Below, piece after piece: positions 1 to 64,000 of a stretch of 64,000 bases of DNA. Under the pieces are notes generated by a model, which made no database searches, had not been told where the DNA came from, and worked only from the letters and a program-made list of their open reading frames with translations. This DNA is from a virus. Taxonomy: Duplodnaviria; Caudoviricetes. The position numbers were made by a program, and so were the translations under genes. Positions within the stretch are counted from its first letter, which is position 1. Each line of letters begins with the position of its first letter. Location: positions 64,001-128,000 of IMG/VR virus record IMGVR_UViG_3300020577_009322; one strand, written 5' to 3'.

Positions 1-342
1 CTTTGTAGAAGCAACACATGAAGTACTATAGCCATTAGCAGTATTTTTGTAATCAAAATCATACACACTTACTTCACATCTATTTATATTTACATACCAT
101 CCATTTTCTTCTATCCATTCGATTGCTTGGAGCTGCCAGTTGGCATCACTATGAAATTTGAGTAAACTATCACAATGATAGCGTTTACCATCAGGATATT
201 TACCCCTTTCAGGAAAAGCCAAGTGGATACCAGTGGATCTAGTGTCCTTATTGGATGGATACCATTGTTCCTCTACAGAACCAATCATCTTTGCTATCTC
301 CCTATTCATTTCTATTTCTTGAAGTGTTTCTTCATTTATCAT
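1..342 (-). CDS. Hypothetical protein (truncated by window edge), paralogue of 339..740
   Basis: Manual translation MINEETLQEIEMNREIAKMIG...LKFHSDANWQLQAIEWIE; shares NxEIAKM and FHxDxNWQxxAIExIE with its neighbour. Confidence 0.75.
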   Translation of the reverse strand, partial: MINEETLQEIEMNREIAKMIGSVEEQWYPSNKDTRSTGIHLAFPERGKYPDGKRYHCDSLLKFHSDANWQLQAIEWIEENGWYVNINRCEVSVYDFDYKNTANGYSTSCVASTK

Positions 343-740
343 GATAATGTTTTTAAGTGTTGAGAAAACTGAAAAAGAGCATCAAATATAGCCTCTTTTT
401 TAGTAGGTTGGTAGGAGTGGCAGTTGCAGAAAAACTTCCAAACATCTGGAAAAATCGATCTGTTTTTATCTATGACATGCTCTTCACTGTGAATAGAACA
501 ATGTTTTTTAGTTACCTGAACATAGTAAAATTTCTCTCCAAACTCCTGCAAATTCTCTATATATTCAATTGCCTCATGTTGCCAATTGCAATCATCATGA
601 AAACGGAGTTCCCTAAAGGCAGCAATCCTGATTCCATCAGGTTTTTCCCATTCCCAATATAAGTTATTGACTAGGACTGATCTCCACTTAAGCATTTTAG
701 CTATCTCCTCGTTCTTTCTCGATAATGTTAGTGATTTCAT
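339..740 (-). CDS. Hypothetical phage protein
   Basis: ORF in minus-strand gene run; paralogous to the adjacent gene. Confidence 0.75.
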   Translation of the reverse strand: MKSLTLSRKNEEIAKMLKWRSVLVNNLYWEWEKPDGIRIAAFRELRFHDDCNWQHEAIEYIENLQEFGEKFYYVQVTKKHCSIHSEEHVIDKNRSIFPDVWKFFCNCHSYQPTKKEAIFDALFQFSQHLKTLS

Positions 741-987
741 TGATTTGTTCTTCAGAAGGTGGTAAAATAGTTGGGTTCTTTATTAATAAAGGTAATGCAC
801 ATTGTAGACATATAGCTTCTACTTCAAGAGAAGGGTTTTTAACCATTTCTGCTGTAAATATAGCTTCTGAAGTATCACTTAGCCATACTTTTTCTCCACA
901 CTTTTGACAATTCTTTTCTGTTCCCTTTGTTTGCGGATTTCTGTCCTCTATTCTTTGACAGATTATAGTAAATTTGTTGTCTTCCAT
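697..987 (-). CDS. Small zinc-finger-like protein
   Basis: Two CxxC motifs (CQKC, CLQC). Confidence 0.65.
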   Translation of the reverse strand: MEDNKFTIICQRIEDRNPQTKGTEKNCQKCGEKVWLSDTSEAIFTAEMVKNPSLEVEAICLQCALPLLIKNPTILPPSEEQINEITNIIEKERGDS

Positions 988-999
988 AGATATTAATTT

Positions 1000-1032
1000 A
1001 AAAAGGAGTTCCTTTATAATTAAAGGAACTCC
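1000..1032 (-). terminator. Intrinsic terminator
   Basis: ggagttccttta/taaaggaactcc inverted repeat with A-run (U-tract on minus strand). Confidence 0.7.
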
Positions 1033-1158
1033 CGAATCTATCTAACTTTATTTCTCTATTATATCGGTCATTTAACTGTGACCTTTAATCATTAAATTAT
1101 TAAATTATTATAATAGAGGAGTTGGTCCTCTGTTTCTTGTTAACATAGTGATCGATTT

Positions 1159-1617
1159 TTAAGCCATTACAGCTTCTGGTTTATTAACAGGTTGCAACAC
1201 CGTTTTTACTTTTCTTTCTCTGTAAGTCTTCCAGAAAAGAGTACGGATTAGTTTATTCTCCTTTCTTCTCTCATCATTATCAAATGAGGGAGGAAATAAG
1301 GAAAAGAGAACTTTGGTGAGAGAATAACAGCGTGCCTTTTCTACATCATGTTTTTCTCCCGGCACCAGGCGTACCATTTCTCTTGCAATTTCCTCATTCT
1401 GTTCGTTACTGATTACACAGATGGTGATATCTGGTGTAGGTAGGCACTTTGCCCTCACTAATCTCATAACTTTCCTCAACTCAAATGCTAGGTCAGGCTT
1501 TGTCATCTTCTTTACTGCACTCTCGTCAATTCCGGCTACGTCCAACCATTTCTCCAGGGTAGTATTTTTATACTGCCATCTGATTTTAAATTTTTGCTCG
1601 TTGTGAACTACTTGCAT
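1159..1617 (-). CDS. Hypothetical protein
   Basis: 152-aa ORF in co-oriented run. Confidence 0.7.
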   Translation of the reverse strand: MQVVHNEQKFKIRWQYKNTTLEKWLDVAGIDESAVKKMTKPDLAFELRKVMRLVRAKCLPTPDITICVISNEQNEEIAREMVRLVPGEKHDVEKARCYSLTKVLFSLFPPSFDNDERRKENKLIRTLFWKTYRERKVKTVLQPVNKPEAVMA

Positions 1618-1657
1618 AAAACTTTATTTTATTTGTTAATAATTATTGCATTTCTTG

Positions 1658-1897
1658 TTATTCTATTACTATCTGATTTTCTTTAGTAAAATTAATGTTA
1701 GAAAATTTCTCATCAACACATCTCTCACATATGTGAGCTCCCCATCTCTCCATATCTTTATTAGAACCAAATCCCCACTTTGCTAACATTGTCATATATT
1801 CAAAACCATAATCAGTCTTACAAGATTTACCACAGCAATCACAGATAATATCTTCTACTATCTCCTGTTCTTTTACTTCTTTCTTTACTTTTCTCAT
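1658..1897 (-). CDS. Small zinc-ribbon protein
   Basis: CDCC...CERC motifs. Confidence 0.7.
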   Translation of the reverse strand: MRKVKKEVKEQEIVEDIICDCCGKSCKTDYGFEYMTMLAKWGFGSNKDMERWGAHICERCVDEKFSNINFTKENQIVIE

Positions 1898-2037
1898 TGT
1901 TATTATATTGGTTGTTCATTATGCCAGTCATTATCTGTAAAGAGATAATCAGGTGATTCATACTCTACTATATCTACTTCTTGAAAGAATAGAGATAAAA
2001 TAAGTTTTACTATCTTTTTCATGTTGATAAGTTTTAA

Positions 2038-2110
2038 GGGGTCTCATACAAGATTCGAACTTGTGATCTTCTCCATCAAGGAGATGAGTTCCCACTTCTC
2101 CAATGGACCC
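2038..2110 (-). pseudogene. Degenerate tRNA (5-nt anticodon loop)
   Basis: Acceptor-like stem, D-arm, T-arm acaag-TTCGAAT-cttgt; anticodon stem tctcc/ggaga encloses only ttgat. Confidence 0.55.
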
Positions 2111-2431
2111 ATATTAAAAAGAGGGGACTATCCTACGATAATCCCCTTCTTGTGTGCTCTCTTTCTCCCTTAACGAGAAAAGTCATGGAGTACTTAGATC
2201 TAGAGATTTTTAATCATCTCAACCATCTTATTAAGAGACGGCCAGACGCAACTATATCTCACAGTTAATTGGTAAAAACCAATCATTTTTTATCATGCAG
2301 TAAGAAAAGACTGCAGCCTACTGCCAATATAACTAACCAAATACACCCTTGTGGATAATTATGATAATTTTTAGCTGTTAAGTAGCCCGACATGAATAAT
2401 AAGAAACATGAGAGGATAAAATTACCTAGTT

Positions 2432-2620
2432 TCATTCTTTTTTAGGTTCTAGAGTTTCAATAATGGTTACTTCTGCAGAAGTGTCTAGCGGTGATGGATG
2501 TAATATGATATCATTATCATCTACTCTCTCACCCCTCTCCTTTAGATACATAACGATAGCTTGCTTGATATCTTTGATATCGAGTAGCAATGTTCTTTTT
2601 CTTGTTTCTTTAATTTCCAT
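2432..2620 (-). CDS. Hypothetical protein
   Basis: ORF track; A-rich upstream region. Confidence 0.6.
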   Translation of the reverse strand: MEIKETRKRTLLLDIKDIKQAIVMYLKERGERVDDNDIILHPSPLDTSAEVTIIETLEPKKE

Positions 2621-2638
2621 AAATAACGTTTAAATTAG

Positions 2639-2797
2639 TGCGGGAGAAATGGATTCGAACCACTGACCTCCACCTTATCAGGGTGGTGCTCTATTATTCT
2701 CTTTACATTATAATCGTTCCAAGCTATCTATTGTACACTAGATAACGTACTTAGCTATAACATATTTAGATGAGAAATTCCACTGAGCTACTCCCGC
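2639..2797 (-). tRNA. trnI: tRNA-Ile(GAU) with an ~86-nt hairpin insertion in the D-loop
   Basis: GCGGGAGTAGCTCAGTGG-[insert 2694-2779]-TAGAGC-A-CCACC-CTGATAA-GGTGG-AGGTC-AGTGG-TTCGAAT-CCATT-TCTCCCGCA. Confidence 0.8.
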
Positions 2798-2801
2798 TGT
2801 T

Positions 2802-3116
2802 TTAAAATCTGTATATCTCTAATGCTTCTTGTAAGCAAGGGACTAATTCCTTGATCTTTACTATATTATATAGCTTAAATCCACAGTTTACTACATCTGT
2901 ATCAGACAGACCATAATATATAGCCCAATCATGTATCTGGCCCCTTTTGGCTACCCACTTAATCGTATTCGGCAAGGAAGGCAATGAGAATGGTATTTTT
3001 ATTACATCATCTGTACCATTTTCTATATTACCTGTAGCAAAGATAGTCCCTGGCTTCATTTCCCTTAGATCATCAAGTGATAACTGTGGTGTTATTGGAG
3101 GAAATAAATATTCCAT
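2802..3116 (-). CDS. Hypothetical phage protein
   Basis: ORF track; WVAKRG..DWAIY motif. Confidence 0.7.
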   Translation of the reverse strand: MEYLFPPITPQLSLDDLREMKPGTIFATGNIENGTDDVIKIPFSLPSLPNTIKWVAKRGQIHDWAIYYGLSDTDVVNCGFKLYNIVKIKELVPCLQEALEIYRF

Positions 3117-3436
3117 TATTTTTTCTTTAATATTTTACTTATTGAGACTATTAAATAGATACCTAAACTAACTCCTTGCTCAAAAAGCAGATACAATAGT
3201 AGGAATATAGGATTAAGGGTTATTGCCATTATTAGCGGTGCAACAATTAATAGTATCCAAACTATTATAAAGAGTAGTATATATCTCATGTTATTAGTTT
3301 TAATTAAAAAAGCAGGAACCACCTAAGTGATTCCCGCTAATTTTGTACAAGTAGCCTTATTATAAGCTTAAGACGACTTGCAGATTGCCTGCCAATTCCA
3401 GTGATCTCAGAGATGTAGTAACAATACATTCTTTCT

Positions 3437-3619
3437 TCATGCTGTGGCTAGTTTTAGGTTTTCCAGTTTTTTCTTATAATAAGAGAGATATTCTTCTGAA
3501 GAAATAATCATCTCTTTTACTATTAAAGATTGGTTAGGTATTGTTTTAAGATACTTAATATAATCTTCCTCCCTGTTTACAGTACTCTGTAAAGATAGGA
3601 TAAGCCTGTTTTCTTGCAT
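3437..3619 (-). CDS. Hypothetical protein
   Basis: ORF track. Confidence 0.55.
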   Translation of the reverse strand: MQENRLILSLQSTVNREEDYIKYLKTIPNQSLIVKEMIISSEEYLSYYKKKLENLKLATA

Positions 3620-4231
3620 ACAGCTATTTGATTAATGGATAATTATAGTTACTTTAGTCAACTTATATTCCTTCAATTGTTTTAATACAATTGGATGAGA
3701 TTTTGTACATTTTATTAAGAGCTCTTTTGGTTGTTTTATTTCCAAAGAGATGAGGTGAGGAACATTCTGCTATTTCCAGAAGATTGTTTACCTGTATTAT
3801 GTGACCAAATATACCCGGAAGTTTCTTGTGTTGCAATGTTTTAAATATCATGATTCGTTGATTTGCTGTTCAATGATACGAGATAATAGATGCTGAAATT
3901 TTGTCATAGTAATAAATTTAAGAAGTTAGGAAAATATAGAAATATTCTCCGCTCTAATCCATAAAAGTTGTGATACATTACAGTTTCATAATAACCTCCT
4001 GTTTTAAAGATTTCTAAAAAATACTCAAATAAAAAAAGCAGTGACCATAGCCACTGCCTTTAACCTAAAACTTGCCTACAACGAACCAAAAGTTATGAAG
4101 CTAACTTATACTCTCTTACTGTGAAGAAGTCCAGATTTGGATATCTGGCAAATAACTTATTACGTAGTTCCCTTCTGTTTTTTTCGTAATTACAAGATGT
4201 AATAAAGCCAATCCGATATGAGGATCCATTT

Positions 4232-4450
4232 TTACCCCAACACCGGGCAATTAGGTGAGTTACCATTCTTTACCAATTTTAGAGTTGATTGATATAAATT
4301 TGTAGAAGTAGCCCAATTGACATCTAGAGGATATCCTCCCCATATCATAGAGCATATTACTTCATAAAGTTCTTTTTCTCTCTTCTTCCATTGATAGGGT
4401 AATGTCTTTCCATTTACCTCTTCATAGAAGTAGGTTATCTTCTTAGACAT
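4232..4450 (-). CDS. Hypothetical protein
   Basis: ORF track. Confidence 0.6.
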   Translation of the reverse strand: MSKKITYFYEEVNGKTLPYQWKKREKELYEVICSMIWGGYPLDVNWATSTNLYQSTLKLVKNGNSPNCPVLG

Positions 4451-4637
4451 ATATTATCTTGGTATTTTGATTATCATATTGCAGGGTGTCCAGGTTTGAG
4501 AAGGTTAAAAGAACAAAACAGGATAATCTGGACAAAAACATGGACAAAGCCAGCATGATGCTCTGGGCACCCTGTGAAATAGCCAAGATAACTGTCTTTT
4601 TCTGCATTCAGTTAAGCCCCATTTCAAAAGACGATTG

Positions 4638-4702
4638 CTACCTGGCGATCTCGATCTTTACTTTTTTATTCTTGATCTTCTCTTTTTTGATCAGTTCCAG
4701 CC
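4638..4702 (-). pseudogene. Fragment resembling the C-terminus of a Bacteroidota DbpA-type DEAD-box helicase
   Basis: LELIKKEKIKNKKVKIEIAR* with host-like codons (atc/aag/gag); recognised from memory. Confidence 0.45.
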
Positions 4703-4975
4703 AATTAATACTGTTACTTTATCATTACCTCTTAATTGCACCTTTCCGTCTTGAACTGTTACGCCTGGCAAATTTTGCATTGTTTGTAAAACCGAACCTC
4801 CACTTTGACTGATGTTATCTTCAACTTTAAAAGTCTTTTTATCCATTTCGGTAGTAGCAAGAGTAATTATTGTTCCCTTCTCTGTCTTTGTTCCCAATTT
4901 TAGTTGACTTTTAAGGCGCTCCAATGCGTCTTTTCTACGAATGTTTACCTGTCCACTACTTTGTGATAGCTTCAT
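4691..4975 (-). CDS. Chimeric ORF: phage N-terminus fused to a TonB-dependent receptor plug fragment
   Basis: MDKKTFKVEDNISQSGGSVLQTMQNLPGVTVQDGKVQLRGNDKVTVLI resembles a Bacteroidota TonB-dependent receptor plug. Confidence 0.65.
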   Translation of the reverse strand: MKLSQSSGQVNIRRKDALERLKSQLKLGTKTEKGTIITLATTEMDKKTFKVEDNISQSGGSVLQTMQNLPGVTVQDGKVQLRGNDKVTVLIGWN

Positions 4976-4991
4976 ACAAGAATTTTAATTA

Positions 4992-5201
4992 TTAATTAAT
5001 TGTTACATCACTTTCTGTCAGAAGAGATAATAATGCTCCTACAATATCCTTTACTGTAGCAACATCTCCGTTCTCTGATCCGGGAAATATTTCCTTAACG
5101 GAAGTATCTTCCCTCTTTCCATTAAGATCTTCACGTACCTGGTTCAGCCAATTCTTGTATTCTTCTTTTCTCTTCTTTAGATCTTCAAATCTGTATACCA
5201 T
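4992..5201 (-). CDS. Hypothetical protein (start corrected to MVYRFEDL)
   Basis: The upstream part of the track ORF is an off-frame read of the lipoprotein gene. Confidence 0.6.
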   Translation of the reverse strand: MVYRFEDLKKRKEEYKNWLNQVREDLNGKREDTSVKEIFPGSENGDVATVKDIVGALLSLLTESDVTIN

Positions 5202-5208
5202 AAAAATA

Positions 5209-5697
5209 TTAATGTCTGCCTGGGCTTGAGTAGCTACGGCTGGGTGAGGAATAACTTCTTGAAGGAGAAGAGTAACTTCTGCTTGGTGAAGAATACGATC
5301 GGGGAACAGTATAATCTCTGCTAGGTGGAATATACGTACCATTCGATTTTGAGGAATAGTTATTTCTGCTTGGCGAGGAGTAGTAACTACTGGTCTTAGG
5401 AGTATACTTCTGACTATAGTTACTATACTTAGCTGGTGTATAGTTAGTAAACTCCACAGGATGGCCCTGATAATAGCGATACACATTACTATAACCACCA
5501 TTGTTGAACAATGTATGAAACAGCATATAGTTCATAAAGAAACTACTCTGATCCCCATTGTCATTAACATAAGTTACATTAACCACGCTGTCCTTGCCAT
5601 CAGGTGACCACTCTGCTGTATGACTGGATTGAACACCTGTATTACAGGAAGATAATAGCATTATACCAATTGATAAAGCTATAAAAAACTTCTTCAT
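5209..5697 (-). CDS. Lipoprotein with C-terminal SRSYSSP repeats
   Basis: Signal peptide with lipobox LLSSC; about 4 heptad repeats. Confidence 0.75.
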   Translation of the reverse strand: MKKFFIALSIGIMLLSSCNTGVQSSHTAEWSPDGKDSVVNVTYVNDNGDQSSFFMNYMLFHTLFNNGGYSNVYRYYQGHPVEFTNYTPAKYSNYSQKYTPKTSSYYSSPSRNNYSSKSNGTYIPPSRDYTVPRSYSSPSRSYSSPSRSYSSPSRSYSSPGRH

Positions 5698-5724
5698 TTT
5701 TATTTCTTTTTAGTTGTTAATAAT

Positions 5725-6205
5725 TAGCACCCTCTTGTCTTACTTACACAAGCCTTTCAACCTTGATTAAGTATTAATGACCAGTAAGAGTAGGGTCACA
5801 TAGTTGATTGATTGATCTCCTTACAGTACTCTTCAGATGCATCATGTATTACTACATTACTTAGTCTTGCACTGAGATATGGACCATCTTCCTACAAGGA
5901 TCGGCTCTTATCAAGCCTTGCATTACTACATCAACTACTGCTGAGAACTCATTCGTATTATGGTACCATAGTTTAGACAAGTGTACTTATTACCTTTTAA
6001 TCTATGCTTTCTTTCTCAAGGAAATAATACGTCTACCATTACTGATAGAATTTGTTATGTAGGGAACAGTGCGACACCTTTCGGTGGCTTCCTTCATACG
6101 TCATTACACGTTCTACAAAGTAGGACTTTGATAACCTCGTTGATTATAAGAACAGTGCCCAGTCTATCAACTACATACAGTTTATGTATTATCCTGCATG
6201 GGTAA
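5725..6205 (-). ncRNA. Large structured ncRNA candidate (~480 nt)
   Basis: No credible ORF; at least 5 GNRA-capped hairpins all in minus polarity; 12-bp long-range helix. Confidence 0.6.
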
Positions 6206-6384
6206 AAGATTTATGATAAAGCAATAATTGCTGTAATAGGGGAACCTATCAATGCACAAGCAGCTGCTGCTGTAAATCCATATACGGCCCCAACAATTGC
6301 TACTATAATAATAAATAGTATAAGTACGAATAAAGTTATTTTATCTTGTTTTGTCATTTTTCAAATTTTTATATACTAAATAAG

Positions 6385-6675
6385 TTATTTATCTACCGGA
6401 ACACACATCATATCCTCAACTTGTTCCGCAATATCTTCAGGAGGTAAAATTTCTCTTATGTGAGATAGTGGAAAACCAAGTTCATAATTATGAATATTAT
6501 ACCCAATTATACCTTCCTCAAAGAAAACAACTACTTCTTTTGTTCCTTCACACATACATTCATCCCTAATCATGTATGGTGTTTTTTCATCCATTTGAGG
6601 AAGCCATTTTACATAAGGTTCGTTTATATCACCAACAGCGATTTTTCTACAGACTACGATAGATCCTGGTTTCAT
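6385..6675 (-). CDS. Hypothetical protein
   Basis: ORF track. Confidence 0.7.
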   Translation of the reverse strand: MKPGSIVVCRKIAVGDINEPYVKWLPQMDEKTPYMIRDECMCEGTKEVVVFFEEGIIGYNIHNYELGFPLSHIREILPPEDIAEQVEDMMCVPVDK

Positions 6676-6693
6676 ATGTAATTGTTTTAAAGA

Positions 6694-6933
6694 TTAGTCA
6701 CTTGTATCAACAGAGCAGAATACTTTCTTAACATGATAAACGTACATGGTATCATACCCATCTCTATTCCATTTGATAGATTCCTCCTTTCCATTATCAG
6801 CTGTTTCTTCTCGATATTTTTGGATATCGACAGCACTCCATGAGTTCATCCATCCAAGATTTTTATATCCCAACTTCTCCAGATGATTACGATAATCCTT
6901 ACTACTATTAAACTCACCCAATTCTGTTTTCAT
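6694..6933 (-). CDS. Hypothetical protein
   Basis: ORF track. Confidence 0.7.
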   Translation of the reverse strand: MKTELGEFNSSKDYRNHLEKLGYKNLGWMNSWSAVDIQKYREETADNGKEESIKWNRDGYDTMYVYHVKKVFCSVDTSD

Positions 6934-7043
6934 ATATAACTATTGATTAATAATACCTTACTGTAGGAGTAGTATATTGAACGTTAATAAATAACAATTT
7001 CTCAACAACAGAAATGTATAAACCTTAAAGATTATTTATACAA

Positions 7044-7625
7044 TTATGGTATATATAGAATTGTTGGATTGTTTTTATGAATATCAATATTCGGATAAAC
7101 CGATTTAAATGCTTGAACATCAAATGGTCTTGTAATTAAATGAACTCCATTTTTTGTGTTAAGAATACTTATAAGTTTCGTTCCTTCTGGTCTCAGTGTT
7201 TCAATTAATTTAAGTACGTCATTCACTACCCTACCCTTTTCATCAATATCTACAATCCATTTTTTAGTTCCATTCTCATTGCTAAATGAGCCGCAACATG
7301 AATTATAAGATTTTCTTACACTAGTAAAATCCTTATTCATTATATGGTCAGTAATGCTTTTTAAATTGTGGTAACATATTCTTTCAAAACTTCTTTTGTT
7401 AAGATTGATACATACCCTTGCATTATGGAAATCTGCCAAACACTTCATTTCACCCCAATCCAATTCCAATTCCTCAATAGATTTAATGTAATAGGTTTTT
7501 ATAACATGACTATTACTACCAAGTTCCGCATTGTCTTTTTTGCGCTTTAATATTTGACAGAAGTAAAAATCATCCTTACTATCAAATAAAAGTAGTTTTT
7601 TTATATCGTCAAAATTATCTATCAT
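7044..7625 (-). CDS. Phage protein, possible archaeo-eukaryotic primase (AEP)-like fold
   Basis: WIVDID (hhhDxD) and TKNGVHL (S/TxxGxH) motifs. Confidence 0.5.
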   Translation of the reverse strand: MIDNFDDIKKLLLFDSKDDFYFCQILKRKKDNAELGSNSHVIKTYYIKSIEELELDWGEMKCLADFHNARVCINLNKRSFERICYHNLKSITDHIMNKDFTSVRKSYNSCCGSFSNENGTKKWIVDIDEKGRVVNDVLKLIETLRPEGTKLISILNTKNGVHLITRPFDVQAFKSVYPNIDIHKNNPTILYIP

Positions 7626-7928
7626 TTTATTGTTAATTTAAGAATGACATAATAAAGCCCCCTCCTATTTGCCAGATAGAAGGGAGCAATGAGCTTAGAG
7701 CATCGTGGAGAAGAATTCCATAAAGGTAATTCCCTTGGTTATCCAATAATATAACATTTACACAAGGCATAATGTTATTCCTCCAGATTTCGTCTAGTTT
7801 TTTAATATAAATAATACATCTCTATTATAGACCTTATATAGTCTATAGTCTAACCCATGAGGAACCTAAATTCCTCATGACGCTCTTGGGCTTAATAGCT
7901 TTGGAGAAACTCCCTGGCCCAGACCAGA

Positions 7929-8267
7929 TTAAAGGAAGCTGTAGTACATGTTTGGTGCAGCAGCTTTTACAGCCTTTTTGAAAGCATCATAATCTCCATC
8001 TGCATGGAACTGTTGCCTTGCTGTTTCCAGTGCCACTACCAGATCTTTGGCTTCTTTTTCTTGTTGCCTGATACGGCGTAATGAAGCAACAGAGGCTGAT
8101 ACTACAGTCTGAGCAAGAGAAAGTTGCTCAATGAGCTTCTCCTGCTGTTCTTTGTTCTGTTGTTCTTTCAAACTTTCCAGCGCTTTTTTCACTGAATCAC
8201 TGGTTGGTTTACCTGACATTGAGGCCAATAATTTTTCGGCATCAACTTTTGTTGTAGGTTTTGACAT
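7929..8267 (-). CDS. Coiled-coil hypothetical protein
   Basis: ORF track. Confidence 0.7.
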   Translation of the reverse strand: MSKPTTKVDAEKLLASMSGKPTSDSVKKALESLKEQQNKEQQEKLIEQLSLAQTVVSASVASLRRIRQQEKEAKDLVVALETARQQFHADGDYDAFKKAVKAAAPNMYYSFL

Positions 8268-8633
8268 GTTTTTAGTTTTTAAAATGAGGAATTTTGATAA
8301 TTTCTATATTAATATTCGTAGAAACTCCCTTCCCATGCGAATTGTTTCTTTTGTTTTACATGCACGAATACTAAATGAAGCCCCCGTTCGTTTATTAGTT
8401 AGTAATCTCAACACAATGTACTTGAGAGATAATCAGATGCAGGATATCCTTCTCTGTACATATCATATACAGATTGTCTGTCCTAATACTTTCTCACTTT
8501 TGATAGGTCCATCATAACCTACTAAGCATACCATGAATGTTTTCATTTTGTTCGTTTATAGGTTAACAGCTATATCTTGCTCCAAGTCCATTTTGTCAGT
8601 TGCCTGTCATAATGTCTGGTTTTCGTTTGTTTT

Positions 8634-8882
8634 TTAGTCTAATACCTCCTTCAATCCCTCCTTATCCACAACAATAACTGGCTGATACTCAACGGGAAAC
8701 TGGTTACACCGCTCATCAAAGTTCCAATCGAGGAACCGTAATACCTGCCATAACACAAACCATATTACAGGGAAGTATACCCATCTCTGCAGAGTAGTGT
8801 GAGGTTCTAAACCAAGTAATCCGGTTAATAAAGCTAATAGTATTACGATCAAACCATAAGTAACCCAATAAGTAAATCTCAT
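8634..8882 (-). CDS. Small membrane protein
   Basis: Two hydrophobic segments. Confidence 0.6.
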   Translation of the reverse strand: MRFTYWVTYGLIVILLALLTGLLGLEPHTTLQRWVYFPVIWFVLWQVLRFLDWNFDERCNQFPVEYQPVIVVDKEGLKEVLD

Positions 8883-8970
8883 ATTCTTCTTTTTTTATTT
8901 AGCTGATGAAAAATAAGGGAGTATATAGAAATACACTCCCATTAAAACCCTCAATTTATGAACAAATACC

Positions 8971-9019
8971 GTGAGAGGTTATGGATTCGAACCAATCTAG
9001 TCCCTATAACTCCTCTCAT
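8971..9019 (-). ncRNA. Mini tRNA-like element (acceptor stem plus T-arm)
   Basis: tgagagg/cctctca 7-bp stem enclosing GGTTCGAATCC. Confidence 0.4.
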
Positions 9020-9184
9020 AAAATAGTAATAATCAGAGTAAAAATGAATAAAAACTCTGCTCTTTTGTCATGACACAATGTCAGATAGAGATATTACCTA
9101 AAGCCATTTTAACATTCTTCACATCAGTAAAGGAAGCTGCCATTACGGCAGCCTCCCTAACTTATCATTAATCAAACAGCGATC

Positions 9185-9652
9185 TTAGTCCTGTACAGCC
9201 GGTTTCAGTGTGCGTTTGGTAGAACCCACTGACTGACCGTTCTTAGCGTAGATGCTGTAACGCTCTTTTTGAGCATTCTGCCTGAACTCGTTTGCAGAGG
9301 CACTGAAAGGCTTGGTTGTCAACCATACGCTCCTGTCACGTTTTGCAACGTCCAGAACCAGGTCTTCACCTTCATAGTGACCCATTTGGGTCTCATCATC
9401 CCAGGTAAAATTCTCGTTGTCTTCAAAGGCATCCTGATGCACTTTGATTTCCACCACGTTCTCTGCAGTAACCGGATACACTTCACCATCCAATTCTACC
9501 GTCTGTGAACCCCTCACTTTATCCATTGGTTCCGCCAGCTCCAGGATAGCCACTTTTGTACCATCACTTGTGGTTTGTGGTGTGATCATAGTGAAATCGA
9601 AAGATACCAGAGATAGGTCTTTGATTTTCTTAAACAATGCTACTTTTGCCAT
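9185..9652 (-). CDS. Hypothetical protein (start MAKVALF), paralogue of 9781..10263
   Basis: Shared LAEPxDKV, ENVVE(I/V)K, GxYxG..L(V/I)LD and VWLT..FS motifs. Confidence 0.8.
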   Translation of the reverse strand: MAKVALFKKIKDLSLVSFDFTMITPQTTSDGTKVAILELAEPMDKVRGSQTVELDGEVYPVTAENVVEIKVHQDAFEDNENFTWDDETQMGHYEGEDLVLDVAKRDRSVWLTTKPFSASANEFRQNAQKERYSIYAKNGQSVGSTKRTLKPAVQD

Positions 9653-9727
9653 CTTCTTAAATTTTAGATGATTTGAATAATATATTATCCATCCTCCCAA
9701 CAGTTGGTTTGTGTAAGGGGCAGAAAT

Positions 9728-9763
9728 AAAAAAGAAAGCACACCTTATTAGATGTGCCTTCTT
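9728..9763 (-). terminator. Intrinsic terminator
   Basis: aagaaggcaca...tgtgctttcttttt on minus strand. Confidence 0.65.
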
Positions 9764-9780
9764 ATTAAAGCTATCAGTGA

Positions 9781-10263
9781 TCAATTCTTAGCATACCTTG
9801 ACCATCTTGCCTTGTTCTTCTCGTTCCTCATGTTCTGGCCAAACTTACTGAATTTTACATCAGTCAGCCAAACCTCATCATTACCTGATAAATCCAAGAT
9901 TAAATCACCGCTGTAACTACCAGTCTTGGTCAATTCACTGGTTGGATCATTAGGATCAACCAAGTCAAAGACCCATTTGTTGTCTGGCTCATCTTTCTCT
10001 AAGGCTTTCTCGATCAATTCAACCTTTACCTTCACCTCAACCACGTTCTCCTTGTATGGATGAACACGTTGACTGGCATCATCTGGATTGGCAATGAATG
10101 TTGATGATACAACCTTGTCAATTGGCTCAGCGAGAGTGAAGATTAAGAAATCAACCTTGTTTCCATCAGAATCTGCTGAAGATACCTCTCTTCTGAAGTC
10201 AACAAAAGAGAATTTGCTCATCGGCATTTCAGCCAGTTTGGCACGTAATGAGAACTTTTCCAT
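9781..10263 (-). CDS. Hypothetical protein, paralogue of 9185..9652
   Basis: Same shared motifs. Confidence 0.8.
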   Translation of the reverse strand: MEKFSLRAKLAEMPMSKFSFVDFRREVSSADSDGNKVDFLIFTLAEPIDKVVSSTFIANPDDASQRVHPYKENVVEVKVKVELIEKALEKDEPDNKWVFDLVDPNDPTSELTKTGSYSGDLILDLSGNDEVWLTDVKFSKFGQNMRNEKNKARWSRYAKN

Positions 10264-10310
10264 AAATAGACAGATTTACAATTAGCTCTGTTAGGCGTTT
10301 TGATTAATGA

Positions 10311-10352
10311 GAACCAGCCAGGGAATCGAACCCTGGTTGTTCCAAACTGGTT
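10311..10352 (-). ncRNA. Mini tRNA-like element (T-arm stacked on a stem)
   Basis: aaccag...ccagg-GTTCGATTC-cctgg-ctggtt. Confidence 0.4.
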
Positions 10353-10596
10353 ATTCTTTATCAACATCCAGTAAATACATCATCTTATTCAGACATTGCT
10401 GACTGGTATTAGTAGGAAATGATGCATCAAATGTTCTCCTCCCAATTACTGAGCCTATCTTCTGTATTATTTCAAGCTGAGCTTTATTATTCTCAATTTT
10501 ACCAATTACAGATGTCTTTTCTTCAGTATTGATGATGAACAGACTTTCGTTACTAACTGCAGCCAGCAATCCGCTGGGCATTTGATAATATTTCAT
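10351..10596 (-). CDS. Hypothetical protein
   Basis: ORF track. Confidence 0.65.
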   Translation of the reverse strand: MKYYQMPSGLLAAVSNESLFIINTEEKTSVIGKIENNKAQLEIIQKIGSVIGRRTFDASFPTNTSQQCLNKMMYLLDVDKE

Positions 10597-10807
10597 AGCT
10601 ATTGTTTATGGATTAATAATATACTCACAGTTGTGTCCTGCAATTGTGTAGTTTTTCCAGTTGGCTGGAATGATGCATGACCATTCTTAACAGTCATCAC
10701 CATTGGTGTAACAACATATTTAGTTGATACACAGCTTGTTAATAACAAAGCTAATAATAGAATTTTCATGATTAATGATTTAAATGGTTAATGATTTAAA
10801 TGGTTAA

Positions 10808-11164
10808 TTAATCCTCTTCTGTAGAGATATCTTTGAGCAGATCATCCACTTCCCAGCTTCTGAAGACTGTTATTTTGTCATCATTCTTCCTGACAGAAAC
10901 CTTAAAGGTCTGCCTCTCCTCCTTTGATAGTAAGAAGCTGAGCAATCCCCACAATGAAATGCCCTTTGTTATCCCTGCCTGATACATTCTGCAAAGAAGT
11001 GGATTAGTTACCAATTTCATATGCACTTCACATACAATACGTTCTTTTCCCACATCTTCTGCGGGAAATGTAATTTCTACGTATGATCCGTTCTCACATC
11101 CTTCCATTGCGGATTTGATAACACCGATCACATGTTCTGTTGTTTCTAAGAATCTTTGTTCCAT
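10808..11164 (-). CDS. Hypothetical protein
   Basis: ORF track. Confidence 0.7.
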   Translation of the reverse strand: MEQRFLETTEHVIGVIKSAMEGCENGSYVEITFPAEDVGKERIVCEVHMKLVTNPLLCRMYQAGITKGISLWGLLSFLLSKEERQTFKVSVRKNDDKITVFRSWEVDDLLKDISTEED

Positions 11165-11225
11165 AAATATGAGTTGGTTGACCTATACACCATAAGGTTT
11201 TAGTAAGTAATTGGTTTTAAATGAG

Positions 11226-11429
11226 TTAGTCATTTCCTGACCCTTCCCATTGTTGATTAAGTAATATTATGTCTCTCCTTTCTTCCTCTGCCAGATTATT
11301 ATATCCAACAGCTACAGTGAAGCAGGCAATTGATACAATGACAAGGAAAATGTTGTCTGCAAATAAAAGCAGCAAGATACCTGCCACAAGAAAGGCAGTT
11401 GCAATTGAATTGAAGGTGTTTGTTTTCAT
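11226..11429 (-). CDS. Small membrane protein
   Basis: Two TM-like segments; first gene of the minus-strand arm. Confidence 0.6.
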   Translation of the reverse strand: MKTNTFNSIATAFLVAGILLLLFADNIFLVIVSIACFTVAVGYNNLAEEERRDIILLNQQWEGSGND

Positions 11430-11657
11430 TTTGTTTTGTTTTAATGATTAATGATTATTGTTTATTTTACTTTTTGACTAACTTTTTTCATTTCTAACCA
11501 GACTATACTAAAATTCTCTATATAGAAAGGTGGGGGATACCGGCAGATGACTTCCAATGACCGGGGCCAAATCCTTATATCCTCTCTAAATTAACAGATA
11601 AATAAAAAATAATTTGGAGAATTAATTACTACTAACTATCTTTACCAAAAGAAATAT

Positions 11658-12854
11658 ATGACAACAATATGGACTGGGATACTCCTGGCAACTATAGGGG
11701 GGATAGTCTTATCACTTAAGAATATACCTCATCTTATATATAATAAGATAAAACAGCAAATAGTATATACTGTTAAAGTTTATCAGTATGATGATTTGTT
11801 TGATATGTTAGAGAAATGGTTATCTATTAACCACACCAAACAATATAAGGATGTGGAGGCTTCTCTGCATATTCAGCAAGATTCTCTTCCCCAAGTAGAT
11901 TCTCCCACCAAACATACTCTATCTTATAAGCAGGAGGATACTACCTTTGTTATTAAGTGGGAAGGAAAACGTATTCTAATAACAAAGGAGAAAGAGAAGA
12001 TGGAGAAGATCCAATTAATAAAAGATATATGGTTCCGTAAATATTCCTTAACTTCTATAAAGGGAAAAAGTGAAACTGACTCTCTATTAAAAGAGATAAT
12101 AAGATCCTGCAGAGAGGATGAGAGTAAGAATACTATTAAGGTATACTAAAATAGTTGTTATGGGGATTGGTTTAATGGATCTTTAGTAACCGTTAAACCT
12201 TTGGAGAAAACAATTCTAAATCCTGATAAGAAGAAATATATTATTACCGATATTACCAATTTTACTAACTCAGAAGAATGGTATATAAATGTCTCAATAC
12301 CATATAAGAGGGGATATTGTTTTTATGGACCCCCTGGTACAGGTAAAACTACTCTTGCTCTTGGTATAGCCAATCATCTAAAAAGAAATATTTACTGTCT
12401 TAACTTAAATTGTTTAGAGGATGATAGTAGATTACCTGTTCTTTTTTCTAGTTTACCAGCTAACTCTGTATTATTAATAGAGGATATAGATAAGGTATTC
12501 TCAGGAAGAGAAAATGTAAAGGAAGGAAGTAAAATAACCTTCTCTGGTCTTCTAAATTGTATGGATGGAGCTTTTTATAAACACGGGTTGATTATGATTA
12601 TTACCACCAATCATATAGATAAGTTAGATGAAGCCCTATTACGTACTGGACGTATAGATATAAAAATGGAGATACCTCGTCCCTCAGATAAGGAAATCTC
12701 TGCATATTTGTCATTGTTTTATAATAGTAACATATGTATTACTGGAAATTTTTCACTAACAATGTCTGATATACAGGAGATATGCTTACATAATAGAGAT
12801 TCATCCTCTTCAGCTTATACTGAAATTCTCTCTAAAAATAATTTGCCATGTTAA
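11658..12854 (+). pseudogene. BCS1-like AAA+ ATPase interrupted by an in-frame TAA (12147-12149)
   Basis: N-terminal TM and BCS1_N-like region in frame with the AAA domain (PYKRGYCFYGPPGTGKT, LLIEDID, TFSGLLN, TTNH, ALLRTGRID). Confidence 0.8.
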
Positions 12855-12872
12855 TTATTCTCCATATCTTTG
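12842..12872 (+). promoter_or_regulatory. Bacteroidota housekeeping-sigma promoter
   Basis: TTTG-N19-TATCTTTG. Confidence 0.65.
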
Positions 12873-12965
12873 TGTTATGGAAAAATATTCTAAAGAAGGT
12901 GGTATATGTATTACTACTCACTATTCTAGAATTACTTATTCTCAAATATTAATAAAAGAATTATA

Positions 12966-13205
12966 ATGGAAGTATATACAGATTACGAAAAAGCAATAGA
13001 TATGGATAAGTTATATGGATGGTGGTTTACTTACTCACCATTTATCCAGCAATGGATGGCCTGCAAGACAGAGGATAGAGAAGCCGTATATAATGATTAC
13101 TCCTCACCTAAAGTTATTAAGAGTAAGAAAATAGAAACTCTACAGGAACTGATCATTAGAAGTAATGGAAATATTGAAGAAATGAATAAGATATGTATAG
13201 AATAG
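12966..13205 (+). CDS. Hypothetical protein
   Basis: ORF track. Confidence 0.7.
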   Translation: MEVYTDYEKAIDMDKLYGWWFTYSPFIQQWMACKTEDREAVYNDYSSPKVIKSKKIETLQELIIRSNGNIEEMNKICIE

Positions 13206-13621
13206 ATACACAGACTGGTAAGATATTTACTAAAGAAGAGTTTGAGGAATATTGGAAATCTTGTTGCATATGTGAATATAAGGACCTAGAAAAGGTATGG
13301 GATTCACTGGAGATACTCCCTCCTACGAATAATATTGAGGAGGTAAGAAGAAAGATGTCATATATATATGGATTACCTATTCCTGTAAAGGGAGATCTTA
13401 TAAAACATTCTATTAGTGATCCTAACTCATATTTTGTTGAGAATGTAATTGATGAAGATATATATGTAAGTAATATAGTTACTTATGAGAATAGTAAATG
13501 GATAGGTCCTTATATTAAAATAGAATCTACTACAATTTCCCTCATGAGACAACAACAGATACTGTATAATATATGTATGAATAAATTAAAAAATTTGGTA
13601 GAAGAATGTGTAAAGAAATAA
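13193..13621 (+). CDS. Hypothetical protein
   Basis: Overlapping operon arrangement. Confidence 0.65.
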   Translation: MYRIDTQTGKIFTKEEFEEYWKSCCICEYKDLEKVWDSLEILPPTNNIEEVRRKMSYIYGLPIPVKGDLIKHSISDPNSYFVENVIDEDIYVSNIVTYENSKWIGPYIKIESTTISLMRQQQILYNICMNKLKNLVEECVKK

Positions 13622-13845
13622 CAGTACAGATAAAAACAACAGATGAATTAGGTTTTTCTAATTATTCCTGTTTACATATTTCAACTTTAGAAGAAAAATT
13701 AGGAGATAAATTACCAAAGAGTCTCTCTAAAGAGGCTAGAAAAAAACTAGAATACATTTACTTAAATGATCCTGTTGAGGATCTAATCAAATCAATAAAC
13801 AATAATCCACATTTACATGGATTAATCAAAGCAACAAGAATATGA
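13606..13845 (+). CDS. Hypothetical protein
   Basis: ATGA overlap with the next gene. Confidence 0.65.
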   Translation: MCKEITVQIKTTDELGFSNYSCLHISTLEEKLGDKLPKSLSKEARKKLEYIYLNDPVEDLIKSINNNPHLHGLIKATRI

Positions 13846-14120
13846 TACAACAAGCATTAATAATAACAATGATAGTGATGTTCCTTCATGCAACAACATG
13901 GGAAGGAATGATTTTTGGAAAAATAAATAATATAATTAAACCAGAATCAATACTTTATAAGCCTGTATATGCATGTCCAATATGTATGACACCTTGGTGG
14001 GGAACAATTATATATCTACTATTTTTTCATATATCATTTATTGACTGGGTATTAACTATTGGTTGTGCTGGTGGATTCTCCACATTATCTCTTGCTATTC
14101 TTTCACTTATGAATAAATAA
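13842..14120 (+). CDS. Membrane protein with CxxC (DUF1360-like)
   Basis: KPVYACPICMTPWW plus TM segments. Confidence 0.55.
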   Translation: MIQQALIITMIVMFLHATTWEGMIFGKINNIIKPESILYKPVYACPICMTPWWGTIIYLLFFHISFIDWVLTIGCAGGFSTLSLAILSLMNK

Positions 14121-14163
14121 ATTTGGTAATAATAATTTTATTTGTTATTTTTACAAAAACAAT

Positions 14164-14517
14164 ATGAGAAACTTAGATCATTTATTTACATTTCCAATCA
14201 TAATGGTTGATGGAGATAACGAGGAAAGAAAGGAAGAGAGAAATAGTTTATTGGCTATTGATAATAGTGGAGATGTAGATATAATTGAAGGACAGGCAGA
14301 TGTACCATACTATGATTTTATATCAGTTAGTGATCGTTGGAAACCAACTGAAGAATCTTTAAATAAAGCCATTAATGGAAAATTTGACGCATGTGCTGTA
14401 TTATTTGCTCATTCTGGAACATTTATTGTTCCTTGGACAAAAAAGAAATTTCTCTCTGAATTAAGGGAATTCATTGAAAAACAACCTGAGAGGGGAGATA
14501 TTATTATAGGATTATAA
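14164..14517 (+). CDS. Hypothetical protein
   Basis: ORF track. Confidence 0.7.
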   Translation: MRNLDHLFTFPIIMVDGDNEERKEERNSLLAIDNSGDVDIIEGQADVPYYDFISVSDRWKPTEESLNKAINGKFDACAVLFAHSGTFIVPWTKKKFLSELREFIEKQPERGDIIIGL

Positions 14518-15047
14518 TGGAGAAGTATTATACTATATCTACAGAGAAGGAAATTTTGGACAGCTATAAATTAGCTGAAATGATTAAAAAGGATAATTGG
14601 ATTGATGAGACTACTATTATAGTAACATGTTCTCCGGATTATTCTTCCATAGTTAGTCAGATAGTTAATCATCAATTATCTCCCGCTAATAATAATGAGT
14701 TACACGGGCAAATGTTTTTAGAGATGCCATATCCAACAATGTCTCAGGTATGGAATAGTGAGAGTGGAGAGTGGGAAATGTTTGATAAATATCTTTCTTC
14801 CTGGTTCTTAAAATTAGATAAAAATAATAAATATCTATTCTTAGATAGTGGTACTTTAAGAGGAAAGAATTTTTCCAAAATAAAGACGTTAGCAAGAGGA
14901 AGAATTGACTTTAAGTTAGGAACGCTCTATTTAGAGGAGCAATCAATAGTTACTCCTGATTATTTTGTCGAGAAGTTTTCTTCTGAAGAAAAAGGTGGAC
15001 TATTATTTCAGTGGGAAAACCCACTTAATCCAAATTGGAATTACTAA
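14517..15047 (+). CDS. Type I phosphoribosyltransferase-like protein
   Basis: PRPP-loop-like YLFLDSGTLRGKNF; C-terminal LFQWE. Confidence 0.55.
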   Translation: MEKYYTISTEKEILDSYKLAEMIKKDNWIDETTIIVTCSPDYSSIVSQIVNHQLSPANNNELHGQMFLEMPYPTMSQVWNSESGEWEMFDKYLSSWFLKLDKNNKYLFLDSGTLRGKNFSKIKTLARGRIDFKLGTLYLEEQSIVTPDYFVEKFSSEEKGGLLFQWENPLNPNWNY

Positions 15048-15349
15048 TGGAGAAAATAATAGGAATGCTGAAATTAGCAGATATAGAGATGGTTCGTTTA
15101 GCTATAAACATATTAATACAGAATGGGATTGTAGAAGCTGAGTTATTAATGTTACTCTCTAATATTAATCCTAAATTTATATATGAATGGAATTCAGATG
15201 ATTCTATAGAAATTGTGGAAAGAGATATAATATGGAAAATGAAAAAGAAGGTAGGAATACCTCTACTTGATATGATGACGATGACTGAAATAAATAGAAT
15301 AGAGTATAATGAAGACAAATGGAAATTCACCCTTCCCACAGGAAATTAA
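15047..15349 (+). CDS. Hypothetical protein
   Basis: ATG overlaps previous stop; DxEMxxL motif. Confidence 0.65.
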   Translation: MEKIIGMLKLADIEMVRLAINILIQNGIVEAELLMLLSNINPKFIYEWNSDDSIEIVERDIIWKMKKKVGIPLLDMMTMTEINRIEYNEDKWKFTLPTGN

Positions 15350-15605
15350 GAAATTACTTATTAGTGGTGATAAGGAGATGAGAAATTTAGGGAATGCACT
15401 TTTACCAAATTATATAGATAGTAAGACGCTAAAAATGCTAAGTAGTCCTGATAAAGAAATGGTTAATTTGGGAATTACTATATTAGCAAAGGATTATTCA
15501 TATGATGATATGATTATATTAACAAATAATTTACCACATGTAACAGTATTCTTAATGTGGAATATCTTTGATGGGAAAATGGAGTGGAAAATAAAAGACA
15601 AATAA
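15309..15605 (+). CDS. Hypothetical protein with duplicated SxDKEMxNLG motif
   Basis: Internal repeat. Confidence 0.65.
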   Translation: MKTNGNSPFPQEIKKLLISGDKEMRNLGNALLPNYIDSKTLKMLSSPDKEMVNLGITILAKDYSYDDMIILTNNLPHVTVFLMWNIFDGKMEWKIKDK

Positions 15606-15626
15606 CAATAAAAAAACAAAATAGAT

Positions 15627-15929
15627 ATGGGAAAGAAAAATTCTACAGAAAACAAAACAGGTATTAATCAATTAACTCCTGAACAAGAACAAATGCGTAT
15701 GCAGGTTGTAGATCTGGAAATGAAGGCTCGTTATTGGAAGGCTCAATTTGAGATCCGTAATTACACCCTGGAGAGTGAGAAGTTACAGAAACCTTATGAT
15801 GAATTCCTTCTTAAAACTAAGGAAGCGCAAGATAAGGCATACGCAGAATTTATGGCAGCAATGGAAAAAGAGAAAGCTAATACAGTACAAGAACCAGAAC
15901 AAAGGGAGGTATCAGATGTCAGTAAGTAA
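15627..15929 (+). CDS. Coiled-coil hypothetical protein
   Basis: ORF track. Confidence 0.7.
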   Translation: MGKKNSTENKTGINQLTPEQEQMRMQVVDLEMKARYWKAQFEIRNYTLESEKLQKPYDEFLLKTKEAQDKAYAEFMAAMEKEKANTVQEPEQREVSDVSK

Positions 15930-16263
15930 AAAGAGTGATTTTCATACTGCTCCACAAAATTATCAGGATGTAGATGGAATGAAAACTTTTACTGTTATTG
16001 ATCATGATGTGAAGAGTAAAATGTATGGAAAGGTATCTATGAAGATAGATGAATATAATGAGTTTCTAAAACAATACAGAAAAGAATTAATAGAGAGAAT
16101 ATTAGCTATTCCTGCAGTATTTTGTCCAGAACCTTTTCAATCATTTGTAATCAGAAATGCAGATTCTCCTACCATACAATGGAATGAAGTAATGTTAAGA
16201 GATGAAGGAGTTACTCAAGACAATTTGCGTAATCTCTGTATAATGCTAGAAAATAGTATTTAA
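15916..16263 (+). CDS. Hypothetical protein (start MSVSKK)
   Basis: In-frame ATG overlapping the previous gene end. Confidence 0.7.
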   Translation: MSVSKKSDFHTAPQNYQDVDGMKTFTVIDHDVKSKMYGKVSMKIDEYNEFLKQYRKELIERILAIPAVFCPEPFQSFVIRNADSPTIQWNEVMLRDEGVTQDNLRNLCIMLENSI

Positions 16264-16352
16264 TTTAATAAATTATTTTAACCTACCAAATTATTATCTA
16301 AAATAAATTTGGTAGGTTAATTTATTTTTCGTATATTTTAGAAAACCAACTA

Positions 16353-16721
16353 ATGGAAATCAAGGCTTTCAAAGAAACAGTTTTATTATCAGAGAAGAGA
16401 GATGTTTTACGTTTACACTTATATTTTAAGTTGATCGAGAAACATATAAAGCCTTTTGAGAATGATATAAATATCATGTTAGAGTTATATGAGTTTGGTG
16501 GTTACTCTAATAGTGAAGAACAAAATAACTTTATCAAGAACTGTATAGATAAGAAATTAAAGAAATCACCACAATCTTTACGTAATACCTTATCTAAATA
16601 TGTTAGTATGGGAGTTTTTAAGAAGCCTAAGAACACTATTTTATATATTAATGAAGAGTTCTTACCTAAAGTACAGTGTGATAAGTTGATTCTTCAACAC
16701 ACAATTAGTCATGCAAAGTAA
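16353..16721 (+). CDS. Putative winged-HTH DNA-binding protein
   Basis: KSPQSLRNTLSKYVSMG pattern. Confidence 0.5.
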   Translation: MEIKAFKETVLLSEKRDVLRLHLYFKLIEKHIKPFENDINIMLELYEFGGYSNSEEQNNFIKNCIDKKLKKSPQSLRNTLSKYVSMGVFKKPKNTILYINEEFLPKVQCDKLILQHTISHAK

Positions 16722-17112
16722 CACAAAAGAAATATATAAATTAACTGCAGAGAGAACGGGTGGTGAGGAACAGACATATAAGGATATAGGTAATTTTGTT
16801 TTTACTGCTCTTTATAGACAATTAAGACGACCTAACTCATTAATAATCAGATTAAGAGGAATAGGTTATTGGTATCTACGTCGTCTAAGGATGCAAGCAA
16901 TGGTTGATTTATTTCCTCCTAATTATGAGTTAACAAGAGAAGATTTTAAGGAAGATTACGAATACTTAAAGATAGAAAATAAAAGAGAAGTATATGAGAT
17001 CTTTCAGAAAAGATTAGTTGACTATGCTGAGTATATTAAAGAAAAGAAGGAGATTAGAGATATACGTAATAAAACACAATTCCTCTTAACAGAAGTAGAT
17101 GATGAAAGTTAA
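16711..17112 (+). CDS. HU/IHF-like DNA-binding protein
   Basis: KEIYKLTAERTG...IIRLRGIGYW HU-fold pattern. Confidence 0.6.
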   Translation: MQSNTKEIYKLTAERTGGEEQTYKDIGNFVFTALYRQLRRPNSLIIRLRGIGYWYLRRLRMQAMVDLFPPNYELTREDFKEDYEYLKIENKREVYEIFQKRLVDYAEYIKEKKEIRDIRNKTQFLLTEVDDES

Positions 17113-17410
17113 TAACAGTGAGATACGCTTGGGACCATTAAAATATGGTAATACTTATAAGTTTTCCTATGTCATAACAAATACATATAATTCAGAAGTT
17201 GAATTAAAGTTAATTATGGGATGTAAAAGTTGTACATCGGCTACAATTAAAAAGAATCCACTCCCTAAGGGAGAGGAAACACAAATAGAAGTTCAGTTTA
17301 CCCCAGGCAGTACTGGAGAGCAATTAAAGACTATTACAGTAGTAATAATGACAGGAACAGTAAGAAGACCAGATTTGGTCTTGAAATTTAAAGGAATGGT
17401 TAATGAGTAG
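17099..17410 (+). CDS. DUF1573-like Ig-fold protein
   Basis: GCKSCT motif and Ig-like beta pattern. Confidence 0.6.
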   Translation: MMKVNNSEIRLGPLKYGNTYKFSYVITNTYNSEVELKLIMGCKSCTSATIKKNPLPKGEETQIEVQFTPGSTGEQLKTITVVIMTGTVRRPDLVLKFKGMVNE

Positions 17411-18203
17411 GATAAAATTTATTGAGAAGTCACATAGATATCTAACAGAAGATGGTGAAGATTTAATTAGTGTTAGTAAGTTTACTGAAAGATTTAAGGA
17501 GAAATTAGATTGGGATGCCATAGCTAAGAAATCAGCAGCTAAAGCAACTAAAGCAGGTACACCAACCACTAAACAAGATATCTTAGATAAATGGGCAAAT
17601 AAAAGAGATCGTTCATCAGAAGTTGGTACTCTTTTTCACAGTATCAGGGAAACTGAATTAATTAATGAACATCAACCTATCTTTTATGATGTGATTTGTA
17701 GTAAAAAATTCTCCACTTATGGAGATAATGATAAGTTATCTATTCCCATAAATGAGTTGGAAAATAATACTGTCTATCCAGAATTGATGATATATGATAT
17801 AGAACATATGATTTGTGGTCAATCAGATAAAGTTATTGTTGTAGATAACAAAATACATATTTGGGATTATAAAACTGATGCTGAGATATCCTTTAAAGGT
17901 TATTCTAGTGAATGGGTAAAACCTAGAAAATTACTTGGTCCATTATCACACTTAGATGATGTTAATGGTAATATATATTCTGTAAAGATGTCTCTTTATA
18001 TGTATATGTTATGGAAAGCTAATAAAGGACGCTTTAAACCAGGTGATATTATTATAGAACATGTTGAGTTAGAGAGAGATCCAGAGAATGACAATATACC
18101 AGTACTGAGAGATGGAAAACCAGTAGTATTATCTGTCAAGAAAATACCTCTTCCATATAGAAAGAAAGAGGTAATGAACATGTTAAAAACAATAAAATTA
18201 TAA
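17403..18203 (+). CDS. PD-(D/E)xK nuclease
   Basis: GTLFH, CGQSD, IWDYKT, YxxxxSLY motifs. Confidence 0.8.
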   Translation: MSRIKFIEKSHRYLTEDGEDLISVSKFTERFKEKLDWDAIAKKSAAKATKAGTPTTKQDILDKWANKRDRSSEVGTLFHSIRETELINEHQPIFYDVICSKKFSTYGDNDKLSIPINELENNTVYPELMIYDIEHMICGQSDKVIVVDNKIHIWDYKTDAEISFKGYSSEWVKPRKLLGPLSHLDDVNGNIYSVKMSLYMYMLWKANKGRFKPGDIIIEHVELERDPENDNIPVLRDGKPVVLSVKKIPLPYRKKEVMNMLKTIKL

Positions 18204-18712
18204 TGGTACCTAAAATATTAGATTATGAGGATGGGAGAATAGTAGTAACAGCTAATGCTGCACTTATTCCTGAGATAAAGAATATTATAGACAAATATCC
18301 TAATCCTGAACCATATCTGGCTTATGTGCATTTAATGACTGCTCCTGATTCTCCTTATATTAATTTAGAAGATGATGAGAAAGGTGATACAGTAATATAT
18401 GATATCATACAAACATTAGGTGATTTTGATTCAGATGATGAATTATTAGAGTTAGCTTTAGATAGATTTAAACAATTCTATTCATCTACAGCAAAGAATT
18501 ACTACGATTCTTTGAAGATATCTATAGATAAAATGGCTAAATATTTAAGAGATGAGCCTATTGTTTCTGGTAGAGATGGTAATTTATCTGAAATTATTCG
18601 TATTCATAAAGAAGGGGCAACCAATATCCGTAATTTTAAGGATATTGAGAAACAAGTAGATGAGGAGTTAAAGACTAAAATGAGGGGAAAAAGTAATTTA
18701 GGAGAATATTAA
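18203..18712 (+). CDS. Hypothetical protein, possible terminase small subunit
   Basis: Directly upstream of TerL; helical; C-terminal MRG. Confidence 0.45.
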   Translation: MVPKILDYEDGRIVVTANAALIPEIKNIIDKYPNPEPYLAYVHLMTAPDSPYINLEDDEKGDTVIYDIIQTLGDFDSDDELLELALDRFKQFYSSTAKNYYDSLKISIDKMAKYLRDEPIVSGRDGNLSEIIRIHKEGATNIRNFKDIEKQVDEELKTKMRGKSNLGEY

Positions 18713-18714
18713 TT

Positions 18715-20961
18715 ATGAGATTATGGGAATTTCCATTAACCGTTCAGTCCTATTCTACAAAGGAAGATGCCTGGTCAACTAAAGAGTTTACCACAAAGAA
18801 AGATTTAATAGATTATATTTATTCTGGTTTTAAAATACCAGGAGAATACAATCTTAGAAATACTAAGAAGTGGCAGGAAACAGGCAATCATTATGTTAAT
18901 ACAGTAACTCGTCCTAACTTTGAAGGTGGGCGTTATCATAATTATACTCGTAACTCTATTCAATATAAGAGATGGAGAGATACGGAAAAAGATCGTATTC
19001 TTAAAGGTGTAATATATGATGATATATTCATTCCTCCATTTTATTATTGGTATTTAAATTTCTGTCCAATTTATGATGATTTACTTAAGAAGAAACGTTT
19101 TGGTGATGTATGGGATAGTGATTTGTGGTATATGCAATATTGCATGCTAGCTATCTTACAAGGTAAACATATTGGTGGAGTTAAGGGTAGACAGAAAGGT
19201 TATTCATATAAACATATGGCCATTCTTTATTGGTCATATTGCTGGTTTGAAAACTCTGTTAATACAGTAGGTGCCTATGATGAAAAATTGGTTAAGAAAA
19301 GTTGGAGATTCTTAGAGGGATATCGTGCTCATATTAATAACAATACTCCGTGGAGAAGGGGTCCAACTATTCCAAAAGCACTAGAATGGAATGAATCTCA
19401 GATGGATGAAAATAATCAACCTCATGGTAATCAGGCTATTTTAAAGGGTGTTACCTTTAAACAAAATCCTGAGAATGATGTCGGTGGTAGTCAGACCTTC
19501 TTTAATTATGAAGAGCCTGGTGTTTCTCCAACTATTCTAGAGACAATGGAGTTTATACGACCTGCTGTAGAAAAGGGTAGTGAAACAACTGGTATAATTA
19601 TTGCTTGTGGATCTGTTGGTAATCTGGAGGATGCTGAAGGTATAAAAACAATCTTCTATAACCCAAGAGCTAATAATTTTCTTCCATTAAAAAATATTTG
19701 GGATAAAAGAACAGGATCTTCAGAAGAATGTTGTATCTTTATCAGTGAAGCCTATAATATGATAGGTACTGATGATATTACAGGACGTCCATTTATGGAT
19801 AATAATGGTAATAGTGATGTAAAATTAGCTTTAGATTGGATTGAAAGAAAGAAACAAGAATTAAGAAACTCAAATAAAAAGGGAGAACTAAAACAATTAG
19901 CCATCTCTCAAAAATGTATATCTCCAGAAGAAGCTTTTGATCAGCGTGCAACATCTGAATTTCCTGTTAATTTACTAAGAAAACAGCAAGAAAGAATAGA
20001 ATTAAAATATAAGGAGAACCTATGGGAGTATAAACCACGAAAAGGATTACTGGAAGAAAGAGAAGGAAAAGTAATCCTAAACACAACTAACCCACCAAAA
20101 GAGCATGAATATCCTATTCAGCCAGAGTGGGAAGATAAAAGAGGAGTATGGACTATCTATGAACCACCGGATGAAAAACTGGAAATGTTCACATACTTTG
20201 CTTGTGTTGATGCTATCGAGGTAGATGTTACTGACACCTCCCCGTCAGTTGCCTCGATAGACATATTTAAAACAACTGTAGAAGTTACCTATAAAGACAA
20301 TAATGGAAAACTACAGACACGTATAGAAGGTGATAAGCTAGTAGCAAATTACAGAGGTCGTTTCGACACACCTAAAAAAACCAATGAACAAATATGGCTA
20401 GGTATTAAAATGTATAATGCATTTACATATGCTGAGCGTAATAAACCAAACTTTATCAATTACATGAGAGAGAATGGTAGAGCTGAAAGATATTTAGCTA
20501 AGGAAAGTGATGTTCCTATATTTAAAGATCTAAATATAAAAAATGGTAATTTCCAAGCTAATACCAAATTTGGATTTCATAAAGGAGATAATACAGAAAT
20601 TTGGAGACACTTCAAGGCAACAACAAAAGAGTATTTTTCTACAGAGTATGGCAGAACTACCATGATAAAGAATGGAGAAGAAGAGACTTTGAAGGTTTTT
20701 ACTGGAATTGATAGAATAGATGATTATTGGTTACTGGAAGAATTTATTAGATATGTTGAAGGAAAAGGTAACTATGATAGATTGGTATCTTTTATGGGTG
20801 CATTATTTATCTGTAAAGTATACCAACAAAATCGAATTATCAAAAGAAGAAGTGAAGTAAAAGAAGAGAAAAAAGAAGAAAGACCTATATACAAACCTAT
20901 TAGTATGCTGGGTGGTGGCTACTATCCTGGAAAAAACAGGAGACCTCAATCATTAATATAA
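18715..20961 (+). CDS. terL: Terminase large subunit (crAss-like)
   Basis: Walker A KGRQKGYS, Walker B FNYEEPG, nuclease ACVDAI...NYDRLVS. Confidence 0.92.
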   Translation: MRLWEFPLTVQSYSTKEDAWSTKEFTTKKDLIDYIYSGFKIPGEYNLRNTKKWQETGNHYVNTVTRPNFEGGRYHNYTRNSIQYKRWRDTEKDRILKGVIYDDIFIPPFYYWYLNFCPIYDDLLKKKRFGDVWDSDLWYMQYCMLAILQGKHIGGVKGRQKGYSYKHMAILYWSYCWFENSVNTVGAYDEKLVKKSWRFLEGYRAHINNNTPWRRGPTIPKALEWNESQMDENNQPHGNQAILKGVTFKQNPENDVGGSQTFFNYEEPGVSPTILETMEFIRPAVEKGSETTGIIIACGSVGNLEDAEGIKTIFYNPRANNFLPLKNIWDKRTGSSEECCIFISEAYNMIGTDDITGRPFMDNNGNSDVKLALDWIERKKQELRNSNKKGELKQLAISQKCISPEEAFDQRATSEFPVNLLRKQQERIELKYKENLWEYKPRKGLLEEREGKVILNTTNPPKEHEYPIQPEWEDKRGVWTIYEPPDEKLEMFTYFACVDAIEVDVTDTSPSVASIDIFKTTVEVTYKDNNGKLQTRIEGDKLVANYRGRFDTPKKTNEQIWLGIKMYNAFTYAERNKPNFINYMRENGRAERYLAKESDVPIFKDLNIKNGNFQANTKFGFHKGDNTEIWRHFKATTKEYFSTEYGRTTMIKNGEEETLKVFTGIDRIDDYWLLEEFIRYVEGKGNYDRLVSFMGALFICKVYQQNRIIKRRSEVKEEKKEERPIYKPISMLGGGYYPGKNRRPQSLI

Positions 20962-20966
20962 ATATC

Positions 20967-21485
20967 ATGACAGATAGAAAAGAATACAATAAGGAATATT
21001 GAAAAACTTACAAAAGACCTAGTAGGAAGAAAGGTGCCGTACCTAAGTCTAAGAAGGAATGTGTAAGTTGTACAAAAGAGTGGAAAAGAGAATATTATTT
21101 GAAAAATAAAGAAAAGATACACAAGAGGAACCATAAATGGGAAATGGAAAGAATGAAAAAGGATAGTGTATTTAAGTTGAAAGTATTAATAAGATATAGA
21201 ATAAGAAAGAAAGTTAAGAAAAATAACAACACAACTTCTAATATTCTCGGATGTTCATATAAAAAATTTCACAAATATTTAGAATCCAAATTTGAACCTT
21301 GGATGAATTGGGAAAATCATGGTTTATTCAATAATGAGGAAAACTATGGTTGGGACCTAGATCATATAATACCTATAGCCTCAGCTAAGACTGAGGAAGA
21401 TTTATTAAAATTAAACCATTACAGTAATTTCCAACCTCTTTGTAGTTATATAAATAGGGTTGTTAAAAGAGATAAACATGTCTAA
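20967..21485 (+). CDS. HNH homing endonuclease with in-frame TGA at 21000-21002
   Basis: WMNWENHG...WDLDHIIP...LNHYSNFQPL; upstream in-frame ATG at 20967. Confidence 0.75.
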
Positions 21486-24246
21486 TAGATTAATTTGGGG
21501 TGCTGACCTCTACAAAGGATTTAAATTAGAAAGAAATACAATGCTTGGAGGAGCGGTAAATGATATTTTACCATTCCAAATGCTTACTTTAGAAGAGAAA
21601 ACAATAGACTGGATTAAAGCTGTTGCTGATTTTTATGAGGTATGTGGTTGGAATAATGTTGAGAGACGTGCCCCAAAAATAGATCGAAATTATAAAATGA
21701 GACAAGGATTACTCAATCCTAGTGATTATATTATTAATCCTGATAATGATTTATCACAAGCTATTGGACTAATAGTTCCTCCTCAAAATCAATCCCCCCT
21801 TGAACAATTCTATCCACTTGCTCCAAACTTTGTTGATGTTCTAAGGGGTGAATTTATAAAAAGAGATAACAGGTGGACAATCGAAGCAGTAGACCCTTAC
21901 TCTACCGCTGAAGCTTTTGATAATAAGAAGAGTCAGTTTGAGCAGATAATAATACAGCAAACTCAATTACATAAACAACAGACGTTGGCTGAAATGGGAT
22001 TAACTCAACAAAGTAACCCTCAACAATACGAAGCTGAGATGCAGAAGGCAATGGCTCAATTAACTGAAATAGAATTAAAGAGTAAAAACTTTAGAACTGT
22101 TGGTGTTAAATGGGCTGAAAAAGTATTAAAAATTCATGAAAAGAGATATAATTTACATGAATTAGAACCAGATGCATTTGAGTGTGGCTTAATTACCGAT
22201 AGTGAATTTTGGCATATAGATCTACTTGATGATGATTTCAAGATTGAGTTACTTAATCCAAAGTGGTGTGATTATCATAAAGGTCCTAATGTTAAATATG
22301 TTAGTGATGGGGATTATTTCTTATGGTTTGATTTCATGTCTTCTGGAGATATAGTTAATAAATTTGGAAGAAGAATGAAGGAAGAAGATCTTCTTAAGTT
22401 AAAGGAGATATATGTAAGGAGTGCAAATATTATCGTTCCTGATTATTTAAAGAGTCATCAAGGAAGTCATTATGATTTATCAAAGAGTTGGACGGATGCT
22501 ACAGATTTAAACCCTGTACGTAATGATGCATTACTTGGTCAGGAATTAGCCTATAACTTCATGAGAACCCCAAATTTCGATCATAATATGGAGGTTGATA
22601 TATTCAATCCTGTATTTGGCAGAATGGTTACAGGACGTCCTCAAATGTTTAGGGTGATGAGATTATATTGGAGATCAATGAAAAGAATAGGTTGGTTAAC
22701 TAAGATAGAGAGAGATGGTACTATTAATCCTCCAGAATGGGTGGATGAAAATTATAAGGTTACAGTAGAACCACAATATGATGTATCCGTTGTTAAAGAT
22801 AAAAGTAAGAATAATCTAATATATGGTGAGCATATAGATTGGACATGGACATCTGAATGGAGACAAGTAATAAAAATATCACCTAATCAAAAGCATACTT
22901 TCTGGTTAAATAGTCAGAATACTCTAGAATCTATTTATATCGATGGAGGACCTGTTCCATTCCAATTTAAAGGAAAAAATAATCCATTTGATAGTTTACC
23001 ACCGGTAGAAGGATGTTCATTTTCTTATATTAATAGTACCCCACATTCATTTATTGATCGAATCAGACCTCTACAGATTATCTATAATATCTGTATGAAT
23101 AAGGTACCAAGAAAGTTCTTGGCCGATTATGGTAATAAAGTAGTATTTGATAGAAGAGGAATGGCAGTAAATACCTCTTCTAATGGTGGAAATACTGTAG
23201 ATCCTGTAGAGGCTTATGAGGATAAATTACGTAACTCAGATATATTAGATTATTCATTTAATAGAGAAAGTCTGGAAGGACTTGGTCAACCAGGTTTTCC
23301 ACAAGTTTTACAGTTATCCACAGTTCAGGAGGCCCAAATGTATTTCCAATTAGGAATGCAAATAAAAATGGAAGCAGGAGAAATTATCGGTATATCTAGA
23401 AATAGATTGGGTCAAAATAAAGCTAGTGAAACTGCAACAGGGATTAATCAGGCTATTTCTTATTCTGAAACTCAAACAGAAAAATATTATGAACAGCATA
23501 GTAATTTAATGCAACGTTTTAGACAGAGAATGCTTGATGCTGCTCAATATTATTCTACATTTAAAGAGACCACAAGAGAAGTATATATGAATGAAATGGA
23601 TGAGAATGTATTCCTTGATATAGAAGGAATGGATAATCTATTACCTCATTATAATATATATCTACAGACTCGTGCTAATGTTAGATCTGCATTACAACAA
23701 ATTTCCCAATTCTTAATGGAAGAAAATACTCTTCCTATTAAAGCATCGGCTAAGGTTGAAGCAATTGTTGAGAACAGTATTCCTAAAATTCTATCACTTA
23801 TTAGACAAAGTGAATTGGATCAGGAACAGATTGAGTTACAAAAACAACAAGCTGAGCAGCAACAATATGCTGATCAACTTAAACAGCAGATTGAAATGCA
23901 GAAAGCTAATCTTGCTCATGAAGATCTACAGAAAGATAAGGATAGGGAAACTCAAATTGAAGTTGCTACAATTCGTGCAGAAGGTGGATTACAATCAGAT
24001 AATAATAAAAATGGTCAATTAGATGCTGCTGAGAATTTAACACCTTATTTAAAACAACAAGAAATAGTTAATAAGCAAAAATCTGAAGAAGCTAAAATTG
24101 CAGCAAAACAAACAGCTGATACTAATCAAATGATATTAGCCAGAGAACGTGCAAGAATGGAAATAGAGAAGGAAAAAATTAAGCAAGAGGGTGCATTAAA
24201 AGTAGCTAAGGAAAATAAAACAAAATCCGAGTTAGGAAAAAAGTAG
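21478..24246 (+). CDS. Portal protein
   Basis: Follows TerL; ~920 aa; GISRNRLGQ..SETATG motif; Q/E-rich coiled-coil tail. Confidence 0.88.
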   Translation: MSNRLIWGADLYKGFKLERNTMLGGAVNDILPFQMLTLEEKTIDWIKAVADFYEVCGWNNVERRAPKIDRNYKMRQGLLNPSDYIINPDNDLSQAIGLIVPPQNQSPLEQFYPLAPNFVDVLRGEFIKRDNRWTIEAVDPYSTAEAFDNKKSQFEQIIIQQTQLHKQQTLAEMGLTQQSNPQQYEAEMQKAMAQLTEIELKSKNFRTVGVKWAEKVLKIHEKRYNLHELEPDAFECGLITDSEFWHIDLLDDDFKIELLNPKWCDYHKGPNVKYVSDGDYFLWFDFMSSGDIVNKFGRRMKEEDLLKLKEIYVRSANIIVPDYLKSHQGSHYDLSKSWTDATDLNPVRNDALLGQELAYNFMRTPNFDHNMEVDIFNPVFGRMVTGRPQMFRVMRLYWRSMKRIGWLTKIERDGTINPPEWVDENYKVTVEPQYDVSVVKDKSKNNLIYGEHIDWTWTSEWRQVIKISPNQKHTFWLNSQNTLESIYIDGGPVPFQFKGKNNPFDSLPPVEGCSFSYINSTPHSFIDRIRPLQIIYNICMNKVPRKFLADYGNKVVFDRRGMAVNTSSNGGNTVDPVEAYEDKLRNSDILDYSFNRESLEGLGQPGFPQVLQLSTVQEAQMYFQLGMQIKMEAGEIIGISRNRLGQNKASETATGINQAISYSETQTEKYYEQHSNLMQRFRQRMLDAAQYYSTFKETTREVYMNEMDENVFLDIEGMDNLLPHYNIYLQTRANVRSALQQISQFLMEENTLPIKASAKVEAIVENSIPKILSLIRQSELDQEQIELQKQQAEQQQYADQLKQQIEMQKANLAHEDLQKDKDRETQIEVATIRAEGGLQSDNNKNGQLDAAENLTPYLKQQEIVNKQKSEEAKIAAKQTADTNQMILARERARMEIEKEKIKQEGALKVAKENKTKSELGKK

Positions 24247-24352
24247 GAAAATAGCTAATAATGTAACAATGTATATAACAAGGTTATTTTTATTTGGTGA
24301 ATTAACTTAAAATGTTTATAATCATATTAGTAGAATTAAAAACCAACAAATA

Positions 24353-25552
24353 ATGGCAATAGAAGATGTAAATTTAAAAGATTTTGGTAATCTCTTTGGT
24401 GATCTAAAAGACATAGGAAATACCACACCTGGATTTGGAATGTCAAATGATACAGATGTAGATCTGTTGAATAATGATAATAAGGATGATGTAGATGATC
24501 AAGGCAACCAAAATAATCAGGATGATAATCAGAATACAGATGATCAATCTAAAGATGATAAGGAAAAGAAAGATGCTGATATTCTAAGTACTGATAATAA
24601 AGGTGGTAGAAAACCAAAGTATGATTTCACTGACACATCTGGATATTTTCAAGATAGATTTAAATCTGGAAAATTTGTTCCAATTGAAATGGATGGAGAA
24701 GATGGTAAACCTGTACAATTTATCCCAAAAACGCCTGAAGAATTTGATGAAGTAATCGATTTACAGGTTGATTATAGATTAGAGAAAAAGGCTAAAGAAT
24801 TAGAGGAAAATTGGTATGCAACTAAATCTCCAGCTTGGCAGGCAGTAGCTAAATATGCTGAAATGACTGATGATCCTAGTGAAATTCTTCCATTTCTTCA
24901 AGGTGTTAGAACATTAGAAAGTGTTAGAGATCTAGATCCATCAGATGCAGCTTCTGCAGAAAAAATTGTAAGAGTACGTCTGCAACAGAGGGGGGATGAT
25001 GATGAGACCATAAATGAGCAGATAGATGCTTTAAGAACAACAGATAAGCTAATAACAACGGCTCAGAAATATAAACCATCAATTCTACAGGAAGAGCAGC
25101 AGCAATTAGCTAGTATGCTTAACGAAAAACAAAAGCAACAAAAAGAATATATTCAGATGGTATCTCAAATAAGAGAGAGTGCAATTAAAGCAATTGAAAC
25201 TCCTTTATTTGGAAAGGTTAAACTGAAACAAGATGAGAAAGCTGCTATTTATGAAATGATAGCTGAACCATCAAAAGAAACACAAGGATATCCAATCTAT
25301 TCAGCAATTGATGATTTATTTGCTAAAAATGATATGGAAAAGCTAAAGAAAATAGCACTTATCCTAGCAAAAGAAGATGCATATATGGGATATATCTCAA
25401 ATAATGCAGCAACAAAAACTGCTGGAGACTTACAAACTAAATTAAGAGTGGCAACAGATTCTCGTTCTTCATCAGGAAGTGATGATGATATAGAGGATAA
25501 AAGAGCAATACAAAGAAAACAGTATACTACTGGTGCTCGTTTTGGAAGATAA
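24353..25552 (+). CDS. Acidic capsid assembly/scaffold-like protein
   Basis: Between portal and MCP; D/N-rich N-terminus. Confidence 0.65.
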   Translation: MAIEDVNLKDFGNLFGDLKDIGNTTPGFGMSNDTDVDLLNNDNKDDVDDQGNQNNQDDNQNTDDQSKDDKEKKDADILSTDNKGGRKPKYDFTDTSGYFQDRFKSGKFVPIEMDGEDGKPVQFIPKTPEEFDEVIDLQVDYRLEKKAKELEENWYATKSPAWQAVAKYAEMTDDPSEILPFLQGVRTLESVRDLDPSDAASAEKIVRVRLQQRGDDDETINEQIDALRTTDKLITTAQKYKPSILQEEQQQLASMLNEKQKQQKEYIQMVSQIRESAIKAIETPLFGKVKLKQDEKAAIYEMIAEPSKETQGYPIYSAIDDLFAKNDMEKLKKIALILAKEDAYMGYISNNAATKTAGDLQTKLRVATDSRSSSGSDDDIEDKRAIQRKQYTTGARFGR

Positions 25553-25573
25553 ATTTAAAAACAAATATAAAAT

Positions 25574-27262
25574 ATGATACAATCATCAATTCTGGGCCTT
25601 GGAACATTAGGTCATCCTGGGATATTTATGGGACAATCTAGATCACTTGGTATCAAGAACCATGTTGATATTCCATATGTAACAGCTTTAGCACCTGAAA
25701 AGCCATTGGACTTTGGTGTTCTTGATTTGTGGGCTCTTAAACAGAGAACGGAATCTCCACTTTTGACTATGGCTATAGATAATGCACAAGTTATTTATAC
25801 TGATGCAGACTACTATACATTTGAGTTGCCACAGGCTACTGAATCAACTACACGTTTAGTTAGTGGTGGATTAGATAAAGATAAAATGGGTATGGATGGT
25901 GAAGAAATTCCATTCGTTGTTACTAAAAGAGATTTATCTCCTGGTTCTATCTTTAAATTTGACTTGACATCTCGTATATCATTTACGGTTGTTGATAGAC
26001 CTATTGAACAAATGGGTGAACACTTTAAAGTTTGGGCAGTATTAAATACTAATGCTCAAGTTAAATGGGTTACAAAAGCTGAATTCCAACCACAACGTCA
26101 GATTATAAAATTAGCTGATATAAGAGGTCTTGACTTTTCATCTAACAAAGCAGCTTGGCAATTGTCAGGTGTTGGTATGGCAAAATATAAGAATTATCTA
26201 TCTAATGCCATGCTTCAACAATCATATCGTGTTACATCTGGTGCAGTAGAGTATTTAAATACTAATACACGTATCGATGGTAAACAAATTGCTATGATGG
26301 AAGAAACTATTCTTCAGTTCTATCAAGTAAGAGGAATTGCTGATAATAAGGTTATTGATATGACTAATAGTGAAAACTATAAGACATATTGGGAAAAGTT
26401 ACAAGAAGCTAAAAGTAAAGGTGCTGGTGAAGCTGCTTTTGTTAACTTCTTGGATAGTATTTGTATTAACTTAATGCAGAAGCAAAATAATGACTTAATG
26501 ATCTGGGGTGATCAGGTTAACATCTTGAGAGATGGTTATGATACAACTCGTCTTGTACCAGGTGTATGGTTCCAGTTAGATTTGGCTGGTTACAAACATA
26601 CCTACTCAATTGACACATTTTCACTAGATACATTAACTAATGCTATTAAAGATTTTGAATTTGGTAAAGTTCCATTAAGAGAATCTATCTCAACTAATAC
26701 TTATGTTATTAAAACAGGTAGAGGCGGTTCTGAACTTATTTATCAAGCTTTCATGAAGAAAGGATTCCAAATCCCAGCTCAGGTTCAAAATGGTGATCAT
26801 GGATTTATTACAGGTCAGGCTAATAACTTAACCTATAATGCTCCACGTTTCATTAAATATCAAATTCCAAATATTGGTTACTTGCAGGTAGATTGGGAAC
26901 CAGGTTTTGATCCGGTAAAAGCTGATGAATTTGTTAATCCAGTATTAGCAGGTGGATATCGTCTTACATCTTATACTATGTTAATTGAGGATTATAATAC
27001 CTCTCGTGATAACATTGCTATTATTCGTAAGAATGGTACAAAAATGAGAATGATTGTTGAAGCAGGTGATCAAACTCACCCTCTTTTAAGAATGTCTAAC
27101 AATATTAGTGGTAATAACATTCAGGTTCATGCTGCAAGTGATGAATTGAGTGGTTATCAAGTTAAGTTTGTTAGTAAAGCTGATACAGCAATTGTTAAGG
27201 ATCCAACTAAACTTTTAAAGTTAGTTCCAAAGAATCCACGTACAGGTATTGCAGCTCTTTAA
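25574..27262 (+). CDS. Major capsid protein (crAss-like)
   Basis: Size, synteny, TGRGG motif, C-terminal IVKDPTK. Confidence 0.85.
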   Translation: MIQSSILGLGTLGHPGIFMGQSRSLGIKNHVDIPYVTALAPEKPLDFGVLDLWALKQRTESPLLTMAIDNAQVIYTDADYYTFELPQATESTTRLVSGGLDKDKMGMDGEEIPFVVTKRDLSPGSIFKFDLTSRISFTVVDRPIEQMGEHFKVWAVLNTNAQVKWVTKAEFQPQRQIIKLADIRGLDFSSNKAAWQLSGVGMAKYKNYLSNAMLQQSYRVTSGAVEYLNTNTRIDGKQIAMMEETILQFYQVRGIADNKVIDMTNSENYKTYWEKLQEAKSKGAGEAAFVNFLDSICINLMQKQNNDLMIWGDQVNILRDGYDTTRLVPGVWFQLDLAGYKHTYSIDTFSLDTLTNAIKDFEFGKVPLRESISTNTYVIKTGRGGSELIYQAFMKKGFQIPAQVQNGDHGFITGQANNLTYNAPRFIKYQIPNIGYLQVDWEPGFDPVKADEFVNPVLAGGYRLTSYTMLIEDYNTSRDNIAIIRKNGTKMRMIVEAGDQTHPLLRMSNNISGNNIQVHAASDELSGYQVKFVSKADTAIVKDPTKLLKLVPKNPRTGIAAL

Positions 27263-27414
27263 GTTATTAAAATATACTACAATGGCAAAGAAAAAAGGAA
27301 AAAAAGGATGTTAAAATAAGGAGTCGAAAGACTCCCGGCACAAGAGTAACGCCTCCACGATGGCTGTGCTGGATACCCAACCAAGTTACTAATTAAAAAC
27401 CAACAATTTAGAAT

Positions 27415-28404
27415 ATGAGTACAAGATTTGTAATTAAAAGTACAGCTAGTAAAGCTGAAAAAGAAGGTGATGTTATTATCAGATATACTGGAGTATCAGA
27501 ACCATTTATCAGAGTATCTGAAAGATCTGCAACAAAAGTAGGTGTTGATGGTGCAGGAAATCCAAAACTGATATATAATACAGGTTTAAATCCTGAAAAA
27601 GTAGATTTTTATCAGTGGTATAATAATGAAGAGAAGAAGGCTGTAGTTAAGCAAATAAAGGAATTAAGACCAGAGATAGTAAAAGCATATGGTGGTGAGG
27701 ATGTTATTAATGAAACAAATGCTTATTTCTGGGGAGAAACAAGAGATGTTAATAGATTATCTCTTACTAATAACGATATGGATGTCTTTTATGACACTAA
27801 AATTCCTGTTCATGCATTATTATATTTATCAATAATTTCTGGAGCATTTGGAGAAATAGTTTCTCCAACAAGAGATTGGGCTGAAAGACATCAGATACCA
27901 CACTATCTGGCACTAGAAACTGAAGAATCATTTGATGAAGAAGATGGAATTAAGAGAAGTGATGCTCATGCTGCTTTAGCAGAATTGAGAAGAGATGAAA
28001 CTCCAGAAGCACTATTTATATTAGCATGGTGTATTCAATATGATACAAATGCATTTGGTGCTTATCTTAAGAGTACTCCAATGAAAGATCTGATAAATTA
28101 TCATATCAAATATATTGATGGTAAGTTAGTAACAAAGAGAAAGAAAGATACAGCAAGAGTATTTATTGAATATGCTGAGAAATGGAAAGGGCAACAAACA
28201 CGTCCAGCATTATATGTAGAAGCCTATGTTAAGGCAGGAGAATACTACAACTTTATAAATCAGAGAGAAAAGAAATATGTGATGAATGATGGAACAGTTC
28301 TTGGAAATACAATAGAAGATGCTGTTGCAAATTTGATGAAACTTAAGTACACTCAGGATCTCGAGAAATTGAGAAAGCAAGTGGAAGATAAATGGAAAGA
28401 ATAA
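27415..28404 (+). CDS. Conserved crAss-like capsid-module protein
   Basis: Synteny after MCP. Confidence 0.6.
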   Translation: MSTRFVIKSTASKAEKEGDVIIRYTGVSEPFIRVSERSATKVGVDGAGNPKLIYNTGLNPEKVDFYQWYNNEEKKAVVKQIKELRPEIVKAYGGEDVINETNAYFWGETRDVNRLSLTNNDMDVFYDTKIPVHALLYLSIISGAFGEIVSPTRDWAERHQIPHYLALETEESFDEEDGIKRSDAHAALAELRRDETPEALFILAWCIQYDTNAFGAYLKSTPMKDLINYHIKYIDGKLVTKRKKDTARVFIEYAEKWKGQQTRPALYVEAYVKAGEYYNFINQREKKYVMNDGTVLGNTIEDAVANLMKLKYTQDLEKLRKQVEDKWKE

Positions 28405-29060
28405 TGACTCTCAGAGATATATCAAAAAAAATAGATTTAAGATTAAATAAAGGTGCTTCTGGAGATTATGATAATATCTGGAATTACCAAAAAGAAGAAG
28501 CTCTTAATAAAGCTATTAATGAGTGGGTTAGAAGACAAAAGAGAGGAAAGAATAGTACTCAGGAAGGTGATGAAGAAACTGTAGACAGAATAGACGATTT
28601 ACAGTTATTATTAAAAACTGAAGTTCTTACCACAAGAGATAAAGGTATATTCAATCAAACAAATAAATTACCTATAGATTACTTGTACTTTAAGAGATTA
28701 AGTCCATTAGTTAGTAAAGGAATATGTAAAGGGATAAATATAAAATCTCATCTAAGAGAAGAGGCAAATGTTAACGATTTGATAACAATGCCATCATTTG
28801 AATTTGAAGAGACCTTTCATACAATAATAAATAATAAAATACATATCTATCATAATAAAGAATTCTCAATAGATAAGGTAGAATTAACATACTATAGAAA
28901 ACCTAAAGTATATTCCTTTAAGAAATTAGATACAGTATTAGAGTTTAAAGATGATGTTTGTGAGTTACTTGTAGACGATACATGTAAAATTTTATCATCA
29001 GATATTGAATCAATTAATCAAAAAAACTTGGCACAAGAACGAGCCGAATTCAATAATTAA
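28404..29060 (+). CDS. Putative head-tail ring/adaptor protein
   Basis: LNKAINEWV, LPxDYL, LTYYRKP motifs. Confidence 0.65.
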   Translation: MTLRDISKKIDLRLNKGASGDYDNIWNYQKEEALNKAINEWVRRQKRGKNSTQEGDEETVDRIDDLQLLLKTEVLTTRDKGIFNQTNKLPIDYLYFKRLSPLVSKGICKGINIKSHLREEANVNDLITMPSFEFEETFHTIINNKIHIYHNKEFSIDKVELTYYRKPKVYSFKKLDTVLEFKDDVCELLVDDTCKILSSDIESINQKNLAQERAEFNN

Positions 29061-29082
29061 TAACAAAAATAAATAGAAATTT

Positions 29083-31293
29083 ATGGAAAATTTTAGCTAT
29101 CACGTACCCTTTTATGTGGTTACTGGTGGAATCGACACAGCGGGACATTCATCAGAATTAACAGCTGGTCAAGTTGGTCTGTTTGACAGAGCAACATTTA
29201 GTGTAGCAACAGCTGCAGGAAACGGTAAAGAGCTGTTTTTTGCTCAGGGTGCTATTGGAGGTAAAGATTGGTATGGTCAACCTGTTACCGAATCTCATAA
29301 ATCTCCTTTCTTTTATGGTAAGGATGTTAGTAATATGTACTTATCCCTTCCACAAACTATTCAGAACGAAGAATGGGTTATTGGATTCAATGGTGCTGCG
29401 TCTTCTAAAAGCCTAAAATTTGAGAAAGGTAGAGCAACAAGAGTTAAATTCTTCTTCCACGGAAATCCTATTAATCGTTTCTTTGGAGGTCCAAAAGAGT
29501 ATGTAGTATCATATACACCATCTGAAGATTGTAGTGATCCTTGTGATGGTAATGATTGTCCAGAAGGAATTACTGACTGTCTAACTCATACACAAACATT
29601 AATAGATAGTATTAATACACACACAGAATTAAAGAAATTTGGCGTAACGGCTAAGTTGGTTAACACACCTTATTCTGCAGTAGCTACTAATATGACAAAA
29701 TGGTGTCTTAATGTATGTGATAATGGGGATGTGCAGGCACTTCAGGCTGTAAAAGCTCAGTATCCTTCTCTTTCTATTGTTAGAAAAAGTAGAGTTGGTT
29801 CAACATCAACTTATGAGTTTTGTCAACCAGATGCCCTGGCATGGGAACCAGCTGACTACCGTCAGTCAGGAAGTGTTTCTTTAGCAGTTTGTGGTGTGTG
29901 TCCAGCTGGATCTACATTAACTGCAGGGGCTGATACTTACTTTGTTGATAGAACTGTTACTCCATCTACTGATTTATCAACAGGTGGTGCACAGCAAACT
30001 TATGCTGATTCAGTGGGTACTGCTTATGAAGCAAGCTTAGCTGCTACAATTGCTACAGCTGATGTTAATACTACTACAGATGTTATTACAGAAACTGCTC
30101 ATAATTTTGTTACTGGTCAACCAGTTACTTATGATGATGGTGGTGGTGCTGCAATGACTGGATTAGTAGATAATGCTGTATACTACGTTATTAAATTAAC
30201 AGCAAATACATTTAAGGTAGCTACCACTTTAGCTAATGCTTTAGCTGGAACAGCAATTAATATCACAGGTACAGGTAATAATGCCCAGTCATTTACTCCA
30301 ATCATTACTGCTTCTTTTGTAGCATTAAATGGTTCAGTAGCTCGTGTTAAATTATCAATTGCTCAAGGAGCAACACTTAATACATTACTTGCTGATGAAG
30401 TAAACTTTGAACAATCAGTTGGTGCAACTTGTGTTTTTTCTGCCCCTTCTGATATTGCATGGGTAACTTGTGGAACTGGTATCTCTTCAGAGAGAACAAT
30501 GAAAATTGAAGCTCTTCAAAGAGAGGATTGTAATGGAGGTGATAGATTAGCTGATTTGACATCAATTTTATCAGGTGTTAAAGGAATTAAAATTAATACA
30601 TTAACTAAAATTGCTGGAACAAATTGTGCTGATGATTATACAGTTGTTCAGTCTTCAATTGACTGCTTAGCAGAAGATTGTTTGACAAACAATGTAACTT
30701 TTACTTATGATGAGTTACCAGCATTTGAAAGCAAATATTGGAAACTAGTTCCTCCAGCAGTATCTGCAGATCCTACAAGAAAATGTGGTATTCGTGTTAC
30801 AGCTGGTTATATTGATCCTCAATTTGGTAATTGTTCATTCCAACCAGATGATTTCTATGAAACTGAACCAATTAAAATGGAAGTTTCATTACTTGGTGAG
30901 AATGATAGCAATTGTGATGTAGCTAACTGGCCTTCAGTTCAACAGACAAGAGTTGGTAGAACAGCAAGACAATCAGGTGAATGGGTAGTAAGAGAAGTTA
31001 TCATGAAAACTGATGCCTATCTTAAACACATTAATCAATATTCTTCTGATCCAAGAATGAGAGAAGCATTTGATCAGAATTTGTTAGGAATGGTTGATAG
31101 AAAAGCTTTTTATAAACTATACTATATTACTTATTCTGCTAGTTATGGTCACTCTTTCAGAAAAAATGAGCAAGAGAAGTTTACTACTATCTTTGCTTTC
31201 AAAGAAACAGATCCAACCGTTGCTAGTTTTGAAACTAACATCATTGATGTTCTTACTGGAAAATCTGGTGTAGTTCTTCACGTAAACAGTTAA
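29083..31293 (+). CDS. Virion structural (auxiliary capsid-like) protein with an inserted beta domain
   Basis: Synteny; Cys-rich; inserted AHNFVTGQPVTY...YYVIKLTANTFKVA module. Confidence 0.6.
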   Translation: MENFSYHVPFYVVTGGIDTAGHSSELTAGQVGLFDRATFSVATAAGNGKELFFAQGAIGGKDWYGQPVTESHKSPFFYGKDVSNMYLSLPQTIQNEEWVIGFNGAASSKSLKFEKGRATRVKFFFHGNPINRFFGGPKEYVVSYTPSEDCSDPCDGNDCPEGITDCLTHTQTLIDSINTHTELKKFGVTAKLVNTPYSAVATNMTKWCLNVCDNGDVQALQAVKAQYPSLSIVRKSRVGSTSTYEFCQPDALAWEPADYRQSGSVSLAVCGVCPAGSTLTAGADTYFVDRTVTPSTDLSTGGAQQTYADSVGTAYEASLAATIATADVNTTTDVITETAHNFVTGQPVTYDDGGGAAMTGLVDNAVYYVIKLTANTFKVATTLANALAGTAINITGTGNNAQSFTPIITASFVALNGSVARVKLSIAQGATLNTLLADEVNFEQSVGATCVFSAPSDIAWVTCGTGISSERTMKIEALQREDCNGGDRLADLTSILSGVKGIKINTLTKIAGTNCADDYTVVQSSIDCLAEDCLTNNVTFTYDELPAFESKYWKLVPPAVSADPTRKCGIRVTAGYIDPQFGNCSFQPDDFYETEPIKMEVSLLGENDSNCDVANWPSVQQTRVGRTARQSGEWVVREVIMKTDAYLKHINQYSSDPRMREAFDQNLLGMVDRKAFYKLYYITYSASYGHSFRKNEQEKFTTIFAFKETDPTVASFETNIIDVLTGKSGVVLHVNS

Positions 31294-31316
31294 TATCTAA
31301 AATAAAGAAAAGGTTG

Positions 31317-31348
31317 AGCGTGGTAGGCAGTAGTCTGCCACGCTTTTT
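31317..31348 (+). terminator. Intrinsic terminator
   Basis: agcgtggtaggc-agta-gtctgccacgct-tttt. Confidence 0.85.
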
Positions 31349-31397
31349 AATTTAGAGAATTATTTTAATTTATCATATTTTTTAACTATATTCTACT

Positions 31398-31961
31398 GTG
31401 AATAGAACTGAATTAAATTTAGATGTAGCTAAATCTTTTAATCTTAAGATTATGAGATTAGTAGATACATCTAATTATTTTGATGGAGAAGAAATAGATA
31501 ACTATTTAATAGAAGTTTTACCAGTAAACAGATCAAAATGGGTAACTTTTAATGTTGCAAAAGATTTTTCACTAGTATTAAATTCTTCTAACTTAGGATA
31601 TCAAAAAGTAGATAAAAGCATAGGATTAGCTGATTTACCAGATGGAATATATGAAATAAAACAATCATATAAACCAAATAGTCAAACGGTTGGTCACTAT
31701 TATCATTTACGTACATCTTCATTAATTCTTAAATATATAGAAGTATTAGGAGAACATTTTTCAGAACAATGTGCCAAGGATAAAAGAACATATAGAGAGG
31801 AAGAAGATTTATTAGTATCTATTAGACAATATATAGAAGCTGCGGAATATATGGTTAGTGAAAAGTTAGATAAAGATTCTGGAATCAAATTTTATAATCA
31901 GGCAGTAGATTTAATAAAAAAACTAGAAGATGACTGTGGATGTAGACCTGTTAAAAGATAG
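31398..31961 (+). CDS. Putative structural protein
   Basis: LPDGIYEIK motif; C-terminal CGC. Confidence 0.6.
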   Translation: MNRTELNLDVAKSFNLKIMRLVDTSNYFDGEEIDNYLIEVLPVNRSKWVTFNVAKDFSLVLNSSNLGYQKVDKSIGLADLPDGIYEIKQSYKPNSQTVGHYYHLRTSSLILKYIEVLGEHFSEQCAKDKRTYREEEDLLVSIRQYIEAAEYMVSEKLDKDSGIKFYNQAVDLIKKLEDDCGCRPVKR

Positions 31962-32157
31962 ATTTGTCACTGAAATGGCAAATAAATATAATCAAGAGAT
32001 GTTTTTTATTGAAAGTTGCTTAAAGCACTCATCTCATGCAGATAACTCATTACGTATATTCTTTGAGGAAAATAATAAGATGATATCTTGTGGAAAAGAA
32101 ATAAAATTCTATGATAAATGTCATCCACAGAAATTAACTCTTAATAAAATCCACTAA
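31930..32157 (+). CDS. Hypothetical protein
   Basis: Overlapping operon. Confidence 0.55.
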   Translation: MTVDVDLLKDRFVTEMANKYNQEMFFIESCLKHSSHADNSLRIFFEENNKMISCGKEIKFYDKCHPQKLTLNKIH

Positions 32158-32173
32158 GAGAAAAAAGTATTAA

Positions 32174-33385
32174 ATGAAAAAACTACAAAATTGTATTGTT
32201 GAAAACTGTATACCTACACCAACTTCTTGTAATGAATGGAATGGTGGAGAGATAACATATCTTGGTATATGTAATGGAGACTCTTTAAATAATGTAGTTT
32301 GGGAAATAGTTACTAAGCTACAAGCAATAGCAGGAGACGATTTATCTCAATTTGATTTAGATAGTTTACTTACAATATGTAATCAGCAAGCTCCATTAGA
32401 AGTTAATTTGATTAGTATTCTTAATTTGCTTAAGAACAATCAAATATGTCTTAAGGATTACATTGATACATTAAATGAAAAATTATCTGAATTATCAGGA
32501 GCAGGATCTGTTAATGTTAACTTAAAATGTTTTGCTGATTTTGATAATCTAGGTAATTCTCTATCAATAAATAGAGAGCAATTAGATCAGTTAGTTATTA
32601 ATGCATTATGTGACAATAAAGATCGTATAGAAACATTAGAGGGAAAAGTAATATTATTACAAAAAGAGATAGATGATATTGAAAATAATACAACAATAGA
32701 TGAATTATCTTTTGCTACTTGTATAGATCCAGGAATTAAGCCAACATCTTCTCAAGTTATAATTACAGCTCAAGAAGTCTGTGATTTAGAAACTGCTACA
32801 GGTATACCTACTGATATAGCTTCCGCATTATCTAAAACTGCAACTGATCTTAATCCTGAATTTGGATTAATACCTGGTTGGAATTTAACTCCATCAAATT
32901 GGGCACAGAATTATGGTAATCTTCTATTAGAAGTAGAAGCCTTAAGAAAGCGTCTTATTTTTATGGAGACTAACTGTTGTGCTATTACTTGTGATGATGT
33001 TAAGATTGGATTTACTGCAGTATTTAATGATGATATGACTAGTGTAATAATCAAATTTACTTCAGGTGCAGGAACAAATATACCTTCTGGATTCTTAGAT
33101 ATTGGCTCTACAATAACAATAACAGATGAACAGGGTAATATAGAAGAATTTAATACAGCTGCTCCAGATTTAATTGCTAATAATGCACAAATAGAAGTTC
33201 CAATATCTACATTGATGACAACAGGAGATGTTAATATAAATATTCAAAGTAATATAAGTAATGGTACACTAACATGTAGCAAATGTTCTAATAAGACTAT
33301 AAAGAGACCTTCTTGCTCATTCTGTATATTAACTGCAACAGATACTGTAACAGTTGTTTATAAGGTTTGTACTATAAATTCATAA
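32174..33385 (+). CDS. Cys-rich putative tail/fibre protein
   Basis: Coiled coils plus Cys clusters. Confidence 0.55.
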   Translation: MKKLQNCIVENCIPTPTSCNEWNGGEITYLGICNGDSLNNVVWEIVTKLQAIAGDDLSQFDLDSLLTICNQQAPLEVNLISILNLLKNNQICLKDYIDTLNEKLSELSGAGSVNVNLKCFADFDNLGNSLSINREQLDQLVINALCDNKDRIETLEGKVILLQKEIDDIENNTTIDELSFATCIDPGIKPTSSQVIITAQEVCDLETATGIPTDIASALSKTATDLNPEFGLIPGWNLTPSNWAQNYGNLLLEVEALRKRLIFMETNCCAITCDDVKIGFTAVFNDDMTSVIIKFTSGAGTNIPSGFLDIGSTITITDEQGNIEEFNTAAPDLIANNAQIEVPISTLMTTGDVNINIQSNISNGTLTCSKCSNKTIKRPSCSFCILTATDTVTVVYKVCTINS

Positions 33386-33394
33386 AATAATAAT

Positions 33395-34054
33395 ATGGCA
33401 TCATTACCAAAATGTATATATAAAACAATAGTATTATCTGCAGGTGAGACGTTTGTACTACCGCCTGGTGCGGAGGTAGTAAGTGTATCAAATAGTTCAG
33501 CAATATCGTCAAGTTGTCCTGGAGATTTACCTGAAGTAGCAATAAAATGCTATAGAATTAGATGGGTAGTAAATAAAGATCCGGAAGGAAGAATTACCTA
33601 TATTAGTCCTTTTTTAGGACCACAGGGAATTAGTATACCTAATACAAATAATGCTTGGGAAGATGATGATGATGATAGTTTACCAATAATAATTAACAAG
33701 GTTTATGTTGGTGGACAATTAGTTGATGCGGGATCTATAAATTGTAGAGATCTTGCTTCATTAGAAAGTGTAATTCATGGATCTAGTGGAGGTGGAGCAA
33801 TAACTGAAAGAAAATATTTAACAGGAACTCAATTGGGTGCTCTAACAGTAGCGGAAACAGTCAGTTGGGGAAGTCGTTGGAAATCAGGTTATGTATGGTT
33901 TGAAATATACTTTAAGGCACCTGAAGAAATAGGAAAACAGGTATATTTAGAATTAGGTGGAGGTAATGGAAATATAGCAGACATACCTCGTTTGTTTGCA
34001 GCTGAAATTGATTGTACCGCATATCCAACAACAACAGTAGTAACTAGTTGTTAA
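33395..34054 (+). CDS. Putative structural protein
   Basis: Beta-rich ORF in the structural operon. Confidence 0.55.
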   Translation: MASLPKCIYKTIVLSAGETFVLPPGAEVVSVSNSSAISSSCPGDLPEVAIKCYRIRWVVNKDPEGRITYISPFLGPQGISIPNTNNAWEDDDDDSLPIIINKVYVGGQLVDAGSINCRDLASLESVIHGSSGGGAITERKYLTGTQLGALTVAETVSWGSRWKSGYVWFEIYFKAPEEIGKQVYLELGGGNGNIADIPRLFAAEIDCTAYPTTTVVTSC

Positions 34055-34069
34055 AAATAAAATAATAAT

Positions 34070-34651
34070 ATGGCAGCTTGTTTAATAACAACAGGAGGGA
34101 CTTCAGGAACTTTAAGAATTGACTATAAATTAGGATCTGATAGTAATACTATCTTCTCAAATTATGGTGATATAATATATATTGATGATTCTGCTACAGA
34201 TATAACATACACACGATTAAGTGGAGATGTTACTGCAGCTTCTGGATGTGTAACAATAACTGCACGTCCACAAACATGTTATAAGTTTATATATGATACA
34301 GTTGATGGAACATCACTTCCAACCGATTCTACTATAGACGCTATAGTAGTTGGTACAACATATACATTCACAGAAGCTTCATACAGATTGTCTGGAACAG
34401 AGGCTATTATCTATGGTATAAATACCGAATTAAATAATGATAATATAAAAGTTACAGCAATCAAAGTTGATCAATTAACAGAACCATACTTTAATGTTTC
34501 TCTTATAGTAAAAATTATCGGGACAGATATTCCACGACTAAGAATTGTAACAACAAATGGTAATTATGTTTATCTAATTGGAACAGTATCGGTAGATTGT
34601 GTACCGAGTGGATATATTGATTTAAACACTTCCTCTATACCAGTAATTTAA
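34070..34651 (+). CDS. Putative structural protein
   Basis: Thr-rich beta ORF. Confidence 0.55.
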   Translation: MAACLITTGGTSGTLRIDYKLGSDSNTIFSNYGDIIYIDDSATDITYTRLSGDVTAASGCVTITARPQTCYKFIYDTVDGTSLPTDSTIDAIVVGTTYTFTEASYRLSGTEAIIYGINTELNNDNIKVTAIKVDQLTEPYFNVSLIVKIIGTDIPRLRIVTTNGNYVYLIGTVSVDCVPSGYIDLNTSSIPVI

Positions 34652-34662
34652 AAAAATAAAAT

Positions 34663-35634
34663 ATGCCTTGTAATACAACACCTTGTGATGATAAATGTTT
34701 ACCTTATAATCCATGTTATGATGATTGTGGTTGTTTAAACCCAACTACTTTTGAGTGTGTAACAAAACCTGGAACATGGCCTGCATTAGGAATTACTAAT
34801 GATATGAATGGGGTAGAGGCTTTAGAAGCCTTAAATACCGTTATTAATAATTTAACTATAACCCCGCCATCTCCTGGATCAGACGTTTATGTTAAAGCTA
34901 CATCTGCAGATACAACTGCAAACTACCTTTCTAGTAAGTTAGTAGTTGGAGCATTTTTAACAAAAACAATAGTAAATCCGTCAGGAAATGAACAAATTCG
35001 TCTGAATGTTTCACCTGCAGCCTTGGTTTCTTCTGATTCTGGAAATATTCTAGATATAGGAACTGATGGAAAATTACGTGCTATAGTTACTGTTCCTTTA
35101 CCTGATATTTCAGTAGTTGGAGGAAGTGGTGTAACTGTTACAGGAACAGGTCCATCATCAGATCCTTTTGTTGTATCAATAAATCCATCAATAGAAGTAG
35201 TAAGAAATTGCTTTGATAATGTATGGAGAGATGTTACATTAGTTGCTACAGGAAATGCTAATGTTGTTTATGTTAGTGGAATTCCAAAATATCGTTATCG
35301 TTTTGATGGAACAATAGAATTTAAAGGATCAGCAACTTATACTGTAGCTTTTGGAGCATATTCTACAGGAAATAGAAAATATACAATAACAATTGGGAAT
35401 ATTCCAACAACATGTGTAACATCAGGTGAGCAAGCGGGAGTATCTGACCTGAAGAATATCAATTATATAGATGTACCACAAGCTGGTGCAGATCAAATAA
35501 CGCAACAATATGGGTATATTATTAGAAAATCAACAGCCAATCTAATAGTAGAATTTCAGTCTTCTTTTACCTCATCAACAAGTAAAACAATTGTTGTTAA
35601 CTTCGAGGGAGCTATATCATACCCATCTCTTTAA
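34663..35634 (+). CDS. Putative tail fibre protein
   Basis: Cys-rich N-terminus; fibre-type segments. Confidence 0.6.
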   Translation: MPCNTTPCDDKCLPYNPCYDDCGCLNPTTFECVTKPGTWPALGITNDMNGVEALEALNTVINNLTITPPSPGSDVYVKATSADTTANYLSSKLVVGAFLTKTIVNPSGNEQIRLNVSPAALVSSDSGNILDIGTDGKLRAIVTVPLPDISVVGGSGVTVTGTGPSSDPFVVSINPSIEVVRNCFDNVWRDVTLVATGNANVVYVSGIPKYRYRFDGTIEFKGSATYTVAFGAYSTGNRKYTITIGNIPTTCVTSGEQAGVSDLKNINYIDVPQAGADQITQQYGYIIRKSTANLIVEFQSSFTSSTSKTIVVNFEGAISYPSL

Positions 35635-35670
35635 AAACTCGTGGTTAGTTGGTTCTCCACAAAATGAGTT

Positions 35671-35697
35671 AACGATCCGTTTCTACGGGTCGTTTTT
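35671..35697 (+). terminator. Intrinsic terminator ending the structural operon
   Basis: aacgatccgt-ttct-acgggtcgtt-ttt. Confidence 0.8.
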
Positions 35698-35710
35698 ACT
35701 TTAAAATAAA

Positions 35711-35742
35711 TTTGGTAAATTAAAAATAAAATCGTATATTTG
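35711..35742 (+). promoter_or_regulatory. Bacteroidota-type promoter for tRNA block 1
   Basis: TTTG-N20-TATATTTG. Confidence 0.8.
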
Positions 35743-35746
35743 CACT

Positions 35747-35824
35747 ATGAAAGCAGTAGAAAAATTGTATGGCTGCGGTTGTGGTAAACCAAAACCAGTA
35801 GTGGTTAAACCACCTTCAAGATAA
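35747..35824 (+). CDS. Micropeptide MKAVEKLYGCGCGKPKPVVVKPPSR
   Basis: Directly after the promoter. Confidence 0.45.
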   Translation: MKAVEKLYGCGCGKPKPVVVKPPSR

Positions 35825-35835
35825 AAATAAAAACT

Positions 35836-35922
35836 ATGATAACAGTAAATCATGCATGGCCCATCTTTACGCAATGTCCAACAGGACAATGTGAGGGACT
35901 GTGTACGTGTATTAAGAATTAA
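35836..35922 (+). CDS. Attenuator leader peptide 1 (MITVNHAWPIFTQCPTGQCEGLCTCIKN)
   Basis: H/W/P/F/T/Q/C codons match downstream tRNAs; contains the antiterminator strand. Confidence 0.75.
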   Translation: MITVNHAWPIFTQCPTGQCEGLCTCIKN

Positions 35923-35942
35923 CTCTTAACCACAACCGAACT

Positions 35943-35970
35943 AACCCCTCCATAAAAAGAGGGGTTTTTT
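35943..35970 (+). terminator. Attenuator terminator 1
   Basis: aacccctc/gaggggtt plus T-run, 5 nt before tRNA-Pro. Confidence 0.85.
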
Positions 35971-35975
35971 ATTAT

Positions 35976-36050
35976 CTAGATGTTCCACAGTTGGTTATAT
36001 GGGCTTGCCCTGGAAGCAAGTGTTCGTCAGTTCGAATCTGACCATCTAGA
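35976..36050 (+). tRNA. trnP: tRNA-Pro(UGG)
   Basis: cttgc-ccTGGaa-gcaag; cloverleaf. Confidence 0.85.
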
Positions 36051-36053
36051 CAT

Positions 36054-36125
36054 GCTTTCTTAATAGTAATGGTAGCTACTCTGTTTTGTAATCAGAAAGT
36101 GTCAGTTCGAGTCTGACAGAAAGCT
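36054..36125 (+). tRNA. trnT: tRNA-Thr(UGU)
   Basis: tctgt-ttTGTaa-tcaga. Confidence 0.8.
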
Positions 36126-36133
36126 CTTAACTT

Positions 36134-36205
36134 GGTCCTTTGGGTGAGTGGTTTAACTATTAGTCTGCAAAACTAATTACAGCAGTTCGAATCTGCTAGG
36201 GACCT
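36134..36205 (+). tRNA. trnC: tRNA-Cys(GCA)
   Basis: ttagt-ctGCAaa-actaa. Confidence 0.9.
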
Positions 36206-36274
36206 CAAAGGCTTGTCCTTGAAACAACCTTCCCGTGGAGGGAACTGTAAGACAGTTTAAATAAGAGGATAGCT

Positions 36275-36346
36275 GGAAATATAACTCAGTTGGTAGAGTG
36301 CCAGATTGAAGATCTGGTTGCATCAGTTCGATTCTGATTATTTCCA
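36275..36346 (+). tRNA. trnF: tRNA-Phe(GAA)
   Basis: ccaga-ttGAAga-tctgg. Confidence 0.9.
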
Positions 36347-36351
36347 CATAT

Positions 36352-36423
36352 ACGTGTGTAGTGTAGTTGGTAACACAGCAGTCTCCAAAACTGTATTCAC
36401 CTGTTCGAATCGGGTCATACGTG
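36352..36423 (+). tRNA. trnW: tRNA-Trp(CCA)
   Basis: gcagt-ctCCAaa-actgt. Confidence 0.9.
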
Positions 36424-36428
36424 CTTAT

Positions 36429-36499
36429 TTTCTTGTAGTGTAATGGTAACACATGAGATTTTGGCTCTCATATTTTAGGTTCGAGTCCTAACAAGAAAA
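36429..36499 (+). tRNA. trnQ: tRNA-Gln(UUG)
   Basis: tgaga-ttTTGgc-tctca. Confidence 0.9.
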
Positions 36500-36501
36500 C
36501 T

Positions 36502-36575
36502 GGTGATTATAGCATAATGGTAGTGCAAAAGTTTGTGAAGCTTACAGGTGGGAGTTCGAATCTCCTTAGTCACCC
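36502..36575 (+). tRNA. trnH: tRNA-His(GUG)
   Basis: aaagt-ttGTGaa-gctta; G-1. Confidence 0.85.
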
Positions 36576-36581
36576 TTATAA

Positions 36582-36657
36582 ACTCCGTTAGCTAAACTGG
36601 ATACGGCACCAGAATACGAATCTGGAGATTTTGAGGGTTCGAATCCTTCACGGAGTA
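36582..36657 (+). tRNA. trnR: tRNA-Arg(ACG)
   Basis: ccaga-atACGaa-tctgg. Confidence 0.9.
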
Positions 36658-36952
36658 CAATTTTAAATAATAATTTTCCTAAAATAAAATATATACTATA
36701 TCTTTGTTCTATGATAGGAAAAATAATAAAATCAGATATGAAATCTAGGATCAGTTATAATATAACTGGTTTAGATAAGGGAATATTATTTGTTAATAAA
36801 AATACATCATCATTATCTCCAGATGGATATGAAGGAAAATGTCCACAAGGGGAACTATTTAACAATAATGGAAATAGTTGGAGATCGAGTTGTTGATAGA
36901 GGGAGACTTTCTATAGAAGTAGATGAGAATGGATATGTTACTATAAAATAAA

Positions 36953-36984
36953 TTTGGTAATTGTTAAAAATAGTTGTATATTTG
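36953..36984 (+). promoter_or_regulatory. Bacteroidota-type promoter upstream of tRNA block 2
   Basis: TTTG-N20-TATATTTG. Confidence 0.8.
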
Positions 36985-37027
36985 TGCTGCACTGACCAAG
37001 TAGGCGTGTTACTAAAAATATACAAAC

Positions 37028-37333
37028 ATGAAGAGTACAATTAGAGTGGACTTTCAGGGTCCGGAGACATCGTCTCAAAATGGTTTTGAACCAGTTATTA
37101 GAGTAAATTTAGTAGAAAGTGATGACACACGAGATAAGTTACTAAAGACATTCTTTCAGTCATTAGGTGGAGAAAGTTCCTGGCTACATGTAAAACATGT
37201 AAAAATTGATCAATCGTGTCATTCTGGATTAATTAATGATAGTATAGTAATTACTCCAGTAAAAGAGGCTGATATTGAGAACTTGAAGAAAGAGATAGAA
37301 GATAGAATAAATGATAAGAGAAATATTTTTTAA
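37028..37333 (+). CDS. Hypothetical protein
   Basis: ORF track, after the promoter. Confidence 0.7.
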   Translation: MKSTIRVDFQGPETSSQNGFEPVIRVNLVESDDTRDKLLKTFFQSLGGESSWLHVKHVKIDQSCHSGLINDSIVITPVKEADIENLKKEIEDRINDKRNIF

Positions 37334-37350
37334 ACCTTAAATATAATAAT

Positions 37351-37461
37351 ATGATAATAGGATTAATTATTAGTGGAGTAGTGGGTTTCATAGTTGGAGC
37401 CTTGGTATTTAGAAATAATGCTAAAAAGGGAGAAGAAATTATTGATAATCTTAAAAAGTAA
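37351..37461 (+). CDS. Small single-TM protein MIIGLIISGVVGFIVGALVFRNNAKKGEEIIDNLKK
   Basis: Manual translation. Confidence 0.65.
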   Translation: MIIGLIISGVVGFIVGALVFRNNAKKGEEIIDNLKK

Positions 37462-37473
37462 TAAAGACAACTA

Positions 37474-37542
37474 ATGCAACAATTTTATATGATAGTTAGA
37501 AATATTTTAGGGGCGGATGAAAAATCTGGCTCTAGGGAATAA
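37474..37542 (+). CDS. Attenuator leader peptide 2 (MQQFYMIVRNILGADEKSGSRE)
   Basis: Run M-I(ATA)-V-R(AGA)-N-I(ATT)-L-G-A-D-E-K matches block 2 tRNAs; 3' end holds the antiterminator gctctaggg. Confidence 0.8.
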   Translation: MQQFYMIVRNILGADEKSGSRE

Positions 37543-37567
37543 TTTTACTATCTTATAATAGAAAGTT

Positions 37568-37604
37568 AACCCTGGAGCATATTAAGCTTCAGGGTTTTTC
37601 TTTT
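37568..37604 (+). terminator. Attenuator terminator 2
   Basis: aaccctggagc-atattaa-gcttcagggtt plus T-run, just before tRNA-Lys. Confidence 0.88.
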
Positions 37605-37609
37605 AAAAT

Positions 37610-37684
37610 ACCTTCGTAGCAAAATGTGGCTTTGCTCCTGACTTTTAATCAGAACAAAAATGGGTTCGACTTCCTTCGAAGGTA
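37610..37684 (+). tRNA. trnK: tRNA-Lys(UUU)
   Basis: cctga-ctTTTaa-tcaga. Confidence 0.8.
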
Positions 37685-37687
37685 CTT

Positions 37688-37762
37688 GGGATCTTAGCAA
37701 AAATGATATTTCTTCAGCCTCTTAAGCTGAATAAAAGTAGAGTTCGATTCTCACAGATCCCA
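37688..37762 (+). tRNA. trnK: tRNA-Lys(CUU)
   Basis: tcagc-ctCTTaa-gctga; atypical D-arm. Confidence 0.75.
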
Positions 37763-37772
37763 CATAAGTATA

Positions 37773-37804
37773 TTTGGTGGTTCGAAAATTATTTCGTATA
37801 TTTG
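37773..37804 (+). promoter_or_regulatory. Bacteroidota-type promoter of the HNH gene
   Basis: TTTG-N20-TATATTTG. Confidence 0.75.
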
Positions 37805-37808
37805 ATAT

Positions 37809-38339
37809 ATGAAAGAAAGAATAGAACAATTAAGAAAAGAAGGAAAAAGTTATAGTGAAATATCAAAGATAACTGGATTAGTCAAATCTACAATATCATA
37901 CTATGTAGGAAATAGAACTGGAAAAGGTAAGCTAACAGCTGAAAAAAGAAATTGTAGAAATTGTGAAAAAGAAATCAGTTCTCCAAAAGTTTTCTGTGAT
38001 AAAAAATGTGATTTTGAATATAAACAGAAACTTAGGTTAGATAAATTTGAAAAAAGCAATTTGTGTACAAATAATTCTATTAGAAAAGCACTTATTTCTA
38101 TAAATGGAAATAAATGCAGTATTTGTGAAATCTCTGAAATATGGAATGATAGGAAATTAACTATGCATGTAGATCATATTGATGGAAATTCTGATAATAA
38201 TGATAATAAAAATGTTAGATTAGTATGTCCTAATTGTCATTCTCAACTAGAAACATCTAAAAATAAAGTTAAAAAACAAACAAAAAGAAATAAATACTTA
38301 AGAAAATACAAAGGTTATATAGATGCCCCTGTCGTATAG
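37809..38339 (+). CDS. HNH homing endonuclease with N-terminal HTH, inserted in the tRNA array
   Basis: HVDHIDGN..N...NVRLVCPNCHSQ. Confidence 0.9.
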   Translation: MKERIEQLRKEGKSYSEISKITGLVKSTISYYVGNRTGKGKLTAEKRNCRNCEKEISSPKVFCDKKCDFEYKQKLRLDKFEKSNLCTNNSIRKALISINGNKCSICEISEIWNDRKLTMHVDHIDGNSDNNDNKNVRLVCPNCHSQLETSKNKVKKQTKRNKYLRKYKGYIDAPVV

Positions 38340-38397
38340 TGATTTAATATCTCTCTCTTACAAAGAGAAGACGGCAGTTTGATTCTGCACAGGGGTA
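38325..38397 (+). tRNA. trnV: tRNA-Val(UAC)
   Basis: tctct-ctTACaa-agaga; overlaps HNH stop. Confidence 0.8.
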
Positions 38398-38402
38398 CAA
38401 AT

Positions 38403-38474
38403 GGTTCTATAGTGTAATGATTAGCACAACTCTCTTCTAAAGAGTTAGTATAAGTTTGACCCTTGTTAGGACTA
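38403..38474 (+). tRNA. trnR: tRNA-Arg(UCU)
   Basis: actct-ctTCTaa-agagt. Confidence 0.75.
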
Positions 38475-38514
38475 CAGATGAGTTACCCTTCTCCGTGTAT
38501 TAAAAAGGGATAAT

Positions 38515-38589
38515 GTCTGAATAGCTGAGTTGGTTTCAAGCACTTGACTGTTAATCAAGAGTAGTTGGGTTCGATCCCCAAATCAGACG
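38515..38589 (+). tRNA. trnN: tRNA-Asn(GUU)
   Basis: cttga-ctGTTaa-tcaag. Confidence 0.9.
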
Positions 38590-38595
38590 CTTTAT

Positions 38596-38666
38596 TGTGC
38601 GGTGGTGTAATGGTAGCATATTGGGCTCATAACCCAATGATGAAAGTTCGACTCTTTCCTGCGCAA
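38596..38666 (+). tRNA. trnM: tRNA-Met(CAU), initiator-like anticodon stem
   Basis: ttggg-ctCATaa-cccaa (three consecutive G:C pairs). Confidence 0.85.
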
Positions 38667-38669
38667 CTT

Positions 38670-38885
38670 ATGAAAAATTACATAGAAGATCAAATTAGAA
38701 AAGGTTACAGGGTATACGACCTTAAAGAAATACTCGGAGAAACACCAATGCAATCAGATATAGATAATTTGATTGAAAAATTAGGTCCTAATAAGTTAGG
38801 TGAAGTTGATGAAAATGGTTATCTTTACGTGAAAACAGATCAATCGTGGAGAAATATTTTAGGACAGCGGATGGAGAAATGGTGA
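38670..38885 (+). CDS. Hypothetical protein (start MKNYIEDQ)
   Basis: Track ORF N-terminus overlaps tRNAs; ATG right after tRNA-Met. Confidence 0.6.
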   Translation: MKNYIEDQIRKGYRVYDLKEILGETPMQSDIDNLIEKLGPNKLGEVDENGYLYVKTDQSWRNILGQRMEKW

Positions 38886-39319
38886 ATATAATCTCTCACT
38901 GTAGAGAAATATTAGCAAAAGAACCAGATGCTAAGATATTAATTGGAACTGACTCACAGGATGAGGATGGAAAAAGTAAGTATTGTACTGTAATAGTATT
39001 TAGATATGGATTACGTGGTGCTCACTTTATCTACAGTAAGGATGATAGGAAAAAGATAAGAGATATTTTCACTCGTTTATTTACTGAGTGTGAGTACTCA
39101 CTAGAAATTGCTGAGCATATAACTAAGAATACTAGTTATAAAGTATCAACAATAGAGTTAGATTTCAATGATTTCAAGAAGACAAAATCAACACCTTTAA
39201 TATCAGCAACAAAGGGATGGTGTGAATCTTTAGGTTACTCAGCTACTCTAAAAAGTGGTGAAATGTTTGCTTGTAAAGCAGCAGATCATATCCTAAGACA
39301 TCCATCATTATATAAATAA
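38846..39319 (+). CDS. RNase H-like YkuK (DUF458) family protein
   Basis: LIGTDSQ, RLFTE, IELDFN, CKAADH. Confidence 0.8.
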   Translation: MEKYFRTADGEMVNIISHCREILAKEPDAKILIGTDSQDEDGKSKYCTVIVFRYGLRGAHFIYSKDDRKKIRDIFTRLFTECEYSLEIAEHITKNTSYKVSTIELDFNDFKKTKSTPLISATKGWCESLGYSATLKSGEMFACKAADHILRHPSLYK

Positions 39320-39347
39320 TACTTTCAAACAAAAATAAATTTAGTAA

Positions 39348-39421
39348 GCAGTATACGCATAAATGGTGGTGCACCAGTCTTCCAAATTGGAATAGAGTCA
39401 GTTCGATCCTGACATGCTGCA
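39348..39421 (+). tRNA. trnG: tRNA-Gly(UCC)
   Basis: ccagt-ctTCCaa-attgg. Confidence 0.85.
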
Positions 39422-39483
39422 CCCTTAAGAGAGATTAAATAAAGTCTGCAGCTTTTGGCCAATATTGGTTCTCTCTTTTGCAG

Positions 39484-39555
39484 GGCCCTTTCGTCTAATG
39501 TGTAGGACGACGCTCTTTCCAAGCGTAGATTTCGGTTCGAATCCGTGAGGGGCTA
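39484..39555 (+). tRNA. trnE: tRNA-Glu(UUC)
   Basis: acgct-ctTTCca-agcgt. Confidence 0.85.
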
Positions 39556-39561
39556 CAATAA

Positions 39562-39635
39562 GGTCTATGGATGTGGCAGGGTGTGGCTACTGGATTGTCA
39601 ATCCAGGGAGACGGGTTCGATCCCCGTATAGACCG
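39562..39635 (+). tRNA. trnD: tRNA-Asp(GUC)
   Basis: ctgga-ttGTCaa-tccag. Confidence 0.85.
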
Positions 39636-39692
39636 CAACGAGGAACATGGTAATTCATGTCTGAGGCTGAAAGAAGCAATCCCCTCGTCTAT

Positions 39693-39765
39693 GCTTCTAT
39701 AGCTCAATGGTCAGAGCAGGACGCTTATATCGTCAAGGTTTCCAGTTCGAGTCTGGATAGAAGTA
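39693..39765 (+). tRNA. trnI: tRNA-Ile(UAU)
   Basis: ggacg-ctTATat-cgtca. Confidence 0.8.
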
Positions 39766-39770
39766 CATAT

Positions 39771-39843
39771 TGGAGTGTAGCTCAAATGGTAGAGCGCCTG
39801 CCTGATACGCAGGAGGTACAGGGATCGTTACCCTGCATTCCAA
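39771..39843 (+). tRNA. trnI: tRNA-Ile(GAU)
   Basis: cctgc-ctGATac-gcagg. Confidence 0.85.
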
Positions 39844-39970
39844 CGGAGTGTTACGCATAGCCTCTCAACGATGTAGCGTTTCTCCTCGGTAGCCCGTCGA
39901 CGTAATCCGAGACAGTTCATTACCTAATAAGAATGAGTTAGGGAGATATGGGAAACCTGCTCCCGATTTT

Positions 39971-40043
39971 GGGGATAAAGCTCTAGTGGATGAGCATCTG
40001 CCTTGCACGCAGAAGGTTAGGAATTCGAGTTTCCTTATCTCCA
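39971..40043 (+). tRNA. trnA: tRNA-Ala(UGC)
   Basis: tctgc-ctTGCac-gcaga; G3:U70. Confidence 0.9.
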
Positions 40044-40089
40044 CAAATAAATTTGGTAAATATAAATATTTGTAGTATTATATAATATA

Positions 40090-40161
40090 ATGAAGAAACT
40101 ATATACATATTATTCGTTAAGTCTCTTGTCCTTAAATGGACTAGCTAGGAATACTATGTGA
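40090..40161 (+). CDS. Attenuator leader peptide 3 (MKKLYTYYSLSLLSLNGLARNTM)
   Basis: 11 of 12 consecutive codons are Leu/Tyr/Ser, matching block 3 tRNAs; contains the antiterminator agctagga. Confidence 0.8.
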   Translation: MKKLYTYYSLSLLSLNGLARNTM

Positions 40162-40192
40162 TAACAGTGGGCAATCGTTAGATCATTCGTGT

Positions 40193-40223
40193 AAATCCTG
40201 GCTTTAATTAGTCAGGATTTTTT
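40193..40223 (+). terminator. Attenuator terminator 3
   Basis: aaatcctggct-ttaatt-agtcaggattt plus T-run, just before tRNA-Leu. Confidence 0.88.
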
Positions 40224-40227
40224 ATTT

Positions 40228-40301
40228 GTGGGTATGGCGGAATTGGAATACGCAACAGGTTTAGACCCTGAAATTTAAGAGTTCGAGTCTCTTTACCCAT
40301 A
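40228..40301 (+). tRNA. trnL: tRNA-Leu(UAG), short variable arm
   Basis: acagg-ttTAGac-cctga. Confidence 0.85.
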
Positions 40302-40307
40302 CTATAT

Positions 40308-40381
40308 GTCCTTGTGATGGAATTGGAATACATGTCAGACTTAAAATCTGAATTTTACGGGTTCGAGTCCCGTCTTGGACA
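40308..40381 (+). tRNA. trnL: tRNA-Leu(UAA), short variable arm
   Basis: tcaga-ctTAAaa-tctga. Confidence 0.85.
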
Positions 40382-40386
40382 CATAA

Positions 40387-40469
40387 GGAAGAGCGCATTG
40401 TGAGAGCTTATCCGTCCTGAAAACGGTGAAGGTGTAATAGCTGTGAGAGTTCGATTCTCTCCTCTTCCG
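40387..40469 (+). tRNA. trnS: tRNA-Ser(UGA)
   Basis: tccgt-ccTGAaa-acggt; long variable arm; atypical D-arm. Confidence 0.8.
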
Positions 40470-40474
40470 CTTAT

Positions 40475-40557
40475 AGAGAAATGACAGAGTGGTAATGTAG
40501 CAGTTTGCTAAACTGTAGATGGTAACACATCCGTGAGTTCGATCCTCACTTTCTCTG
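40475..40557 (+). tRNA. trnS: tRNA-Ser(GCU)
   Basis: gcagt-ttGCTaa-actgt; long variable arm. Confidence 0.9.
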
Positions 40558-40562
40558 CAGAT

Positions 40563-40646
40563 GGGTATGATGGTAAATGTGGTTAAATCAGGAGACTGTA
40601 AATCTCTCGTCATTAGACTGTTGGAGTTCGATTCTGTACATACCCA
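40563..40646 (+). tRNA. trnY: tRNA-Tyr(GUA)
   Basis: ggaga-ctGTAaa-tctct. Confidence 0.9.
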
Positions 40647-40662
40647 CAATTATTTTTTTATT

Positions 40663-40706
40663 TAAATGGAGTCTTGTACCTTTGTTGGGCTAAGACTCCA
40701 TTTTTT
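40663..40706 (+). terminator. Terminator ending the tRNA array
   Basis: aaatggagtctt/aagactccattt plus T-run. Confidence 0.8.
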
Positions 40707-40853
40707 GTTCAGGCAGGAGGATACACTATGAAAATAGTGCTACTACGTCTAAGGATGCTTATGTCCCCTAAGTAGATTGGGAGGGGGCTGGGGGGTGGGT
40801 CAGAAAATAAATTAAAAATAAATTTCGCTATATCAAATATTCATTGTAACTTT

Positions 40854-41036
40854 GTGGAAACAAAACAGAAAAATATGACAAAGAAAATTACAGAACACTT
40901 GAAAAGAAACAACAGTTATTTTAAATGGTCAGCTAAAAGATTAGCAGATAAGTTTGGTTGTTCAGAAAGAACTATCACAAATATTATCAAGACTCTTGCA
41001 CCAGTTAAGAGAACTTATTTAAATAACTTAAAGTAA
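40854..41036 (+). CDS. Small HTH protein
   Basis: SAKRLADKFGCSERTI. Confidence 0.7.
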   Translation: METKQKNMTKKITEHLKRNNSYFKWSAKRLADKFGCSERTITNIIKTLAPVKRTYLNNLK

Positions 41037-41040
41037 GAGA

Positions 41041-41877
41041 ATGTTTAAGAAGGAAATAGAAGCTTTTTTACTAGAAAAAAGAGGATACTTGAAGAAGTCA
41101 CCTTTACATGTGGCTAAAGCTATATGGAAATCTTCAATAAAACACAGTAAACCAAAGACTCAAGCAGATGTAGAGAAAGAATTAGAGGTAATCAAGGATG
41201 TTCAGGCCACAATGAGACTAGTAACTGTCCATCCACAGGATTCTGCAGATAACAGTATTTTGGAAGCTTACGAAAAGATAGTAGCTGAGAAAAATCGTCC
41301 AAGAAAAAAGTTATTCTTTGATCTAGAAGTATCAGCTAATATCGTATTCTCTTGGAGAATTGGTAAGGATGTAGATCTATCACCAGATAGTATTATTCAG
41401 GAACGAGCTATTATATGTGCTTGTTATAAGTGGGAAGGAGATGATAGAGTTTATTCTCTAAAGTGGAATAAAGGTGATGATAAAGATTTATTAGAAAAAT
41501 TCTCAAAAATTATAGATTCAGCAGATGAGGTAGTTACCCAAAATGGGGATGCATTTGATATTAAGTGGTTAAGAACACGCTGTATCTATCATGGAATTCC
41601 AGTATCACCAAAGTTCAATTCAATTGATACTTTAAAAATGGCCAGAAGTGGGTTTAAATTTAACTCCAATAAATTAGATTATATGGGAAAGTTTCTGTCA
41701 CTTGGACAGAAAATAAAGACAGAATATAATTTATGGAAGGATATTACCTTAAATAACAGTAAGGTGGCTATGGATAAGATGGTTGAGTATTGCAAACAAG
41801 ATGTTACACTGTTAGAACAGGTATATCAAAAATTACAGGCTTTCTCACCAGTTAAGAAGTTCAAATACAAACTGTAA
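41041..41877 (+). CDS. RNase H-like (DEDD) 3'-5' exonuclease
   Basis: FFDLE, QNGDAFDIKW, IDTL, YCKQDV. Confidence 0.85.
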   Translation: MFKKEIEAFLLEKRGYLKKSPLHVAKAIWKSSIKHSKPKTQADVEKELEVIKDVQATMRLVTVHPQDSADNSILEAYEKIVAEKNRPRKKLFFDLEVSANIVFSWRIGKDVDLSPDSIIQERAIICACYKWEGDDRVYSLKWNKGDDKDLLEKFSKIIDSADEVVTQNGDAFDIKWLRTRCIYHGIPVSPKFNSIDTLKMARSGFKFNSNKLDYMGKFLSLGQKIKTEYNLWKDITLNNSKVAMDKMVEYCKQDVTLLEQVYQKLQAFSPVKKFKYKL

Positions 41878-41899
41878 TAAAAGTCCAAAACTACTGATT

Positions 41900-41930
41900 A
41901 CCCCTTATTCTTAAGGGGTTTTCTGTTTTT
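41900..41930 (+). terminator. Intrinsic terminator
   Basis: acccctta-ttct-taaggggt-tttc. Confidence 0.7.
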
Positions 41931-42018
41931 AACATATGAGGTTAATTTGTGTTTCTTATTAATTTTTAGTATATTGTAGTAGGAATAGTCCATAATTAAA
42001 TAATTTTATAAGTGAAAT

Positions 42019-42540
42019 ATGTATTCAAATGATTTGAAAGCTCCAAGAATGAAAAAATCTAAGTATACAGAACATGTTGTTACTGAAGATTTATATAGAG
42101 CTTTTAAGAAGAAGTTTCCAGAATATAAGAGGATGAAATGGAGAGAATTTTCAGATAAGTGGAATGATATAGCTGAGACTATTAGGCAGGAAGCCATTAC
42201 TAATCCACTGGGAGTAAAGCTGGGAAGTTATACAGGTGAACTAAAATTACAGTTCCATAAACCTGACCAGAAGATGTTAAATATTCCTCTATCAATGAAG
42301 TTAGGAAAAGCTATAAATTATGTTAACTTATTAACTAGAGGAAAAACGGCATCAATACGATGGGAAAGAAGATGGGCTGTAAAATTTAATAAAATACTAC
42401 AATTCTTTGCCTTCTCCCCTTGTAGGGAACTACATAAAATGGCCAAGAAACAAGTAGATACTAATCCAGATCGGTTAAGAATGATACGCCCAACTACCGG
42501 AGGATTTCATGTCTGGACTGAAATAAAAAAGAAGCTATGA
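42019..42540 (+). CDS. IHF-like protein of the crAss tail module
   Basis: GVKLG..GELKL pattern; synteny. Confidence 0.55.
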   Translation: MYSNDLKAPRMKKSKYTEHVVTEDLYRAFKKKFPEYKRMKWREFSDKWNDIAETIRQEAITNPLGVKLGSYTGELKLQFHKPDQKMLNIPLSMKLGKAINYVNLLTRGKTASIRWERRWAVKFNKILQFFAFSPCRELHKMAKKQVDTNPDRLRMIRPTTGGFHVWTEIKKKL

Positions 42541-43211
42541 CAAAGCGTACAGCAATAGATTTATTTAGGGAAGAATTAAGAGAAAGAAACGCTGATTCTA
42601 AATATAGTAATCAGTTTCTTTATAATGAGTTAATTAAACATTCTAGATGGCTAATTAAAAGAGAGGTATCTGGAGGACGTATTTATGTAAATAACTCATT
42701 CTTTCAGACCCTATCTTGTATAGAAGTAATAGAAACTTCTACAATAGATACATGTTGTCCAGTTAAGACAAATTGTAAAATATATCGTACAAAAAATAAG
42801 TTACCAGATATGTGGACTGATAATGGGGGACCTATTATCAAGGCTATAAACTCAGTTGATAATACTACTAAATTTATCTTTACTAATCCAACTACATGGC
42901 AAAGTAAGAGAAATGATCCATATTTAAAAATGGGAGATAATAAATATGTATTTTATAGTGATGGGTATTTATGGTTTCCTGAACATAATCCTCATCGTAT
43001 TAATGTATATAGTTTCTTTACTGATGATATTTCAGATAAAAACGAATGTACAGAAAATAAGTCATGTGTTCGTTTTTTAGATACTAAATTTATGTTACCA
43101 GATTGGTTAGAGGCAGAAATGTTTGCAAAAGCCTTAGAACAGGTAGCAGGAATAAGTAAGAAATTGCCTGAAGATGAACAAATCGATAAGAATGTTAACA
43201 GAAAAAATTAA
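42537..43211 (+). CDS. Putative tail ring protein
   Basis: Synteny in the crAss tail module. Confidence 0.55.
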   Translation: MTKRTAIDLFREELRERNADSKYSNQFLYNELIKHSRWLIKREVSGGRIYVNNSFFQTLSCIEVIETSTIDTCCPVKTNCKIYRTKNKLPDMWTDNGGPIIKAINSVDNTTKFIFTNPTTWQSKRNDPYLKMGDNKYVFYSDGYLWFPEHNPHRINVYSFFTDDISDKNECTENKSCVRFLDTKFMLPDWLEAEMFAKALEQVAGISKKLPEDEQIDKNVNRKN

Positions 43212-43339
43212 TATCTCAAGAATTAAAAGAAAGATGGAGTAAAATAAAATTGGGAAAGAAAATATCCAATGAAACCAAACTCAAAATGTCAGAAGCTGCA
43301 AAATCAGCATGGACAAAAAGGAGAAAAATATGTCTATAA
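43211..43339 (+). pseudogene. NUMOD3 homing-endonuclease remnant
   Basis: ISQELKERWSKIKLGKKISNETKLKMSEAAKSAW. Confidence 0.55.
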
Positions 43340-44175
43340 ATGATAAAACGTTTGATCATCGTCCAATAGAGGAACTGATGGCAATTGTTAAAAATGACTT
43401 TAGAAAATTTGATGCTGAAAATCTAATTGATGAAGGTAATCTTATCAAGACAGTAATGTATTGTAATGACAAGCTAGGTATCCCTATTAGGGAAGTTAGG
43501 GAAGTGGCTATTCCTGTAGAGGATTTTAAGGGAGAATTACCTAAAGATTTTGAGAAAATATATTATGTGTGTGGACTACAATGTAGTAATACAGCTGTAA
43601 GAATAGATAAAAATCCATTTGATAATAATGTTGATCAGGATGTTATTTATAATGCGCACTTAAATAGAGATCAATTAGGGTGTGTAGAAAATTATCAAGT
43701 TGTTGTTGAAAGAAAAAGTAAAGAAATTGTTTATAGATATGGAGAATGGACTACTTTAGAGGTATCACCATCTTCTCATAAACACTGTCATATAGATTCA
43801 CCGAATAAAAGGAAACATGGAAAATATCAGGTAGAAATAAATGATGATCATATAAAGACACCTTTTAGAAGCGGAATCCTATATATAATGTATATAGGAA
43901 TGATGAAAGATGAGAATGGAAATATTACATTTCCTTTCCATCCTATGATTACACCTTACTACGAATGGACAATTAAGGAAAAAATCTTAATGGATATGAT
44001 CTTTAATAGTGATGGAAATGTAGGTGATATGTTAAAGTTGGCTCAACAAGAACGTCTAAAAGCATGGTTAGATGCATTTAATTTTACTACAGAGAAGGGT
44101 TATGGGGAGTTTGTACAATATCAGAAGAAAAAAGAATTAGGTTGGTACAATAGATGGTTTAAATATTTACAATAA
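43330..44175 (+). CDS. Tail tubular/ring protein
   Basis: ELPKDF, YIMYIGMMKDENG motifs; synteny. Confidence 0.6.
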   Translation: MSINDKTFDHRPIEELMAIVKNDFRKFDAENLIDEGNLIKTVMYCNDKLGIPIREVREVAIPVEDFKGELPKDFEKIYYVCGLQCSNTAVRIDKNPFDNNVDQDVIYNAHLNRDQLGCVENYQVVVERKSKEIVYRYGEWTTLEVSPSSHKHCHIDSPNKRKHGKYQVEINDDHIKTPFRSGILYIMYIGMMKDENGNITFPFHPMITPYYEWTIKEKILMDMIFNSDGNVGDMLKLAQQERLKAWLDAFNFTTEKGYGEFVQYQKKKELGWYNRWFKYLQ

Positions 44176-44657
44176 TGATATTACATTTATCAAAAGACGT
44201 TAATTATGAAACGTTTAATGCTTTAGTTAAAGCTTTTAACGCATTAACTACAAATGATTGTTTACATATATACTTTACTTGTCCTGAAGGAGGATTAACA
44301 GATGTTTCCGAAGCTATAATAGATTTTATTAATAAAAATAAAGATTATATAGGAATGACTTTTTATGGTGAGTTGTTTTCATCAGGAATGGTAATTTTCT
44401 TATCAACACAATGTGAGAAGAAAATATTACCATTTACTAGAGGAATGTATCATTTAGCATGGCAACAAATGGATATAGCAGAGAATGGAAAACCGTCTTC
44501 AGAATATGATATATTTTCAATGAAGGAAATGAGAAAATCTAAAGAAAAGAATCTTTCTTTTCTTAAAACTACAAAATTATCAGAAAAAGAAATAAATGCT
44601 ATTAGGAAAGGAAAAGATGTCTATTTTTCTTATGATCGTATGTTAGAATTATTATAA
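44175..44657 (+). CDS. ClpP-like serine protease
   Basis: YFTCPEGG, ELFSSG (Ser), GMYH (His), KDVYF. Confidence 0.7.
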   Translation: MILHLSKDVNYETFNALVKAFNALTTNDCLHIYFTCPEGGLTDVSEAIIDFINKNKDYIGMTFYGELFSSGMVIFLSTQCEKKILPFTRGMYHLAWQQMDIAENGKPSSEYDIFSMKEMRKSKEKNLSFLKTTKLSEKEINAIRKGKDVYFSYDRMLELL

Positions 44658-47600
44658 TGCCTGAACAAAATACTTCAGTAGTAAATACTACCACTACATC
44701 AAAAGCTGGATTAATAACAGATTTAAATGCTTCTTATATAAGTAAGGAGCAGTACAGTCATGCTAGAAATGCAGTAAGAAATAGTAAAGATGGTGATCTT
44801 GGAACTATTAGTAATGAACCTTCAACTTCTTTTTGTTTTCAAGCACCTTATGATATTGTAGGACATGTTGATTTGCCAGATGATGAGGTAATGATATTTT
44901 CTGGAGATGGATCATCTTCAGAAATAGGAATTGGGAATATTAAAACATGTGTATATAGAAAGATATTAGATTGGCCATGCTTAAATTTCTCTACTAAATT
45001 TCCAGTTACAGGAGTATCTAAAAAACATTTTAATAAAGGAACAGTTGTATATTTTACAGACAAGCATAATCATATAAGAAGAATAGATTTGAGTAAGATA
45101 AATAAAATCACATCATGTGATGATATTTTGTTATTCAAGAATATAGATTTACCATGTATTACCGTTAAAAAAGGACAAGTTGGTAATATACCAAATGGTA
45201 TGTATTCTGTTGTAATGGCATATACTGTTGATAATCAATTATTTACAGATTGGTTTTCTATAACTAATAGAGTACAATTATATTCAACAAATAATTCTAA
45301 TTCATTAGAGGTTAAAATCTCAGGATTAGATAAAGAATTTGATAATTTTCAGTTAGCTGTGGTTGGAACTTATGTAGATCCAGTAACCAAAGGGGCAACT
45401 AAATTAGCAAAGATAGTAGGAACTTATTCCACAAAAATAGGTTCTATATCAATTACTGATTTTCTTAATACTACTTATAAAGAGATACAATTATCTGATT
45501 TAGTAATCAAAAAGAATACTTGGCAGAAAGCTGGTATTATTTCATCTAACTCTAATCACCTAATGTTTGGTGATCTAGTTGGTAGAGATGAGGAGAATTA
45601 TCAGTTAAAGGCAATGACAATTGAAAGTGAGTATGTAATTGAACAGGTTCCTGCAGATTATTACGAAGTAGATGGAAGTGATGTTAGTTATTATGCAGAT
45701 GAGAACTACGATTTTTATATAAATGGTGTGTATAGTTCCGGGGAAGAAACAGATAAATATCATATTCCTGGAAGAAAATCTACTAAGGATGATCGTTCAC
45801 TAGTATCATCAAAAGATGTATACGAATATGATACAGATTTACAGGATTGTGACCCTGTTACAAAGATAGAGAAATGGCAAGTATATAATACTGCAGATGA
45901 GGTTACACCAACAAATGACAAATTTAAGTGTGATAGAAGAGTATGGGGAACTGGAAAAATGGGATATTTTGAAAGTACAGATTTATATCCTGATAATAAG
46001 GATATGTTTGGAGAAGATGCCAATAAACCAATTCGTTATCATAAATTTCCTGATGAGTGTAAGATATCTCGTTATTCAGTAATAGAGGGAAAAACTTATG
46101 TTAATATTAAAGGAGTTCGTTTTAAGAATATTCCAAAATTTGATAATCCTGATATTGTTGGTTATAAAATAACTCGTTCAGATAGAAAAGGTGGAAATGG
46201 AACTGTTGGAGCAAGAGGATTAATGACAAATGTTCGTAGTTATTTCGATAGTACTACAAATCAGACTGTTATGTATAATAACTATACAGTTAATGATTTA
46301 AATCCAGATATTTATCTATCATCTAAACAAACATATTATAAAAATAATAGTGAGCACGATTTTGTTCCAGTAGAAGATTACTATAAGGATCGTTTTAACT
46401 TCTATTCACCTCACACTTCTTTTGAACCACGCTATACATTAGGTAGTGAAATTAAGATTGAAAGTGAGGAAATAGCTCAGGTAACCGGTAAATTTGAACC
46501 AGTATTTAATCACCCTCAACAAAAATTACTTAATCAGTTTGCCTTTTGGGTAGCCGCCTCTGTAGGATTTATTGAGGCAACATTAACATTATTAGGAAAA
46601 GGAAATGCCAGAGTTACAACTTCATCTGGTGAAGTATTGGGTCAACAAAATAATACACATTCAGATGTAACATCTACAATAGATTATAACTTATCTACAG
46701 TAGAGGACTTAATAAACTTTGATGTTATTGGATTTCTAACAGGGTCATTAGTATCAGTTACTGGAGTTCGTTCAGCAGCGGGAGGATTAAGTAAAGTAAC
46801 TCAAATTGTTAAGGTTATTAAAGCCGCTCTTACTATAATAGCATCACTTGCTATTAAAGTTCCCTTTTCTATTTTAAATGGAATTCAAGAGGCGGATAAA
46901 ATCTTTGATATTATCTATAAGTTTACCGGATATACCAATTATGTTTATCAATATAATGCTCATGCCCTTTTTAATCAATCAATATGTGTAAATCCTGGAA
47001 ACAAAAGAAGACGTCTTAAAAGAGATGCTTTATATATTCCATCCGATATAGTTACCATAGATGATACAGTATATAATAATTTACTTAGAGAGAAAACAGT
47101 ATATCTTCATTTAAATAATGAAGTTAAAAATCCTGTAAATAAAGATAATAGTAGATTAACTATCTCATCAGCTAATATATGTGGAAAACCGGATACCCAA
47201 GTAACATCAACAGGATCAGCATTTTATGTAACAAGTAAGATTGTTAATCCTAATCAATATGGAAGTTTAGGTTCATCTTCTCCGGTATCAATGCATTCTT
47301 GCGTATTAAGATTTAATGAAGAAAAACCACAGCCAGGATTACCAAATCCTGAACCCATCTTGACAACTTCACCCATTTTATATGGAGGTGATTGTATAAT
47401 TACTCGTTTTCAATTTATGAAGAAAATGAGATTCTTTAATCAGGATTTATCTTCCGTAAATGAGGGAACAAATTCAGGATATCCAGATGGTACAGAATAT
47501 GATTATAAATTATATAGAAATATAGCTTATCCACGTTACTGGATGGACACAACTAAATATGATTTTGCAGAAATAGTAACTGGAAAATCATTATCTTTAT

Positions 47601-49324
47601 CTAGCTTTTCACGTACGACTCAGAGTAGGCATAATTTAGATTGTAAGAAAAATAATGATGGAAAGGCTTTAACTCGTATAGATGATGCTTATATGTATCT
47701 ATCTAATAATGTAGTTATGGACTTTTTTGTTGAATGTGATTATAATATTAACTTTAGAGATAAAACTGAACATCCTTTTTATTCAAAAAATAATACTAAT
47801 ATTTCTCAGATATTTCGTTCAGATAGATTAGGATTTGCAGAAGAATTTTCTATTAATAGAGCATTTTCTGATATCTATACAACAGAAATATATCTTCAAC
47901 AACAAAGAAGTGACTTTGATCCAACTAATCCAATACCAGTAATTCAAAAGAATTCTGTTATTTATTCCCTTCCTTCATTTAATTTACAGAAGGCTGATAA
48001 TTGGCAATACTTCTTACCTGCAAATTACTTCTCATTCAGTGAGACAGACTTTGGTAATTTAACTAGTATGCATAAATTAGATGAAGATAGAGTAATATTC
48101 TTATTCTCTAAAGCCTCACCTTTTGTAACAATGGGAAGAAGTCTTCTTCAGTTAAGTGGTCAAACTGTTACTATTGGTGATGGTGGATTATTTGCCCAGG
48201 ATCCAAGAGAAATAATGCCAACAGATAATAACTATGCTGCATGTAATAGTAGATATGCTTTTTCTAATACTCATACAGGAAGATATTATCCATCAGAAAG
48301 ACAAGGTCGTATAATAAATTATGGTCAATCGTTAGATGATATAACAAGAGAAGGAATAAGTTATTGGTGTAAAAATTATATGCCAATCTTTTTATATAAG
48401 TACTTTCCTAATTATGAAGAGATAGAGAATCCTATATCAGGAGTTGGTTATTTAACATCTTTTGATTCATTTAACGAGACTATTTATATAATAAAAAGAG
48501 ATTTCTCTCCAAAAAAGGAATATATAAAAGATATAACTTATAATAATGGAAATTTTTATTATAAAGATATGTTAATCTCATTAAGAGATTCATCCTATTT
48601 TAATGATATTTCTTGGACCCTATCATATTCTCCTGGAGATAAATCATTTGTTAGTTGGCACGATTGGCATCCTGATTGGGTTATTCAAACTGATAACCAT
48701 TTTATGTCAGTTAAAGGAAATAAAGTATGGAAACATAACGAAAGTTATGATTCATTCTGTAATTTCTATGGTATAGATTGGCCATTTGAAATAGAGTTCT
48801 TAAGTAGTAGTGGACAACAAGTAGAGATAGTTAGAAGTATTGAATATATATTAGAAGCATATCATTATAAAAATATGGGAAGGGATCGTTTTCATTTACT
48901 TAATGAAAATTTTGATAGACTAATAGTTAGTAATACTGAACAAATATCCCCATTATTAAACTTGGTACACGGATCTGCAGATCCATCTATCAATTTAGAT
49001 TATCCTAAAATAAATATCTCTAATGCAATTAGCTATGATGTTATATTTTTTAAAGAGGAAAACAAATATCGTATTAATCAATTTTGGGATTCTGTAAAAG
49101 ATAGAGGAGAATTTACAACAACAGAAGTTCATTTATTTCCTACAGATGAAAGTGGATATAAGCAGATAATAAATCCTATGGCTATTGATATTAACAAACC
49201 AGAAGAAGAAAGAAAGAAATTTAGACATTATTATAATAAATTTCGTCTTATAAAGACTGTATCTGGTCCAACTAAATTTTTGAGTAAACTATTAAATATT
49301 AAAAAATTAATATCATTTAAGTAA
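44657..49324 (+). CDS. Tail stabilisation/muzzle protein
   Basis: 1555 aa; YSHARNAV..GTISNEPS N-terminus; WTLSYS...WHDWHPD. Confidence 0.8.
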   Translation: MPEQNTSVVNTTTTSKAGLITDLNASYISKEQYSHARNAVRNSKDGDLGTISNEPSTSFCFQAPYDIVGHVDLPDDEVMIFSGDGSSSEIGIGNIKTCVYRKILDWPCLNFSTKFPVTGVSKKHFNKGTVVYFTDKHNHIRRIDLSKINKITSCDDILLFKNIDLPCITVKKGQVGNIPNGMYSVVMAYTVDNQLFTDWFSITNRVQLYSTNNSNSLEVKISGLDKEFDNFQLAVVGTYVDPVTKGATKLAKIVGTYSTKIGSISITDFLNTTYKEIQLSDLVIKKNTWQKAGIISSNSNHLMFGDLVGRDEENYQLKAMTIESEYVIEQVPADYYEVDGSDVSYYADENYDFYINGVYSSGEETDKYHIPGRKSTKDDRSLVSSKDVYEYDTDLQDCDPVTKIEKWQVYNTADEVTPTNDKFKCDRRVWGTGKMGYFESTDLYPDNKDMFGEDANKPIRYHKFPDECKISRYSVIEGKTYVNIKGVRFKNIPKFDNPDIVGYKITRSDRKGGNGTVGARGLMTNVRSYFDSTTNQTVMYNNYTVNDLNPDIYLSSKQTYYKNNSEHDFVPVEDYYKDRFNFYSPHTSFEPRYTLGSEIKIESEEIAQVTGKFEPVFNHPQQKLLNQFAFWVAASVGFIEATLTLLGKGNARVTTSSGEVLGQQNNTHSDVTSTIDYNLSTVEDLINFDVIGFLTGSLVSVTGVRSAAGGLSKVTQIVKVIKAALTIIASLAIKVPFSILNGIQEADKIFDIIYKFTGYTNYVYQYNAHALFNQSICVNPGNKRRRLKRDALYIPSDIVTIDDTVYNNLLREKTVYLHLNNEVKNPVNKDNSRLTISSANICGKPDTQVTSTGSAFYVTSKIVNPNQYGSLGSSSPVSMHSCVLRFNEEKPQPGLPNPEPILTTSPILYGGDCIITRFQFMKKMRFFNQDLSSVNEGTNSGYPDGTEYDYKLYRNIAYPRYWMDTTKYDFAEIVTGKSLSLSSFSRTTQSRHNLDCKKNNDGKALTRIDDAYMYLSNNVVMDFFVECDYNINFRDKTEHPFYSKNNTNISQIFRSDRLGFAEEFSINRAFSDIYTTEIYLQQQRSDFDPTNPIPVIQKNSVIYSLPSFNLQKADNWQYFLPANYFSFSETDFGNLTSMHKLDEDRVIFLFSKASPFVTMGRSLLQLSGQTVTIGDGGLFAQDPREIMPTDNNYAACNSRYAFSNTHTGRYYPSERQGRIINYGQSLDDITREGISYWCKNYMPIFLYKYFPNYEEIENPISGVGYLTSFDSFNETIYIIKRDFSPKKEYIKDITYNNGNFYYKDMLISLRDSSYFNDISWTLSYSPGDKSFVSWHDWHPDWVIQTDNHFMSVKGNKVWKHNESYDSFCNFYGIDWPFEIEFLSSSGQQVEIVRSIEYILEAYHYKNMGRDRFHLLNENFDRLIVSNTEQISPLLNLVHGSADPSINLDYPKINISNAISYDVIFFKEENKYRINQFWDSVKDRGEFTTTEVHLFPTDESGYKQIINPMAIDINKPEEERKKFRHYYNKFRLIKTVSGPTKFLSKLLNIKKLISFK

Positions 49325-50802
49325 TGCCATTTTTATCAAAATCTCAATCAAAAGCATGTTTTGCTACACATGGATTTGGTCATAATGTGAATTGTGATGA
49401 ATGGGCAAAATCTACTAATTATAAGAAGTTACCTAATAAAGTAAAGCATATGAAGCATAAATCGAAATATCGTAGTGCACAAATGGGAGGCGTTCCAATA
49501 GGACATTATGATAAAGTAACAGATAGTTGGCAAGAAGATGAAGTCGGACAAGACTTATTTGGTATAAAGAAAATGCTTACTCCTCAATCTACACAAGAAG
49601 GGTGTCCACCAGGTTATTATTTTTCTTCCCCAGAAGGAAAATGTGTTCCAAATTTTACTAGTCAATCTATACCTTCTTTATTTCATCCAAATCCAGAATT
49701 TGAAGAAGGTTTATTAGCAAATAGAGAAAGTTCTACTATTTCTAATAAAGAAAATTCTATACCAAAACCTATTGGAAGCAGACCATCTTCTCCAAAGATC
49801 GATCCTTATTTTGCTTTACATGGAGTAACTACAGGTCTATCTTGGTTATCTGGAATTGTTGATAGAAATAGACAAAATCAATATCAACAAAATCAATTCT
49901 CCTCCCTTGGCCAGAATAATCCATCTCCTGTAGAAAATTATCAACCAAACCCATTTTCCTTATATAGTAAATATGGAGGATCAATAAAGAAGTATCAACG
50001 GGGTGGACGTTCTCCTATTATGGTAAATAATCCTAATGATCCTCGTTTAAAAGCTTATAGTGATAGTTTGAATTTGTATAATATGTCACAATATGATATA
50101 AATAATAATGATTTTGTTAATGATTGGAAAAAAAGAGAAGATATTAAAAATAAGACAGGTAAAGATGACGCTAATATTACTTTAAAATCTTTTATTAAGG
50201 CGTTTGATAATGGTTCAAATAAATTTTTACTTTCTCAAAAATCACAAATAAAACCAATAAAACAAATTTTTGATGATGATGTGAATATTAGTAAAGGTAA
50301 AATCGAACCTTTACTTAAAGATGTATATAAAAAACCAGTACAACCAGTAGTATATCAGAAACCACAATTAAAACTGATAGAACAACTTGAAAAGATATTT
50401 CCAAAACCAACCCCTGCACAGAGTAGACCAGCTCAAATTACTACTCCTCAACAGAGTGTAATACCAGAACCTCAAGGAGATTATGTATATGGTCCAGCTA
50501 ATAGTGTAATAGGTACAAATGTAAATGGTAAGTTTGTACCATATCAAGGTGAAAATACAGTTGGAGCTAATGGTAGTCAAAGAGGAAAAGTTAATAAAGC
50601 TGATTCAGATTTAATGAATGATACAGAAGCCCTTAAGAAGTATTTAAGAGGAAAGGGATTACAATTTAAAAAAGGTGGAAGTTTTATGGGGATAAATCCT
50701 GATCATAAAGGGTACTGTACACCAATGTCGAAATCAACTTGTACACCTCGTAGAAAGGCATTAGCAATGACTTTAAAAAAACATCATGGATTTCATAAAT
50801 AA
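49324..50802 (+). CDS. Putative virion cargo protein
   Basis: MPFLSKSQ start; repeated xxxGG motifs. Confidence 0.55.
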   Translation: MPFLSKSQSKACFATHGFGHNVNCDEWAKSTNYKKLPNKVKHMKHKSKYRSAQMGGVPIGHYDKVTDSWQEDEVGQDLFGIKKMLTPQSTQEGCPPGYYFSSPEGKCVPNFTSQSIPSLFHPNPEFEEGLLANRESSTISNKENSIPKPIGSRPSSPKIDPYFALHGVTTGLSWLSGIVDRNRQNQYQQNQFSSLGQNNPSPVENYQPNPFSLYSKYGGSIKKYQRGGRSPIMVNNPNDPRLKAYSDSLNLYNMSQYDINNNDFVNDWKKREDIKNKTGKDDANITLKSFIKAFDNGSNKFLLSQKSQIKPIKQIFDDDVNISKGKIEPLLKDVYKKPVQPVVYQKPQLKLIEQLEKIFPKPTPAQSRPAQITTPQQSVIPEPQGDYVYGPANSVIGTNVNGKFVPYQGENTVGANGSQRGKVNKADSDLMNDTEALKKYLRGKGLQFKKGGSFMGINPDHKGYCTPMSKSTCTPRRKALAMTLKKHHGFHK

Positions 50803-50810
50803 TAACAAAA

Positions 50811-51329
50811 ATGGAAGTAATTAAAAGAATTAAAAGAAAAAATTCATTTGCTACTGATTCTGTTCTAAATATTCTAAATCTTAGAATAGAACAAGAAGAA
50901 CAATCTTCTCGTCTATACCACTCTATGTCAATATGGCTTAATGATAAAGGATATATGGGAGCATCAAAACGTTGGCAATCTGATGCTGATGGTGAAATGG
51001 AACATGCAAATTGGGCAAAAGAATATTTACTTGATTTAGGTGTTAAACCTATAATACCTGCATTAAAACAACCTCCACAGGAATTTGAGGGATTGGCTGA
51101 TATAATCAGAAAATCATTTGAACATGAAATTGTTGTTACTGAACAATGTAATGATTTAGCAAATCAGGCACTTCGTACTAATGATAATCTTCTTTATCAA
51201 TTAGCAAACAAGTTTCTACAAGAGCAGCAAGAAGAGTTAGGTAAACTTCAAACGCTTCTTGATAAATTAGATGCATTTGGTGAAGATAAAATTGCAATGA
51301 GATTATTAGACAATGAATTAGGTTCTTAA
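50811..51329 (+). CDS. ftn: Ferritin
   Basis: Ferroxidase pattern E..SSRLY, EMEH, FEHE, FLQEQQEE. Confidence 0.85.
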   Translation: MEVIKRIKRKNSFATDSVLNILNLRIEQEEQSSRLYHSMSIWLNDKGYMGASKRWQSDADGEMEHANWAKEYLLDLGVKPIIPALKQPPQEFEGLADIIRKSFEHEIVVTEQCNDLANQALRTNDNLLYQLANKFLQEQQEELGKLQTLLDKLDAFGEDKIAMRLLDNELGS

Positions 51330-51330
51330 T

Positions 51331-52152
51331 ATGGATTTACAATCAATACTAGGATATAGTAAAAATTCTCCCTATATTAATAATCCCTATCTGGATATTC
51401 ATAGTCCAGAAGGATTAATTGATATGAGTAATACAGCTATTGATTTAATAGGAATAGATAATCAAGGGAATAAAAAGAAAATGAAGGCATTCAATAAAAA
51501 TCCATATAAGTTTAATGGAGATGTAATAAGAGAAATTCCTTATCAAAGAGGAGGGAATGTCTATGATTTCCTATTTAAAGATGATGAAGAAGATAATGAT
51601 AAAAGTTTGGAGAAAGATGCTGATAAACCATCAGCACCATCTACTGCAGAAATACCTCAGATTAGTAATGATGAATATGAGAGTACATTAGCAATGGCTA
51701 TGCAATCCTATAATGATCCATTTCTAAATAGAAGACAATTTCAATCTATTCCACACGGTTTAGATGCTAATATTAGCAGTGAGGATATGAATATTGTTAC
51801 TCAATCTGCACAGAAATATAATATACCGCCTGAAATATTAGCAGGAATATATGGAGCAGAAACATCATTTGGTAAAAATATACATCAATCTTCAGTTGGG
51901 GCACAGGGACCATTTCAATTTATGCCAGCAACAGCTAAGCAATATAATGTAAATCCATATGATTTACAATCTTCTTCAGAAGGTGCTGCTCATTATTTAA
52001 GTAATTTATATAACCAATTTGGTAACTGGGAACAGGCTATAGGAGCTTATAATGCTGGACCAGGGAATATAAGAAAGGGAAGAATACCACAAGAAACAAG
52101 AAAGTATGTACCTAAAGTATTAGGATATGCTCAATCATTAAAAGGAAAATAA
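51331..52152 (+). CDS. Lytic transglycosylase (SLT), probably virion-associated
   Basis: AETS, GAQGPFQFMPATA, AYNAG, ETRKYV. Confidence 0.9.
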   Translation: MDLQSILGYSKNSPYINNPYLDIHSPEGLIDMSNTAIDLIGIDNQGNKKKMKAFNKNPYKFNGDVIREIPYQRGGNVYDFLFKDDEEDNDKSLEKDADKPSAPSTAEIPQISNDEYESTLAMAMQSYNDPFLNRRQFQSIPHGLDANISSEDMNIVTQSAQKYNIPPEILAGIYGAETSFGKNIHQSSVGAQGPFQFMPATAKQYNVNPYDLQSSSEGAAHYLSNLYNQFGNWEQAIGAYNAGPGNIRKGRIPQETRKYVPKVLGYAQSLKGK

Positions 52153-52153
52153 T

Positions 52154-54007
52154 ATGAATAAAGTACCAGGAGTAGGAGATAATAAGACATATAAGGATAT
52201 GTATCCTTTTAATCAGACACGTTATTTTACAATAGATAAGAAAGCCTTATCTTCTGTTAATGCCAGTCCTGATATTAACAGTACTATTAAGGAAAATCCT
52301 TATCGCAGTAATGTTGAAATTGAAAAAGATGAGGTAGTATTACAACCAGATTTATCTGCTCTCTTTAAAGCTAAAGGGAAAACCCACAAGCAAGGTGGTA
52401 TTGATGTTACATTAAGACCTGATTCTTTTGTTTTTTCTAATGATCCAACATTAGCATTTTCAGAGAGTGATCATAAATTATTTGAATTTAAAGAAGGTGG
52501 TACTTTTAAGAAGGATAAAAATACACCAGCTGATGTATTAAAGAGAAATATTGATGTTAAGCATTATAATACTTTAATAGCTAATATAACTGATATAAAA
52601 AAGGATGACCTAGCTAAAAAATCATCTGCAATGATGCTTGAAAAATATATAAAAACATTAGGAGGGATAGCTTATCTACAAGAACAAAAGAAAAATTTTC
52701 CTCAGGGATTACCTGCATTTTCAGATGGAAGTGCTCCTGTATACAATAGTAATGTTAAAGAAAAAGTTATGGAACAAAAGCAATATGCTAAATATGGAGG
52801 AACAATTAATCCATATTCTGTAGGTGGGCCAATTCTACCATGTCCTTGTGGAAAGGATGCTAATGGTAAATGTTTACCTTGTTCAGATGATGTGTATAAT
52901 AGTATTCTTCCAAAAGCTAGGAAAGTTGATAAAGCACTACCAGGTTATGATCCACTTTATACAGCCCCTAATGGAACTAAATTATATGGTAAATTTGGAG
53001 AAAAAAATGTATCAACTCCTTATAATGGACCATTAATGTCAAATGATAAATGGAGGGCTTTTCTGGCTTCTCCACAAGGAATTAAATGGAAACAAACAAG
53101 AGCCACACAGGATACTGAAGATTATCTACGCATAGATCCATCTAATCCAAATCCTCCACAAGATAATCCAGGAGGAATAGGGGGAAGACCATATCAAGTA
53201 ACTCCACAAGTATCTATTATTCCAGGAGATGTTACAGGTGCTTCTATGCAGGGTAAAGATATTAATTGGCAATTTTCACCTTGGCAAAAAATAAGTCAAG
53301 GTTATAACTTGGCAAAATTAGCCTCTGTAAAGCGCTACATGCCTTATAGAAGTCATTTAAATGCTAGTTATATAGATCCTTCTCTTGTTAATTCAGAGCA
53401 AACTGTTGGGGATATGAAAGCTTCATTTAATCAAAATTTAAATGGAATTAATTCCCTTTCTCCTATTCTGAGAAATGCTCAGGCACAATCTACTTATGGT
53501 CAGTTACTTAACCAGATTCCAGGAGTTCGTTCTCAATATGATAATCAAAATGTTGGGATAATTAATCAGTTTAAACAATATAATAATCAGATAAAGAATA
53601 ATGAAAGTGTCCAGAATATGCAAAATGACCAGAATTATTATCAACAAGTAGTTACTGGTAATGTTAATTTTGATAATATGAAAACATTCCTTGGAGATCA
53701 ATACATGAACAATTTAATGGGAGATGTTCAAGATAATCAAGCACTGGCATATAACTTAGCTACTCTTAAGAATCCTGCTTATGGATATAACTTTCGTTCT
53801 GGAAACTTTTATCGTAATCCAAAAAGTGTACTGGATGTTGATTCAACAAGTAATACACAAGAAAATTTGATAGAATTAGCCAAATCACTTAGATCGCAAG
53901 GATTTGGAGAAAAGTTAGTCGGAGATATAATAAAAAGTAAAGCCTTCCAGACATGGAATCCAACTCAAAAAAAGGGTGGAAGAATAGGATATAATCCATA
54001 TAAATGA
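52154..54007 (+). CDS. Putative virion cargo protein
   Basis: VEIEKDE..GKTHKQGG motif; Q/N-rich C-terminal half. Confidence 0.6.
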   Translation: MNKVPGVGDNKTYKDMYPFNQTRYFTIDKKALSSVNASPDINSTIKENPYRSNVEIEKDEVVLQPDLSALFKAKGKTHKQGGIDVTLRPDSFVFSNDPTLAFSESDHKLFEFKEGGTFKKDKNTPADVLKRNIDVKHYNTLIANITDIKKDDLAKKSSAMMLEKYIKTLGGIAYLQEQKKNFPQGLPAFSDGSAPVYNSNVKEKVMEQKQYAKYGGTINPYSVGGPILPCPCGKDANGKCLPCSDDVYNSILPKARKVDKALPGYDPLYTAPNGTKLYGKFGEKNVSTPYNGPLMSNDKWRAFLASPQGIKWKQTRATQDTEDYLRIDPSNPNPPQDNPGGIGGRPYQVTPQVSIIPGDVTGASMQGKDINWQFSPWQKISQGYNLAKLASVKRYMPYRSHLNASYIDPSLVNSEQTVGDMKASFNQNLNGINSLSPILRNAQAQSTYGQLLNQIPGVRSQYDNQNVGIINQFKQYNNQIKNNESVQNMQNDQNYYQQVVTGNVNFDNMKTFLGDQYMNNLMGDVQDNQALAYNLATLKNPAYGYNFRSGNFYRNPKSVLDVDSTSNTQENLIELAKSLRSQGFGEKLVGDIIKSKAFQTWNPTQKKGGRIGYNPYK

Positions 54008-54071
54008 CACTACCTGTAAATAACATTAAATATTAATTGGTTTTCAATGAATTATATTGTATCTTTGTAAG

Positions 54072-54911
54072 ATGCAAAGAAGATTAAATAAAGAAGAAAT
54101 AGAAAAATTATGTGAAATGTATGAAACTGGTAAATATACATTTTTAGATTTATCTTCATATTTTCCAGTAACAAAGGATGCTATTAGAGGTTTATTACTT
54201 AGAAGGGGATATAAGGCTAAGTCTCATTCTGAATTGAATAGAAAATATTCACTAAATGAAGAATTTTTTGATGAAATAGACACTGAGGAAAAAGCCTATA
54301 TGTTGGGATTTATATATGCTGATGGATGCAATTATCCTGAATCTACAAGAATTTTACTAGGTTTGGCAGAAAAAGATAAGGAAATATTAGACAAATTTTC
54401 TATTTTATTGGAATCTTCAAGACCATTACAGTATAGAAAATCTGTTGGAACAAGTGCGCCTCAATATATCTTAAATATATCTAGCAAGCATATGTCTAAT
54501 AAATTAATAGAATTAGGAGTTGTTAAAGCTAAATCTTTAATTTTGACTTTCCCTAAATGGTTAAATAAAGAATTATATCATCATTTCATAAGGGGTTATT
54601 TTGATGGAGATGGTTGCATTACTTCTTCATCTCCTAATAGAAATAAAGAAGGTAGAAAATCAGATGTTAAATGGAGTATTGTAGGAACTGAAGATTTTGT
54701 AATTAACATTCAAAGAATAATGATTGATAAATTAAACTTTAATAAAACCAAAATTAGAAAGCATAAAAGTGCATATTATTTGGAATATAAAGGTGGAAAA
54801 CAAATAGAAACAATAAAAGAATGGTTGTATAAAGATGCAACTATTTTCCTAAAAAGGAAATATAATAAATTTATAAATTATGCCAGCAACCTCGCCATTT
54901 CAGGGCAATGA
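54072..54911 (+). CDS. LAGLIDADG homing endonuclease
   Basis: YMLGFIYADG and FIRGYFDGDG; TATCTTTG promoter element at 54060-54067. Confidence 0.9.
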   Translation: MQRRLNKEEIEKLCEMYETGKYTFLDLSSYFPVTKDAIRGLLLRRGYKAKSHSELNRKYSLNEEFFDEIDTEEKAYMLGFIYADGCNYPESTRILLGLAEKDKEILDKFSILLESSRPLQYRKSVGTSAPQYILNISSKHMSNKLIELGVVKAKSLILTFPKWLNKELYHHFIRGYFDGDGCITSSSPNRNKEGRKSDVKWSIVGTEDFVINIQRIMIDKLNFNKTKIRKHKSAYYLEYKGGKQIETIKEWLYKDATIFLKRKYNKFINYASNLAISGQ

Positions 54912-57741
54912 TTATCAAGCTGTATCTCAGTATAGACCATATTCTTTAAGAGTTAACGATATCTTCAAAGCCAATTCAGCATTAGATGCTTATTGGGATG
55001 ATGGGGCACGTTCTGTTAAGAAAGCTTATGAGAATGTTGTCGACTTGAAATTACATACGACTGAAAATAGACAGATAAGAGATCAATTTGTACAAGATGC
55101 ACAAAAACAGATAACTAAAATATCTTCTATGAATTTAGCTGATCCATCTGTACAGAGACAGGGAATTGATATATTTAAGCCACTATATAAAGACCAGAAT
55201 ATAGTTGGTGAAGATTATGTTATAAGAAACGGAGAACAAGAGTTAGCTACAGGAGAAACATTTCGTACAAAGGATGGTGGTAAAAACTATAATCCTTTAT
55301 CTATAGAAAATATTAAGTTTGAACAGAATTTACTATCTATTGATCCAGCTAAAGGTGGATTGAATAAAAGAGATGGATGGAAAGCTATAGTTAATAATCA
55401 ATCTACCTATACTCCATATACAGATATAAGTAAAGAATACAAGCAAATTCAGGATGCTGTTAAAGCAGAAGAGATCAAAAATGCATCCATTTCTGGAGAT
55501 CAATGGTATATTGAGGAAGTTAGTAAGAAAGGTGTAAGTAAGGATAGAATGCAAGCCGCTATAGAAGAAATGGGAAGTCCTCAGTTAAAAGAACAAATGA
55601 GAGTAGAGGGAAGAAATATTTATTATAAGAAGTTATCTGCAGATCCTACGCAAGTTGATGGATATTTCCAGTCTCTTGCAGGTTCTTATTATGATACAAA
55701 AATTAATGAATTAAAAAATAGAAAAGCAGAGATAGAATATAATAATTATATGACTCCTGATAAACCTGAATATGCAGCTAAGAAGCAATCATATAAGAAT
55801 ACATCAGAGGAGTTAGATAAAACTATTACTTCTCTTGAAACTAAATATAAGCCTGATTATATAAGAGAATTTAATGGATTATCCAATTTGGATAATCTAT
55901 CATCTAATATCTCAAAAATAGAGCAGTTATGGCAACAGTCATCTATTGATAATTTATCAGGCAAGTTAGCTTATGAAACCTCTTCTAGAGAAATAAAAGC
56001 TAATCCTGCCAAAATAGCTAAGGAAAATCTGAATCTAGGAATGCAACGTTTACAGGAGACTAAACGTCATAATTTGTCTACTGAACAAATTGATCTTCTT
56101 AAGAATATAAATAAATCTACAGGTAGTGCTGGAGGTGGAAATAGTAATTTCCTTTTACCTGGAGGAAATGGAACAGCAAATGTTCCCGTAAATTATAATA
56201 CACCTTCTCAAAAAGATCTTGATACCTTTAGAAAGGTAGCAGATACAATGCAGAAAGAGTTCGATAATAATGATGAACCAATAAGAGAGGCTGCTGTAAC
56301 AAATATTGTTGGTAATCAAGCCTGGAATTCTATTCAGGATCCGGCAAATGTTGGTAAGAAAACAAGTGATGTTTTAGTGGATACTGAAATACAGAAAGCT
56401 GCTGAATTCTTAAAAGCGTATAGTGACAAGCATACAGCAGAAGAATTACAAGTTGGTAGAATTCCTATACTTAATAAACCTATTTTAGTACCAAAAGGAT
56501 TATCAATTGATCAATATAAAGAGTATTTAGGAAATTTGTCAGCAGCCGGATTTAAAAATATAGTAGGAAAGCTAGTAAAATCTGATGTAGATTTAACCAG
56601 TGATTTAATTGGAAAACTAGCTACAGAAAATGGAGTAGACAAAGCAGCTAATTTTAGAAACACATATAACAATACTTTAAGAAATCAAATGAATTTATCT
56701 GCTAATATAACAAATCAAGTAGCGGAAAAATTAGGAGATTATGCATCACTTTTTCGTAATAACGGTAAAGTAAACTTAACAGATAGTGAAATTGCAGATG
56801 CATACAATAAAGGCATTCAATCTAATAAATTAATTGCTCATTATAATGTAGTAATAACACACCCTTCAAGTAACCCAAATACAACGGAAGAAAAATATAT
56901 TCCTCTTACAGAAAAAGAATTTAATGATTATAAGTCTGGAAAAGTAAAAAATTATGACGGGTACGTAGTTAGTCGTGTACCATCATTAAGTGAATTTTCT
57001 TCTACCATAAGAAGAAAAACGGATCCAGTATATTATCGTCTTAAGATGGAAAATAATCAAGCTGGAAATCAATATACTTATAATGATAAGAATAATGAAG
57101 AGAAGATTGCTGCATTAAATCGTTTTGAGACAATTTCTCCAGATGTACAAGGAACAGATGCTACTCCTGATAATAAGGAAATATTTAGTTTTTTAAAGAG
57201 TAATGCAAAACATTTGATTGCACAAGAAATAAAGACACCTGGTCCGGATGAAACTTTACCATCAGTTAAATTTACTATGGAAAACTTTGGAACAGGTAAA
57301 GAACAAGAGGAATTAAAGAAAATGGTTGATAAAGTTAACTCTACATGGTTCAGAACTACCGATGTTCCTGCAGATTATTTCTCTAAAGGAAACTCTTCGG
57401 GATCTGTAAGATACAGGGGAGCCTATGTTTCTTATATTCCATCTAAAATGCCAAATGGTCAAGAGGCAGGAATATTTATAAGAAATTTATCTACTAGTCC
57501 TGCTACTATTGAACCTGATATCCAGGTTAAGAATTTATATGTACTGAGAGATATTAATAAAGGTCCAGTAGAAGAAAATAAACTATACATAACAAAAGAT
57601 CTAGTAAAGAAACAATTTCAAGATAGTCATAATAATACTCCTATAGAAGTATATATGCAAAATGATGTTGATGAAGTTAATCGTTTTTTATCAGCATTAG
57701 TAACCAACATTGAGCAGAAAAATAAAGTAAAAGAAAAGTAA
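54880..57741 (+). CDS. Large putative virion cargo/ejection protein
   Basis: 953 aa; synteny. Confidence 0.6.
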   Translation: MPATSPFQGNDYQAVSQYRPYSLRVNDIFKANSALDAYWDDGARSVKKAYENVVDLKLHTTENRQIRDQFVQDAQKQITKISSMNLADPSVQRQGIDIFKPLYKDQNIVGEDYVIRNGEQELATGETFRTKDGGKNYNPLSIENIKFEQNLLSIDPAKGGLNKRDGWKAIVNNQSTYTPYTDISKEYKQIQDAVKAEEIKNASISGDQWYIEEVSKKGVSKDRMQAAIEEMGSPQLKEQMRVEGRNIYYKKLSADPTQVDGYFQSLAGSYYDTKINELKNRKAEIEYNNYMTPDKPEYAAKKQSYKNTSEELDKTITSLETKYKPDYIREFNGLSNLDNLSSNISKIEQLWQQSSIDNLSGKLAYETSSREIKANPAKIAKENLNLGMQRLQETKRHNLSTEQIDLLKNINKSTGSAGGGNSNFLLPGGNGTANVPVNYNTPSQKDLDTFRKVADTMQKEFDNNDEPIREAAVTNIVGNQAWNSIQDPANVGKKTSDVLVDTEIQKAAEFLKAYSDKHTAEELQVGRIPILNKPILVPKGLSIDQYKEYLGNLSAAGFKNIVGKLVKSDVDLTSDLIGKLATENGVDKAANFRNTYNNTLRNQMNLSANITNQVAEKLGDYASLFRNNGKVNLTDSEIADAYNKGIQSNKLIAHYNVVITHPSSNPNTTEEKYIPLTEKEFNDYKSGKVKNYDGYVVSRVPSLSEFSSTIRRKTDPVYYRLKMENNQAGNQYTYNDKNNEEKIAALNRFETISPDVQGTDATPDNKEIFSFLKSNAKHLIAQEIKTPGPDETLPSVKFTMENFGTGKEQEELKKMVDKVNSTWFRTTDVPADYFSKGNSSGSVRYRGAYVSYIPSKMPNGQEAGIFIRNLSTSPATIEPDIQVKNLYVLRDINKGPVEENKLYITKDLVKKQFQDSHNNTPIEVYMQNDVDEVNRFLSALVTNIEQKNKVKEK

Positions 57742-60700
57742 TGCCAGATTTAATAAATCCCACATTTGATACTAAGATAGATCAGCCAGATATTCCAGTA
57801 GTTGTTGATACTCAATGGAATAGACCAACTGTTCAAATACCAGATTCTTTAAAACAATCTCAAGCGTTGTTTCAGGAACCAGGTGATGTATCTTTAATGG
57901 ACTTTACTAACAAGGTAAATAATCACTTAACTCCAGATCAAGTAAAGAGAAATAATGAAGATGCTAATATTATGGCATCTCTTACACCTAAAATTACTAC
58001 TCCATCAAAAGAAGTCCCTTTCAGATATTTCTCATCTATTGATGCGATGCGCTATAAGCAGAATAGTAGATTATGGAATACTCAAGGATACAATCCTGAA
58101 GTTCCATCTGATATTACAGATGCTATCTATGATTTTCATGAGACTAAATGGGAGTCTATTAAGAATATTTTACCAAAATTATGGTCAACAACTGCCTTTT
58201 CCTTTAAGAATTATTTTGCAGAATATGCAGATACAGCTCGTGCTATTTCACAATTAGATGCTAATTTATTACATGATAGTCAGCGTTTTGAAGATTATCA
58301 AAACGACCAAAATGAATTAGAAGCATTAAATCCTGACTATAAAACTGATAAAGAAGTTAAATGGTGGCAGTTAGGTAGAGGGGATTATTGGGAACAATCG
58401 GCTTCATCTTTAGGATTTACTATTGGTACAATAGCTGCAGCGGTAACAGAAAATGTTGGTATTACACTGGCAACAGGAGGATTAGGAGAATTTGGTGAAT
58501 TATATAATTCACCTCGTAAAATATATAAAGCAATTTCAGATTATTATTCTTTAAAAAGAGCCTATTCTTTAGTAAAAGGTGCCCTAGGTGCTAAGTCACT
58601 TGTTGGTAGATTAGGTAATGCAGCTAATATTTGGAGATTAACAAATGGTGCACTATCAGAAGCTGCTTTTGAAGGAGCAACAATTGCTTATGATTATTTA
58701 CAATCATATAAACAGAATTACATAGATAAATATGGCAGAAATCCTTCTGAAGAAGAAATGAAGGGTGCAAAAATGGCAGCTAATTCTATGGCTAATGCCA
58801 CCATCTTATTTGAGACCCCTTTCTTAATGGCTAGTAATGCTGTTCAGTTTGGTAACTTAATTGCTCCAAAGACAATTGGAAAATTAGCTAAATTGGGAGA
58901 AAAGGGAGCCTTTAAGTTAGGTACCGAGTTGATAGATGGATTACCAAAGACAATAGTACAATCAACAGAAAATCAAGCAAAAAATATATTCACTAAATAT
59001 GGAGAGAAAGGATTACATGCTATAAAAAATGCTACATGGGAAGGTACTGAAGAAAGTTATCAAGCATTGGTAACTACTTCCACTCAAAAGTATTATGGAG
59101 ATAAGTATAAGAATGGAGATGATGGAGATATAATGAAAGCTCTCGGAGCAGGATATGATTATATTACTTCTAATCAAGGTCTAATAGAGTTTTCTGCGGG
59201 ATTTGCTACAGGAGAAATTTTTCATTTAGCTGGAGTACCTCTACATATATTTGCTAAACCTTCAGTAAGAACTGCTGAAGAACAAGCTACTTATAAGAAA
59301 GCTAATCCAGATGCTACAGATATTGATGCTAAATACAAAACTAATGTATTAAACAATGTCTTTGGATATGGAATGGATAAGATAAATAAAGAGAGAGAAA
59401 AAGCTAATCTGGAAGAAATAGCTAAAAAGCTCAATTCAGTTGATCTTGAGAAATTCTTAAAAGAAGAAGGATTTTTATCATTAGTAAAAGATAAACAAAC
59501 TCAGTTTGCTTTAGCAAAGTATTTACAAAATAATGATCAATTTAATATGCAGAATGCTCAAAATCTGCAGTTAAATCGTTACTTATATGCTGGTTTGACT
59601 ACAGGTAAAATTGATTTACAAATAGATAAATTAAAACAATTTGCTAGTCAAGATTTTCATACCTTGAGTGAATTTTTTGGGTTAGATGAAAATGATTATT
59701 CTACTCAGGAAGATAAAGATAAATTTATTAACGGATTTAGAGCATGGACGGCTGAATTAGGTAATAAAACTAAAGAATTTGAAAGAATTTTTAATCAACA
59801 AAAGGATTCATTTTCTTCTATTATATCTGCAGCAGCTAAGGAACATGATAAAAATTTATCAATCAAGAATAGTTTTCTGACCGATCTACAAAGAAAATAT
59901 TCAGAAGATAATATAGAAAATCTAAGTAAGAAAATATCATCTGATGAGATCACTCAGTTAAATGATATGAATGTAGCTACTGTCGCATCACATTTTCGTT
60001 TCTATGCTGTAAATGAAGCTGTAAAAGCCTCTGTATTTTCTCAAGTTGGTATGGATGATGCTGCTAATCGTGCTAAAGATATTGTTAGACAATTAGTTAA
60101 GAATGATTCTACTCATACCTTCTATCATGAATTAGGAAGTTTCTTTGATATTGGTTATAGAGAAAATCGCCTTAAGGACTTACAAAGTAAAGTAGATTTA
60201 GCCAAATCATCTAATGATGAAAATTTATCATTATATGAACAGCAGTTAAATTCTTTTAAAAGTATGACCAAGAAATTAGATGGTCAATTTAATAGAGCTT
60301 CTAACTATAATATAGATAGTGTTGCTAATAGTATTCTTGATTATTTACACAATACTCAAAGAGAATTAAACAACTTAGATAATTCTACTTCATTAGAGGA
60401 TCGTATAGCCAATCAAGAAGTGGGACAATATTCTCTTCTTAAAGAATTTGTTAAGTTACAAAAATCTCATCAAGAGAATCTTAACCTATATAATTATTTA
60501 TCTTCTCAGGCTAATAGAGAAGATTATACCCGTTTCCAGTCAAGAAAATTAACAGACTTCTTCTCTAAAGCTGTAGAGTTAACTGATAATGAGGAAAAAG
60601 ATAAGCAAGTTAAAGAAGCTGTTGATAATAATGGAGTTCAGGAAGCTGAAGTAGTGAAATCTTATGTTAAAAAGACTGAAGAACCTATTCAAGTTTCTAA

Positions 60701-61676
60701 CACTTTATCAGAAAATACAAAAGTAGAAAGTAAACCTAAATATAATATTGATAATGTTAATGCATTAATATTAGCTATTATACAAAAAAACTTTCAGAAG
60801 ATTTCTGATTTAAAATCAGAGATAGCAAAAATTCCAAAAGATTTAGTAGAAGAAAGAGTTAATTTACTTATCTCAAGAGTTGCTACATATAAGAAACCAG
60901 AGAATGCTAATAAAATAAAAGAAGAATTTAGAAGGATTTTTGGTGAAGATTTCTTACAGAATTCTCCTACTCCAAAAGTAGAGGAAAAACCAGCGGTTAA
61001 ACAACCATCTACTAATCCTTTAGATAAGATTAAGATAACCTTAACTCCACAAGAAGATAAGAGAGCTGATATAGAAAGAAGAAGACAAGAAGAACTAAAT
61101 CAAAAAACTGATGCAGGGTATTCAATTATTGCATTGGACTATTTATTTACAGGAGGTAGAGATGTAATACAATCTACTGATTATTTATTACAGGCTTTAG
61201 TTGGAGGATTTACAAGTGCAGCTAAAGAAATAAATGATATTAGAAATAAATATGCTGATAAGTTAGGTAATATTAAAGATGATATTAACTCTGATGTTTA
61301 TAATCAAATGATGTTAGAAATTAGGGATGTTATAAATAAAAATTATAATGACCCTAAAGCAAATGAAATTTTTGATAAAATATTAAAAAATGCAACAGGA
61401 TTTACAACTAGAGAAGGAAATCAAACAAGTATTGAATTAGATAAATTAAATGAACAAAATGATTCTAAAATCAATGCTAAATATTATGCAGAATTAGCTG
61501 CTTTAGGAGCTACTACAACCACTTCAATTAAACCCGGAGTAGAAGAATTATTCGATGAAAACCCTGAATTAGCTAATGCTGTATATTCAAAAATATTAAC
61601 TAATTCTGGACTTTCTTCTGAAAATTTATTATCTTTGCTATTGAAAGATAACTTAATAGAAAAACAATGTCCATAA
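57741..61676 (+). CDS. Large putative ejection protein with hydrophobic channel-like segments
   Basis: 1311 aa; Gly/Ala-rich segments; EGTEE motif. Confidence 0.6.
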   Translation: MPDLINPTFDTKIDQPDIPVVVDTQWNRPTVQIPDSLKQSQALFQEPGDVSLMDFTNKVNNHLTPDQVKRNNEDANIMASLTPKITTPSKEVPFRYFSSIDAMRYKQNSRLWNTQGYNPEVPSDITDAIYDFHETKWESIKNILPKLWSTTAFSFKNYFAEYADTARAISQLDANLLHDSQRFEDYQNDQNELEALNPDYKTDKEVKWWQLGRGDYWEQSASSLGFTIGTIAAAVTENVGITLATGGLGEFGELYNSPRKIYKAISDYYSLKRAYSLVKGALGAKSLVGRLGNAANIWRLTNGALSEAAFEGATIAYDYLQSYKQNYIDKYGRNPSEEEMKGAKMAANSMANATILFETPFLMASNAVQFGNLIAPKTIGKLAKLGEKGAFKLGTELIDGLPKTIVQSTENQAKNIFTKYGEKGLHAIKNATWEGTEESYQALVTTSTQKYYGDKYKNGDDGDIMKALGAGYDYITSNQGLIEFSAGFATGEIFHLAGVPLHIFAKPSVRTAEEQATYKKANPDATDIDAKYKTNVLNNVFGYGMDKINKEREKANLEEIAKKLNSVDLEKFLKEEGFLSLVKDKQTQFALAKYLQNNDQFNMQNAQNLQLNRYLYAGLTTGKIDLQIDKLKQFASQDFHTLSEFFGLDENDYSTQEDKDKFINGFRAWTAELGNKTKEFERIFNQQKDSFSSIISAAAKEHDKNLSIKNSFLTDLQRKYSEDNIENLSKKISSDEITQLNDMNVATVASHFRFYAVNEAVKASVFSQVGMDDAANRAKDIVRQLVKNDSTHTFYHELGSFFDIGYRENRLKDLQSKVDLAKSSNDENLSLYEQQLNSFKSMTKKLDGQFNRASNYNIDSVANSILDYLHNTQRELNNLDNSTSLEDRIANQEVGQYSLLKEFVKLQKSHQENLNLYNYLSSQANREDYTRFQSRKLTDFFSKAVELTDNEEKDKQVKEAVDNNGVQEAEVVKSYVKKTEEPIQVSNTLSENTKVESKPKYNIDNVNALILAIIQKNFQKISDLKSEIAKIPKDLVEERVNLLISRVATYKKPENANKIKEEFRRIFGEDFLQNSPTPKVEEKPAVKQPSTNPLDKIKITLTPQEDKRADIERRRQEELNQKTDAGYSIIALDYLFTGGRDVIQSTDYLLQALVGGFTSAAKEINDIRNKYADKLGNIKDDINSDVYNQMMLEIRDVINKNYNDPKANEIFDKILKNATGFTTREGNQTSIELDKLNEQNDSKINAKYYAELAALGATTTTSIKPGVEELFDENPELANAVYSKILTNSGLSSENLLSLLLKDNLIEKQCP

Positions 61677-62281
61677 GCGGTATATATAAAATAACAAATA
61701 TAATAACTCAAGATAGTTATGTTGGTTCTGCTGTAAATTTAAATAGCAGAAAAAGAACTCATTTTGCCAACATGAATTTGTCAAAACATCCTAATAAACA
61801 TCTACAAGCATCTTGTAATAAGTACGGTATTGATAATTTTCAGTTTGAAATTTTAGCTAATTGTCCTAAAGAATATTTATTAAAACTTGAACAGTTTTTT
61901 ATAGATAGTTTAAAACCTACTTTCAATAAAAGAAAAGAAGTTAATAGTAATTTAGGAATGATATTAACAGAAGAACATAAACAAAAGATTTCTGAAAGTA
62001 ATACTAATAATCCTAAAAGAGTTGGTAGAAAGTTATCTGATGAACATAAAGAAAGTATTAGAAAATCTCACTTAGGTAAAAGTCTTTCGGAAGAAACCAA
62101 ACAAAAAATATCTGAAAAGTTTAAAGGTGAAAATCATCCAATGGCTAAACTTAACCAAGAAAAAGCTAATGAAATTAGAACTTTATTTGGTAAAATGAAA
62201 ATAAAAGAAATAGCTTCTAAATATAATATTTGTGTAGGAACAGTAGAAAAAATTAAAAGTAATAAAATATGGGTTGCATAA
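61667..62281 (+). CDS. GIY-YIG homing endonuclease with NUMOD3 repeats
   Basis: SGIYKI..YVGS; HKQKISES/ETKQKISE repeats. Confidence 0.9.
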   Translation: MSISGIYKITNIITQDSYVGSAVNLNSRKRTHFANMNLSKHPNKHLQASCNKYGIDNFQFEILANCPKEYLLKLEQFFIDSLKPTFNKRKEVNSNLGMILTEEHKQKISESNTNNPKRVGRKLSDEHKESIRKSHLGKSLSEETKQKISEKFKGENHPMAKLNQEKANEIRTLFGKMKIKEIASKYNICVGTVEKIKSNKIWVA

Positions 62282-64000
62282 TAAAATATAAAAAACAATC
62301 AATACCAGAAGAACAATTTCTTCAATATCTTAATAAGCAAATTGCTATTAATAATTTATTTGAAACAAATGGTGATTTTGCTTCTAAAATTTATGAAGCT
62401 TTAGGGTTTAATAAACAAATAAATGAAATAGCAGATACTAAAAAAGTAGATGAATTTATTAAAAAATATAAAGATGCTTTACCAAATATTAAAGATGGTA
62501 AAACGTTAATATCTCATTTGCAAACTGTTTCTAATAGGAATACAGGAACAACTAAACAGTTTGCAGATTTAATAATTAAACTATCTAAATCAAATAAAGG
62601 ATTAGAAAAATTATTAAATAATCCTAATTTATATGCTAAACCAAACAGTGTAGGAGATGAAGGAGCTTTTCATTGGTCATTGTTTAATAATTTATCTGTT
62701 AACAAAATTGTTTTAGAATTAGACCATTTTAAAACTAATACTTATGATGATGTTTTTTTACATGAGTTAATTCATAATTTAACCACTCAATTTATTGTAA
62801 AAGATTCTGATTTATTTAATCAAAATTTTTATAATAAAGTAAAAGAACTATATTCTGTTTTTGATAACCATCTTGAAGCTAACAAAAAAGTAAATGAACC
62901 TTTACTTAAATCTACAAAAGATGATGTTAAAAACCTTAAAAGGCTAAAAGAATATTTTGAATTCTTACCCTCAGATGCTATTCAGCAAGAATTATTGTTT
63001 GGTAAAATAGGTAGTCTATCTACCGTTAAAGATGTAAAACTTGATTATAAGTCATTAGAAAATAAGTCTAAACAAGATGTTATAAAAGAATTAGAAAGAT
63101 TATTATCTTTTAAAGAAAGTAGAATACAAGAAATAGAAAAAGGAGATAAAGATTACTATTATTTTAATTCTAAAACATTTAAACAAGAAAATGTTCTATC
63201 TGAATTTTTAGCAACTTTTATAAATGATGCTAACTTTAGGGAACAACTTAAAAACATAGACTATAAAAACAATAAATCTATTTTTCAAGCTATTATTGAT
63301 TTAATATCTGAATTTATAGGATTAACTAAAAATGATAGTTTGTATAATGAATTTGTTTTAAATCTTACAAACTTTATTAATAATAATGATTATTCTACAA
63401 TAGCTGAACAAACACAAAAAACAGCTTATCAAAATAGAATAAATTTACTTGAACAACAAAAACAACAAGCTCAACAACTATATTCTCAATATCTACAACA
63501 AAATCCTAATGGTAGTATAGAACAGTTTAAAAGTTGGATTAGTAATAGAAACACTTTTGATAAAGAACTTGCTCAAAAAATACAAGATAAACTTCAAAGA
63601 CTATATCCTGAAATTAAATTAAATATTACTAATAATCCTATTTGGGAAAAAGGTGATAATGTATTTAATCAAGAAGAATATAACAATCAAGTTAATTATA
63701 GATTGAAAGCTACTGAAAAAGTATTAGATAATTTAGCTAAAATTAAACAATGGGAGTCTAATAAATCTATTGATAAAAATACTTTATGGAAAAAAATAGG
63801 GGAATTGGGTATTTCTAAACAACAATTAGAATTACTAAAAGAATCTGAAGGAAACACTATAGAAGAAAAGTTAACAAATTTTGTAGCTAATTATAGTTAT
63901 ACTGTAGAGATTAATACTGCTAAAGAAAATCTTAAAATACCTAAAGTTGATTATCCAAATGTTAATTCAATATTTATCAATGGAAAAGAATATAAAAAAA
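62269..64000 (+). CDS. Large protein with a zincin metallopeptidase domain (runs off the window; absent from the ORF track)
   Basis: MGCIIKYKKQSIPEEQFLQYL...DVFLHELIH...SEFLA; frame appears open to the window end. Confidence 0.75.
   Translation, partial: MGCIIKYKKQSIPEEQFLQYLNKQIAINNLFETNGDFASKIYEALGFNKQINEIADTKKVDEFIKKYKDALPNIKDGKTLISHLQTVSNRNTGTTKQFADLIIKLSKSNKGLEKLLNNPNLYAKPNSVGDEGAFHWSLFNNLSVNKIVLELDHFKTNTYDDVFLHELIHNLTTQFIVKDSDLFNQNFYNKVKELYSVFDNHLEANKKVNEPLLKSTKDDVKNLKRLKEYFEFLPSDAIQQELLFGKIGSLSTVKDVKLDYKSLENKSKQDVIKELERLLSFKESRIQEIEKGDKDYYYFNSKTFKQENVLSEFLATFINDANFREQLKNIDYKNNKSIFQAIIDLISEFIGLTKNDSLYNEFVLNLTNFINNNDYSTIAEQTQKTAYQNRINLLEQQKQQAQQLYSQYLQQNPNGSIEQFKSWISNRNTFDKELAQKIQDKLQRLYPEIKLNITNNPIWEKGDNVFNQEEYNNQVNYRLKATEKVLDNLAKIKQWESNKSIDKNTLWKKIGELGISKQQLELLKESEGNTIEEKLTNFVANYSYTVEINTAKENLKIPKVDYPNVNSIFINGKEYKK

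Follow-up and report, generated by a model that had tools for sequence, protein, structure and literature searches.

A small open reading frame (ORF) followed by a strong hairpin lies directly ahead of the Leu/Ser/Tyr block of a phage tRNA cluster, which raises the question of whether the tRNA genes themselves are under the control of a leader peptide. The virus record to which the locus belongs is 155,463 bp long and has direct terminal repeats; its bases 64001-128000 were analysed (hereafter the window, 64,000 nt with a G+C content of ~30-37%). ARAGORN identified 24 tRNAs in a cluster on the + strand at 35976-40647, and the 183-nt spacer between tRNA-Ala (end 40044) and tRNA-Leu(UAG) (start 40228) contains the whole leader element (Table 1). 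The regulated block, 40228-40647, consists of five tRNA genes only, without genes for amino-acid biosynthesis, transport or aminoacyl-tRNA synthetases. The role of phage tRNA genes has long been debated, the proposals being that they provide codon compensation, stand in for host tRNAs that decay, or allow escape from defences that target tRNAs (e.g. PMC10264068). A preliminary description of this DNA had proposed an attenuator, and this reading is supported by the leader ORF, the run of cognate codons, the abutting terminator, the mutually exclusive antiterminator, the spacing, recurrence in 14/14 homologous cassettes and covariation. We consider it very likely that the element is a ribosome-mediated (leader-peptide) transcription attenuator controlling the five-gene tRNA operon Leu-UAG, Leu-UAA, Ser-UGA, Ser-GCU, Tyr-GUA.

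Table 1. Features of the leader element, the downstream tRNA block and the two sister leaders (window coordinates).
Feature	Position	Strand	Basis
Sister leader 1	35836-35922		Composition and architecture; terminator-like hairpin 35943-35966
Sister leader 2	37474-37542		Composition and architecture; terminator-like hairpin 37568-37596
Promoter-like site: -35 TTGGTA (40053-40058), 17-nt spacer, -10 TATTAT (40076-40081)	40053-40081	+	Sequence scan
Leader ORF, 23 codons: ATG 40090, TGA 40159-40161	40090-40161	+	ORF translation; homologous short ORFs in 13 other cassettes
Control-codon run, codons 4-15, peptide LYTYYSLSLLSL	40099-40134	+	Codon content
Hairpin 1:2, candidate anti-antiterminator: control-codon strand with antiterminator-arm strand	40100-40163	+	Full-length MFE folds
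Antiterminator hairpin 2:3: arm 40143-40154 with 40189-40203 (including the terminator 5' arm TCCTGGCT)	40143-40203	+	Folding, covariation
Intrinsic terminator: stem 40193-40203/40210-40220, loop TTAATT, T tract to 40227	40193-40227	+	Terminator scan, -15.5 kcal/mol
tRNA-Leu(UAG)	40228-40302	+	ARAGORN
tRNA-Leu(UAA)	40308-40382	+	ARAGORN
tRNA-Ser(UGA)-like	~40387-40468	+	ARAGORN, relaxed threshold only
tRNA-Ser(GCU)	40475-40558	+	ARAGORN
tRNA-Tyr(GUA)	40563-40647	+	ARAGORN
Hairpin and T tract closing the unit behind tRNA-Tyr	40666-40706	+	Read from sequence

The leader ORF is translatable and, as far as can be judged from its sequence, presumably translated. Codons 4-15 read CTA TAT ACA TAT TAT TCG TTA AGT CTC TTG TCC TTA, an exact match, in place and in content, to the twelve codons that had been quoted in the preliminary description. 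Eleven of the twelve specify Leu, Ser or Tyr, the exception being ACA (Thr). Leu is represented by the CTN (CTA, CTC) and TTR (TTA, TTG) boxes, Ser by the TCN (TCG, TCC) and AGY (AGT) boxes, and Tyr by three TAT codons. At the Leu/Ser/Tyr frequency of 0.193 in the proteome of the window, the binomial probability of 11/12 is 1.4e-7. Small ORFs as such are common, the two strands of the window containing 551 that start with ATG and have 12-60 codons, and the element might be a chance co-occurrence of one of these with a hairpin in an AT-rich spacer. However, only 2 of the 551 reach the observed composition, and the design recurs, with covariation, in all 14 cassettes compared below, which makes coincidence extremely improbable.

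The twelve codons had also been said to mirror the five tRNAs encoded downstream. This holds for Tyr and for the two boxes each of Leu and Ser, but the match is imperfect in that the non-cognate ACA is served by block 1, and in that CTC and TCC can be read by the encoded UAG and UGA tRNAs only via U34:C wobble. The five tRNA genes themselves are in place, four being detected with default ARAGORN settings. The tRNA-Ser(UGA)-like gene (40387-40468), which the default settings miss, has a reduced D arm, and its top Rfam match is the tRNA-Sec model at 24.8 bits, under the cut-off; same-place counterparts of this gene are present in the related cassettes G001, L105 and L106.

The hairpin at the end of the spacer was found independently by a terminator scan and has a stem of 11 pairs, with tRNA-Leu beginning at 40228. 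The scanned region contains 11 terminator-like sites, compared with 3.0 +/- 1.9 in shuffled sequences. Antiterminator hairpin 2:3 (-17.0 kcal/mol) sequesters 8 of the 11 nt of the terminator 5' arm, and its upstream arm, 40143-40154, lies within the final codons of the leader ORF. As previously described, AGCTAGGA (40143-40150) and TCCTGGCT (40196-40203) pair at 8/8 positions, with one G:U. RNAduplex, used to find the segment that pairs best with the terminator 5' arm, likewise picked AGCTAGGA, at -12.3 kcal/mol against a mean of -7.0 kcal/mol (p=0.014; the null for the window being 500 dinucleotide shuffles), and the inner pairing of the long hairpin, also part of the earlier proposal, was reproduced in the nascent-RNA fold. 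The candidate hairpin 1:2 has a CATA/TATG core that is kept in most relatives without covariation, and the MFE structure of the ribosome-free nascent RNA retains the antiterminator. The fold of the whole spacer is moderately better than that of shuffles (z = -1.9). A search of viral contigs for the exact terminator sequence gave 0 matches.

Related cassettes were collected by means of an RNaseH-like protein (PF04308; alignments A3 and A4), which is encoded inside the tRNA cluster and is unrelated to the leaders. Since this protein served as the anchor, the cassettes were sampled blind to leader content. Viral and metagenome contigs were scanned with the RNaseH-like alignment, yielding matches 37-53% identical to the protein of the window; the 157-aa protein was effective only in the form of an alignment, and as a single query against viral contigs it gave no confirmed relative. 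The comparison set consists of 14 distinct cassettes in which the beginning of the tRNA-Leu block is covered, namely that of the window and 13 others, which are homologous and do not represent 14 independent inventions. One of the 14, reached via a blastn match on two tRNA-Leu genes, comes from the cultured Leptolyngbya phage Lbo-JY46 (PP438436.1). In Lbo-JY46, tRNA-Leu is preceded by a homologous short ORF, again with a Tyr/Ser/Leu core, and immediately by a terminator; ahead of the Pro/Thr/Phe/Gln/His block of this phage there is another ORF, in which Thr, Arg, Gln, His, Phe, Trp and Pro are frequent.

Other routes to relatives were tried and rejected. The downstream exonuclease gene (41041-41877) led to 80 loci at <=59% identity, but tRNA genes were found nearby in 0 of the 50 scanned, and these relatives were therefore uninformative. 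A degenerate DNA pattern for the leader start matched unrelated ORFs in 16 of 17 cases. When the cluster was compared with phage records by blastn, mostly single-tRNA matches were obtained; Escherichia phage 4MG, found in this way, has a tRNA cluster in a different order. The huge uncultured phage LR756501 possesses the RNaseH-like gene, with no comparable tRNA blocks within 6 kb.

In all 14 cassettes, a short ORF with a Tyr/Ser/Leu core is accompanied by a strong hairpin and T tract (-15 to -24 kcal/mol) that ends <10 nt 5' of tRNA-Leu. Tyr, Ser and Leu make up 139 of the 140 residues of the leader cores. The order of these residues is shuffled among the cassettes, and we observed no change of Leu to Ile, Val, Met or Phe, of Ser to Thr or Ala, or of Tyr to Phe. 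Every leader contains codons from both Leu boxes and both Ser boxes, and TAT for Tyr. The match to the tRNAs is again imperfect in relatives that possess tRNA-Leu(CAA), the leaders of which are without TTG. The peptide tails have diverged, except where they encode the RNA motif (GCTGG-type) of the antiterminator arm. Because the alphabet is strict while the residue order varies, the pattern fits selection on which tRNAs are read, not on peptide chemistry. A functional micropeptide combined with an ordinary terminator, the tRNAs arising from leaky read-through, would account for a conserved ORF behind its own promoter. It is at odds, however, with the shuffled order, the diverged tails and the absence of conservative substitutions, with a gap of 0-7 nt between terminator and tRNA that leaves no space for a promoter, and with the covariation between the terminator and a segment within the ORF. 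A micropeptide is on these grounds a very improbable explanation.

The position of the promoter-like site is also maintained in most cassettes. In the window, the leader ATG is 8 nt downstream of the -10 TATTAT. A TTGGNN-N17-TANNTT box is found at a distance of 6-9 nt from the ATG in 9 of the 14 leaders (window included), and 2 more have it 18-19 nt 5' of the ATG. The same type of box precedes the block-1 unit, at 35712-35740. Since the box is so close to the ATG, both here and in the relatives, the leader mRNA is probably leaderless or nearly so. Read-through out of block 2 may add to block-3 transcription, because there is no terminator between tRNA-Ala and the unit. An extended form of the box, TTTGGTA-N-GTATATTTG, is repeated ahead of small cluster genes (35711-35742, 36953-36984 and 37773-37804). 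Over the whole window, a looser pattern, TTTG-N17-23-TANNTTTG, was without enrichment, 8 matches being found where 4.6 would be expected. tRNAs with a CUA anticodon, of the amber-suppressor type, occur in related cassettes and in a huge uncultured phage (L106:8056-8128, L115 near 5439 and L083:11473-11626); those of L106 and L115 stand behind their own TTTGG...TATATTTG-type promoter box and not behind a leader.

We also compared the competing helices among the 14 cassettes. In each of them the best partner of the terminator 5' arm occupies the homologous place, 5-10 nt behind the control run. The antiterminator arm begins 8-24 nt 5' of the stop codon in 13 cassettes, and in L106, which has a shorter ORF, 6 nt past it. 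This pairing beats dinucleotide shuffles at p <= 0.022 in 10 of the 14. Both sides of the helix vary jointly, the pairs being AGCTAGGA/TCCTGGCT in the window, GAGCTGGG/CCCAGCTC in L104, GCAGGG/CCCTGC in L107 and GCCGGG/CCCGGT in L106. At the six central antiterminator pairs of alignment A5, 83% of the cells are paired, and sliding the partner by 1-3 columns lowers this value to 28-48%. Changes on both sides are seen at three of the six pairs, with a covariation score of 0.32 versus <=0.10 in the slid controls. The unpaired cells belong to three misaligned rows (G001, Lbo-JY46 and L122), each of which has its own shifted complement. Loop lengths in the terminator helix shift the MAFFT columns, and the covariation count covers the antiterminator helix.

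When the nascent RNA was folded with a ribosome placed in the control run, beginning 14 nt beyond the ribosome and ending at the terminator loop, the antiterminator formed in 14/14 cassettes, and addition of the terminator 3' arm made the terminator the stable state. An antiterminator that forms first, followed by the terminator once the 3' arm has been added, is the usual kinetic arrangement of attenuators. For a ribosome footprint of the generally assumed size, the antiterminator arm of these cassettes would be masked once the ribosome has reached the stop codon, and would be left free by a ribosome stalled in the control run.

The ability of the alternative folds to form without a ribosome, together with the conservation of the antiterminator motif (GCTGG-type) and an ACTATG tail at the RNA level, would also suit an RNA element that is independent of translation. 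Such an element would be a terminator, or a hairpin for processing, that can fold in another way and may bind a protein or a tRNA, the ORF being incidental. Yet the reading frame, the promoter-adjacent ATG and a stop near the antiterminator arm are kept in 14/14 cassettes, and RNA pairing does not explain the codon-wise shuffling within three amino acids. In addition, an Rfam cmscan of 35500-41200 at E <= 1 returned only tRNA-type matches and chance matches to plastid UTRs, with none in 40045-40227, and the T-box covariance model was without a match in the spacer at this threshold. We regard a translation-independent element as distinctly unlikely.

The presumed leader-peptide attenuator is not the only one of its kind in the cluster. 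Two sister leaders have the same attenuator architecture as the block-3 leader and different amino-acid alphabets. The leader of the Pro/Thr/Cys/Phe/Trp/Gln/His/Arg block has 10/12 own-block residues, covering 7/8 distinct amino acids, and the leader of the Lys-to-Ala block has 11/12, covering 10/10. Each of the three window leaders ranks top for its own block (10, 11 and 11 of 12) and scores 1-6 for the other blocks. Jointly, the three tRNA blocks cover all 20 amino acids. The order of the blocks is B1-B2-B3 in the window and B2-B3-B1 in G001 and Lbo-JY46, each leader therefore moving together with its own block. A similar correspondence is seen for Cys. Cassettes with tRNA-Cys in the Pro block (window, L104, L106, L110, L115 and L122) have 4-5 Cys codons in the leader of that block and none in the leader of the Lys block, and the reverse codon pattern accompanies tRNA-Cys in the Lys block (G001, Lbo-JY46, L105 and L112); L124 is the one exception to this rule. 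As each arrangement corresponds to one of two clades, the relocation of Cys may have been a single event.

Directly behind the promoter and 5' of leader 1 there is a second mini-ORF, which contains a Gly/Cys run of the GCGCG type (window 35747-35824; L104:2368-2430; L106:3904-3951). Elsewhere, the Gly/Cys motif forms the C-terminal end of leader 2 (G001, Lbo-JY46 and L124) or of leader 1 (L112). It could act as a peptide signal, an RNA motif or a Gly/Cys sensor.

The correspondence between leaders and blocks bears on what the attenuator reads. The same hardware might respond to general translation capacity or to the timing of infection (host shut-off, ribosome availability) and not to the specific supply of Leu, Ser and Tyr tRNAs, as the mechanism requires only a slow ribosome. 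Such a sensor would accommodate the Lys codons with which the leader begins, the non-cognate codons of its tail, and the Tyr codons that are kept in the leaders of relatives without a tRNA-Tyr seen in the block (Lbo-JY46, L105/L111). It gives no reason, however, for a strict Tyr/Ser/Leu alphabet across 140 core residues, nor for three complementary alphabets that track their blocks, the relocation of Cys included, and we think it unlikely.

Several further features of the cluster were noted. tRNA-Leu(UAA) (40308-40382) is near-identical to copies in Lbo-JY46 and in an 83-kb IMG/VR contig (L082:2590-2664, L102:3889-3962), whereas the adjacent tRNA-Leu(UAG) and the spacers have diverged far more. 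This suggests either a very strong constraint or a recent exchange. HNH homing-endonuclease genes are inserted at differing sites within the tRNA clusters (window 37809-38339; L104, L105, L107, L114, L118, L119 and L121), and some insertions split a block behind its first tRNAs, for example behind tRNA-Leu(UAG) in L119 and L121. Four inter-tRNA spacers of 56-126 nt are richer in G+C (36207-36274, 39424-39483, 39637-39692 and 39845-39970), and the last of these has look-alikes 5' of tRNA-Ala in L112, L115 and L123. Rfam gave no match to these spacers, which are candidate tRNA-processing elements, e.g. tRNA-associated theta ribozymes (PMC10879173).

The proposed attenuator would couple leader translation to transcription, and we infer its signal, in kind and in direction, to be as follows. 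RNA polymerase would initiate at TTGGTA/TATTAT, and a ribosome would load on the near-leaderless AUG. With an ample supply of charged tRNAs for Leu, Ser and Tyr, the ribosome would reach the stop codon at 40159 and cover the antiterminator arm (40143-40154). With the arm covered, the terminator (40193-40220) would form and transcription would end one base short of tRNA-Leu. If any of the Leu, Ser or Tyr tRNAs is scarce, be it through poor host supply for the codon usage of the phage, through decay of host tRNAs during infection or through a tRNA-cleaving defence, the ribosome would stall on the control codons (40099-40134). This would leave the antiterminator arm, 7-8 nt beyond the control run, free to pair with the emerging terminator 5' arm, giving read-through and production of the phage tRNAs. 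The new tRNAs would in turn relieve the stall, closing a negative-feedback loop.

Taken as a whole, the cluster may exert closed-loop control over the phage tRNA supply. According to this model, which we consider likely, a portable cassette (promoter, leaderless codon-checklist ORF, attenuator and tRNA block) would sense slow decoding of exactly the codon families of its own tRNAs and switch these tRNAs on, three such cassettes would cover all 20 amino acids, and the cassettes would be shared with, and reshuffled as units among, very divergent phages, including a cultured cyanophage. If so, the phage gauges decoding speed separately for each codon family and produces tRNAs as they are needed, and such a sensor would also answer host defences that cleave tRNAs. 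Leader-peptide attenuation would thereby be extended from enzymes to the decoders themselves. The element would offer a direct, mutable reporter of tRNA sufficiency in infected cells, and a cultured system is at hand in Leptolyngbya phage Lbo-JY46 (PP438436.1), along with a dozen natural variants.

Full-text searches of the literature returned studies of phage tRNAs in codon compensation and defence evasion, and of attenuators of amino-acid, synthetase and resistance genes, but no leader-peptide control of tRNA genes. Among the amino-acid operons of enterobacteria, multivalent leaders are well known, with Leu, Val and Ile codons in ilvGMEDA and Thr and Ile codons in thr, and the leader of leu has four Leu codons. 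Like these attenuators, the phage element combines a short ORF, with control codons for more than one amino acid, and an overlapping terminator and antiterminator, and in the phage, too, the position of the ribosome would set the fold. There is no sequence similarity between the enterobacterial leaders and the phage leader, and no match to an Rfam leader family. The phage element differs further in that it would control tRNA genes in place of biosynthetic enzymes, so that the sensible signal is the supply of the decoders themselves, and in that no isoacceptor family of the operon is missing from its control run. Its mRNA is probably leaderless, and, unlike its enterobacterial counterparts, the element resides in a phage and moves together with its tRNA block.

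Two other systems come closer to the decoding machinery. The pheM leader of E. coli pheST (Phe-tRNA synthetase) is chromosomal and controls a protein in response to one amino acid. As with pheM, leader-peptide attenuation would act in the phage on a component of the decoding machinery and not on a biosynthetic pathway, but the phage product is the tRNAs of three amino acids. In T-box riboswitches, as presumably in the phage element, the choice between terminator and antiterminator depends on tRNA status. These riboswitches differ from the phage element in binding uncharged tRNA directly, without an ORF, and in controlling synthetase and amino-acid genes, whereas the phage element has a conserved ORF. 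The hardware is that of a known attenuator, and it is the regulated product, together with the codon checklist that mirrors it, that is new as far as the full-text searches show.
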